From Octopus vulgaris (taxonomy: Eukaryota), in assembly GCA_951406725.2 (NCBI GenBank), contig OX597816.1, positions 124,496,001 through 124,560,000 on the forward strand: a DNA stretch of 64,000 nucleotides, read 5' to 3'. Made by a program: the position numbers and the translations under genes. Below, one piece after another: positions 1 through 64,000 of this stretch (positions are counted from its first letter, which is position 1; each line of letters opens with the position of its first letter). The notes under the pieces were generated by a model. It was not told the DNA's origin. It did no database searches and saw only the letters and a program-made list of their open reading frames with translations.

Positions 1-1430
1 CGTTCCCTCGTGCAAAGATACTATTACGCTTATCATTTTATCAGGAAGATCAACTTCTAACTACATTTTTCAAAGCGCCTCACTATTCACTGTATCAAAT
101 GCATTAGTCAAGTCGAGAAAACCATGCACAAGTCAGTAAGTATTTTGCTCACGTGATTATTCTTGAGCAAAAGTTTCAGGGCTAAAATCATGTCAACTGT
201 GTCTCTCCCAGCCCAAAGTTTACATTGGGATTCAAGATATATGCTGTTTACTACATGCATATTGATGCAGTTAAGAATCACCTGCGCAAGAAGTTTTTTC
301 CAGGTAGGCACAATAACGTTATCCCTCTGTGATTATCACGTACACACTTCTTCCATTTGTTTTTGAACAAGTGCATTATAGATGCATCTTTGAACTATTT
401 GGACAGATACGCAGTTTCCCACATCAAGCAGATCAGTTTGCAGTGCTCTCTTACAAGGTGCCTACCACTATATTTGTACACTTCTATGGAAACACCGTCT
501 TGTCCAGGAGCTTTACAACCGGAAAGTCTTTTAATAGCAGTAATTATCTCTTCAAAGGAATGATCTTCTGCTTGTTCCTCAATTATAGACGTTTGAAAGA
601 TTTTATTGGTTATCTCAGAATTGGTAGTGGATTTCTGATTTAGTATGAATTTAAAGTGTTCAGCCCATCTCTTCAGAATTTCATCTGTGCTACTAAGTTT
701 TGAACCGTCATTAGAAAGAATAGGTCCTATACCACACTTTTTGAAATCAAATATACATTTGAGATTATCACACAACGCTCTCACGCAGTGGGAGTTAGCA
801 GAGGTTCCAGTTCTGGGCCTTTTTTGTCCACCAAGAGCTTTTCCTCAGACGCAATTTTTTGAGAGAAGTTTTATTAAGATCTGAGGGATGATGAATATTT
901 GTCTGAGATCTTTTGTGCATAGATTTTAGGAGAGGTTTGATTTGAGAATCATTTCCATCGAACCAATCTTGATTCTTCGCGAATCCTAGAACTTCCTCAG
1001 CAGATGATTTGATGCTTTCGCGAAGATTACGCCATAAAACTCCAGGATAATTTATTTTCTATTGCCAGTAATATACGACGGATAGAAGATTCCAGCCAAC
1101 TTCAACTGCCTTTCATTCAGAAGCTTGGAAAATGGATAAATTAGCTCATATAGGCATAGGAGTGGCCTTTTTGTATATGGTTCCACGCATACCTTACTTA
1201 GAATATTCTGTGATCTAAGTAACACTGAAGAGTTTAGTGAGCTCTTGTTAATTTGGCATCACTGCAATCTTTGCATTTAGTTATGACATAATCAAGCATG
1301 TGCCAATTATCAAATCATGGATGCTTCCAGATGTTTTTATACTTATTTGCCTCCTGAAATATTGTGATTGCAATTATTAAACCAAATTGTCGACAGAAAT
1401 AAAGCAGTCAGTGACCATTTGCATTCATCT
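1..1430 (-). mobile_element. Degraded RTE/BovB-type LINE (endonuclease, linker and start of RT)
   Basis: Minus ORFs 395-784 (ILKRWAEHFKFILN...KAPGQDGVSIEVYK) and 108-311 (GRDTVDMILAL) match the RTE RT N-terminus. About 1285-1333 minus reads IWKHP*FDNWHMLDYV, the RTE endonuclease motif W.HP.S..WH..DY. Confidence 0.85.
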
Positions 1431-1787
1431 TAGCAGTTTCATGCTAATTACCTTCGATACTACTCAATCATGCAGGCGCCTGTACATTAATTAAGCTACT
1501 GGGAAAAAGCTAGCAAATGTGTGCTAATATAGAAACAAACAAGAGTATTATATTATTACAACAAACAAACGAAGTGTGCATATATAACTGCATGAAGTCT
1601 TACGGCTTACAATTATACATATACAACAATAACGACAGAAAGAACTTTGCAGCTGTCAAACGAACTGAATGGAGTTGCGCAAAGAGAAAATGAAGTCCTA
1701 GAGGACAGAACGGATGTAGCAAAAGCGTAACCAGTTTGGTCAAAAGTAGGACGAAAAAGAATGACACCACTTTTTTCTGGACACCAG

Positions 1788-1952
1788 ACCAGTTTGACAG
1801 TGCTCTCTTACAAGGTGCCTACCACCATATTTGTACACTTCTACGGAAACACCTTTTTGTCCAGGAGATTTAAGACTGGAAAGTCGTTTAATAGCAGTAA
1901 TTATCTCTTCCAAGGAAGGATTTTCTGCCTGTTCCTCAATTATAGACGTCTC
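1788..1952 (-). mobile_element. Second copy of an internal RTE segment (similar to about 431-592)
   Basis: Direct sequence similarity to 431-592; translates SIIEEQAENPSLEEIITAIKRLSSLKSPGQKGVSVEVYKYGG. Confidence 0.8.
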
Positions 1953-1984
1953 AGGAAGTGCTGAGAGAGGGAAAAAGGGGTGAC

Positions 1985-2015
<31 letters not shown>

Positions 2016-2799
2016 TAACGAAGGAGCAGAGTAAGAAAGAGGGAGAAGGGAAAGACGCAAGGGCGGTAAGCGGCTGCCGAAAAAGAAGGTAACGATGGAG
2101 AAAGAGCAGGTAAGATTAGGGGTGGAAAAAGATAGAGTAAGAGGGAAATAGGGAGAGAGGGAGATAATGAAAAAGAAACGGAGACAAAGAGAGAAAGAGT
2201 GGAGAAAAACAGAGTAAGAGTGGAGATAAGGTTAAGAGTGGCACCAGAATATTCAAGGAATATTTTTTTCATTAAAGTAAGCAAACTATGTGCATTGCGC
2301 TACATGGATATATCAAGGGTTAAACAGAAAGAATACAAGGAGGAATGTTAGGCGAAAGCAGAGTAAACGGGTAAGTTGACAAAAACTAAACGGACGGGAA
2401 ATTAGACAACGACACGATACACAGAATGTTCGCAGCTGAGTTCTCCTCTTCATTCAAAGACGCAAATTATCATAGCAATTTCACGCCAATTACCTTCGAT
2501 ACAGCTCAATTATGCAGGCGCTAGTACTTTTATTAAGCTACTGGGGAAAAGTTAGCGAATGTGTACAAAGAAAAAAACAAGATATTATACAACAGACAAA
2601 GACTTATGCATATATATATATATATATATACATACATACTTACGTATATACCTACATACATACACACGCACATATATATGCACACATAAACTTAACTTGT
2701 ATGTATACTAGTGTATAAAGAAGTATATATGAGGTCTACTTTTATAATAAACAGAAAATAAGTTTTAATTTTACTGAGTTATATCTATACGGTGGAGTG

Positions 2800-3156
2800 T
2801 GTAACAAGACTTATAATCAAAACCTCACAGTTTCAGCTTCCTGTATAAGGCCACATTCAAATCAAGTGATGTGTCCTGGTTATTAACCAGTCTGCTAGCA
2901 GATATATTACGCCTTATAGTAGAACATTCTACAACGTTCTAGATGTTCCTGCGCTTTTGTGGTTATAAAAGAGAAAGCCCGTCAGAATGGGCCAGAAACG
3001 GCCCTTGGAAGCATAAGCAATTAGCCTTTCCAGCGTCAAGTTTTCCTTTGTTGAAATTCAACCCGGAGTAAAAGGATTTATTCTCTATTAGGACGAACAC
3101 ACATTATTCTCGCTTCTTACTCGACGCTCATCATTTTAGTTTGTAATTTAATTACA
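2800..3156 (+). mobile_element. Candidate solo LTR
   Basis: Begins TGTAAC and ends TTACA; TTATAAAA at about 2963; AGTAAA at about 3067; purine-rich GGTGGAG just upstream and TGGCAAC just downstream. No target-site duplication seen. Confidence 0.45.
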
Positions 3157-4795
3157 ACTACTGGCAACAACTAGAAAACTTTTATGTATATACAAATATT
3201 TTAAGTTACTTTATTGAGAATAAAATGTATTTCAACTATTATCTATTTGGTTTGTTATGAGACAACACACAGCTAACTAATGCCATTCAACAGTGACCCA
3301 TACACCTAAGTACCACACGTGTTTTGATTTCATAGTTATTGAACTCCGTGTTTCATTATTGCGAATGATTTAATAACGGCTACTATAGGTAATATTTGAC
3401 AGAAGTAGTTAGACTGAATTAATATTGTATGAGATTGTGTAGTGAAAAATCATCATCATCATCATCAACAACATGTACCATTGTTTGTCATTCATGTTAA
3501 AATCACCAAGCAATTGAAGCATTATATGTAGGAAGATTATTCGTGTTTCCTTTAGATGATCCATATTGCTTTGTTCTTATCTGTTTTGAATATGTCTTCA
3601 AGATGTATGGAAGCTTTAATGTTGTATTATAACCATAATATATTTATTAAATACGGCAGTGTTTTCATGAAATTCAAATCAGAGCAGTTTGGCCTTTGTA
3701 TAATACTTTTGAGTTGTCTTTCATGCAAGTTCACCAATTGTACGCATAGCTGGAAGCATGTATTCACCATTTTAGCAGAAGTGGTTTGATGTTTTCCTGT
3801 TGTGTTGTGGTGAGATTCTTGGGACTGTGTTGTGGTTCTGTGTCGTATGTTGTCACCGATGTTGTTGGGTACCATTGTCAAAAGACATTATGCGCAGTTG
3901 CTTTAATGAGAAACAAGAAATTATGATGATAAAATATATGATTAAAATTATGATGATAAATTACATATTTGAAACATACGTTTTTGAGTAAAATTCGTGA
4001 AGTTAGTTATGTGTTGTACGTTATAACCTTTATAATTGCAAATAGTGAAATATTGTTGAATTCTAGATGTTATAGAATGATTTCTATATTAAAACAGGAT
4101 TGTGCTTATAATGTGTAAGGTGTGGCACTACACCTGAGTTGTGGAGCAAGCATATTAATTGATGTCATTTATATATATAAATATATATGTATATGCATAT
4201 GTATGCATGTATGCATGTATGTATATAAGATAATATAAATAATATATGTGTGTGTGTTGTGTGTGTGTGTTTTTATGCTTGTGTGTATATTAGAAATTTG
4301 TTTAGACTGAATAGTAACAATATATGAATAAGAAAAAGAAGAGTTTTATAACGATAATCTTTTATACAGACTGTTAGTTTAAACTACTTTGAAACATACC
4401 TAAGATGTAAGAAGAAGGGTTCAACTGATCTCGTGACGTCCCAAAAATGTATTTATTTTGCTTTGACGGTGGTAGTAAAGTAGTATATGCATTCATCTCT
4501 GAATATTCGAATAGCTACAGGAGAATGTGTAATATTTGTTATTACAATATATAGATATAGGATTATTGTAGAAAACCTTTCGTACTCGAAAAGAAATGAG
4601 TCAATACTGCATCCTAACAGAGATTTGTTTGCTTAGATGCAGACATTCTCACTTCAATGAAATCCGTGCTTCCATTTTGAAATTAAAATTCGAATATACT
4701 GTTGTTGTATCACTAATTAACAGTTTATGGATTAAACGTTCGGCTATTTTATATGTGCGATGCATCTTGCGGCAATACATAGACAAACACACACA

Positions 4796-4864
<69 letters not shown>

Positions 4865-4869
4865 TTATG

Positions 4870-5140
4870 GGAGGCGGGAGTGTAGCTTGATCTCTACAAC
4901 GATCACCTATTGGCCATAGAAGACTTTCGCTGGTGTGACATGAGAACTTGCAAAACCGGAAACTTCCAAGGCCTCAGGTTTTATTTTGGCGATTTCCTCC
5001 TTTTCGTAGGTAGATTACCAACCAAAGTTAAAGAGCTTCTATCCGCCCATGAATTAGACCATCTCATGCCAGACACCAAACCGACACCCAAATGCTCCGT
5101 AGTGTGGTTAAATATCATGCCGGTGTCCGACGCTGTGTAG
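4870..5140 (-). mobile_element. RTE 5'-UTR-like fragment
   Basis: Minus strand GGGCGGATAGAAGCTCTTTAACTTTGGTTGGTAATCTACCTACGAAAAGGAGGAAA resembles the recurrent RTE 5' UTR motif, recognised from memory. Confidence 0.35.
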
Positions 5141-6523
5141 CACATACACACATACATACATAAATACATACATACATACATACATACATACATACATACA
5201 TACATACATAAAAACAAAACAAAACAGAAATAGATTTATACGCTTTTATATTTCGTCCGCAGGATGTACAACAATCACCCTCCTCATTTAGAGTTGAGGG
5301 GTTGCCGGTTTTGCCGCCGCCGACCCGACCATGTAACAGGATGTTGTGGGTTACATGTTACCAGTAGCAAATAGGGAGCTACTAATAGAAAATGTATATA
5401 TATATATATATATAGCTCTTATTAGGGCTATTTGTGCATTATGTATGTATGTATGTATTATGTAAGTATGTATGTATGTATGTATGTATGTATACAGTTT
5501 AGATATTAGACCTATAAGTGTATAAAAATAGGCATATATTTCCATCAGGCTTGTTCGAAAAAGGAATCAGTCTGAAATGTCACTTGACCTCTACTTTATC
5601 TCTCAGTACACTAATATAAATCGAATTTATGCTCATTTCTAATTTAATTTATTCTGATACAAACAACCATTCGCCTGTAAAACGAACCAACTGAGGAAAT
5701 TGTGTAGTGACGTCTCGATATATTAGAGATAGCCATCGTGTATCATGCACGTCACCATCTATCGTCTGAAAAAACGAAGATGAAATTCCGGAAATATATT
5801 ATGTCTGAAGGCAAAAAGGATGGTCATGGTTGGAATACATTTAGTTATAGATTTGTTCAATTGATACTCGCATTGTGTCTAACAACAACAGTCCTATTAT
5901 TCTTCTCACCATGCTTATTTACACTTGAAATTTTTGTCTAGAGCACCAAACAATGACTTCCACTACTGCTGTTATGAGAACAACAGACAAAACATTACAA
6001 TATAATACTAAGATGATTAAACAAAAATAATGAATAATATACCTTTCAGGCTTCATTTCTTTGTAATATATGACTATTATGATTATTATAGATAATTATG
6101 ATTAGCCTGATAACGAAATCATCATTGTCACCATCATGGTTGGCATTGTTGTCGTCGTCATCATCACCAATATTCTTATCATTATTATCTTCTTTATCAT
6201 CACCACGCCATCTTAAATACAGACACAACCGTCATGTGTACATATTTGCAGCAGTAAAATATGAGCATCCTGTAATTGTGGAAAACATGTAAATTCGTAG
6301 TCGACACTCAATACTGAATAGAAAATAAATACTGCTATTACAAAATAAATTCTCCCATATGCAGATCGTTGACCTCCCTATCTGACTGGTAGTTATTTCG
6401 TTGAACCCTGAAACACAAATGCAAAGTTGACATTGGTGACATGTAAAATTAGAGCAACGAGAGATGAATTTAAATATCGTAATTAATTTTATTCTGCGCT
6501 TTTCGGGTTCAGACTATCCCTAC

Positions 6524-7035
6524 CTTTCTTCCATGAGAAATAACGAAAATGATAAAAGTTAAAACAGAAGAAGAAGCAAAGATTTTAAAAACAACTAAGT
6601 GGTGCCGTGGCAATTTCACATATAATAAGTTTTGTTTCATTTCTATTATAAAGAAATGATCGAAGTAGAAGTAAGACAACATTACTTTACTGATGAAATC
6701 TTTTAAAACAAAACTACGTCCATAACTGCTACCTTTCTTAATAAGCATGATAATTAATTCTTAATTTCATGAAACTATCTCCCATTTTCTTTGAGAGTCT
6801 AAAACCGTTGTCGTTGCGGTTTTGTTCTTTACATCAAATTTCAATTTATGGTGAATACTGTGGAGTACGTCACTTATTGTTATCTACCCCATCCAGTTCT
6901 AACGTCTTACTTGTCATACATCCAGAGTCTATTATTGCAGAAGGTGAAATCAAGTTTTCTCAACACAGTACTTGTTGTAGCTCGATTCACGGAAGTCAGT
7001 CGACGTAGTCATAAAAGATCCATAGTTACTCTCTA
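6524..7035 (-). pseudogene. Cys-loop receptor remnant (beta9 to TM1)
   Basis: Minus translation RKWEIVS...FFIIEMKQNLLYV...VLTFIIFVISHGRKV resembles EWEIV...F.I.MRR..LYY...TM1...GEKV; several stops. Confidence 0.5.
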
Positions 7036-7039
7036 ACAG

Positions 7040-7670
7040 TTCAGCAAAGAAGGACACAACAGTCTGAAATAACATATTATGCACTACCTGAGATCCATTA
7101 AAGAAAACCCATCACGGTTTAACACCCATGATGTGTGTTTGCTATCGGGCTTCAGTGCATGTGATGATTTAATTTTGCAGAGAAGCCCAAACCTCAGTTA
7201 AAGGTAGAAAAGCGATATTCAGCAGTGTCAGCAGTGGGATGTGTGCCTCAGAGTATGTTAGAGATGGAAGGCCCTGGTGCATTTCTGAGGAATATTAAGA
7301 CCAGAGCTTCAAATCACAAATTGATGTCGGCTCTTTCGTTGTAGCAATCCGAGTACCGTGCGCTTCTGAAACAAAGAAATACCATCAGCTGTGTTGTTTC
7401 CTCGCTCGTGAGAGCATACAAAAAGGCTGTTGTATAGTTTGAGGAATTCATAAATTTCTGGCGGCCTGTACCAAACATCCGTTGCATGTACTTATTGAGA
7501 AGTGCCGTCAGTGTCTATGAGGTGAGATTTTGGTAATCTTCGAAAACGAAACCTGAACACAACTTGGAGCCTCTGACTGAATATGTTTTCAATCCACACA
7601 TCCGCTCAGCATCGATCAATGGTGCTCTAACACAGCAGTGGCAGAGAGATTTTTCTCTTATTATCCGAAA
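7040..7670 (+). mobile_element. Possible degraded L1/Tx1-like LINE 3' fragment
   Basis: GC-richer island with weak resemblance (SAVS..., HIRSASI) to Tx1 C-terminal regions. Confidence 0.25.
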
Positions 7671-9001
7671 TCTTGGAGCTGCTATTGTGGTTTCTCTTGC
7701 GATCTTCTATTTTGCATCTTCCATTTTGGGCAGAAAAGAAATGATTTCTTCTACTACACATGTTGCAAGAGTTCTTTCTGTCCTTAACAATCATTGTAAT
7801 TAGTTCATTTACTGCGTTCTGTATAGGATGGTTTCATGGCCTTTACCGATAATCATTCCATAGGGGTCTAGGTAGATCTCACTCAACTAAATGTTTCTGG
7901 GGCTCACTTCTGTAACGTGAAACTGGTAATGAGCAACAGTTAAAATGAATGTCAGTAAACCACGCCGTCATCCTCGTGTTTCTTATGTCCATGTACTATA
8001 TCAGTACTAGCGGGTATGCATGTAGCATTTAGGTCACGATTGTGTCCTCTCTTTATATTCAGGCTAAACTATAAGGAGTACTTTTCCATAGACATTGCCT
8101 AGGTTAAAAGTACAGTTCGTGCCAATTTGTACCAATGAATTCGAACTTTACTTTCGAAATCATGAGGAAGCATTGTCCAACTTTTTTGAAACAGCAGCAT
8201 GTCATTAATACTCCGTGAACTGTGTTATACAAAATCTTAAATCAAAGAAGCATTTACTTTTGCGACTTGACTCTTCCAAACATTTTGTAATTCCAGTGGC
8301 TATGAGGCATATTTCCACATATGTTTATATACCAGAAAACATGTTTCTGTATCATTGTTGTTGACGATGTTTGCGGTGTTGTTATGACTATTATTACTGT
8401 AGCTGTTAGTGTATACTGCAGAGTTTATGATGCTGCTGCTATTGCTTCTCTTGTTTGAATTGACATGAACAACATTAATATTATTTTTAATTGTTCAATT
8501 TGCGATTGTTCATAAACGCTTGTTTACTTGTCACGTCGTCTGCTATTATTGTTTTTACAAGTATGTGGTAATCTGGTTTTAAAACGTGAGGACTATTTTG
8601 TTCTGTTTTTGTTATCGTAACTCCTACTATTTTTGTGGTAATTATCTCTGAATTCATTAGATTGAAAACAGTAAAACTGCAAATAACGGCTCGTTACTGA
8701 AAACAACAACAACAACAACAAAAATCAATGTAAAAGTGAACATCTTTTATCTCCCCGGATCAGGAAGCACAGTAGACGTCGAAAAAGGAGACCTATTTAA
8801 CCAAAAATTCGGAAGAAAATTTCATTTGTAGCAGGACCTTTGTAAAACACATCTTACATTAAAACTAAGATAGAATAATGAATAAAATAAAAGGATATGT
8901 ATGTTCTCCATGAACAGAACCACAGGAACATTTCAATCTGATCATACGGCAACGCCGTTCCTCAACAGCCTCAATATATAATCTTTATATATGCGTATAT
9001 T

Positions 9002-9068
<67 letters not shown>

Positions 9069-9546
9069 GACAAGCTTGGGACTGGAAGTGGCCCAGATTT
9101 GTGGATTTTTTCGGTTTTCTGGAACAACCTAAATATATGCTAAAAATATACAATGAAGTACGAAAGGTTAAGAACTATATTATATTTAACATATTAAAAT
9201 GAATGTATTTCTAAAGCGGGGTCTGTTTGATACCTATTAATCGTCTTAACCTTCTTAAAATATGGTGTTGGAACAAATCTTCCTGTCGTTTTCAATTGTT
9301 GTCGTCTAAACATGCGATTTTGTTTCTCACATGCCAGAAGCATAGATGTATGTATGCATGTATAATATGTATGTATGTATGTATGTAAGTATGTATGTAT
9401 GTACGTACGTATGTATGTATTATATGCATGTATGTATGTATGTATGTATTTGTGAGTGTGTGTGTGTCTCTTTAACTCATTAACTAGTTTCAGCTCGAGA
9501 GCTGCGTCTACGCTGGGGCACCGCTATCAGCTTTGTTATTTCTTCA

Positions 9547-9810
9547 CTACTTGACACCTACTTCGGTACGTGACATTTGGTGAACGAAGGAGTTTGATGC
9601 ACTTACCCTCATCTGCGTTTCTTGACATGAGGTAGGATCATCCAGAACTCTTGAGAGGAAGAAATCCAGTTTTCTTCTGAAGAAGTTACATCCACAACAA
9701 ACCGGTCTCTTAGGTTTTTCTTTTTGTTTCAAGATATTGTAGTGATGTTGGGGCCTAAAACTGAAGCTCTTGCAGTATCCGTTCTTGTTTCTTGATTTCA
9801 ACACGTTTTT
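9547..9810 (-). mobile_element. Penelope-like RT N-terminal fragment
   Basis: KEKPKRPVCCGCNFFRRKLDFFL resembles PKIHK...RPIVSGC..PTE.LS.FL. Confidence 0.4.
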
Positions 9811-9899
9811 CTATGCGATTACTGTGTGGATAGCTTGTTTCTATTGCTCGTGTATGTTAAAAGAGAAAAGTTTTTAAATGATATATTTTCATCATTCGA

Positions 9900-10330
9900 T
9901 ATACTTTTATTTCCGCTGTTCTAACACACACTGGGCTAATCCGGCCATTTCGAAGACATTTACTATCAGCTTAAAATTAAAAAAAAAAAAAAAGCTATTG
10001 AAATAAATAGGAGCTTGTCTTCTCAAGCAAAATTTATCGTGGAATCCATTTTTGAGCATTAAACAGATGGCTTTTACGTCAAGTGTCAAGATAAGTATAA
10101 ATATGAGATTTTAAATTTTAGAGTCCCTTATTCTTTCAAATAAGTATCATCAATTACATAATACATTTATGCTGAACTTGGCATAAAATCATATGCATTA
10201 TGAGCTTTAAGCAGATACATCTTCTCTGGATGGAATTAAGATTATCATAACTGTTTCGATAATATATAAAAGGAAACAAATCTGTTTGACAGGCTCTGTA
10301 TGAGTTCACTATAATGTGCTAATTATAATA
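9900..10330 (-). pseudogene. Possible Cys-loop receptor N-terminal remnant
   Basis: Frameshifted pieces YSELIQSL / LIPSREDVS / KFSINVL / APIYFNS occur in the expected order; weak. Confidence 0.25.
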
Positions 10331-10439
10331 TATTTAAAAAGTCGAAAGCCGACAGATGGATTTGTTTATACATTAATATTGAATGGAATTGATTAATAAC
10401 AAAAGAAAAATTAAATTTTCTTTTGTTTTCAGAGAATGA

Positions 10440-11525
10440 AGATTGGTAGTCTAACATCACACAGTTTGACTTAAGTTGTTGATTTTGAATCAAGCATGTT
10501 TATTTATGTGCAACATGGAAACTACAGACAGATCTTCATAAAATGTTTTTCAATTCCCAAGATGCTAGTTATAATATTGCAGTTGAATTAGTGGAGAAGG
10601 TAACAGACTGTGTACTCAATGAAAAATATAACAGACTGTAGTTGGTTACTTCAAGAAATTTAAATCAAATAAAGACAGGTAGTTTACAGTTAAAAAAAGA
10701 GAAGACTGGATAATGAGTGTTATGCTGAACAAATGAAGAATAATTCAAATAGAACCAACATAGATTAGTATCACACCAACTTTTCACAAGCTGGGAAGTA
10801 ATTGAGTTAAATGGTGTATCTGGATGACCATGTGCTGGAAGGCTATTGTAAATCATACGATCTGTTTGAACTAATCTACCATACAAAATCAATCAAAACG
10901 AGAGGCATGTTGACGCTATCAGTAGAATGTAGAACACTGGTGATTTTGAAGTAAATGCAGAAAGGTGAAAAGTATGGACTTACTGCAAAACAGAATTACT
11001 TATAAAAGGACAATAAATCCATTATTGTAATAACATTATGACAGAAACTGAAAGCTTGCTCCATTATTTCCCATCGGAGTGAAATTATTACAGTTTCATA
11101 GCTGAACTCAATGTTTCTGGATCTTTTCGTAGTGAATGAGTGAAACTTTTCTAAAATATAGGCTTTCTTGGGGCATATGAAAGTATGATAAATGTTTTTG
11201 TTGCAGAGCAAGTATTTAAGTCAGATGTGATAATTCCTGTATGCAAAACGTCTCCTAAAGTAAATATGATTGCTTCATACACATCTTACATCTACCAACT
11301 GGGTAGAGGAAGTGTGTTCAGATTCCATCCAGTTTGGTTTCTGAAAGTCTGTGCGCGAATCTTTTAAAATTAGACTTTAAGATTAAGACCGGTGGATACA
11401 AAATTTGTTGCGTTTCACCTTTCATAGGATCATGGGTTCCATTAAACATTGGTTTTATGCTCCAGGATATTTTCTCTGTACATCGAATATGGATATATTT
11501 TACTGAATTTGTGATAGATTAACTA
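10440..11525 (-). pseudogene. Cys-loop (nAChR-like) receptor pseudogene, extracellular domain to TM4, apparently intronless over this span
   Basis: Colinear minus-strand motifs across frameshifts: TEKISW...QILYPPVLIL; AIIFTLGDV...NTC; SLRWEIM; FCIYFK/SPVFYILLI (pre-M1/TM1); TDRM/FTIAFQHMVIQI..LTQLLPS (TM2); GVILIYVGSI*IILHLFSITLII (TM3); GIEKHFMKICL (TM4). Confidence 0.65.
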
Positions 11526-12069
11526 CATGTCATTATCGCTGAAGAAGTTTAATTTTTTTTTTAGGTATAAAATACTAGCATAATTTGATTTTGTTTGAAA
11601 TTCCGAAGCAATTCATGCGCAAGCTAAATTTTCTCACATTTGTATTTACATTTTGCCTCATATTTTTAAAACTTAAAGAGTTTCAATATCAAAACCTATA
11701 TTTTTCTGAAAGCCTTTCCTGTGAGCCTACTGAACTATATATGGCTTAGAACTGAGATTTGCCTGGTTTGCAAGGTATTTTTTAGATTTGCGCCTAAATT
11801 TTATTCCTAAAAGTGCGCACATTTCCCTGTTTGTTTTTAGCAATCCTCCCAAACAAATCCTCAATAGCACCCAGCAAAAACTTCGAAAGCAAAGGTAACC
11901 TATTTCAAGGAGTGTGTATAAAATTATTAGCAGTTATGGAGTTTAAAACAAGTTTTTGTCATTAAGAATGACAACTAAGCATTTTTTTCTGAATTCTCAA
12001 TAAAGTTTCAACTAATTATTTTCAAATGAAACTTTCCCATTTTTAATTAAATTTGAATACTCGTAAAAA

Positions 12070-12470
12070 ATTATTGGATAAAAAAGCAAGCATAAAGTTT
12101 TTTGCTGAACTGCGAATTTATTCTTGGTTTTGGAAAAATCTAAATACACCCATTTCGATGGCTTAAGTTTTTGGCCGTGAAACAGAAAGAAAATATGTGC
12201 AGTGTATGGAGATGGTGCCATGGCTGAAAGGACTGCTCGTAAGTCGTTGCTATGTTTAGGAGTGACAATTCTGATCTGCAAGACCGTGAAAGCTCTAACA
12301 AGCCTAAAGTCATTGAGGATGACCAACTCAAAAAGGTGATAAAAAATAATCCAGATCACATTGCACAAGATATCACAGAGACACTTCACATATTTCATAT
12401 GAGTGTTATACGGCATTTAAAAATATTTTGATACGTGAGTTACGGTGATATGCGTGAGCATTTATCGAAT
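12070..12470 (+). mobile_element. Mariner transposase N-terminal remnant
   Basis: RKICAVYGDGAMAERTARK...DLQDRESSNKPKVIEDDQLKKVIKNNPDH...HMSVIRHLK, a mariner helix-turn-helix region. Confidence 0.8.
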
Positions 12471-12479
12471 TTATTTGTA

Positions 12480-13720
12480 TACAAAGCAGTCCCGACTCCA
12501 ATTACCGGCGTTGTTACCGTGCTAGCTGTAACGTAAGAATTTCTACTACTACAAAATGGTGTAGTTGGTGTTTATCAATGCGGTTTACATCTCCTTGGTT
12601 AGTATTTAGATGCAAATGTTCGTTAGGTGGGTTATTGAACCTTTGCCGTACTTTTTTATTGTTTATGCGATGTATAAGCCACTCTAAATTAGCAGAGTTG
12701 GCGTAGGATACCTTCAGGGTTTGTCGATTGAAAATAGCACGATACCGATTAGATTTAGGAAAACACTTGTCAAAGCAGCAAAAGATTTTCCAGCGATCTT
12801 GGTTGGAACATGCAAACCGAAAACCAGGTTGAGCTAGAGGACATCCTGATGGCTATATCTGTTGTTAGGCTTATTTGATCGAGCATGTTGTACAAGATTG
12901 GAACAAGCAGTTGAATTATTATGTCGCGGGTGTCTATGAGTTTTCTTTGATAGGTCATTGATACGACCAATTCTTTCTGGCCGGTATTCTTTATTTGAGT
13001 GTGTTCTCAAACGGTAACGTTGTGATGGTATACAATGTGCATCACAGTTAGAGAAATTACCAGTATTGTGTATGCCTACTTCTTGTATATATTGAATTGT
13101 TTCCCGATACCCAACCCTAGCTAGAGTATCATTATAATAAGTTGCATGAGATTCGAGAATTTTATTGTTTGCAGATAATCTAGAGATTCTTCTAGAAATA
13201 TTCTTAACTAGTCCCCGTATTATCGAGGGTGGATGGTTGGATGCTATGTTAATGTACTTAATATGATCATTTGCCTCATGAAATAGTTCGAATAATCCAG
13301 TATCAAGACAGAAGGTAGCGTCAAGAAAATTCACTCTACGATATATTTTTGAAAGATCTAATGAACTTTTTCCTATGCCTTTCTAACTGTACTATACTTC
13401 TTCTGTCTAGAAAAAATAAGGCATCATCCTTATATAGACACCCTGTTACGCCCGGAAAGGAAAACTGGATTAATGAAAGGATATATATTCCGACTAGGTC
13501 ACTGATCCCATTGCTATATCAAATGCATTCTCCCTATCTAATCTACTCTATAATCTACCATCAAAATCTACTAGAGTGGCTCTCGCGGCAAGTATAATAT
13601 CTTTTTCGTGTTGGGACACATCGGAATTAATTTTCATGTTAAAATCAGGGCTTGATTAAGAAAGATCGGGTTGATAGTTGCATAGTAAGCTCTCTGTATC
13701 TAGTTGCAAGAATTTACTAT
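12480..13720 (-). mobile_element. Penelope-like element RT remnant
   Basis: GCLYKDDAL (compare GLYRDDGL) at about 13415-13442; ORF 12834-13334 NFLDATFCL...YINIASNHPPSIIRGL..NISRRISRLS; downstream DKCFPKSNRYRAIFNRQTLKVSY. Confidence 0.88.
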
Positions 13721-13745
13721 TCTTGCTGATTTATATATATATATG

Positions 13746-13842
<97 letters not shown>

Positions 13843-13930
13843 TCACACATATATATATATATTTCTATATATATATGAGTATGAGTATATATATATATGG
13901 GTATGAGTATCTCATTTATTTCTTTTGCCA

Positions 13931-13989
13931 CATGTATCACTGACGAAGAGGGGACTCTTAGTAGCTAACTCTGAAATCGGTCCGATATG
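13931..13989 (+). ncRNA. Degenerate minimal type I hammerhead ribozyme (Penelope pLTR-type)
   Basis: CTGACGA-AGAG...CTCT-GAAA-TCGG-TC, with imperfect stem I (TATCA/CGATA); adjacent to Penelope RT. Confidence 0.55.
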
Positions 13990-14243
13990 GTAATAATGGA
14001 ATTTTTTAGAAATTTCTGTCGACCTTCTTTCGAGTAGCGTGCGTATTGTGAAACAATTATATGGTTAATGGACAATATGTCCAATTTTTCGGCATATTTG
14101 GCATTAGGAATCTTTTCCTTTGCCCTCATTTATGAATTGTTTATAAATTTTACCGTTAAAGGTACTTTTTGATATGCTGGCCATTGATAAAATTTTCTTC
14201 GAGAAAATATCTTTTTTCGAAAAGAATTTTATCCTCAAATTTG

Positions 14244-14277
<34 letters not shown>

Positions 14278-14439
14278 AGTGGAGGTGGGGCAATACTCTT
14301 TAGTATTTCAAGATATTTTTATGTAGTTTTGGTAGATATATCTGTTAAAATGAGAGATCAGTTGTATTTTAATTTTTGCGCAATTTAGAGGACAGTTTAT
14401 TCATCGCACCCTCTATATATACATATATAAACTCTACTC

Positions 14440-14745
14440 CGTCGGTCATGAATGATTATAGGTGCACCTAGGCGGTTCCCCTCCGGGTACAAGTCAGGTG
14501 GAAATTTGCCTCACGAGGGAACGAACAACCTAAGGTTGCTTTTATGGAAGACCAGCAGTCGCCCAGGCATAACAGCCTCCCCTCTCCACGCCACCGATGT
14601 TATCCAAGAAAGAGACAAATGTTGATACAACTTGGTACCAGTGACCTCGCAACTCATTTCTACAGCTGAATGAACTGAAGCAACGTGAAATAAATAGTCT
14701 TGCTCAAGAATACAACACGCAGCCCGGTCCGGGAAACCACACCTT
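14440..14745 (-). mobile_element. SINE, family B (related copies at 44010-44195 minus and 55520-55775 plus)
   Basis: Shared block TTTATGGAAGACCAGCAGTCGCCCA...CCTCCCCTCTCCACGCCAC in three places in the window. Confidence 0.7.
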
Positions 14746-16184
14746 AATCATGACAAACACACAATTAACACTCTGGCAATTACTACGGACGTTAAATTTT
14801 ACACTCACTTATAGGAACCTTTAAGTAGCGTAACTGCTAAATCTGCATCCTAGATGTAGGCTCCTATTCAGCACCATTCAATTGCTGGCCTTTTAAAGTG
14901 ATCGAATATAACTCAAATTTGAGTGTTGCAAATATATCTGAAGTTGTGTTGCTACACCACCGCCTCACCCATATGCACACGCAAAACGACATACACAAAT
15001 ACACACAAACACATGCAAACAGACATACTTCATCTTGTGTAACAAGACAAGCAAGAATATTTGGTTACCTGGCAAATACTCGCAAGCACCCATGAAGATG
15101 ATCTGTTGGTTTCAACCAAATGAAGTACCTGCTCATTAATGTACAAGCGACAATGTACAAGTATATCACGGGTATATCAATGTACAAGTATATCAAGGGT
15201 GCATGTAGCCTTAGCGCAATGCCATATCAGTGTGGTACCATCCATCGAAGGCCTTCCACACTCTCTGCTTTCATCGATTTTATACATGTGGTTTGGATCA
15301 ACTTTTTTACATGTTAAAGTCAGTTACCCAATTTGTTACGCAGTAGGACTGATCTCGGAACCTCATGGTTGTAAAACAATAGGCTTAACCAATCGGCAAA
15401 GTCTGTGTACATATTCGTTAATTTTATAACCACAACCGTCGCGCATTTGTTCTGTTTCTTTTAAATATCTCTTCAACTGTTACTACAACAGGCTCTGTTA
15501 CTTTGGAGTAGCAATTAGATTCTCGTCATGTCTTCTGTAGCATACTCCTCGTGACATACACTAAATGCTTTGCTCATTACTTCCTCTACAAAATTGCTTT
15601 CCTATAAACAATTTTCCTACAAATCTAGATCTAAACATCAACCACATCAATCTTATCAGTGTAGGAGGTTTTACGAAGATCCTGGGCTCTGCACCTCCAC
15701 CACATGAATAACAAAAAATACTATATAAAAAAAGGAAAGTGAAATGGTGATATGAGAAAATCTCACGCAAATAGCATTTTTCGGAAAGAGTAAAAAAAAA
15801 GGCAAAAATTAATTGGAAATGAATAACATGAACAAGAAAAGTGTGACAACAAAAACAGTATAAATATATATAAATTACTGGAAAAAATGTTTGTTCTTGC
15901 TATTAGAACTACTGCTGCTGCTGTTATTGTTGTTGTTTTGTTGCTGGTGAGAGTGGTAATACGAATGATGTTGTTCAATGTAAAGAAATTTTAATTATTT
16001 TCTAGATTTGTTTCCCAATTCTTCTCCACAATTTTCATTTAAGAATAAATAAATAACTGAATAAATATTCAAATAAAAATAAGAACTGCAACACAAACGA
16101 AAAAAAGAATCACGGCGTCACATAGGCCATCGATGACGACAAGGAGAATAAAGACGACGACGACGACGACAACCCGAACATTGG

Positions 16185-16218
<34 letters not shown>

Positions 16219-17139
16219 CTTGATGATGATGATGATGATGATTACTAACAAGAGAAGCAAGATGTGAGGATGCTAATGAGGACAACACTAATGAAAAATT
16301 AACAAATACCAGTTATAGTACAACATCTAGTACTGCATCTGCTGCTGCTACAACTACTAATTCTACTTCTACCGATGACAATGATGATGATGATAAGGAT
16401 GATGATGGTGGTAGTGGTGATGGTGGTGGTGTTGGTAGTGGTGGTGGTGGTGGTGGTGGTGGTGGTAGTGGTAGTGGTTGATGGGGGTAATGATTATGAT
16501 GATGACGATGCTGCTGATGATGATGATTTTCTACATTGTCAAGGGGTCATATAATTGGCATGAAATAGAGAAGATTGTTTGAATCAAGTTCAATTCATAA
16601 CCGGTCCGTTAACAACTACAGTTTAATGAAAGGCAAATACCAGCCCTGCAGAATTAAAATGTGAAAATACAGAGTGGGGTCGATACTAAACACTTTAATG
16701 TACAGAGTTTACCAATTTGCTGTATTTGCTACTCTACCGCCCTGATTACTGTTAATAATAATAATTTCTGATATTGACATAAATAATTTCTAATATTGGC
16801 AATCGATTTTAATCGATTCTAGTACTTGAACAGTACATATTTCATCGATCCTAGAAGAATGAAACGAAAAGTCAACATCTGAGGAATTCGAAATTTAAAG
16901 GATTGTAACTAATTGCCGAAAGGAATTTTATCGGTTACCCTACCGATTCTACCAACCGCCACCATAATTGTTATATAATAATGATGACTTTTAGTATAAA
17001 CACAAGGCCGCATACCAATTTTTCTCTTTTCGGTGGTGGCAGTTACGGTGATGGTGAAGGAGCAGTCGATTATATCGAACCTAGCACTTGACTCAAACGT
17101 CCTTTATCGATTCAGAAAATATTAAAGGCAGTGATGATA

Positions 17140-17171
<32 letters not shown>

Positions 17172-19214
17172 AGAAATGAAACTATCATGGGGGTGTGCAT
17201 ATTATAGTGCTGAAAAAAATCTCGAAACTGCTGAAAATACAATATTACTATCTTCTGTTTTCTACTAGGAGGACGGAGAAGGGGACATTCAGAAAAAAAT
17301 ACAAAAATAGGAGAGCTTTACCGACAATTACTTATGAAAACAGACCTGTTAAAAAATATTGTTTAAACGAAACAAAATGAGACGTCCCTATAGGTGAGCG
17401 TCACAGAAGACCAGTCAAGGAACACTATACATGCTGGATTAAAGCCAATCTTTCCTAGCTTTGATTTCCAATCCATACAGCCATTACCTTAATCCTTACC
17501 AACTTTCAACAAATTCACTAAAGATCCGTCTGCCTTACTAATACTCACTTTTTTCTCCAAATTGAAGTTAAAGAATTTGATGAGGATTTGTTTGAAGAGT
17601 AAAGTGTTAGTTTCCAATCCTTTCGATCTTTTTTAGAATTTGCCTGCTCTTCCTGTCAAAAAGAAAACAGTGAAGCAATTTTCATGATGGATTTGGCTAT
17701 CAACGGGGCCTGACCCTACACACGCTACAAAATCTGTTTGCCATAACTTATAAATTAGCAGCGTTCAGACATTGAAAGAGTTCAAAACAGTTTAGTTGTT
17801 TTACGTGCATGTAGGACAGGCCTGAATTGTGGTATTAACAATTCCATTGTGTGTATCTCTAACTGGCATATCCATGGCTTGCAGAATTGCTAGTCAGGCA
17901 TTTCTGAGAGTTTTCAACAATTCGGACTAAACATCTTTCGGAATTGTCTGCTCATATGATCCTAGTTGACGCTAAGAGACTCAGTGAGGTTGCGTCGATC
18001 CTATTCACAATTAACCTTTACTAGACTACAATAGTTGGCATATTACCTACTACATTTCTCGTTTGAGAATTATGAGTACTTGTCAAAATTCCCTATGCCA
18101 GGCGCTCTGACACGGATTTCACTTGATCCCAGATCTACAATTCTGTATAGGAAACGATCTGTGGAAAAAAGCATGACTCAGAAATGGGCTACAACATTTT
18201 CTCGCTATCCATAATTACACAAAAGTCATACTCTACTTCCAAAAATTGCCTAAATCGGGAATAATTTCTAAAACATGTCGGCAACAAAAGATAACGCTCA
18301 GTATATTTAACAGAGATAGGTACTTCACATACAGATTCCTCACGTAACACAAATACATTTAGCACTAAAATGGCTTACACTACTGAAAAGATTAGTGCAA
18401 CAAAAGTGATTTAATAATTAAAGATATAGTTAAAACAGAGAGCACTTAAAATGAAGGCATAAAAGAAACTGAAAGCACTCCCCGTACATTTTTTATATTT
18501 ATCCAGAAATAAATTGAAAAATAAATAGATTGTGACAAATGACAGAACCACACCTAGCTTCGAGATCACAGCCAAAAGAGGAAAGTGAAAGCCTGATACG
18601 TATTTGTAGTTTAGCTTTGATTTCTCCTAGTTAAACATTGACAGAGGTATGCTGTTTGATGTGTCGATCGGACCGTTTGTTTCATAATATATTAGAAAAC
18701 ATGACAAGGTTACTACATAACATAATTAGAATATACGGATTGAAATAATGTCACCAACTGCAGAAAAATGAAACGTGTGTGTTCTGGAGGCAGCAGCAGA
18801 AAGTGAAATTCATGTAATTTGCTACGGCATGCGAATATATGCTAGCATAGAGTTAAGAGGAAGCTAGTCAGACTATAATGGCTTACGCAAATGACAATAA
18901 CATTTAGTTAAAGGTAACAAAGAAAGTCTCGAAATACAAGGATCTGAAAATTCCACATGGGAAAATGTGGAAAATACAAACAAGTATAGTCCCAACTATT
19001 GTAGGATCACTAGTAATTGTACTTCAGAGTACGGAGAAAGAATTAAAAAGTATCCTAGAATATTTTGATAATACAAATCAAAAAATTAAGGTATTCAGAA
19101 GATGCCGATATTCTGTGTAAAATGTTAAGTAAAGAAAAGAAAGTGCTGTAACCAGACCTATTTCAAATGAGAACTCAGGAAGAAGAGAGTACGCTAAACT
19201 TTTACGTGATAATC

Positions 19215-19319
19215 AAGATTATGGTGATGATGATGACGACGAAGACACATTCAGGGATGATGATGATGATGATGATAGTGATAATGATAATGATAATGAT
19301 AATGATAATGATGATGATG

Positions 19320-19353
<34 letters not shown>

Positions 19354-19415
19354 CAACAACAACAACAACAACGACGACGACGATGATAATAATAATGATG
19401 ATGATAATAATAATA

Positions 19416-19483
<68 letters not shown>
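19215..19483. repeat. Compound (GAT)n/(AAT)n/(AAC)n microsatellite
   Basis: Directly visible trinucleotide arrays. Confidence 0.95.
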
Positions 19484-19484
<1 letters not shown>

Positions 19485-21832
19485 TAACCCGAAGCAATTC
19501 TTCCGAACGTTAGAAGTTGACAATGGAGAAAATGTTGCTTCTGATGCAAATCAAGCCAAGGAGTTCTGGAACGGATTATGAAGAAACAATGTGGTGCATA
19601 TAAGGAATGCAATGTGGATAGGGACTATCAATACAGAATTATAAGGATAAAAGAAACAAAGGAATATTGTCATAAGCACGTGTGCATGAAAGACTAGCAG
19701 CCAAATTGAATAAGTGTGTCCAGAAAGGTACAGTCCCCGCGTAGATAGTGACTGGGAAGAAAACACTTGTAATGAAAAATAGATGAAAGGGGAATATTGT
19801 AAGAAACTACCGTCCCATAGCATGCCTAAACATATCTGCAAGATATTCACTGGAATATGTGCGACAAAAACATACACTTGCCTGGCACGAGGAGAAATAT
19901 GACCAAGGGAACAAAAAGGATGTAGGAAGAGTTCTCACCTGATCATCGATAAAACAGTTTTGAGGCATTGTAAAAACATCAGACAAACATATCTATGGCT
20001 TTGATTGACTATAAGAAGGCAAATGATATGATACCTCATTCTTGGATTGTTGAATGCCTGCAGATGTTTGGTGTTGCTGACAACAACACAAATTTTCTTA
20101 TGCATAGCATGAAAGAGTGGAAAACCAAATTGTAATATTAAAAGGGAAATCTTCCAAGGTGACTCGTTTTCTTCGTTATGTTTTGTAATTGCACCAATAC
20201 ACATAACAATGACACTTAGGTAAGTTAAGATTGGTTATCGATGTGGGAAGAAAGGCCCATCATTGAACTATATTCTGCTTATGGATGACCTGAAATTTCT
20301 TGGGAAATCTGAAAAGCAGATAGATTGCTTAGCCAAAACAGACCAGAAGTGAGATAGGGACATCGGTGTGGCATTTGCGATCACTAAGTGCTCAGTGCTT
20401 ATTATAAAAAGAGGGGGGAAAGCGGCCTGCAGAGGATTGCAGTTATCATCAGGAGAGATCATGGGTGAACCCGATAGTAGTGGGTATATATATTTAGGGA
20501 TTTTGGAGCTGGATAACATTCTACATAGAGAAATGAAAGTCAAGGCCAGTGAGGCGTATAAAAAAAAAGGTGAAGATGGTGTTGAAATCCGACCTGAATG
20601 CCAAAACTTTGATTACCGCAATGAATATCTGGGCAGTTGCGGTGGTCAGATATAGTACATTCATCCTCAAATGGACTAAGGAGGATATATTAACACTGGA
20701 TAGAAGGACAAGAGAGTTGATGATGCTGCATGGGGCGTTATACCCTAAAGCAAACGTAAACAGAATAAATATGAAAAGAAAGAATGGTAGCAGTGGACTA
20801 ATTAGTATATACCATTGTATAAACAGTAAAAGGAGAACGCTTGCCAAGTATTTGATAAACAGTGATGAAGACCTGCTGCAATATGCCGCGAAAAATATGA
20901 GTGTAAATGCAGATGAAATGATTGGCAAGGAAGAGTTTAACCAAAGAGCTGAGGAGGAGAGAAAAGAAAACCTTCTTGAAATGAGAATGCATGGACAGTT
21001 TGAAAGGAATACACAAGACGTTAAGGATAATACAGCATCGTGGGTATGGATTGTTTGAGGTGATTTGAAGCGTACCACCGAAAGTCTGATCCTTGCTGCC
21101 AGAGGCCCGGCTTTCGCTACCAATTAAGTGAAGTATAACATCTATAAGACATCTGAAACCCAGAAATGCAGACTCTGTGGAAAGAGTGTGGAAATGTGAC
21201 CCACTTAGTAAGTGGATGTGAGAGACTTGCGCAAAAAGAGTACAAGCGCCGCCATGATAAAGTGTGTGTGTGTGTCTTCATTGGCTCTTATGCCGTAAAT
21301 ACCAATATGAAGTAACAGAGAACTTGTATGAGCATGTACAAGTAAAGTTATGCAGGAGGATGGAAAAGTAACGATACTCTGGGACTATGATTTTCAGACG
21401 GATCGCGTTATCAAACACCGTCGGCCGGATATTGTCATATTGAATAAGAGACAAATACTGTCAGATCATTGATGTAGCCATACCAAATGACATGAATGTT
21501 GTAAGTAAAGAGGTTGAAAAAAATCACCAAGTACTCCGAATTGAAAGTGGAAATGGCAAGACTGTATGAAATCAAAGAGGGTAATGTAAAAGTGATATCA
21601 GTGGTAATCAGAGCGTTGGACTCAATCCCATTGAAACTTCAAGACATCATAAGGCAACTGGAAATCGCATGCAAAATTGATGTCTTGCAAAAAGCAACCT
21701 TATTGGGAAGAGCGCACATCTTAAGGAAAGTATTATCTGTTTGAGGTCCTTGTTATGACTTGACAGATAACTAAAAACTCCGGTGTATTTTTACCTACAC
21801 CGTGTTACGAAGGAATAATTATAATAATAATA
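19484..21832 (+). mobile_element. 5'-truncated R4/Dong-like non-LTR retrotransposon (RT, CCHC knuckle, restriction-like endonuclease), frameshifted
   Basis: NYRPIACLN; IDYKKA...PHSWI; IFQGDS; LMDDLK; KCRLCGK...HLVSGC..LAQKEYKRRHDKV; ILWDYDFQTD...HRRPDIVI...IIDVAIP; KITKYSELK...LQKATLLGRAHILRKVL. Both ends lie in (AAT)n. Confidence 0.92.
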
Positions 21833-21839
21833 ACAGTAA

Positions 21840-22040
21840 TCCTCTCCACTAAAGACAGAAGGCTTGAAATTTTGGGGTAGTGGACTAGTCGATTACAAGT
21901 CTGAGTACAAATTCCGCCTGAGGTCGAGTTTGCCATTGATCATCTCGGAATCGATTAAATAAGCACCAGCTGAACACTGAGGTCGATGTAATTGACTCAC
22001 CCTTTCCCCCAAAAGTGTTGTCCCTGTGCTAAAATTTGAA
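21840..22040. mobile_element. Degenerate SINE family A pieces
   Basis: ATTCCGCCTGAGGTCGAGTTTGCC...TCGATTAAATAAGCACCAG core, preceded by a tail fragment in opposite orientation. Confidence 0.6.
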
Positions 22041-22129
22041 ATTAGAAAGCTCCATTTCTTTGAAATGCCTGATTAGTATCTATGGACGTGTGGCAGCAGC
22101 ATTCAATTAATCAGTGAGTTGACCAGAAT

Positions 22130-25000
22130 CAAAATCTTAATGCATGCGGGAATGGAAATCAGCATTTATTGCTAAAAAATGAAAGATAGTAGATAGCCTA
22201 TAGTTACTGGACTATAACCTGCTTGATAAATAAAAGTTCTTACTTCTATAATCTACAACAGACTGATTATTCACCCGGGAGACAATAATGTACTAACAGA
22301 GAAGTAGAAAAGGCAGAGAAACGGATGTATCTTCAAAGTGCAACAACTGGTGAACTGTACTTGCTCTTAGAAGTGGACAGCAAAACGGAGGAAGTGAACC
22401 TCAGCATGGCTTGGATTGATTGTCAAAAAGCATTTGAAAGAGTGTGACACTCTTGGCCACTGGAGACACTTCTAACAAATAAAGCTACTTCAATACAGTT
22501 TACGGTCCATCGAATATGATATGTTAAAATGGAAAATAGTAAAGGCACTACAAGTCAAAAGAGAAAAATAGAATCAACCCTTTACCCATAAGAATGAATA
22601 ATGATTACTTGAAAGTCATTATCCTTCTACACTTCTGCGAATTTCTAAGTCTATTAAGAATTATGGAATGAATATAGCACAAGATATTTTCAAAGGATAA
22701 TACCTTGCTGAAAACAACCTACTAAATCTTGTTCCACAAATTCATACTCTGTTTCTTTTTTGTTTGTTTGTTATTTTTGTGTTCTGCTTTCTGCTGCTCT
22801 GCTTATTACCCACACCCATTTGGAACTAACTAAGGAAAGTCATCCTATTCGCCACTATTACTTCATCCCACCCTCTCATGCATGACCGCCTTCTTTCTCT
22901 TAAATCTTCAGTTTTCCCTAACACAATTCTTTTTTCCATATCATCCGCTTTGAGAACGTGACCAAAGAATATTAATCATTGTTTGACAATCAATGTTTCT
23001 AAAGTACTGTCAGGTATTACTTGCTGCAGTATCGATCTGTTTTGGGTGTTTTTTCCCGTCCATGAAACAGTCAATAATCTTCTCCAGCACCACATTTCAA
23101 ATGCATCAATTTGCCTTCTATCTTGTTTGTTAATTGCCCAACTTTCGCATCCATACATCATTAATGGGTATATCATTGATTTTAACAATCCCTCCTTTGT
23201 TGCTCGCGACACTTCTTTATCTCTCATAATTTTCTTAGTCCCATCATGGTAGCTTTTCTAAGGGCCATACTTCTTTTAATTTAATTTTAATACTTCTCAC
23301 TTCTTTCAACCGTTGACCTTAAACTCGCCCACTACTTCCACCGTTTGATCTCCAATATTAAATTACTTTAAATTTGAAGTTGATTTAATTGTAAATATAT
23401 TAAAGCTTCATTTAAATACAGCCTTTTCACTTTCCTGTCTCAGCCTTTTTAGCAATATTTCGAGGCCCTTATTTTCTGCAAGCATACTTGTGTCATTCGC
23501 GTAACTCAGACTGTTTATTGTCATTTCCAGTATTTTAAATCCAGTATTTTAAATCGACCTATCTCAATATTACGTACCGTCTGATACTTTCATTGCCTAT
23601 GTTAAAACTATAGAACTAAGCAAACTTCTCTTCTAACAACTCACTTGACAACAAATCCTTGTAACCCAAAATTCTGCTCTTACTATAGTTTATTGTTTTG
23701 AATAAAATGATGGTCACAAAAAATCTAAGACCATTTCTTTCAAGCACACACATGTTTCATAATTTAGATGATCAAAAGCATAGCTAGTATTAATAATGTA
23801 CAACAACATTCCCCGGTATTACACCTTACGTTTTCTTCATTATCTGTCATAAGTTTTCTATTTAGCTCTATTATTCGCGTACGTAACGTATCTTTGGAAA
23901 ATAATTTATATTCTGACTTTATTTGGTGTATCAGACCACAGCCTCGTCATTCATTTGTTTTCATAAAACATAAAAGGGAGAATGAGCACAAAATATACAC
24001 TAAAACGAGGCAAATTATGCAAATTTGAGAACATTAAATTAGATATAGACATCTAAATCTGAGAATTATACAAGAACTATCCAATCAAATAATTAGGGTA
24101 GAAAAAAACCGATAGGATGCAAACGGAAATAAAAGAAACCGTAAAGGAATTCAATAGAAGAAGCAGATTCTGGGTATTAAAAAGTGCACTCAATGCAAGA
24201 AATAAGATAATTGATATAAAATCCTAGCCATTTCAGTTAAAAAGAACGGCTTCCAAAAGGGAAACTGAAAGTTAATTGAATTGCTTAGAGAGAAAAATAG
24301 TAGCTACTAACACTGTTCTGAAGTTACTACCGCAGAGCTTATATTGATAGAAAATATCTAACCTACATTGAAACAGGACGGGTTTCATTGAAATGGAGAA
24401 GAACAACAAAGAAATGATTGTGGGAAATAAAATTACTTAGAAGCAAGCAAAGGATAATTCATTTCTATAATAAGTGAGAACGAAAAAAATCCCATTTGTC
24501 TATATATAAAAGAGACAATAAAATACCAACTTCAAACTAACTATACGCGAGGAAAATGGTTAGATAATGATAAAAAAAGAAAATATTAACAAAAAATAGG
24601 AGCAAAATTATAATGGAATTCCAAAATATACAACAAAAAAAAGCTAAAACGGAATCCGACAATGTCTCAAAATCACTGTGCTAAGGGCAGCAAGAGAAAG
24701 TTGTGATTTTAGCTACATACAACTAATACATTGCACAAATAATTAAAATAGAAAATAACAGAATAAAAGAAATGTAACATGATATGAGAATGTGCAATCT
24801 GCACAGGAAACAATTGAGCGCATCATTTCCGGCTCACCAATCCTTGTTATGTCAAACAATATTCACAAGCAGATGCTGTTGGTAGCTATGACCATGGGTA
24901 TATTGATACATCAGCGTGAAGTATCCAGTGAATTATCGATATAAACATATATCTATAATTCTATGTGACAACGACCACATAATTATCTGAAACTGAAACA
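22130..25000 (+). mobile_element. Old R4/Dong-like LINE remnant interrupted by an RTE
   Basis: LSMAWIDCQKAFERV*HSW at about 22400-22456; RMCNLH../ETIERIISGSP zinc-knuckle remnant at about 24785-24840. Confidence 0.6.
22780..23620 (-). mobile_element. RTE LINE 3' fragment
   Basis: ORF 22976-23227 IYPLMMYGCESWAINKQDRRQIDAFEMWCWRRLLTVSWT, the classic RTE/BovB RT C-terminus. Confidence 0.9.
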
Positions 25001-26299
25001 AAAAGTCTGTACTCTGATACGCTTATCTGTTATTTTTGACATCTTAGGATGTTGGTGTATCAACTAGTAACGTATACAGAGTCATTTATATGAAAAAAAA
25101 CATTTGTTAGGAGATATTAAAGTTAAGAACAGCCTGAATAACAGGAACACGAGCCAATGAACAAATATAGAAAAAAATGTACCCGGTTTCAGAAAATAAC
25201 CGTGTTAAACGCAGCCCTCGCATTACACTTTCATTTCAAAATCACAATTAAATACACATTCTTTACAATGTATACATATCCATGCTCGAAAGCTTAAAAA
25301 CTCTCCCCTTTTACTGAGCGTCAAGCTAATACATACCTTGTGCACGGCCTTTTGCTGTTATTGTTAATTTTGCTATTATTCGTTTATTTGAATTAATTAC
25401 ATATATATATTTCGTTTTTGGATTTGGTTTGCGCACAAAGGGGAACGCAGTGTAAATAACGGACAGAGTCAAAACTATTGAAAAGGTTGCAAGGTGCAAC
25501 GAAAATTTTAGTAAAATAAAAATATGAAAAAAGTGGCGATTTTACCGGTGAGTGTGTTATATTATAAGGCACAAAAAGAAAATGACTCTCCCCAGACACA
25601 ACAGAATACATATATATAGTTAGATAGATATATAGATAGAGAGAGAGAAAGATACACACACACATATATTCATACATACGTGCAAAAGTATGCATGCATA
25701 TATATATGTGTGTGTTTGTGTGTAGGTACTATAGGTATGTGAGTGTTTGTAAGCCTATGTGCATATGTAATACCACAATTCTCGTTCCGTGTAGCACCTG
25801 TTTATGTAATCCAAACCTCCAAGTGTATAGTGAACGCAATCAACACTTGACATGGAAATATATAACACCTATTGCACAACATGTACGAAACCACACCGTC
25901 CATCAGGATGACACATCATGCATTACACATACTCTGTACGACAGAGGAAACTCTAAAATCGCATCGTACACAATAGAACATTATGCATTGTACATAATAG
26001 AACAAATAGCAAAACAAATAAAAAATTTATGCAGTAATTAAACACGATTCTATGTTGCACATGCCTTAAGATTATGAGGCTATTTCTGATTATAGAGAAT
26101 AAACCTGTTTAAAAGCGTTTAAACATAATATAATAATATTCCTATTATACCGATAGGCTATTCAAATTAGCTCATATCACACGAAAGTCGAGAGATAATT
26201 AAAGCCAGCTCTATAAATTTATTATTATTATTGTTATTTGTTGTCATTGATCAGTAAGTGTTGTTTTCTATTTATGTCTACCTAAAAATCAAAGGAGAT

Positions 26300-26575
26300 G
26301 ACTACTATTCCCTTCAAACTTTAATTTTATGACCTGGACATCAATATTTTAAAACTGATGTATTTTTCATTACATTTCAGATGGATGGATTCATCTTTGA
26401 GTTGCTGAATCAGAAATATCGTTATTGCAAATATTCTGCTCAATACCACAGATTTGCTTGTCAGTTGCTTGTTCTTAACCACTTGAGAAGCAGGTGGTAT
26501 CATAGTAATATGTTGAGAGCGATTCTTTCGGGTTTGAAAAAATGTAATAAAAGCAAAGTTTGAAAGAAATATTAA
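26300..26575. mobile_element. MITE-like element
   Basis: Imperfect terminal inverted repeats ATTCCCTTCAAACTTT / AAAGTTTGAAAGAAAT. Confidence 0.4.
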
Positions 26576-27419
26576 CCATTTTTCTTACTTTCTAGTGGTA
26601 GGGAACTAGGAAATAATAATTGTTAACCAAGGACAAAAATCGTTTTACACTGTGTAATCATCACAAAGTTGAATGCTGAAAATTATCTGTATAAGCATGA
26701 GGTTCATCAAACATGCCATGTCAGTGCGGAAAAACAATCATATTACCATAAAGTAAAAAATAAAAATAAACATTGTTGGAAAACACCTATCCTAATATCA
26801 TCAATCTTTTTCTCGGTAACCCATTAAGACATCTAAGTAAAACCCCCAATGGCCCAGTGAAATTACAAACTATAATATGATTTACAAATCTGGTAACAAT
26901 TCAAATTATATCACTGCTAACTACAGCCCACGTCCTACTTATGAAATTTTCACTTCAGTAACATAACTTACACACTATACTCCGGGAAGCATAGACAATA
27001 ATGCCCTATAGAATCATCTGATCAATAAAATAGAGCAACTCACATAACAGCCTGTGCAGAAAATTACACCAATAAATTCTTCGTACACAACATAATCGCC
27101 ACTCAGTAAAAGGAACAAAATATATACACTAACATAATTAACACCTACTACAACACATTTCTCACACTGCCAACATCTACCTCAAATTTTACACATATTT
27201 TTGTAGTAAATCAAACATATATAGCAAAATAAACTAATTCAACTCTTTACTTTAAAAGACACTGCAACACGTAGCTGAGAAACATTGCGGTACATCTAGG
27301 AGGGGATCATAAGTATATAAATATCTATTAGAAACATGTTGGTGAAACATTAAAAATATTAATATTGTTGGCAAACATATAGCTAGACAATGAACTTGAA
27401 GAACTAGAAACTCACCACA

Positions 27420-27977
27420 TTCCGTGGACTCCTAAAGAAACAACCTGGACTCCTAAAGAAACAACCGCGGTTTTCAAACTGCGACAGAGCAGTAGAACTG
27501 GTTGAGTTACTTGAGTACTCCAGAGTACACCCATGTACGCTTATCTAGTGACAACAAGGAAACGGTTTCGTTGAAACATCTGGCTCCGAGAGAAGATGCA
27601 CAACTTTCCACTACATCAACCGAGCTTGATACCTGCAACCAGGATCTCGTGAGCGATTTCAAAGCCGAAACACCGGCAGTCGGAAGCGGAACCAGTGTTA
27701 TCGACCCTGAGAAAGCCAACAGCACAAAACTTGAAAATCTTGAGCTATTGATAGCTGGCCAACAGCGTCTACACTCATGCAACTTGAGAAACCAGAAGGC
27801 GTGAACTATTCGAAATATTGTAATTCGCCATATTATTCCCTGCATTCTCTGGATACATTCACTGCTCACACACGCATATATTTTGATGACTAAAAACTTT
27901 ACGAACTCACTGTGCGGTACTCAGATTCTTTAGTGGGGAGAATGTGATAAAAATTACTATTCATATTACTACTTACA
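27420..27977 (+). mobile_element. Ty3/Gypsy LTR retrotransposon 3' fragment (integrase C-terminus, PPT, start of 3' LTR)
   Basis: PEYTHVRLSSDNKETVSLKHLAP resembles NP.YAHVR..DG.E.TVS.RHLAP; AGTGGGGAGAA followed by TGTGA at about 27932-27947; 21-bp tandem duplication at about 27425-27467. Confidence 0.7.
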
Positions 27978-28720
27978 GTTATACCCATCATCTCACTAGC
28001 CAGTTGTAAACGAGGTTTTCGAATGATATTTAAACATGGCTGAATCCTGATCAGCATGGTTCAGGACTAAAACAACTGACGGATATCATTCCTTCGTTCT
28101 TAGATGAGTAAAGACTATTTACAGCTAATGATTTCCAGTCTTCTGCATTCAACAATTTCACCAGTTCGATAACCAGAATTGCTACATTACCTACCTGATT
28201 AAATAAGATATAACGGAAAGTTCATGGGAGTTTCTGACCTGTTGTTTCGAGACAAATATCGCACGAAGACACTTCTACGAAAATCGTATGCGACTAAATG
28301 TTATCAGTTTCTCGTTGATGATGCCTTTATTTTTACTGACATGGCTGCCATATTTTGTTTATTTTATTCTCACATTTTTACTGCTGTTCCTTTACTTGAC
28401 GCAAGTATTTGTAATATTTCGTTTGTAGCTTCTGTTTTACAAGGAGACAGAAAATATCGAAATGAGTTGTACCACAGCAATTGAAATACCTTTGCTTTCT
28501 GCTTTTTATAAACATTATTCTTTTGAGAATAAACTGCATTTTGTGCAAAAGTTCGAGTGTAAGTGGTAGTTGATTCAAATGTGCTTCACTTTATAAATCA
28601 TGTCTTTAATAGAATTTAGACTAAATGCTTCAATAAAATATGGGTTACTGGGGTAACTTGTTCATGTCTTGGAAGCATTTAGTCTAATTGAACTGATTCA
28701 TTTAATTTTATAATTTAGCT
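27977..28720 (-). pseudogene. Cys-loop receptor extracellular-domain pseudogene
   Basis: MLPRHEQVTPV / AFSLNSIKDMIYK (compare RP..NQ..PV.V...F.L.SI.D.D.K); VRIK*TKYG..V; CDICLET; EDW/EIIS; IRIQPCLNIIRKPRL (pre-M1 RKP). Colinear with frameshifts and stops. Confidence 0.6.
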
Positions 28721-29500
28721 AATGATAAACTTTTCAGACATTTTTCACTTTAGTCAGTAGAATGTTTTACATAGTTTTCGTTTTCTTTATGCATCTTTAG
28801 GCGACAGCAATATTTAGCGAACAATTCTACACCTCCTCAGGATACTTTGCGTAAGGTTGTGCTCACCGTTTTTGTTTACTTTTGAAATGAAGTGTTAATT
28901 CAATCCAAGTACTGATGACTCTGCTAACAGAGGTGCATATCTTGGTTATTATTGTTCACGTCTTTACTAAAATTGTTGTGGATTTATTTTTAATAGTTGT
29001 TTTCTATTTTCTTTTCGTTGTTGGTGATGTTAGTGTTGCGTGTTTAGTTTCATTTTTAGCTGACATTCCCGACCTTTTCGTTTTCTTTCTTCTTGATATT
29101 GATATTTTTATCCTTTCCACTCTCTTATTGTATTACTTTTTCTTTTTGTTGTTACTGTAGCCAATATTGTTGCTGCTCATACTGCTGTTGCGATTGCTGC
29201 TGTTGTTTTTAGTTGTTCAACTTTCAATGTCGCTGTAGTTACACCGATGCCGATTTCACCCGACTGCTTGCTGTACCATAGTGCTATTTGTGTTCTTAGT
29301 GTCAACACCTACACATTATTTATCAAGTTTATTCCCAAAACTTACAAAGAAAGTAATTTGATTTGTCAAGCAAATTCCACGAAGTAAACGACAGCTTTAA
29401 CGCTACCTCTACCCCATTTTAGCACACCCTTCCTCAGATGTCAAAATTGTTGATATTTTTCACAGACATACACTCACATACACATATATATGTGTAAATG

Positions 29501-29591
<91 letters not shown>

Positions 29592-29819
29592 ATGTATGTA
29601 AGTATTACACTGGGCAGATAAATAACTGTATCTTAATTTAGGCGAGATATCAACTTGATTTTCTGGGGAAATATTCTACAGCTCTAACAATTAAAAGATC
29701 TAATTTTCATAGACATATATATACAACGTACAGTCAGAATTTCCGGAGCGTAGGTATTCATGTTATAAAAGCAAGAAGAGCAGAAGAATCCAGTTGAATT
29801 GTATGCGCAGCGAAGGAGC

Positions 29820-31060
29820 TATTACAGACAATATTGTTCTAGACAACGAACATGGTAACTCGAAAATCTTGAGAGTACTAACAAGAGAAGAAATACCTGC
29901 GATAACGCAAGAAGCGTCTGTAAGGCTTTACAATAAGATGAGATTCTAATCTTCTGGTTATTATGCTTGATAAACGACATAAGATGTTTAATATGATACT
30001 AACAGAGATAAGAACAAAACTTTACTGGCTCATTAAAAGAATGAAAGAGTATGTTTATCTCACAAACTAAGAAACTGTAAGATCCAAAATCTACAAACCC
30101 ACAACATAGCTTTCTACAACACATAAAGTCTTATGATGCATAATTATTTTAAGCAATATAACAGTTATTGCATAAGCTTTCGGGGAAAATTTGATTTATA
30201 CCAAGAACGACAAAGTCATACAGCAAATGTTCGTATGAATTTAAGAACTGAAACCGAATCATAGCCTAAGACTAAATAAAGAGAAATATGTATATGAACA
30301 TGACATTTTCATCCATAATTCGTTTGGCGATATTTCCTACACATTGTTGTTGAAAACAGCGTGTATGAGTAGGTTTACACCTTTAATATGAAGATATAAT
30401 AAACACGTCAAGTTTGCGAATATAGTCGTTTAACTGTTTTCAAATTATAATTGAAGAAGAATATTCGAAGAGATCTCCCTTTCTGTTCTTGCTTTCTGCT
30501 TGGCGACAAGATAACAGGACTCAAAGAGGCGGCAAAATTTGTGGTAGTCTACAGGAAGAAAGCTAAAGTTGCCATTCCTGCTGAGCATTTGGGAGCAACA
30601 GCCCGAACGACAATAGTGTGTCGCTTAAAATTCGACAACTAGAATCCGCAACAGATACTGAAGAGGAAAGAACGTTCAAACATATGGGGGGGGGGGGGGG
30701 AATATAGTTCAAGTGACTAAGTCGAAGTAGTTCGGGACCGTGCTAGGTCCTCTTCAAATGTGAAATCCTCCTACTGAAACACTTAATAGTCTAGATAAGT
30801 GACAGAGAACTCACTTTCTACCAAAAATATTTAGGGAGAAAAAACAGTCACATTAAAATATAGAGAATTCCACCTTGGTTTGACATGTAATAGGTTTTGG
30901 CTTGTGTTATCTCGTATGTCAGTGACACCCTCTTCGACATAGAAGTTCGGAGAGGGAGTTTAGGTTGGTATGACAGAGATCCTCCTGTAGATTAAACAGT
31001 ATAATGTGGAAAGGATGTCAGAGCGTATCCATCTAGCCAATGGCACCTGCAACAATACAA
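29820..31060. mobile_element. Highly degraded Penelope-like fragments (RT plus strand about 29820-30660; possible GIY-YIG minus strand about 30800-31060)
   Basis: DSNLLVIMLDK (compare D..I.I..ADKG), KIYKP (compare PKIHKP), TSQNLL on the minus strand. Confidence 0.35.
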
Positions 31061-31083
31061 CCGAAATAGGTCATACAGGGATA

Positions 31084-31177
31084 TCATATTTTTTCGGCTG
31101 ATATATCCTCCAGCCTTCATCAGGTGTCTTGGGGAAATTCCCTAAGGTATTTTTCGATGTTGTTGTTGTTGTTCTTG

Positions 31178-31208
<31 letters not shown>

Positions 31209-31240
31209 TATCATTATTATTATTATTATTATCATTATTA

Positions 31241-31339
<99 letters not shown>

Positions 31340-31667
31340 TAACTACCTGGAAGCGAACTCGGAATTTTGGGATTAGTAGCCCGCTCTCTTAACCAGTGGT
31401 TAAGAGCGTGGGCTACTAACCCTAAGATTGAGAGTTCTATTCCAGGTAGTGACCTGAATAACAGCAACAATAGCAACAACAACAACAATAATAATAATAA
31501 TAACATCGAAAAATACCTTAGGAATGAGAACCAGTTTCGAAATTTTCTAAGACACCTGACGAAGGCTGGAGGGTATCTCAGCCGAAACAATATGAGGACA
31601 AATATCCGTCAAATGTAAGCAATATAAATAATGTACATAATTCCTCATCTCTTAAATATAGAACTGT
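31084..31667. mobile_element. Head-to-head palindromic pair of a tRNA-headed SINE with (AAT)n linker and hammerhead-like tail
   Basis: Symmetry axis at 31396 (CTCTTAACCA-G-TGGTTAAGAG). Each arm has a tRNA-like head, an (AAT/AAC)n tract, then GACAC-CTGA(T/C)GA-A-GGCTG...CAGCC-GAAA. Confidence 0.85.
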
Positions 31668-31869
31668 AGACAGAAATGTATTCAGATCCAACACCTTCAA
31701 TGTGTCAATGAAAATAATAACTGGACTAGGAGACAATACAAAATAATTGTCAATGGTGTGGGATATCTCCGTTCAAGGTTCAGCTACAGGTTCTTAAATG
31801 GATTCCCAGAGGATCAACAATATTTCATGGAGATCGACTCATCCGGTTTCCAAGATCATTAAGTAAATC

Positions 31870-33320
31870 ATTAACTCCTGTCTTTCTCTCTTTTTTCTAT
31901 TTTTACCAACGTGGACCTTCTGAGAGTGAGGCATATAAATGCACACGGGCTGGGGAGAACGTGGAAGAAGGGACGCTTATTCAATAACCCTAGATCGCTA
32001 GGCTTCGATGTTATAGTCACCAATGAAACCAGGATTTCCGACACGCACGCACACACTCTCTAGCATCGATTTCTGGCGATTTTGATATTGTATTCATCTC
32101 TAACTCGATCCAGAATTAGGAAAGAGGTGGTTCTGCTGTTTTGGAATACTCTGGGCCTTGAGATACGGGAATATTTCCGAACCAAAACGGTAAGTTTGTT
32201 ATCCTGGACATGAAAGTAGTGTCTTGAATCCAGTCCCTGTGTATACCCGACTGGGTTGGGCCAGTCGGATTTTTTTCAAACATCCGCAGGTTTTCTTTGA
32301 GATGACTTTAGCAGCAGTAGGTTATTGAAATGCAATATTGGATGCATGTGAACATTGTGTAGAACTAGCTGATGTGAGAGATGTAAAAAGTTTCTTAAAC
32401 CTGCTCAGTTATTTCTAGTGGGCTTACAAACATCGACTAGATTTCCCAAAGAGGGTGTCGCTGACATCCGACATAATGTGGATATAAGTAAAAAATCCCG
32501 AGTCATACAGATAGTATCTAGATAGTTTATTCTGTGGGCTAGCAGACTGGGAAAGCTTAGCTTATTCAGAAGTGAAATTGGTCGGTTACGCTAACTACAA
32601 ATTTGGGATCTGTACGGTCGACTTGGATAGGATGCAGAGAAACTGAACAAATCTTTGCCGGCGCATCAATTTTGCAGAAACCGGATTAATGAACTAGTCA
32701 AGAGAGGGGTTAATCGTCAAAAAATAATGGAGTTCAACATTGAAAAGGCCTATCAGTTTAGAGTCGATAAGTTTTAATAAGAGAATAGTGATAGAGAATT
32801 CTAGATTGAAGGAAGTGCCAGCGAGTAACCTAATGAGGCATTTAGGCAGTGCTGGAAGCAAGATTGGCTCGTGATCGACTCTTCAATGTTATGCACGAAA
32901 GTTGTGCTGTGAGGGCAAGAGCACGTGTTGTAAGACACGAGGGAATGAAAGCTGTCCGATTGATCAAAGCTAGCAGAGGTGTAATTTGGCAAGAAAGCCA
33001 CACTTTGGGCTTTTCGGATCGAGAGAGACTCGTGATGTAAGCAAATGTGTTCATGCCATGGTTAATGGTATACCGACACACGCTGAGAATATAATATCTC
33101 TTGCGTTTCCTTCATGGTACGCATATGCACTCGCCGTTTGCCAGATGCGCTCTTACACAAATTATATCTTTGACAGACTTACATTTCCTGGATCAAGCGT
33201 AAACCAAAGTATGATTCACGGCTCCTACAGAGCTGTCAAGCGCTCACTGTTCACCTCTGCTAGTCGAATAATGTGGTCGGTGCATGATCCATCGTTTCGT
33301 TCTACAGAGGATTAGGGGTG
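31870..33320 (+). mobile_element. Degraded L1/Tx1-like LINE (endonuclease and linker)
   Basis: QSDFFKHPQVF...VGY*NAILD (compare GD.NAILD), YLD, and VRARARVVRHEGMKA (compare .RSR......GEK). Confidence 0.5.
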
Positions 33321-33739
33321 GAGAGGTACGAACGACATTCTCAAGGAAAATTTGAAAGTCGATGAAAATCAACAGGCCTATACTGGAGTCGGTTAGTGTA
33401 ATCGACATATCCCCTCACAGCCAAATTTCAGACCTTTGCAACGATTATTATTATTTATCAGCATGTTATCAAATTTTTAATGTATGTTTCTATTTACTAC
33501 GCCACCAAGTGTTACTCTGTATCCTATGTTCGCTTAAGTGTCTATAGAGTTGTGCTTGAATATTAGACCAGAACTATTGCTTTGTGGATTTGTTTTGTTG
33601 ATTCTGATGTTATTTGAGTGTAACAGCTGCTGTGTAGACTATGTGAAAGGCGAAATGTGTTTGGTAGGGTTTTTGTTTCGTATGTGTTCAGTGATAGGCA
33701 ATATGTTCTTGGATAACGAGGAAAAATACTTTACGGAAT

Positions 33740-34520
33740 TTGAATATACTACTTAAAACACTCATTCAAACAGCTTGTATTTAACAGAAATATAAAGAGT
33801 TTTAAGCAGCAAGGAAACGTCTATAAAATCTCAACTGTAAGACAACCAAGGTCTCTTGTAAATAACAATGAAAAACTAATGGAAATAATTACTGAACCCA
33901 AAGAAAACATGAAAAGTCAGTAAGTACAAGGCCAAGTAATTATGATAGATAATTGTAAGTAAAAGGAACTACAGAAGAAACTTCTAAAAGAAACTAAACT
34001 AAAACTGTCGCTGCAGAATATCATGAATAAGTGAAAAAAAATCCTGTACATGGTTAATATTAGAAAAAAGCTAAGCAGGTTGGAAGTAGACAAAGAAAAA
34101 TCCTAACAATAGCTAATAAGAGCAAGATTTGAAATTGAAACAGAAGGAGTCTTGAGTGCGAAACAGGACCTTAGATATCCTAATAGAAAACACAAAGAAT
34201 ACTTAATGAAAGAGACTATAGAATATGTGGAGACAGGGGAAAAACAATTAAACGCATTGTCTCACGCATAAAATATGGTATATGGCAAAGAGCTGCTAAT
34301 ACTTATTATGGATATGCTACTCCAGATTGAAAACAAAATGAAGTCAGGCTATCTAGATATAAACATCAAGGAAAAGAATGAACATTCTCATACTCTGATA
34401 TGTAACATAATCCATTTCTATTTCAAACATCCCTAAGGAAGGATGCCGACAAGCTGTCGAAATACAAGGATGTTGGAACTGAAGTAGTATAATTCAGTAA
34501 GAGAATGGACTAGCTGCAAG
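33740..34520 (+). mobile_element. Old R4/Dong-like LINE 3' remnant
   Basis: ETEGVLSAKQD, YRICGDRGKTIKRIVS, KLSKYKD. Confidence 0.5.
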
Positions 34521-34855
34521 TAATATATCACAGCACGCACACACGTTCACATGCACGCATGCACGCACGCACACACACACACACACAAACACAAATAACA
34601 TGAGCGTAAAAAAACGTGTACAAAGATCCAAAACTTTATGCATACATTCCAGAAGATAAATCTGCTAGATACAGCTCGCCAAGTGCGGGTAGCTTAGATC
34701 CGATACAATTGCCACCCAAACTTACCACACAACTTGCACAATTCGCTAGAAAATCCTCATCAAATGATATGCAGAAACTAAGAAAATACTTAGTCCACAG
34801 AAACACAATTTAATAAAATAACACATATCCTTGTGGAGTCGATACCTGACACTAT

Positions 34856-35255
34856 TTCTATGCTACCCACAAGGGGCTAAACACAGAGGGGACAAACAAG
34901 GACAGACAAACGGATTAAGTCGATTATACCAACCTCAGTAGGTAACTGGTACTTATTTAATCGACCCCGAAAGGATGAAAGGCAAAGTCGACCTTGGCGG
35001 AATTTGAACTCAGAACGTAGCGGCAGACGAAATACCTATTTCTTTGCTACCCACAAGGGGCTAAACGCAGAGAGGACAAACGGATTAAGTAGATTACATC
35101 AACTCCAGTGGGTAACTGGTACTTAATTTATCGACCCCGCAAGGATGAAAAGCAAAGTCGACCTCGGCGGAATTTGAACTCAGAACGCAGCAGCAGACGA
35201 AATTCCGCGAAGCATTTCGTCCGGCGTGCTAACGTTTCTGCCAGCTCGCCGCCTT
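34856..35255 (-). mobile_element. tRNA-derived SINE family A, two-core form with target-site duplication
   Basis: Head GGCGAGCTGGCAGAA, B box GTTCAAATTCC, core GCCTTTCATCCTTTCGGGGTCGA twice; flanked by CGAT(A/G)CCTGACACTAT at 34840 and 35256. Confidence 0.9.
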
Positions 35256-35939
35256 CGATGCCTGACACTATGACAGATAACAAATCATACAACACCCACT
35301 TTTCGCAATGACCACTCAATATTACATCCTCACACACTTAAAATATACTCTACAAAACAATTATCTGACGTTAAAACACGTAACACCTATCACGCAGCAC
35401 ATACAAATGACAAACCCAACCAAACACAGTTCATGTTTCACATATTCTACACAGCAGGTGTAACACTAAAACAACATCAGAATCAACATAATAAAACAAA
35501 AACTGCTGGTGTAAAATATTCAAACACAACTCTACATACACATAAGACAATGCCAAACGCAGCGTAGCACCTGGTGGTGAAGCAAGTAAAAAAAAAATTA
35601 AAAATTGAAAACACGAATAATAACAATAGCAATAATAATAATAATAATAATACCAATAATAATAATAACAGCAACAACAACAACAACAACAGCAACAACA
35701 ATAATAATACTGCAACAGGAACAATGCTGTCGATGAAGGTGATGATGGAGACGAGGATCATGCTTGAAGAAGGCGTTTCAATAATGATGACGAAGATGTG
35801 GTTTACTCATGTGAATCTTTTCAACTAAATCTCGAGATTTCTTTTTAGATTTTAATTACTTTCCAAGAAACAATTATAAAATCTATGAAAAGAGAAAATA
35901 GTGTACCGTAAACAATGAAGGTAATATCACTGAAACACA

Positions 35940-35990
35940 TACACATACACTCTTACATACCATGTGAACGCACTCTTATATATATATTTG

Positions 35991-36033
<43 letters not shown>

Positions 36034-36220
36034 TATGGATTCTGCTACACACGCTTACGTATATGTTTATTTGTGGTTTTGCAACCACACATAAATATGT
36101 ATTTTCATATATATTTGTATATACATACATACACACACACACACATATATATATATGAATATATATATATATATACATACATATTTATAATACATACATA
36201 TATATATACATATGTATATT

Positions 36221-36271
<51 letters not shown>

Positions 36272-36350
36272 GCACACACACACATATATATATATATATT
36301 CTTATATATAGAGAGAAATATAGATATACATACACACACACACTCATATA
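35940..36350. repeat. (TA)n/(CA)n microsatellite tract, representative of many (for example 4800, 9000, 13730, 29500, 37740, 45400, 58620, 61400)
   Basis: Directly visible. Confidence 0.95.
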
Positions 36351-37747
36351 TTGCTAATAATTTTACGGTCTTTTATCAGGTTTCATTTTTGTTGTTTTCC
36401 CCCCTTGTTATTACCTGAATCTGGCGGTGGGGGTTTAATAGGGAAAAAAAAGAAAAAAAGACCGAACACAGCAACTAAACAACACTAAAAAAAATCAAGA
36501 CAAACTAACGGAACAAAACAAAAGAAAGAACAACATTGAAGAAATAATAGCTGCTTCTGTGGTCAACATTAATTTCCTTGGGCGTAACATCAATAGTCTC
36601 AGATTAGAATGGGCTGAATTCAAAAGAAATAACTTGTATATAAATATTCACCATTATATTGAAGATGAAGACCAAAAGCATAATTTTGTTTGGCTTACGT
36701 TTTTATTTTTAGCACTTTTGTTTAGCCTTTTCGTTCTATAATCATCATAATCTTCATTATGATCAAAGTTTGTTACCACCAGCGTATTTAACCAACGCTA
36801 TGACTACTACTACAACAACTACAACAACTACTACTACTACTACTACTGCTGCTGCTGCTACCATCCCTCTTTTCATTAGCACCGCCCTCGGTATCACCAC
36901 CGTCAACCCCCAGTACTGCCGAGTTATTACGCTAACATCACAATCCTCAATTTTACTTTTATGTTTTCTATTCTTATTCCATCATCGCCATCATTATTCC
37001 CATACAAATTATAATCTCGACACATCACCATCATTATCATCATCATCATCGTTGTCGTCGTTGTCGTCATCATCATCACCATTATCATCGCCATTAGCAC
37101 CACGACGGCCACCACTACCATCGGAAACTCTATTAGTATGGTGATTGGCTTCATTGTTGTTTTTGATATTGATGTTTTAAATTCCTATTTGGCTGCTGTT
37201 TTTTCTTTGCCTCTGTTCTTATCAGTCTACTTATATAGTGAGTTTTTTAATATTATTTTTTTATTTTATTTTATTTTTTGTTGTTTTTTTTATTTCATAA
37301 TTCTTGAAATATATTCTGAGTGATAAATCAATAAAGAAAATATTTACATAGCCATATCAAAGTCATGCAACAAATTTCCTGTGGAGGTAAGAGTAAGAGA
37401 GTATATGAGACAGAGAGAAAGAAAGAGAGTAAGAGATGTAGAGTGAGTGTTTGAGAGAAAGAGAAACAAGTGGATGGGAAAGTTAGGAACAGTTAAAGAT
37501 TATAAAATATGGGAGGCAAAGAAACCAGTAAAATAGGGGTTGCTAATACTTGATTCAAGTTAACCAAGAAACAATTTTAATGAAATACATAATTCCAGGT
37601 CCCTTTTAATATGGTTACGAGTCTTTTTTCATCCTTAATTAAGCAATAGCCGACACAAGATGCTTCAACCATCATTTCTGTGGGCATGGTCATCTAGTGA
37701 TATACTAAGTATACCCAAACAAGCAGACACGCATTTATATATATATG

Positions 37748-37800
<53 letters not shown>

Positions 37801-38931
37801 GGGGAGAGAGAGAAAGAGAGAGAGGCAGATATATATGTAAGTACATATGCATGTGTATATATACAAATGCACACGCACACATATATACATATATGAATAG
37901 AGAGGTAGATCTATTTGTATATGTATGTATGTATGGTATTCATATATATGTATATGTATGCATGTTTGTATATATATATTTATGTATGTTTGTGTGTGTA
38001 TATATATGTATGTATATATGTATATGTATAGGTATATGTATACACATGCATACACTTGTATGGGGTAGAGTCACATGGGAAACGTAGTGAGCAGAAACAT
38101 TTCAATTAGCTAAGATTATCCTCAGGAGATGAATTTTAGAATATCAGTGAAACTCACTTTAAAAAAAACAAAACAAGGGCAATGAAAGAGAAGTGGAGCT
38201 TATTTCGTAGAATCGCTGATCCAACAAGATCGGATAGGGTTCGAACTTGTTGAACTTCTTCAGCAATGCATATTTACTTCAGTATGGTTATATTTAAAAT
38301 TATCAAAGAGATACAGAAAGGGAAAAGAGTGTACATATGCTGTCTTACGGATATCGAAAATAGATAGAGGAAAAATATTTAGGGAAGCTTTTTCTAGAAT
38401 AGAGTGTCACACAAAACGTCGTGCGAGGAAAAGCTGCAAAGGAGAAAGAGGAAGAGAAGGATTGTATATGAGTGAGTGTGTGTGGGAGAGAGAGAGAGAG
38501 TGAAAAAGGGGAGAGGGAGAAGGAGAGTAAACACGAGAATTCATATTTCTTTCACTGCCATTATTATTCGTATTCAAATTATAATCTCGATACTCATTCT
38601 CAGCATCATCATTATCGTCATCGTCGTCACCAGTATCATCATCATCATCATCATCATCATCACCATTACCACTACAACGGCCACTGCTACCGACGGAATC
38701 TCTTTTATTATAATGACTGGCTTCATTACTGTATTTCCTTTTTGATGCATAAGCATTGCATATAAGAATAAGGGCTCCGCCAGTCAATGAGCAACTTGCT
38801 ATCATGTATCTGCACATGTCTACGCAGGCCTGTAGTTGCTCATGCTCAAAAACATTTCTTACCTTTATTCTTCACGACACTAATGTTATGCAATGACAGG
38901 TCATCACCAGGATCGATATAGCTAGGTGCCA

Positions 38932-39158
38932 ATAAGGTGGCGAGCTGGCAGAAACGTTAGCAAGCCGGGCGAAACGTGTAGCCGTATTTCGTCTGCCGTT
39001 ACGTTCTGAGTTCAAATTCCGCCGACGTCGACTTTGCCTTTCGGGGTCGATAAATTAAGTACCAGTTATGCACTGGGGTCGATGTAATCGACTTAATCCT
39101 TTTGTATGTCCTTGTTTGTCCTCTCTGCGTGTAGCCCCTTGTGGTTAGTAAAGAAATA
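38932..39158 (+). mobile_element. SINE family A monomer with 17-bp target-site duplication
   Basis: GATATAGCTAGGTGCCA at 38915-38931 and 39159-39175. Confidence 0.92.
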
Positions 39159-39419
39159 GATATAGCTAGGTGCCAGTGTCACCACACAGGTTGCAGTCAG
39201 AATGCAAAGGTCGAAATAAAAACCAATGGGCATTTAATGATACTACCAACCCACTGCTTTGGTGCAGTATTATTTTTATCAGTCCGAATATAACAGAAGT
39301 TAAAGTTAATCTCACCGGCATTCGAACTTCAAGCGATTACGATTATCGCAATGTATTGTGTATACATGAAAAAGAAACAAAAAATAAATAAAAATGAAAT
39401 AAAATAATATTTTTGCTCA

Positions 39420-40050
39420 CAGAAGTCAGTTGAGTAATAATAAATTCACAAAGCATTAACATTCTTCCACTCCCAACGCGTGAAATAAAAATGTTTTGTC
39501 CATGATATATTTTCCTACTTCATCAACATGGGCTTCACGTATTACATCGATATTTCATCAGCACCTAAACTGCTCAGAAATAGCCGCCTCCTCAAAAGTT
39601 TCACAGAAGAAAATATCACCCCTTTGGTATTTACGATGCAACAATGCGATTGTTGATAATATTATCATGGTAGGTTAACGCTGTCCAAGGCTAAAGGATA
39701 TTTGCTTGCATGCAGTGCCGGCAGCAAGTGGTGACGAAAACGCCTTCGTTGTTTAAAACTGACGGCCAGCATTAATCAAGGATGGCCAGGAGTTAAACAA
39801 AATTATTTATTATTTCAAGACGGTCATTAACACCAAAAACTGAGAATGAGTTATATTCTAACTTTTGACATTTTAAATATATAAACCTTGCTATTGCTAT
39901 AGTATTACAACAAAATATAAAAACAAAAACAAAGAGAAACAAAAAACACAAACAAAACGTAAAAAGAACATTTTTGACAGGAATTAAATCATTCATATCT
40001 ATATTTTTACCGGTTGAAAAGTCATACAATTCACATCAGACAGTATTTTT
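39420..40050 (-). pseudogene. Possible Cys-loop receptor extracellular-domain remnant
   Basis: ELYDF...LIPVKN; VLNNEGV; GTAC/SKYPL; *(W)NIDV in the expected order. Confidence 0.35.
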
Positions 40051-40074
40051 CTTATTCGTTTAATTGTTTAAATC

Positions 40075-40850
40075 ATTTTGACAGCGGCCATGCTGGAGCA
40101 CTACCTTAAAGGGTTTCAGACGAAGAAATCGAGCCCAAGACTTACTCTTTGTAAACCTGGTACTTATTCTATCGGTGTCTTACCGAACTGCTAAGCTACG
40201 AGGACATAAACACACCAGCATTGCTTATCAAGCAATGGTGGGGGAACAAAAGCAAACACACACACAGAATATATATATTGAAATTCCACGGGCGTCTTTC
40301 AGTTTCCATCTACTTAATCGGCTTAATAAGCGCAGGAGTGGCCATGTGGTAAGTAGCTTGTTTATCAACCACATGGTTCCGGGTTCAGTCCCAATGCGTG
40401 GTACCTTGGGCAAGTGTCTTCTACTATAGCCTCGGCCGACCAAAGCCTTGTGAGTGGATTTGGTAGACGGAAACTGAAAGAAGCCCGTCGTATATATGTA
40501 TATATATGTATATATGTGTGTGCGTGTATGTTTGTGTTTGTCCCCCTAGCATTGCTTGACAACCGATGCTAGTGTGTTTATGTCCCCGTCACTTAGCGGT
40601 TCGGCAAAAAGAGACCGATAGAATAAGTACTGGGCTTACAAAGAATAAGTCCCGGGGTCGAGTGGCTCGATTAAAGGCGGTGCTCCAGCATGGCCGCAGT
40701 CAAATGACTGAAACAAGTAAAAGAGTTAAGAGTAAGAGTAATCTACTCACAAGGCTTTGGTCGGCCTGAAGCTGTAGTAGAAGATACTTGCATAAGATGC
40801 CATGTGGTTGAGAAGCAAACGTCTTACCACACAGCCACACCTGCGCCTAT
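40075..40850. mobile_element. SINE family C: plus-strand copy (about 40327-40740) nested in a minus-strand copy of the same family
   Basis: tRNA-like head GCAGGAGTGGCCATGTGG...GGGTTCAGTCCC; the host copy is split into about 40075-40312 and 40741-40850. Confidence 0.8.
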
Positions 40851-40920
40851 TCTTACCACACAGCCACACCTGCACCTATTCTTACCACACAGCAATACCT
40901 GCACCTATTCTTACCACACA
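40822..40920. repeat. 29-bp minisatellite (about 3.4 copies) derived from a SINE 5' end
   Basis: TCTTACCACACAGCCACACCTGC(G/A)CCTAT repeats. Confidence 0.85.
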
Positions 40921-40934
40921 ACAACCCCTTTAAA

Positions 40935-41718
40935 TAATGATTTCAAATTTTGGCACAAGGCCAGCAATTTCAGGAGAGGGGCTGAGTTGATTACATCGAT
41001 GCGAAAACTCAACCGGAATTTATTTTATCGACCCTGAAAGGACGAAAGGTGAAGTCGATCTTGGAGGAATATGAACTCAGAACGTGGAGACAGACGAAAT
41101 GTTGCTAAGCATTTTGCCCGGTGTGCTACCGATTATCTGCTCGCCGCCTTGACATAATCTTAAATAATTATTTCAAATTTTTCTCACAAGGGTAGCTTGG
41201 GGGAAGTGGGGACGAGTCGATTACATCGATTCCTAAAGGATGAAAGGCAAAGTCGACTTCGGCGGAATTTGAACTCAGAACGTAGCCACGAGCGAAATAC
41301 CTATTTCTTTACTACCCACAAGGGGCTAGACACAGAGAGGACAAACAAGGACAGACAAACGCATTAAGTCGATTACCTCGACCCCAATGCATAACTGGTA
41401 CTTATTTAATCGACCCCGAAAGGATGAAAGGCAGAGTCGACCTCTGCAAAATTTGAACTCAGAACATAACGGCAGACGAAATACCTACTTCTTTACCACC
41501 AACAAGGGGCTAAACACAGAGAGGAGAAACAAGGACAGACAAACGAATTAAATCGTTTATATCGACACCATTGCGTAACTGGTACTTATTTAATCGTCCC
41601 CGAAAGGATGAAAGGCAAAGTCGACCTCGGTGGAATTTGAACTCAGAACGTAACGGCAAACGAAATACGGCTACGCATTTCGCCCGGCCTGCTAACGTTC
41701 CTGCCAGCTCGCCGCCTT
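40935..41718 (-). mobile_element. SINE family A cluster: monomer (40935-41150) and three-core form (41165-41718)
   Basis: Core AAAGGATGAAAGGCAAAGTCGAC repeated about every 185 bp. Confidence 0.88.
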
Positions 41719-42290
41719 AACATTGTCTAAAATAATAAGGTACGTTTTATCATTTTTATGTCATTCAACCCAAAAGACCATCAAATTCCCAGTGGAATTC
41801 AAATGCTAACACATTTACTTGGTTTGTAAGAACCTTCCCCTCAAAACAACATAGATATTTCAATTCAGCAGCCCTTCTGTAAGCTATGCAGTGTGTGTGA
41901 GAGAGAGGGGAGAGAGAACATAGGAAACAATGAATGAAAGAAACATGAAACGAAAAAAATCGTATAAATAAAAGGGCAGTATTACAGATGTATACGCCCC
42001 GACTTTGATGTTGTGGCTTCAGAGTATATAGTGATTTATAAGAAAGAAATTTTCCGAGCGGGTGGAGAGTTTTGGAAAACTCACATGATCTGACTTTTTT
42101 CCCTCACAACTTTCAGGAAGATGGGTATCTTTTAATGTAAATTTATACAAATCCCTTTCAAACGGCAGAGATTACGATTATAAAGAAATTTGTGGGGAAT
42201 TATTTTTCAGGGATTTTCCTCATTTTTTCTTAAGCCACAGCCTTCGAAATGATGGGGTGAGGTGGGGCATCTTTGTATGAAAAAAGTTTT

Positions 42291-42452
42291 ACAGTTCTAT
42301 GTTGAAGAGATGAGGAATTATGTACATTATTTACATTTGACGGATATTTGTCCTCATCTTGTTTGTTGTTAACACAACGTTTCGGCTGATTTATCCAACA
42401 GCCTTCCTCAAGTGTCTTGGGGAAAGTTCGAAACTGGGTTCTCGTTCCTAAA
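42291..42452 (-). mobile_element. Isolated tail of the 31.1-31.7 kb SINE family, with mutated hammerhead core
   Basis: Minus strand GACAC-TTGAGGA-A-GGCTG...CAGCC-GAAACGTT-GTGTT; matches 31520-31667. Confidence 0.8.
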
Positions 42453-42459
42453 TGTACGC

Positions 42460-43268
42460 CGTGTGGACATGTAATGACACCCTAACCCTAACCAAATCTA
42501 AATCTTGCCCTAACCTTAACTCTAAAAAGTAACCCTAAAACTAACCTTCCCCTTCATATCGTTACGTAGATGCATCGGGTCCTCTGTATTTAAGTAGTGC
42601 CATTAAACTAACGGTTTCTGTCTGTTCTTGAATGGCTTACAAAGATCGTCCACACTGCAAATGGCCAGTAAGTTAGGTAATTACTATTAGAAGACGAGGA
42701 GAATAAAAAAGTTACGGATAAGTACTCGAAATTTGCACATCTTTCTCAGTTTCCAAACACTCTGGTACATCTAGCCAATATGTACACACACAAGTTACAC
42801 GAGCGAGTTCAACAGTGACACATTCGCGCGCACACATAGATATAGATACACACAAATGTAAGGCAATCAATGTGTGTGTGCGTGTGTGTGTGTATGTGTG
42901 TGTGTGTGAGTGTGTCTGTGTGTCTGTATGTGTGTGTTTGCTGTTCACTGACGAAACTTCGTGCTGCATTACTTTTGTGAAGTTTTGTCAGTGAACATGT
43001 CGCGGTTTCAAAGTGAAGAAAATATTTTGACACTAATGAAATTTTAATGTTGGAGTGAAACTGGTACAGCTTAAATACAGTGGTCCCTTAACGTTACTAC
43101 TTAAATACAGATGTACTACTTAAATACAAGTGTTACGTACAAGACATATTGGCTTGATGGTACAGAGTGTTTGGAAACTGAGAAAAAGGTGCAAATTTCG
43201 AGTACTTATCTGTAAATTTTTTATTCTCCTCGTCTTCTAATAGTAATTACCTAACTTGCTGGCCATTT
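42460..43268. mobile_element. Non-autonomous DNA element(s) with about 125-bp inverted repeats and a CCCTAA-like tract (Helentron/MITE-like)
   Basis: About 42659-42783 is the reverse complement of about 43146-43268; degenerate CCCTAA repeats at 42480-42548; GTATTTAAGTAGT / ACTACTTAAATAC short inverted repeats. Confidence 0.6.
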
Positions 43269-43439
43269 CTCACAGCTATCCCGCGTTCAAAATTTATATG
43301 GGTGTTTTGAGAATTTTCATTCAATAAATAACAAATAACGTTTACATTAGTAGAATAATAAATAATATATTTATAATATAACTAATATATTTATAATATA
43401 TTATTAATATATTTATAATAATAAATATAAATAATGTCT

Positions 43440-43630
43440 GTGTTTGTTCCACCAACACCGCTTGACAACTGATGCTGGTGTGTTTACGTCCCCGTAACAT
43501 TGCGGTTCGGCATAAGAGCCCGATAGAATAAGTACTAGGCTTACAAAGAATAAGTCCTAGGATAGATTTTCTCGACTAAAGGTGGTGCCCCAGCATGGCC
43601 ACTGTCAAATGACTGAAACAAGTAACAGAG
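43440..43630 (+). mobile_element. SINE family C 3' fragment
   Basis: Matches 40545-40725. Confidence 0.8.
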
Positions 43631-44199
43631 TAGAAGAATATATTACGTATACATTAATAGAATAAACTGTCGGTTTTCCAAATACCGATTGAAAACTTAA
43701 AAGGGAAAGTGAGAGACTTTGCAAATGAGAATGGAATACTCCGCAGTGAATGCAATGAATATTTAAATTTGCAGGAAATTGGAGTGAAAAGAATTGAAGA
43801 AAATTGAGAAATCGAAATGAATTTATGAAAATATTTCCAGACTATCAACCCTTTAATAATTGCTTTCTTTTAGTACTTTTGGTAATTCTTACATACTTAA
43901 GTAATAAGCAGCTTTCTCCATTATCGTATGGATATATACACATTGGAAGAATTCATAAAAAAAAAGACGCAGGCAGTTGGAGAATTCACATATATATATT
44001 GTGACCATCTTAGGTCATGAATGACCATGGGATTGCACCTAGAAAGTTACCCTCCGAGGCACAGGTCTGGGCAAGTTTGTTTATGGAAGACCAACAGTCG
44101 CCCACGCATACCAGCCTCCCCTCTCCACGCCACTGATGTTATCCAAGGGAAAGGCAAAGGCCGATACTGCTTGGCGCCAGTGGTGTCGCAGCTCATTTA

Positions 44200-44500
44200 A
44201 TAACGTGCAAGTGGCTGAGCACTCCACAGACACGTGTACCCTTAACGTAGTTCTCGGAGAGATTCAGCGTGACACAGAATGTGACAAGGCTGACCCTTTG
44301 AAATACAGATACAACAGAAACAGGAAGAAAGAGTGAGAGAAAGTTGTGATGAAAGAGTACAGCAGGGTTCACCACCACCCACTGCCGGAGCTTCGTGGAG
44401 CTTTAGGTGTTTTCGCTCAATAAACACTCACAATGGCCGGTCTGGGAATCGAAACCGCGATCCTCCGACCGCGAGTCCGCTGCCCTAACCACTGGGCCAT
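44200..44500 (-). mobile_element. Young tRNA-derived SINE, family D
   Basis: Minus head TGGCCCAGTGGTTAGGGCAGCGGACTCGCGGTCGG...GGTTTCGATTCCC with A and B boxes. Confidence 0.8.
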
Positions 44501-44509
44501 TGATGATAG

Positions 44510-45340
44510 TCAGTTGGAGCCAAATCTGTACAATAGTGTGTTTGATTAACCAGTTCAAAGCATCAGACATTGGAATCAAAGACTTCTTTGCTGGAGAGTT
44601 ATCTAGATAAAACAAGAATTCTTTCGTCATATGTCCTGAGCGTTTTGACTTGATAGCTTTTCATAACTTCTTCAGCATGTTGGCATGGTACACTCCATTG
44701 ACAGTGGGACCCTTTTCAAGCCAAAAAACTCGAGCCTTTGGCATCCCCCAAGAATGAGACCGTCACCTTTCCTGTAGATTAAACGACCTCATCCTTCTTT
44801 GGAACAGGCGAGAAGGTATGTTTCCACACCATAGATTATTTCCTTGTCTCCGGCTCTAAAGTGATGAATGTAACACTCCTACTGCTTGCGAAATGTTCGA
44901 AGAAACCAGGTGGATCTATCTCAAACAGTTTCAGATTTTTCCGTGATGTAACGTTTTTGACTAAGTGTCAAAAAATACGGCAGCACATTTGATCGGGAGT
45001 CTGGAAATACTTGATTACACATTAATCATCTGATAAAGTATCTTCTCTACAGAAGCGTCATCTCGTAATGAAGCAACCACGTCAGCATGTATGTTGCTGG
45101 AATATAAACCATTTTCTGCAGGTTCTTGATAACACCACTACGCAAGATTTTGTCTATTTTCAAGAGAAGTCGCTAACAGTTACTTTTGAAGTCTTCCTTG
45201 AACAGTCATGTTTCAGTTCACCTGAAAAGAAACAATGAGGTTATTATTTTAAAATATTTGAAATTAATGCAAGCAAGATTTCACTGCTCAAGCATCACCC
45301 CTTCATAGTAAGCCTATGTGCCTTTCAGCCCACCCTTGTA
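44510..45340 (-). mobile_element. Mariner remnant, same family as 50901-52158
   Basis: TIR-like GCCTATGTGCCTTTCAGCCCACCCTTGTA at 45312-45340; internal similarity to the 51-kb copy (EKGPTVNGVYHANMLKKL). Confidence 0.75.
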
Positions 45341-45899
45341 TGCATGTGTGTGTTTATGTGTGCGCACGTGCGCGTGTGTATGCGTGTGTTCGTTTGTTTG
45401 TTTGTGTGTACGTATGTATGTATGTATGTATGTATGTATGTATGTATGTATGTATGTATGTATGTATGTATGTATGTATGTATGTATGTGTATGCTTACA
45501 CACAACCACTCAAGAACTTACATAAACCATACATATGTACTTTGTTCCATTTTCATCCTGCGTCACAAGGGTTTGTTAAGAATGTCAACTCTTAATATAA
45601 GCACATAATTTCACTATAGTTTGGATTACTTTCTTTAAAAAAGAATAAATTCAATATTTTGCTTGATATTTATGATTCACTTTGAATTATTGCGGCATAG
45701 ACATCCAGAAAGTTTTTTTTTTTTCAACTTGAGTTTCATGAAATTTCGCAAAATGTATACAGTCAAATACAGAACTTAAAATATCTTTCATCTATTTTTA
45801 TTTTCTGAGAAAAGATTCTAGTTTTTTTTTTAAATTCCTGCACTCATTTACATTATTACTTTGAATGGATTATTTTCATAATCAGCTACTTGTTCCAAA

Positions 45900-46660
45900 G
45901 CATACTGCTGTAGCTAAGAGCCTCCAATAGTCTTACTTTTTCTCTCTGGAACTAAAAAGGGAAAAAATAAGAGAAAGCCAATTAACCTAAGACCTTTCCA
46001 ATGAAAAAAATATAGCCTAATGCAAAATTTCATCTATTTCAAACATATATGCAATCTTACATTCTCTTTTACATATTAAAATAAAATTATATGGCTTGGT
46101 GAACATATATCTTTACAAACGAAAGGTAAGTATTCAATGTATATCACATTAATATACATTATTTTAAATTGAAGTTTCTTGCGACGTTGTTCTAAGTTTT
46201 AACTCTACTGATTATACAAACGTTTGTGTAATTTGCAAATGGAAACTCGGAGTAACATAAAAAAGATCAATGTTCTAATTTACGTAATGATTCATCGCTT
46301 AGTTTTCGACAAATCAATAGGAATATTGAGATAGATATTAATGATAGTGAGTCAAAGTTAAGCTAGACTGGAGAATTAAAATTGAATGAACGCTTCATAG
46401 ATAGGCGAAAATTTCGTTTCTCGACCGGGAGGGGACGAATAATATTTAAAATCTAAAGTATCAAGCAGCACGTTATTTGGAAAACAGATACACGTGCATT
46501 TTGAAGTGTAGGTTAGATGTATGACAAAAGTTTAAGTAAAATCCAGAAAACATTGATATTAAGAAGATGCGTTTACATTACCGTATCGGGACACATTTGC
46601 GGGATGCTTCGTTGACAATGTGCGAGTCGTTAGCAGGAATATTGAGACACAATCGAATAA
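45900..46660 (-). pseudogene. Possible Cys-loop receptor remnant
   Basis: PANVSRYGNV...QCFLDFT (compare A.V...G.V...C.LD.T); KIAYMFEI; LIGFLLFFPFLVPE (end of TM1). Spacing is longer than usual. Confidence 0.3.
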
Positions 46661-46670
46661 TACTTTCGTG

Positions 46671-46709
<39 letters not shown>

Positions 46710-46957
46710 AGAGAGAGAGAGGGGGAGTAAATGTAAAGATAAGCAATGTAGGCAAGACGATATACGTAAAATATTAAATATATTTAATACAAAAAATGTA
46801 CATGTGCATACATGTAAAAAAAAGTCCGACTTACACAGAATAGAAATGATATCTACTTGCCTAACTTGCTTGTCCTTGTATTTTCTCCTCTACCTGCCCA
46901 AGTTCAGATCGGTTGAGTACTACGAAGTGTATTCTATACAGAGAATACCAGTCTGTA

Positions 46958-47035
<78 letters not shown>

Positions 47036-47039
<4 letters not shown>

Positions 47040-47415
47040 ACTTATATTAAAGGGATCAGAACAACCTCACCAACATGCTAGAGATAGATGCCGAATGACA
47101 CAAAAAATCACATTATTTCTCCTACAACACATGTATGCATATGATTGTGTGGCTTTGGTGTCCGTACAGGCATGTATGAATATTTGTGCTTACATACTTC
47201 AGAATATTGTGTAGAAGAAGATGACAGTATGTATTTCATTGCATTTAGCTTGAAATTAGTTCAATATACAATTAACTGGAAAGTTGCATTTATTATTTTT
47301 TATTTGCCAGTTTACAACTTGTGCTGTAGGAGAAATAAGGTGGTTTTTAGTGCCATTTGGCGTTTATCTCTATCATGTTGGTGAAGTTATTCGGATCCCT
47401 TTAATATAATTATGT
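47036..47415. mobile_element. MITE with about 95-bp imperfect terminal inverted repeats
   Basis: TTATATTAAAGGGATC...CTCCTACAACAC versus GTGCTGTAGGAG...GATCCCTTTAATATAA. Confidence 0.75.
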
Positions 47416-47524
47416 ATCTGATTATGAATTTAGTATATAAAAATTACCTACGAGGTTTTTAATTCACGCTGACCATTCAATAAAATCATTAAAATGATCT
47501 CATCCTTAATTCTGTAAAGAATAA

Positions 47525-47678
<154 letters not shown>

Positions 47679-47897
47679 TATATAACAATGATAAATATCA
47701 AAGTGAGTTGTATACAGTAGCGGTAACACATCGTGACGTATTTTTGCCATTTCAATATGGCTAACCCCTAAGGGTGGATGCTACTGTAGTTTTTAGCCCC
47801 AGGAGGACACACTCCTCCAGCTGGCCATAGACACACTATCTGTGTCCTGTCAGTATTTGCAAAGGGAAGTCATCCTTCCCGTCTTCAACTTATGATA

Positions 47898-47942
47898 CAC
47901 ACGGACTCGAGTTTCAAGGTATTGACCTCTCGTCAGCGTGTG
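47898..47942 (-). ncRNA. Type I minimal hammerhead ribozyme
   Basis: CACACG-CTGACGA-GAGG tcaata CCTT-GAAA-C TCGA G-TC-CGTGTG; G-U pair at the base of stem II. Confidence 0.85.
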
Positions 47943-48475
47943 ACAATCATAGTTGTCGCCGAGAATTAGATTTCCTTCACAAATACTTATACTTTTTCCA
48001 GCGTCCACTGTCGCTGATATTGAAAAAGTGAAATCAAACAATGATAAATATCAAAGTGAGTTATATACAGTAGCGGTAACACATCGTGACGTATTTTTGC
48101 CATTTCAATATGGCTAACCCCTAAGGGTGGATGCTACTGTAGTTTCTAGCCCCAGGAGGACACACTCCTCCAGCTGGCCATAGACACACTATCTGTGTCC
48201 ATTTGCAAATACTGACAGGACACAGATAGTGTGTCTATGGCCAGCTGGAGGAGTGTGTCCTCCTGGGGCTAAAAACTACAGTAGCATCCACCCTTAGGGG
48301 TTAGCCATATTGAAATGGCAAAAATACGTCACGATGTGTTACCGCTACTGTATATAACTCACTTTGATATTTATCATTGTTTGATTTCACTTTTTCAATA
48401 TCAGCGACAGTGGACGCTGGAAAAAGTATAAGTATTTGTGAAGGAAATCTAATTCTCGGCGACAACTATGATTGT

Positions 48476-48520
48476 CACACGCTGACGAGAGGTCAATACC
48501 TCGAAACTCGAGTCCGTGTG
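48476..48520 (+). ncRNA. Type I minimal hammerhead ribozyme, intact core
   Basis: Stem I CACACG/CGTGTG, core CUGACGA, stem II GAGG/CCUC, GAAA, palindromic stem III ACUCGAGU, predicted GUC cleavage after 48514. Confidence 0.9.
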
Positions 48521-48685
48521 TATCATAAGTTGAAGACGGGAAGGATGACTTCCCTTTGCAAATACTGACAGGACACAGATAGTGTGTCTATGGCCAGCTG
48601 GAGGAGTGTGTCCTCCTGGGGCTAAAAACTACAGTAGCATCCACCCTTAGGGGTTAGCCATATTGAAATGGCAAAAATACGTCAC

Positions 48686-48774
<89 letters not shown>

Positions 48775-48777
<3 letters not shown>

Positions 48778-48995
48778 ATCGAGTAGTAATTTGCTCCACT
48801 CTCTCCTTTGATCTCTCGGCCACTCACTGTTTTGCGAAACATTTTTGGGACATCAGACTCGAGAATGACACTCTGATCGCAAACCATTTCCATTTTGACC
48901 AGCTATTCCTTGCAATATGTCTCTGTTCGAATTGGTCTTTTCTCGTCACCAGTCAATATTCGGTCCAAAGAAACTTCATTCGTGACACATGACAG
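48775..48995 (+). mobile_element. Penelope GIY-YIG endonuclease C-terminal remnant
   Basis: HCFAKHFWDIRLENDTLIANHF resembles RF.EHLRDIR...DTPVA.HF. Confidence 0.5.
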
Positions 48996-49584
48996 CAAAG
49001 AAGAGGTATGCATCCACTCTCTGTGCGCGATTAGACTTGGAAAGTTTGTGAAGAACCCATTGACCCAATTTGCTGACTTTTTCTATGGCTCGAAGGTGTC
49101 GATGAATGGTTGAATGACCAAATGTAAGCTGCCTCAACAGTTACGATGGGATTTTGTTCTACCAGGGTTTGCTCTACGTCATTGTCGAGCTCTACAAATC
49201 TTTCAGCGCGAGGCTGGTCTTCTGGGCTGTAGTTTCCGGCTCGGAATTTCTGGAACCACAGTTGACACTGGCTTACGCTTATTATCGATCCCCATTCCCT
49301 GCATCGGTATTCCTCGCAATTTCTCTCGCGTTATTGCCTTTATTGAACTTATAAAGCAACATATGCCGAATATGCTCCTTCGACACTTCCATTATAACTT
49401 TGAAAAAATAACTGTTAAAATCGAACTGCGCTCCTCAAAACTTGCACTAAGAATAAGCCAAGGTAAAATTACTACCTGCTTTATAGCAAGTTGATGCAAG
49501 TAGTTTCTCCCGTCTCGCTCTGACTTTTAGTTCATACAATTGATAAAGCCACATTATTTATGGGAAGATCCAATATATAGATAT

Positions 49585-49972
49585 ACGATGGTTTTCTTTC
49601 GGTTTCTGTCTACCAAGTCTTCTCAGAAGGCTTTATTCGATCCAAGGTTATAGTAAAAAGCCACTTGCCCAAGGTGTTATACACTCATGCAATGGGACTG
49701 TACACGGGAGCATGTGCTTAGCAAGCAAGCGTTCTACTACACAACCTCATCTGCGAGCTGGCAGAATCGTTAGCACACCGGGCGAAAGGCTTAGAGGTGT
49801 TTCATCTGCCATTACGTTCTGAGTTCAAATTCCGCCGAGTTCGACTGTGCCTTTCATTCTTTCGGGGTTGATTAAATAAGTACTAGTTACGCACTGGTAC
49901 TTATGTAATCGACTTAATTCATTTGTCTTTGTTTGTCCCCTATATGTTTAGCCCCTTGTGGGCAATTAAGAA
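49585..49972. mobile_element. SINE family C fragment (minus) adjoining a SINE family A monomer (plus, 49753-49972)
   Basis: Similarity to the other copies in the window. Confidence 0.8.
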
Positions 49973-50900
49973 ATATATATACATATAGATAGATAGATGT
50001 GTGTGTACGTGTGTGCTTGCGCGCATGCATATCTGCGTATGTGATTAAAAGTTTCACTCAAAATATAACTGTAACAAAGAAACGATTTGGATTTTATAAG
50101 GAAATGATATAAAATAGAAACTAAGATGTTATAAACTAAGAGTGCTTCAGTGAGGTGACTAAGAAATACAAACGCGTTTCTTGAATCAAAGCCAGGTGGT
50201 AAAAGAGTTTATTTGAAACCCAAGCGATTCTCGATTCGATCCATTTGCATGCACTTTTGACGTGCTTCTTCTACCGATGCTTGATTTTGACTAATACCTT
50301 CCGAATGGAAAAGTCTATAGATAGAAGGTAACATATATGAGAAGGTCTTTTTATGTTTACACAGGGTAAATTAGTGTTTTGTATTTAGGGAGGGTCCTGC
50401 AATAGAGAGTAAATGAGGCTCAAGAGTCGGTACGATCGTCAAAATTTTATGGCGTAGGCGACCGAACGTGGTTGCAGACAAATTAATGAAAACCGATTAA
50501 ATAAATGAAAATATAATCAAAATGTACAAAAATAGTAAAACGAGTGGATGATGCAGACCAAAAAGATCAGAGAGGTGAATAACATGAGAACGGTGAGCTA
50601 GATTCTTTCTTTGTTAAAAATGTTTTCTTAGATAATTGCCCATCAGAATGTAAAAACCTATCGATGTGATCTGACACATACCAAATTCAATATTTTCTTT
50701 CGAGGAAGGAAATACAATGACTGTAAGAGATTTGAAATCTATAACCTATTAACTGGTAATCTGACACTTTTTTTTCATCCTCCATTTCATTGGATGGATT
50801 AACGAATATACGTCTAGATGATCGCCTAACTTGCAAGAAATATTAACCAAATGACCCTCAGGTCATACCTTGCAGTTTTATAAGAGAAGGACTTGTTGCG

Positions 50901-52158
50901 TGTGAGGGATGAATAGTTTATAGTCCGACTATGAAGGAGCTAGAGCTGTGAAATATTGCATGCCTTAATTTCAGTTCTTGATTTTAACAATGGCATTGTT
51001 TTATTCCAGGTAAACTTTCATCTGTCTGTTCAAAGAAAACTTCAAATGTAACTACTAGCAACTTCTTTTGAAAATTGGTAAAATTTAGCATCATGACGTT
51101 ATCAAGTACTTACAGAAAAAAGGGTTCAGTCCCCAAGGACATACATGCTGGTATGCTTCCTACGTTCGGAGGTAAGGCTCCAGCTTTATCTACAGTGCAG
51201 GCAGGAGTGGGCAGTAGGATTTAAGAGCGGAAGGGAAAGCCTTGAAGATGATCCAAGGTCTGGGCATCCTGCAAATACCACTACTGAGGAAAACATTGAT
51301 TATGTTCAGTACATGGGGATTGATAGCAGGTGATAGACTATAAATCAAATAGCCAATGGTATCAGTATATCCTTGCTCAATGGACGAAGTCTTCTTCTTA
51401 TTGTATGCTATGTTTTTTCATTCCTGATCGAAAGCGCACCAGGCTGGTAACATCAGGGAAAAATCTGACATTGTTTCAGACAGATCCAGCTGGTTTCTTT
51501 GAACGTTTCGCAACAAAGATGAGTGTTGGCTACAACGCTTTGAGCAAGAAGCAAAGAGACAATATATGCTGTGAAAACGCTCCTCACTTGCTCCAAAGAA
51601 GGCCATGGTCGTTTCATCTACACGGAAGGTGAGGGTGTCAGTATTTTGGGATGCAAAGGCATTCTGTTTACTGAATATCTTCAAAAGGGTTGCACCATTA
51701 ATGGAGCGTACTATGCCATCTTGCTCAGGAAATTTCAAATGTCTATCAAGACCAAGCGCCCTAGAGAGCTGACGGAAGTATTGTTAATTCACTAGGACAG
51801 TTCTCCAGCACACAAGTCCTTTGTTTCAATAGCTGCTGTGCATGGCTGTGACTTTGACTTTGGACTGGTCGGTCACCGTCCATATTCTCTGAATTTGGCC
51901 CCATCTAACTATCGTCTGTTCCCTGACATGAAAAAACACATTGCTCTGAACCAGTATCGCAGTGATGACACCACATCAGCTGTTGGGTGGCATTTTTTTT
52001 TACCAAAACAATGACAGTCTCTTTACCAAGCACTGCACCACCGATGGAAGAAGGGTGTGCACCACAAGGGAGACCATTTTGAAAAATAGACATCATTTAG
52101 TCACATTCCATGGGAGTATCGCGGTCAGTCTATGAACTTTGCATGCCGAACTTCGTAA
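50901..52158 (+). mobile_element. Near full-length decayed mariner transposon (irritans/Hsmar2-like)
   Basis: VIKYLQKKG; EWAVGFKSGRESLEDDPRSGHP; CKGILFTEYLQKGCTINGAYYAILL; HRPYSLNLAPSNYRLFP; degenerate TIRs; about 1.26 kb. Confidence 0.9.
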
Positions 52159-52637
52159 TTAAATTATTCTTGAATAAACCGCACCCAAAGGGAAACGCGA
52201 TAAATGATGGGAGATTTTCAATCATAGATCCACTTTATCAGGTACAAGAGCAATCTAAGCAGCAACAATCCCACCATGACGCCCGTATGTTACCCATTGT
52301 GTTTTCCCATGGAAAATTCACTTTCTATGCGAAGGGATTGGCAAGTCTTTTTTTTATATGAACACTCATTCATGCGGGCATATCTTCCCACGTCACTCCA
52401 CTGATGTTATGCATGAGAAAGTCCAGAGCCGATAGAGCTTGGCACAACTGTTATCGCAAGCAAACGTTGCTTTCAGAATTCAAAGATACTGCAAGTTATT
52501 TCCTCAGACGCTCTGAGAATACCAATGATTCCCGACTCTAGTTTGCTAATTTGTCAAACTCGAAATTATGCTGAACAATTTGCCTTCGGCATGATTTGAA
52601 CTGTAATCACTGAAATGTTTTCAATTTAATTTCCCGC

Positions 52638-52747
<110 letters not shown>

Positions 52748-52984
52748 GAAATAATAGTGATGACACGTTTTAGATATCAACATTCGATGATTCGAAATTC
52801 GAGTTTAACTGAGAGAGTACTGACTCAATCAGTTAGGTACATGGTAAGTATATAGATTCATTATAATATTGATTTGTTTTATTTGGTGCATGTGGTATAT
52901 TTAGATGAGTGTGATTGTAATCATTTGAATCGACCCTAGCATAAAAAGCTTAATTGTTTATATTATTGAATTTAGAATAAGAAA

Positions 52985-54830
52985 TTCAAAGTTGAAACAG
53001 AATTTGAACTAAAATTTCAAAAGAATGGGACTGAATGTATAAGGCATTTAGTGCGGTAATTTTATAGTTTCCTTTAACTTCCCTTAAATTTATAGTCATA
53101 TTTCTTATTCCTCTATAATAGATGAGATTGCTGGCACGCTGCCTAATGGGGGAATTCTCTCTCACTTTTCTCATTAATTGGCTTCACAGTGGACAGTTAT
53201 TGCAATATCTAACTGGCATTTGATAGCATTTCTTTAAAAGCCAGCTTTCTAGGTGATAACCTTGCTTAATACTGTCTAACGTTGATAACATGAAATGATT
53301 TCGTGTTTTATATAGAAAGTTATTGAAGTTGAACAGTTTGGGAGTGTTGAACCAAAGAGAAAATATTCAAAATCCTACGGTATGGTCATAAGCAATATAA
53401 ATTATGTATCCCAATCAATGAGGTTAAAATATGTGTCGTTATTATTCAGCGAATTAGTAATGATAATAGAAGAGTGTTGTAGATTGCTGAGGGCAATGTG
53501 AAATATGAAAGCAATTAATGCATTATAGAAGGTGATAGTAAATTTAACATAAAGAATAACACTAGCAAAGATTTTGGACAGTTACTTTACAAACATCTAA
53601 TTAATTTTGACATTTCGTGTTAAAACACTTTTACAATGACTTGAAAAAATAAGAAAGAAACATGAAGTTCACGTCCCTTCCATTGGCGTGTCGAATTCTT
53701 GTATGTGTTATTCTCATTGCCAAGTGCGTAGAAATGTGTGCTTCAGAATGTGTTCCATGGGCTGTCATTGGCAAAGCAGGTTGATATATTGAATTGGACC
53801 AATTGAATCATCCATTTATTATCATCATCTCTTTCTATCAATGTTTACACAGAGTGTTTAAAAAAATGAACTAACCTATTTAGCATACATGAGTTGTAAA
53901 AACGTAGAAAGTTTGGTCACCTACTCCAGATGTTTTCGAAAGACGCTAAAATGAACGGACAACCAGCTCCCCTTACCTGTCGTCTTCAGAGCCCTACATC
54001 CAAGAAACGAAAATTTTCCTCAGGTACTTCTTGCTAAAGTTACAAACTTATAGAGATAGTATATTTGCTTGACCACGCCTAAGAATGGATTATAGTTCTG
54101 ACTCGTCCAAGAAGAAATAGATCAGAACCTTAAGCACGTTGGCGTGTTACCCCATTTGTAATATAGGGATGTGCCTTCATACTAACGTACTATTTTATTT
54201 TTTAGTTATGATGCTTAGTCTTCTATTTGCACTGCTATTGGCTTCCATAACGCATTAATTTTGAAATTATTAGCTTAACTAGTATCAACCTGTAAAGCTT
54301 TCAAAAGTTACCAGATGTATTTGATAGTGTACTTCAGCATGGCTGCAGCTTATCTTAGTATCTGGAATATTGGGTCGGTAGAATAATCCTTATTTGTTGC
54401 AGATACTACAAATAATGCATGCGTAGCATAATACTTTGATTAGTATATAATTCCTTATATTCACATAAGTCGGAAGAAGTTTAATCAAATTTAAAGTTCG
54501 TAGTTTCAATGTTCTTCAGCACTGGTGAGTGTATTCTGAGATTTTGCTTCTATATTGAGCCAATCTGAAACGATGTAAAGGTCTTCTTGATTAAGTTGAA
54601 AACAAAATAGTAATAACCAATCTCATAGTTCAAGTATGATACCGTTGTAAAGTGGTTGCAAAATAAATAACTAAAGGGAATACCGTTTGGACGGAGGAAA
54701 TTGAAATTATTTCATTTCTGATTGAAGCTTAAAGGTTTTTGTTGAGATCAAAGGGAAACTACTTGTTGAGATTAAAATCAGCATAGTAATATTGTAGTCA
54801 GAAAACAATATTAGAATTTGTGGTGAATTA
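52985..54830 (-). pseudogene. Cys-loop receptor pseudogene, split by a probable Tc1-like fragment (about 53846-54190)
   Basis: One frame from 53820 reads NKWMIQ...STC...SFLFFQVIVK...CPKSLLVLFFMLNLLSP (TM1)...LLSYFTLPSAIYNTLLLSL (TM2)...LIG/YIIY (TM3); ALNALYIQSHSFEILVQILF (TM4). Upstream FQLNQED..IVSDWLNI is weak. Confidence 0.5.
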
Positions 54831-55101
54831 GATTATTTCATTACATTCTGGATTCTATTTATGTTTATGTTGCTGTTTAACCCCTCCCTACCCTCAGACC
54901 AATCTTGATCAAGAAGTCCTATGAAGAAAGGGGTTCTAACCGTGATCTTTTCTTTTTTTCTATTTTTGTTTATCTAGGCTACATTAAAGAATGTGTCGTT
55001 TCTTTTTAAGAAAATGGTGTATGATTTAATGGAGATTGAGCTACTGCTATTTCTAGCAGATTGATCTACGACATAGTGGCTACTGTAATGTCTACTAATT
55101 A

Positions 55102-55505
55102 ACCTTTCTACTATAGGCACAAGTCTTGAAATTTGGGGAAGGAGGATAATCGATTACATCAATCCCAGTGTTTTACTGGTACTTAATTTATCGACCTCGA
55201 AAGGATGAAAGGCAAAGTCGACCTCGGCGGAATTTGAGCTCACAACGTTGCGACAGGAGAAATACCCATTTCTATTTCTTTACTACCCACAAGGGGCTAA
55301 ACACAGAGAGGACAAATAAGGACAGACAAACGGATTAAGTCGATTACATCGACCCCAGTGCGTAACTGGTACTTAATTTATCGACCCCTAAAGGATGAAA
55401 GGCAAAGTCGACCTCGGCGGAATTAGAACTCAGAACGTAACGGTAGACGAAATAGGGCTACGCATTTCGCCCGGCGTACTAACGTTTCTGCCAGCTCGCC
55501 GCCTT
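55102..55505 (-). mobile_element. SINE family A two-core form with 14-bp target-site duplication
   Basis: ATGTCTACTAATTA at 55088-55101 and 55506-55519. Confidence 0.92.
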
Positions 55506-55927
55506 ATGTCTACTAATTATGTGGGCCGTGTTCTTGAGCAAGACACTTTATTTTACGTCATTCCAGTTCACGCAGCTGTAGAAATGAGTTGCGGCGTCTC
55601 TGGTGCCAAGCTGCACCAGCCTTTGCTTTTCCTTTGGATAACATTGGTGGTGCGGAGAAGGGAGGCTGGTATGCATGGACGACTGCTGGTCTTCCACAAA
55701 CAACCTTGTACGGACTTGTGCCTTGGAGGGGAACTTTCTAGGTCCAATCCCATGATCAATTATGACCGAAGAGGGTCGTTTTTTTTCACTAATTATAACT
55801 GTATAATTATCTTGAATTAGCAATCTGGAAAATTCAGAAAGTCGTGCTTTTTTATCTTTTGCTTTGAAAATCAAGGACACATTTCAATTGATTGATTGCC
55901 ATCTGTCAATAACGACCATATTTAAGA

Positions 55928-56858
55928 CTAGCAGCATAACCCGGCGTTGCCCGGGTATATAAGAGCCCCTAGTAGGCAACGACTAATCCCAATCTAGTCC
56001 TTTCCCTCTAGGGAACGAAGGGGCATGTGTAGGTTGCAATGTCTTCTCTTCACTCGAATACTTCTGTGTATACGATGTTCCTAGCTGTCCCTTTGGGCGA
56101 AAACATGAAAACATCATTGCGCCTCCCAACGCGTGAACAGCCCACGTAGAGTTGACCGTGGGCGAAGCACTGTTTTCCCAACTGTAACCCAGCGACTTGT
56201 AGCGTTTGGCCTTGGGATTTATTGATGGACATTGCAAAGCAGAGTTTAACAGGAAACTGAGAACGCCTGAAGTGGATTGGTAGGTCAGCACCCGACGGTT
56301 GAAGGTGCATGCGTGGAATGAAGACGTCCTCTCCCTTCCCACAACCGGTAAGTATTGTGGCCGTTATTAAATGTGGTGGCAAATGTTTCACAACCACACG
56401 TGTGCCGTTGCACTATTTAGGTGGAACCAAACTTTTAACTTCAGGATGTGTGGCGGCAGGCCTGGCGGTTCAAGTGAATTCAGGAATTCAACAGGATAAT
56501 CGGCAAGCTCGGCGGGGTCTGCTGTCTTATCAATAGATTTGTGGACGTGGACATCACCAGGAATAGCTTCAAGTAGCTGGATATTGATGGAGTTGAGAGT
56601 TAAAAAGGTCGAGTTGCGTCCCCTAGACAGTCTGTGGTTTGTGTTTCTGATTTCGACCCCATGTAGAATTTATCGATTTTTTTCAGAATTGGGGGAACTT
56701 TTCAAAATGTTCACTGCGTTAGTTTTGAATTATGACATTGGGCTATGTGTGTGTCAAGTTTCATCAGAATCGGTTGAAAGCCGTGGTCAGGGTGAGGGTA
56801 CAACCTGACAGACACACAGACACACAGACAGACAAACTGCCGTTTATATATAGAGAGA
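55928..56858 (-). mobile_element. Complete non-autonomous Helitron (931 bp) carrying a PIF1 helicase C-terminal fragment
   Basis: Minus strand A|TCTCTCTATATATAAA at the 5' end; 3' hairpin CCCGGGCAACGCCGGG then CTAG|T; internal YPVEFLNSLEPPGLPPH.LKLK, CNGTR, QFPVKLCFAMSINKSQGQTL, HGQLYVGCSRV. Confidence 0.95.
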
Positions 56859-56899
56859 TATGCAATATCACTCTTACATAGAGCAGAGGTGTCATTTTA

Positions 56900-58060
56900 T
56901 TCTGTATATCCTAGACTGGATACAAAACAAGAGTGTGATGGAGGGAGGTAACCTTTGCTTTTAAGTTCCATTCTCTTATTCACCATAAACAAAATAATAC
57001 AATATTAATACTTTCATTAACATATTGCAGCTGTTTGTGACTTAAACTTAACACAGGATAATATTTTATTGTTTGCTGCAGTCAATTAAATTGAAATATA
57101 GATATTATATATACAGCTTAAAAGTAAATGGTTAGATTAATAAACAAACCAAACATGACTATAACTTTAAAAACACAGACCGATATTAATTTCACGAATG
57201 TCCTTTTATATAAGCCATTTGATCTCCATGTATCACGATGAGGAGAACATCTTATAGGAAATTATTTCTATTACAGTCATTTACCCTTTAGTGACACTTC
57301 TGCTGAAAGGGCTAAAAGTGGGAGATATTAATTTACAGTTAAAATTAGAATATTTGCAACAGAAAAGGCTTTCGAGAATGCATTTATACAGGACATAAAC
57401 GAATTATGGTATCAGTTTTAAATATGTAAATAACCACTAGAAAATCACAGTGTTAGAAGAAGCATAGATTCATATTAATTTGGATTATGATACTAAGGAC
57501 TAGAAAAGGCTTTTAATAATCAAATATGAATGCATGATACTTACACACATTTTTACTCGATAAATTGCACACACAAATACATACATAGTCGCCACGCATG
57601 CACACACGCACAAACATACACGTAGCAAAATATCGTTTAAATGATGTCTGTATTACAATAAGGAATATAAAGCATTCTCTGTTAATGCTCTTAGATATCT
57701 GAGTGACTTCTTGAATCGAATTTGTTTACAGTACCCAGCATTTCTCTGCGAATACTATTCATTTTATGCCAAAAGTTAGTATCCTTCCCTCCCCAAAAGC
57801 TTAAATCAGAAACTCAACTGAAACCAGTTTCAAACTTGCGACAAATAGAAGTGGAATTGACATATATTCCAGTTTGGTTTACAGCCAAATTTATCAATCT
57901 TACAAAGAAAATTATCTGCAGACATATCACCAAACTGTATAGATTTTAAAATGTATAGTAACATAACTTTATTGTATTTGTACAGATTGAGATGGAGAGA
58001 AATATATTGCCATAAATTGGAAAACTTCCAGTTCGACAGAGAAACGGACTGCAAAGTCTG
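56900..58060 (-). pseudogene. Cys-loop receptor remnant (N-terminal part best seen at 57620-58058)
   Basis: Acceptor-like TTTCAG ending at 58059; LWQYISLHLNLYKYNKVML / LVICLQIIFFVRLINLAVNQ / FS*VSDLSFWGGKD, which aligns with ISWSIKPMFNGTHD of the 11-kb copy. Confidence 0.45.
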
Positions 58061-58504
58061 AAATGTTGTAAAAATGGTGAATAATCAGCAACAATTGGGA
58101 CTAATTATAAACTGTTTTGTAGTTAAAATTCTCTTTTGACTTATTTTCTTTGAACTTTTTTAAACTCTTATTTTATTTTTTGCCAGTTTGATTTCTATTC
58201 TGCATCAATAAAAATCACATATATGTTCCATATGGAGAAATAAGTCAAGTTTGTTTTTAATATGCTTAGTAGGTGCACCTTAATATCAGAGTATGTTACT
58301 TTCAAATATTGATCTCATTTTGTCTATGTATAGAGGCAAAATGGCTGGATGAATAGTGTTGAAATAGCAGCTAATTAGTTTTAAAATCTAGTGCGTGAGT
58401 TTTATTGTATCTCATAGAAAGAGAGAATTCAAAGTAGAGCAGTTAACCCCCACATGGAGAAAAATTATCGGTAGTTTTGGGAAACGTACAAGTTACTTGG
58501 TTAC

Positions 58505-58668
58505 TCATTTAAAAGAGAATATGATCAACAAATGTGAAGCACTTCGCACTGAGGACAATAATCTATTTAGTAAATAGCAATGTATAATTTTTTTAAACTT
58601 GAAAATCACAAGGATATTTACCATACATGCGTATACACATACACAACACAAACACACACATATATATG

Positions 58669-58737
<69 letters not shown>

Positions 58738-59322
58738 TTGATATATATATATCTATGTATGCATATACATATATGCGTATGTATGTATATAGTACATGTA
58801 GCCGCTTTAGAAAAAAATGAACTATATTTCCACTCTTCTTTAAGAAAAGAGACATTATGACATCTAAACTTTGTCCAAGGACAGTAAAGACTTACATAAA
58901 ACGAATTTGCATCAACAAAAATTTGAAATCGTCTCGCCTTGGTATTTTTTGAAGCGCCCTTATTGAAGAAGAGAAATATCACTGTTATCAATAATAGCTA
59001 TAAATATCTAACAATTCGTGTTTCACTTCATTGGTGCCGTCTCAGAAAACTATATCTCTTTGTCATTTTAATTTCCAAACTTTTTCATCGATTGTTAACA
59101 ATAAATGTTTAAGCTGTCACGTACTGAGAGAATATGTAAATCCAGATAACTACACGAAACTGTTTGTTTTACAGTATTGTACGCCTCTTAATGTCAATTA
59201 TATAGCACATATACATTCTCGCAGATACTTAACTATTTATATATTAAAGAATTTAGCAGAACAAAAGGTTCGGCAGAAAAGCCATGAGCTTAAATATTGA
59301 GACGCACACACACATACACACA

Positions 59323-59383
<61 letters not shown>

Positions 59384-59641
59384 GTATGAAATAATCTCTG
59401 GATTTTGAACATGAAATTGATAACAAATTTTTCGGAAACCTCTTGGGCCCATCATGTCCCTTTTACACGTCTTAACTCTCTAGTTGCAAAATTCATTACA
59501 GTATTATCAAGAAATAACATTTCATGAATACAAAGCACTGTAACTGACAAAACCCAATGGGTAAATAGAATGGGAAATTTAAATTTGATTTGACTGTGAA
59601 TGAACTGAAAATTACTTATATTTAAATGCTGCAGGAAAATT

Positions 59642-59676
<35 letters not shown>

Positions 59677-59950
59677 CGAGAGAGAGAGAGATAGAGAGAG
59701 AGAGACAGATAGACAGACAGGCAGAGACAGAGAAAGATAGAGAGAAAACGAGAGAGAAGTAAATATTAAAAATATTAAAAATGAATAAATAAAGAGATAA
59801 GAGCGAGGTGAAACAATGGCAACTCTCAGTGGATTATTTGTGGATGAGGAGACAAATGGTCAAAGATTGATGTGTAAGATCAATACCCATATATCAGCTT
59901 GGTTATATAAAGTTTTAGTTGGCTTTACGAATACATTGTACACACACACC
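58505..59950 (-). pseudogene. Cys-loop receptor pseudogene broken by microsatellites
   Basis: QADIWV/DL (IW.PD, about 59880-59900); NFPFYLPIGFCQL (FPFD..C, about 59540-59580); YIIDIKRRT (about 59175-59205); IVRYL*LLLITVIFLFF (TM3); KEEWKY; LLNRLL (TM4). Confidence 0.6.
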
Positions 59951-60039
59951 TACATACTTGTGTGTATGTATATCTTATCAAGGTGTAGGCGCCGTGTAAA
60001 GAATAATAGGAGAAGGTACATGATTAACTGCTGATAATA

Positions 60040-60560
60040 TTTATGTAGGAAGTGAACGTGAGTGGATTCCATGAGCATGTAAATAATAGCGAGCAAAGAT
60101 GGCTGCCAAGATCCTGTGACGTACGGGATCCACAGCGATCGAGACTACTTTCGACTGAAGAGGATGTATTTCTTGAGATTTGAAGATGATATCCAAATTG
60201 TTGCTGCGTAATGAGCGAGGTCATAGAAATCGAAAGATTGGGAAGGAGTATTTCAAATGTCTAGGAAGAGGTGAGAATTGAGAAGGTAGGAGTGGGCTTG
60301 TACAGAAGACTGGTGACCGTTTAGAGATCTAAAGATGTGATGGAGATATCAAGGAATCTGATGGGTATTTGAGATATAATTGTAATGAATTCTGGAGTAG
60401 AGAGAAAGAAATGAATGTCAAAAATAATGTATAATAGAGTTGATGGCAAGGCTGGTTATTCCGATGCGCTGGTTACTATAACGGCCATGTAGCACTGCGT
60501 TAGCTACAGTGAACCAGACAAAGAAGGGTATCTCAGTGTAATGTAGACAGAAGATTACGT
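60040..60560 (-). mobile_element. Penelope-like RT remnant
   Basis: LHGRYSNQRIGITSL (compare YGRYIDDCIG), IRFLDISIT...TSLLYKPT. Confidence 0.7.
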
Positions 60561-60729
60561 AGTGTTCATGACATATAAAATTCATATGCATACGTATACG
60601 AGTATATGTGCAGTGAATGCGTATGTCTGCAAGCATGGCTGTGTGTTTCTTGATATGTGTCTGTTAATTTATTATTCGTGAGAATAAAGGAGGAAGTGCC
60701 GAAAATCCCTCGCTTTTGGTAAAATAATA

Positions 60730-60907
60730 TACAGGAGGATCAGTTAAGTATGATTTTATTCAGCATATTCCGCTCTCAGATTCACACGCATATTACAGCA
60801 GTCCTTCAGTTTTTCTAAGTCCTATAAAAGAACTCGGAAGGTTGGGCCTCCAGCCAGGCCTTTAGCGACATCCTTACAGCCATGTACTTTTTCAACACTC
60901 CCTCGTA
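60730..60907. mobile_element. Mariner-derived terminal fragment
   Basis: Ends ACTTTTTCAACACTCCCTCGTA, like the mariner TIR plus TA seen elsewhere in the window. Confidence 0.5.
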
Positions 60908-61019
60908 CATGTGCTTATATAAAAGCGTTGTCAGGTCAGTAGTTTGACTCTAACCGTTCGCATGCGCAATCATAGACTTGTAATCATATGTCACAAAAAA
61001 GATCACTCGCTACTTAAAA

Positions 61020-61395
61020 CTGACCAGTATCCCGTTATTGACTTTTTCTAACGTTTCTGTTACATCAAGCTTGTCTGTTCTTCGCTTTAAACCACGCCAC
61101 CACAAGAATTCTCTAAATTTCTCATGGAATCATTTTTTCTTTCTCTACTCATTTCAATTTCGTGCATATACAATAATTGTTCTGTGTAATTTCCTGTTAT
61201 TATTAATTGTCTGTGCTTTTGTGCACAAAGGATAAAAGGACATCGCTTCTTGCTTAGCAAATACAAACATTGTACCAAATTACAAAAAAACTCTGCTTCT
61301 CCCAACCGGATATGTACTTAAAAAGTAACTTAGACATTATGAATAAATACATTTATTGCTGACGTAATTTACGACAAATTTTTGTGGTTGCTATG
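61020..61395 (-). pseudogene. Cys-loop receptor TM1-TM3 remnant
   Basis: KICRKL...LFIMSKLLFKYISGWEKQSFFVI...RSDVL (compare L.F.LP..SGEK.SF.IT...SD.LP); TIIV further on. Confidence 0.45.
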
Positions 61396-61396
61396 C

Positions 61397-61440
<44 letters not shown>

Positions 61441-61558
61441 ACACACACACACACATACACAAGCAGACACACATGCACACACACACATATCGACTTAAAA
61501 TCCAGGAAAGCCAGTATAAATGTGTGTGTGCGTTAGTATATGTGTATATTCTAGTATG

Positions 61559-61606
<48 letters not shown>

Positions 61607-61834
61607 AAATAAGAAAATGGAGAAATACATCGAAATCAAATATCAATTACCAGATAATACTCAATCACATACTTTATTAAACCACCACATAAGAAACTAT
61701 AAGGTTAAGCATAATAATGTAGAACAAAACAGTGTACATAAAGGAGTGTACATAAAAGAGTAATGTTATACAATAAATAGAATATGTATAAGGGAATGTA
61801 AATATAAGTACATATAAATATAAATATAGACTAC

Positions 61835-61961
61835 ATCTTACAGCTGTTTCGGCCATGTAGATAAGTATGTCTCATTTTACTTATATTAGCCATTTATGGT
61901 AGGTCAATATGTAGTTATAAATCAGACATTTACAAAAATATCCTAAGGCCTCTTCGGAGAT
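61835..61961 (-). ncRNA. Hammerhead-like motif with long stem II insert
   Basis: ATCT-CCGAAGA-GGCC (about 92 nt) GGCC-GAAAC-AGCT-GTA-AGAT; palindromic stem III; U4>C core change. Confidence 0.55.
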
Positions 61962-62159
61962 TATGTGATACAAATCAGATTACATACATAATTATACATG
62001 TGTGGGTACATACCCATAATAAAACATATACATATACATATGAGTGCATATACTCATACTCCTATACATATAAATATACATATACATAACTGTAACATTG
62101 AATATGGAACATATGTATGTTTATTAATTTATATTACTTATATCATTATGTATATGTAT

Positions 62160-62440
62160 ATTTTGTAGTCTTCGAATTAGATTTTTACTTTCTGGTTTTG
62201 AGAAGCCTAATTTCTGAAGATTGGTATTTAGACAATGTCTTACATATCCTGGGGCCCCAATAATTACAGATATAAACCTGAACTCGTAATTTTGATAGAG
62301 TAGATTTCTGAATAGTTCAGCGTAGGATTTCTCTTTTTCACTGATATTCAAACTTATGTTAACATCCGCTGGGCAGCTAATTTCCACAACTGTGCACAGA
62401 TTCTCTTCTCTATCCCAACTCCTTATATCAGGTATGCGTG
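62160..62440 (-). mobile_element. Non-LTR retrotransposon restriction-like endonuclease fragment
   Basis: PDIRSWDREENLCTVVEISCPAD...EKEKSYAEL...ISVIIGAPGYV, a PD-(D/E)xK-type restriction-like endonuclease. Confidence 0.85.
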
Positions 62441-62601
62441 CATACATGCATGCATGTTCACGTATAATACTGGTGTCAAGCAGAAACGAATGTGCTTCTC
62501 ATAGTGTATCGTAAATGAGTGCATAGCTCCTTCTTGTGCTTCTGGATGATACTACCTGAACTGATGACAACTGGATTTACTGATTTGTGTACGAGTATTT
62601 G

Positions 62602-62641
<40 letters not shown>

Positions 62642-63599
62642 CGTGCGTGCATGTGAATGCCAAAATATGTCTTTCATATACTTTAACGTGAATGAGTGCT
62701 CAAATATTTAATACCAATATTGCTATGCTTTATGTCATTAATGGTGTATTGTGTAGAGGTCTGCGTGTGCTCGCTTGAGGTGTACGAAGATACCAGAGAA
62801 AGATGGCTGGTGAATTAATACCGAGGAGGGTTTGGAGAGAAAAATAAAACGCTCTTCTAAACGACACCTAGGGCTAGCAGATCCATTTTATATGACTTAC
62901 AATTCAGTTTCCATATCGTTTCAGGTAATGTGTCTGTCACCGTACATTTAAATGATGTTAAGTTTCCGTGTTCCTGATGTAGGACACTTTTAAAGTTTGT
63001 TGCAATGGAACTAAGTATGCCGTAGTTGTGTGTAGAATACTTAAGATGATTAGGAATATACTTATAAGAAATAGGACTGTTGCAGAGGAAAGAAGGTAGT
63101 TTTCTAGAAACGCAAATTAGTAATGGCTCACTTTCATTGAAACTACTTTAACAATCATAGTATTCTCTCGCTGCTTCTTATAAAATTAGAGTTAACAAAG
63201 TGTACACAGTTTTTAAAATAGAAATGTTTTTAGGGTTTACTTTGAAATAGACTTTTAATTAACAACAAAAAATATAATTGACTAGATGTGAAATGAAAGT
63301 TGTAGTTAACATGCATATGAATGTGTGTGTGTGCGTATGTGTGTGTGTGTGTGCGTGCGCGCGCACGCGCTGTAAACACGTGTACTTATATTTTTTACTA
63401 TGACAAGGAAGTAAAACAAGTATGAAAGCTAAGGTTTATATTAGATATTGTGCAATGGTTTATAAAGGAGTCATTTTTCAGGGATACTAGTATTTTAAAA
63501 ACATTTATTTATCTAGCTTAACTTGTTGAATTCCAGATTAGTTTTTCGTCATAAACAGACAAGACGAATAACAAATATTAAACTGCTTGAATAAATAAT

Positions 63600-64000
63600 A
63601 CTCTGACGAGTAAATCTCTTATATCACATATATTCTATGTTTATACACCTACCCTTGCATTTTATATATTATCCATATGACTAGGGTTTCTACTTAATTT
63701 TTAATTTAATTCATTTGTTCCCGACGTCGACTCTATCAGTCTCTTCTTTGAAAAGTACTAAACATTATTCTTGTACCAGATTCCTCAGAATCAAATTTGG
63801 TTGTCCAAACTTTTGACTTACTCATGAGAACGTTTATCTAATAGGGAAGTTTTCATTCCATAGATATACTTTCCAGTAGCTGTCATATCAATTATCTCTA
63901 TTAAGTGAAAGTGACTCATATTTCTAAACATGTGTGTTGATACCATTAACTAATACATCATCATTCTTGAATTAAAAATAGTAGTTGTGCGTTCAGATGT
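63600..64000 (-). pseudogene. Cys-loop receptor extracellular-domain remnant (may continue beyond the window)
   Basis: *(W)YDSY...LWNE, then INVLMSKSKVW/PNLILRN at 63780-63837 (compare W.D..L.W...P...VW.PD..L.N). Confidence 0.55.

Follow-up and report, generated by a model that had tools for sequence, protein, structure and literature searches.

The published metazoan non-LTR retrozymes consist of tandem units, 150-450 bp long and non-coding, that each carry a single type I hammerhead (PMC7229834; 10.64898/2026.07.22.740005), and the family described here is built in the same way; its 353-nt unit compares with 350-390 nt in mussels and 353 nt in the axolotl (same sources). Circles are reported for retrozymes (PMC7229834), whereas here the circle is proposed from DNA data. 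That Penelope-like elements reverse-transcribe circRNA into tandem cDNA has been put forward as a proposal, and the way in which retrozymes re-enter animal genomes is left open in the same two papers, whose available text contains no insertion-end maps, inverted arms, two priming sites or within-locus haplotypes (PMC7229834; 10.64898/2026.07.22.740005). Opposite-strand hammerhead pairs are already in print (PMC7229834, PMC4209133, 10.64898/2026.07.22.740005, PMC8557442). The main text of the octopus repeat annotation makes no mention of retrozyme, ribozyme or circular (PMC13282606).

Endonuclease-bearing Penelope-like elements show 5' truncation, an inverted copy and AT-rich or (TA)n targets (PMC11167929, PMC3846280, PMC8557442), as is seen here. 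Their hammerhead lies upstream of the start sites, and a tail of 30-40 nt at one end corresponds to the gap between two internal RT starts (PMC11167929); both features recur here, although the tail measures about 46 nt as against 34-36 nt in the autonomous families of this genome. The Penelope RT of Poseidon (PAc) nicks and extends both strands, with two internal starts whose gap is the genomic tail; in vitro it had no strand preference between the two starts, in contrast to the near-strict pairing found here, and the enzyme, the sole Penelope RT so far characterized in vitro, worked on linear RNA that was left uncut and did not need the hammerhead (PMC11167929). The present unit has no such ORF as these elements carry; the longest open frame in the six frames of the repeated unit is 66 codons. 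Non-autonomous Chlamys elements such as MRC1 also form multicopy head-to-tail insertions (PMC8557442), but MRC1-type Chlamys share 3' sequence with an autonomous family, whereas no homologous partner was found here, and most Chlamys are described without hammerheads (PMC8557442), while one is present in each unit of the present family. How Penelope-like elements form tandem and inverted structures is also open in print (PMC8557442). The class of element is thus known, and the family adds a new member to the metazoan non-LTR retrozymes.

The window is a 64,000-nt stretch of the Octopus vulgaris genome (contig OX597816.1, positions 124,496,001 to 124,560,000), and the features of the locus are given in the table, with unit position 1 set at 48198. 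The preliminary description saw a palindrome with a 17-nt unpaired center in a (TA)n tract, and the measurements agree: the inverted arms (47733-48200 and 48218-48685, 468 nt each) have only 2 mismatches between them, and TA tracts flank both sides. The direct repeats on both sides of the palindrome have a period of 353, and the arms comprise 1.46 and 1.38 copies of the 353-bp unit. The unpaired center (48201-48217) is oriented with the right, short-end arm, of which it forms the extra 5' part, and one non-majority base lies at 48201 within the joint. The tail is carried by the left end only, and the G-U pair of the left-arm hammerhead replaces the first G-C pair of stem II.

Table. Features of the insertion and its flanks (window 47524-48772).
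Feature	Position	Strand	Description
Left half of (TA)n target tract	47524-47683 (TA run to 47684)	.	
Long-end arm	47684-48200	-	517 nt, 1.46 units; unit 21 -> 353 -> 184 (site B)
Penelope-type tail	47684-47732	-	49 nt between sites A (135-138) and B (181-184)
Left-arm type I hammerhead	47898-47942	-	one C>T at CpG, giving G-U in stem II
Head-to-head joint	48198-48217	.	3-nt overlap of 5' ends plus 17 unpaired nt
Short-end arm	48198-48685	+	488 nt including the 3-nt overlap, 1.38 units; ends at 135 (site A)
Predicted multibranch RNA domain around site A	48278-48351	+	kept in older sister families
Right-arm type I hammerhead	48476-48520	+	predicted cleavage after 48514
Right half of (TA)n target tract	48686-48772 (TA run from 48689)	.	

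The right-arm hammerhead matches the full Rfam model Hammerhead_1 (RF00163) with 32.2 bits and an E-value of 7.8e-6; the gathering score is 34, and a search at gathering level returns no hammerhead match at the locus. With this full-model match and the mirror copy, the claim of one type I hammerhead per arm stands. Stem I has 6 bp, stem II 5 bp and stem III 2 bp with a palindromic loop, and a stem III of this type is typical of metazoan hammerheads working as dimers (PMC4209133). The palindromic loop 3 therefore fits dimeric cleavage, and self-cutting is predicted from the intact motif; in Xenopus, 8 of 9 tested elements did not cleave (10.64898/2026.07.22.740005). The circular monomer is predicted to fold with -116.9 kcal/mol (z -7.9 against 60 shuffles). 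One helix set around site A and the hammerhead has 93% of its cells paired over 6 related sequences, with only 2 double-sided changes among them, which is a weak signal. The multibranch domain around site A may serve as a candidate RT-binding signal. Template-borne variants number 0/26 in the hammerhead and 21/186 elsewhere, a depletion that is borderline (P 0.055). Rfam microRNA matches at the locus are artefacts of the hairpin.

Support for the retrozyme reading comes from the family-wide data and not from locus 47684-48685 alone. Searches of the 2.8 Gb assembly (227 contigs) with exact patterns yielded 169 junctions of site A with TA at the 3' end and 258 copies that read through site A, numbers that leave no room in the assembly for a large satellite block of the subfamily. 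The junctions are dispersed; among the matches listed, the first 100 of 169 lie on contigs C1-C11, and further matches occur on contigs up to C31. The analyzed set comprises 104 loci with 109 insertion blocks, a few of which are fragments. It was drawn from the top DNA matches, the read-through list of C1-C5 and the site-A list of C1-C9 and is not a random sample; six views that repeated the same or a duplicated place were removed, and the wider L131 took the place of L002. Copies diverge from the majority sequence by a median of 0.6% (n=100), and the idea of a young, dispersed retrozyme family is borne out by this figure and by the junctions on many contigs. The proposed (TA)n targeting is likewise upheld, with 103 of 109 blocks adjoining a TA tract on at least one side and 83 on both; any target-site duplication is masked by these flanks. 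The unit has 150 G or C among its 353 bases (42%), in line with the GC content of under 50% that marks metazoan retrozymes. It is non-coding and in none of the 104 loci attached in sense orientation to a Penelope ORF, as had been supposed, and no LTR-type body was found in these loci. This 353-nt non-coding hammerhead element has well over a hundred young insertions, the 1-kb palindrome among them. An older family (unit of about 357 nt, 75% identity) shares the two ends, the inversion and the helices, with a palindromic loop 3 that is kept but different, and a still older family keeps the block around the start sites. L003 and L004 (G000:C9, 75.170 and 75.176 Mb) hold the same insertion and flanks twice, 6.3 kb apart, through local duplication or assembly duplication.

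The unit was also found in runs X1 and X2 (presumed RNA, one study) as one 383-nt contig (353+30) that closes into a loop, and a circle and a tandem give the same assembly loop, so that the contig is not counted as evidence. Contigs identical to the unit of the window over 100-383 nt occur in runs X1, X2, X16, X17 and X18, which carry five organism labels besides the commonest; close relatives, label differences or horizontal transfer may account for them. Loose ends near unit position 350 in runs X2, X10 and X18 point to another sister family, whose sequence differs upstream of that position.

The 3' ends of the arms are fixed. They fall at 134-138 (site A) or 176-186 (site B), about 46 nt apart, in 150 of 160 arms. 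The 51 head-to-head insertions include 45 with one A and one B end, 1 with two B ends, none with two A ends and 5 with one odd end, and the A+B pairing in 45 of 46 pairs has a P value of 7e-13. Blocks running in a single direction end at A in 50 of 58 cases; among the 28 not selected on an A end there are 21 A, 3 B and 4 odd ends. From this pairing and these counts, A would seem to be the site that is primed first or must be primed, with B serving the second strand. Short/long pairing together with the tail is the Penelope insertion signature, and the family bears the Penelope-type marks (fixed two-site 3' ends, 5' truncation, head-to-head inversion). Neither the short/long pairing rule nor single-template haplotypes were found reported in the literature searched, which included few subscription papers.

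The inner ends, by contrast, are spread over the unit in the 51 head-to-head insertions. The closeness of the two arm starts had been remarked on before; at this locus they do lie 16-20 nt apart in the unit, but family-wide such proximity is at chance level (7/51 within 20 nt, 5.9 expected), and since inner ends are random across the family, the 16-nt coincidence is chance. Arm lengths are barely correlated (Spearman 0.25, P 0.09). Joints range from -10 to +10 nt, and 27 of 42 have a 1-10 nt overlap. A snap-back had been suggested as one source of the inversion. At the present locus the 17-nt center runs in the direction of the right arm, so that in a fold-back the left arm would have been copied from the right one, yet it extends 49 nt beyond the start of the right arm. 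Near-symmetric pairs make up only 4 of 45, and 19 of 45 pairs fit no fold-back. Simple snap-back is ruled out on these grounds, and the inversion is with high probability the product of two independent primings joined at their 5' ends. Inversions in Adineta Pen2 were ascribed to self-priming (PMC3846280), which does not fit the arms described here.

As to the template, 112 of 150 arms run through the predicted cleavage site, 39 of them more than once. The expected tandem arrays exist as head-to-tail arms of up to 6 units: 81 arms exceed one unit, and the longest measures 2122 nt. No pile-up of 5' ends is seen at the cleavage site (unit 316-320: 3 seen, 2.0 expected), and crossings of the site show no excess of indels (2/180 against 100/5373 background windows). 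Units within a locus share one haplotype. At a site that is split 52:45 among the loci, the two arms agree in 37/37 loci (0.50 expected), and at two other common sites in 19/20 and 26/27 (0.62 and 0.70 expected); agreement between units within an arm is 58/59, 26/26 and 32/33 at the three sites. Mixed haplotypes along one arm of L013, and a difference between the arms of L065 at site 262, speak against a single template. Rare alleles are uniform over both arms in 6 loci, and no locus was found in which a rare allele is uniform in one of two multi-unit arms but not in the other. In L040, two rare alleles are present in 5/5 units. One of them, 339G, occurs genome-wide in L040, in a 1.15-unit copy without the second allele and in an old diverged copy, and no other multi-unit array in the assembly has it. 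A template of monomer length that was re-used many times explains most of the data, and a circle is the simplest form of such a template. The earlier suggestion of a re-used monomer template, most likely circular, is thus supported by one haplotype per locus and scarless read-through of the cleavage site. The template was probably a monomer circle, and it is somewhat more readily believed than doubted that the same molecule templated both arms.

The alleles that are uniform over a locus differ in kind from those found in a single unit. A>G accounts for 7 of 21 uniform alleles and for 15 of 185 singletons (P 0.003), a comparison of small numbers made after a 5-allele patch in L097 was dropped. 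Among the 185 singletons the two strands are affected alike (C>T 33, G>A 32, T>C 17, A>G 15). Such an enrichment is in keeping with a template that underwent A-to-I editing, and 271G turns up on two different haplotypes. However, short copies also carry 271G (three of them) and 339G (two), so that these could be donor-lineage alleles and not marks of single molecules. ADAR disfavors a 5' G, which 2 of the 7 A>G sites have.

Instead of a circle, the template may have been an uncut linear multimeric transcript of a uniform array (or an upstream DNA or RNA circle), with Penelope RT starting internally at A and B and the hammerhead a mere passenger. This is unlikely. Scarless read-through is expected from such a template, the hammerhead depletion reaches only the borderline value given above, and L013 has mixed units; moreover, the anole Poseidon RT prefers unprocessed RNA in vitro (PMC11167929), and weak cleavage of the monomer is to be expected from a stem III of 2 bp (PMC4209133). 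Against it, arrays copied in this way could only shorten per generation, yet 5-6-unit arms exist on several haplotypes, and L040 has no longer donor in the assembly. Unit-specific variants are not inherited in register: no pair among 56 loci shares two of them (0.5 expected by chance), so that donor arrays are not seen to be copied in this manner. An RNA edit would also not recur in every unit.

Re-use of a single linear template, either a monomer or a 1.x-mer, through precise jumps from end to end or telomerase-like re-annealing one unit back, is improbable. It accounts equally well for uniform haplotypes and for arrays that grow, telomerase is the sister group of Penelope RTs (PMC8557442), and short rearranged patches inside some arms (L039, L092) show that template jumps occur. 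What speaks against it is that neither stops nor indels are in excess at the cleavage site, although a terminally redundant 1.x-mer with re-annealing escapes these tests.

That the copies represent terminal repeats, truncated at the 5' end, of an autonomous Penelope element, or ordinary insertions that unequal crossover and conversion later expanded and homogenized, is very improbable. Ends, tail and inversion do match those of autonomous elements, but the possibility that the unit is always such a terminal repeat fails on the 104 loci, none of which is linked in sense to an RT and GIY-YIG ORF or has an arm running 5' into a shared ORF-bearing body; the arms enter more units instead. Local amplification is invoked in the available text of a 2026 preprint (10.64898/2026.07.22.740005), yet all arrays keep exact RT-type 3' ends, and the 185 singletons persist between units, so that conversion has not erased them, with a spectrum that differs from that of the uniform alleles. 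An assembly or chimeric-read artefact is hardly credible, since palindromes between TA tracts are hard to assemble but 51 independent head-to-head loci with differing joints follow one end rule, and the older family has the same form with arms 92-97% identical.

The reading favored as likely is that of a retrozyme circle copied in trans by a Penelope RT that was primed from both target strands; that a Penelope-like element moved the retrozyme is very probable. A copy of more than one unit would first be transcribed. A pair of hammerheads, probably dimerized by way of the palindromic loop 3, would then release the 353-nt monomer, which a host ligase would close; excision and ligation are modeled on mussel and axolotl retrozymes (PMC7229834). 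A Penelope protein would nick both strands of the (TA)n tract and prime at A (135-138) on one of them, and at B (181-184) on the other in about half of the events; the fixed ends and their pairing are observed, and the enzyme is presumed to be an RT/GIY-YIG protein acting in trans. Each RT would circle the template for a random distance, on average about 430 nt in the sample, passing through the ribozyme site; the read-through is observed and the circle presumed. To roll around a circle, an RT that lacks RNase H must displace the strand ahead of it, which counts against this scheme. Finally, the 3' ends of the two cDNAs would be joined through short microhomology, as in the joints observed, to give the head-to-head palindrome.

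More tentatively, and with somewhat less than even confidence, the palindrome may be read as the record of one circle copied by two Penelope RTs at once, with edits fixed in every repeat; one strand would then always be primed short and the other long, 46 nt away, and the circle would sometimes be A-to-I-edited. If true, this would count as in vivo evidence that target-primed reverse transcription can proceed by a rolling circle, and the inversion and tail of Penelope would be explained by asymmetric two-strand priming and not by self-priming. New here are unusually clear insertion footprints that make the two mechanistic questions testable: the family offers a 353-nt substrate, priming sites predicted at base level, a strand rule and candidate enzymes, so that both could be addressed in vitro, for which a suitable system is described (PMC11167929).

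Two young autonomous Penelope families of this genome have intact 784-codon frames with RVT_1 and GIY-YIG, are flanked by TA and follow the short/long rule in 6/6 and 3/3 two-armed copies with both ends visible. Their RT/GIY-YIG proteins are candidates for the enzyme that likely acted in trans on the retrozyme RNA. Among 13 full-length and 30 GIY-YIG loci, a small sample given 6136 GIY-YIG candidates, none was found to hold an autonomous element with homology to the unit, and three other Penelope families examined have no similarity to it. A contig of run X6 that diverges near site A was considered as the parent element; it maps to L132, one old copy with 86% identity that lies in unique DNA, and the idea was rejected. 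A Penelope-like RT fragment in the window (12834-13382, minus strand) was discarded as partner, being part of an old decayed family whose best relatives are 70-77% identical.

Among the 104 loci, L131 has the one head-to-head Penelope neighbor. At L131:4500-7100 (G000:C17, about 47.713 Mb) a retrozyme arm stands head-to-head with a 5'-truncated Penelope that ends at the long site; the fragment is 98-99% like its nearest copies, and the retrozyme end is non-canonical (about 234). This is a possible co-integration that would name the partner.

Loci L143-L155 and L183-L206 comprise three young autonomous Penelope-like families (784-, 784- and 781-codon frames) with (TA)n targets. Two of them have a hammerhead-like motif with a U3-A8 core as against C3-G8, and the motif of the third is more degenerate. 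One of the families has a separate 472-codon frame that overlaps the start of the RT frame and has no Pfam match. Elsewhere in the window, a hammerhead-like motif at 13930-13990 (plus strand) adjoins a TA tract near the RT fragment at 12834-13382. Related hammerhead-like motifs at 31080-31130 (minus strand) and 31550-31595 (plus strand) lie back to back around (TTA)n and probably belong to another Penelope-type family with a trinucleotide target. A frame at 55983-56412 resembles what we take to be a Helitron-type helicase fragment, and a 184-bp repeat is present in 2.4 copies at 41235-41668.
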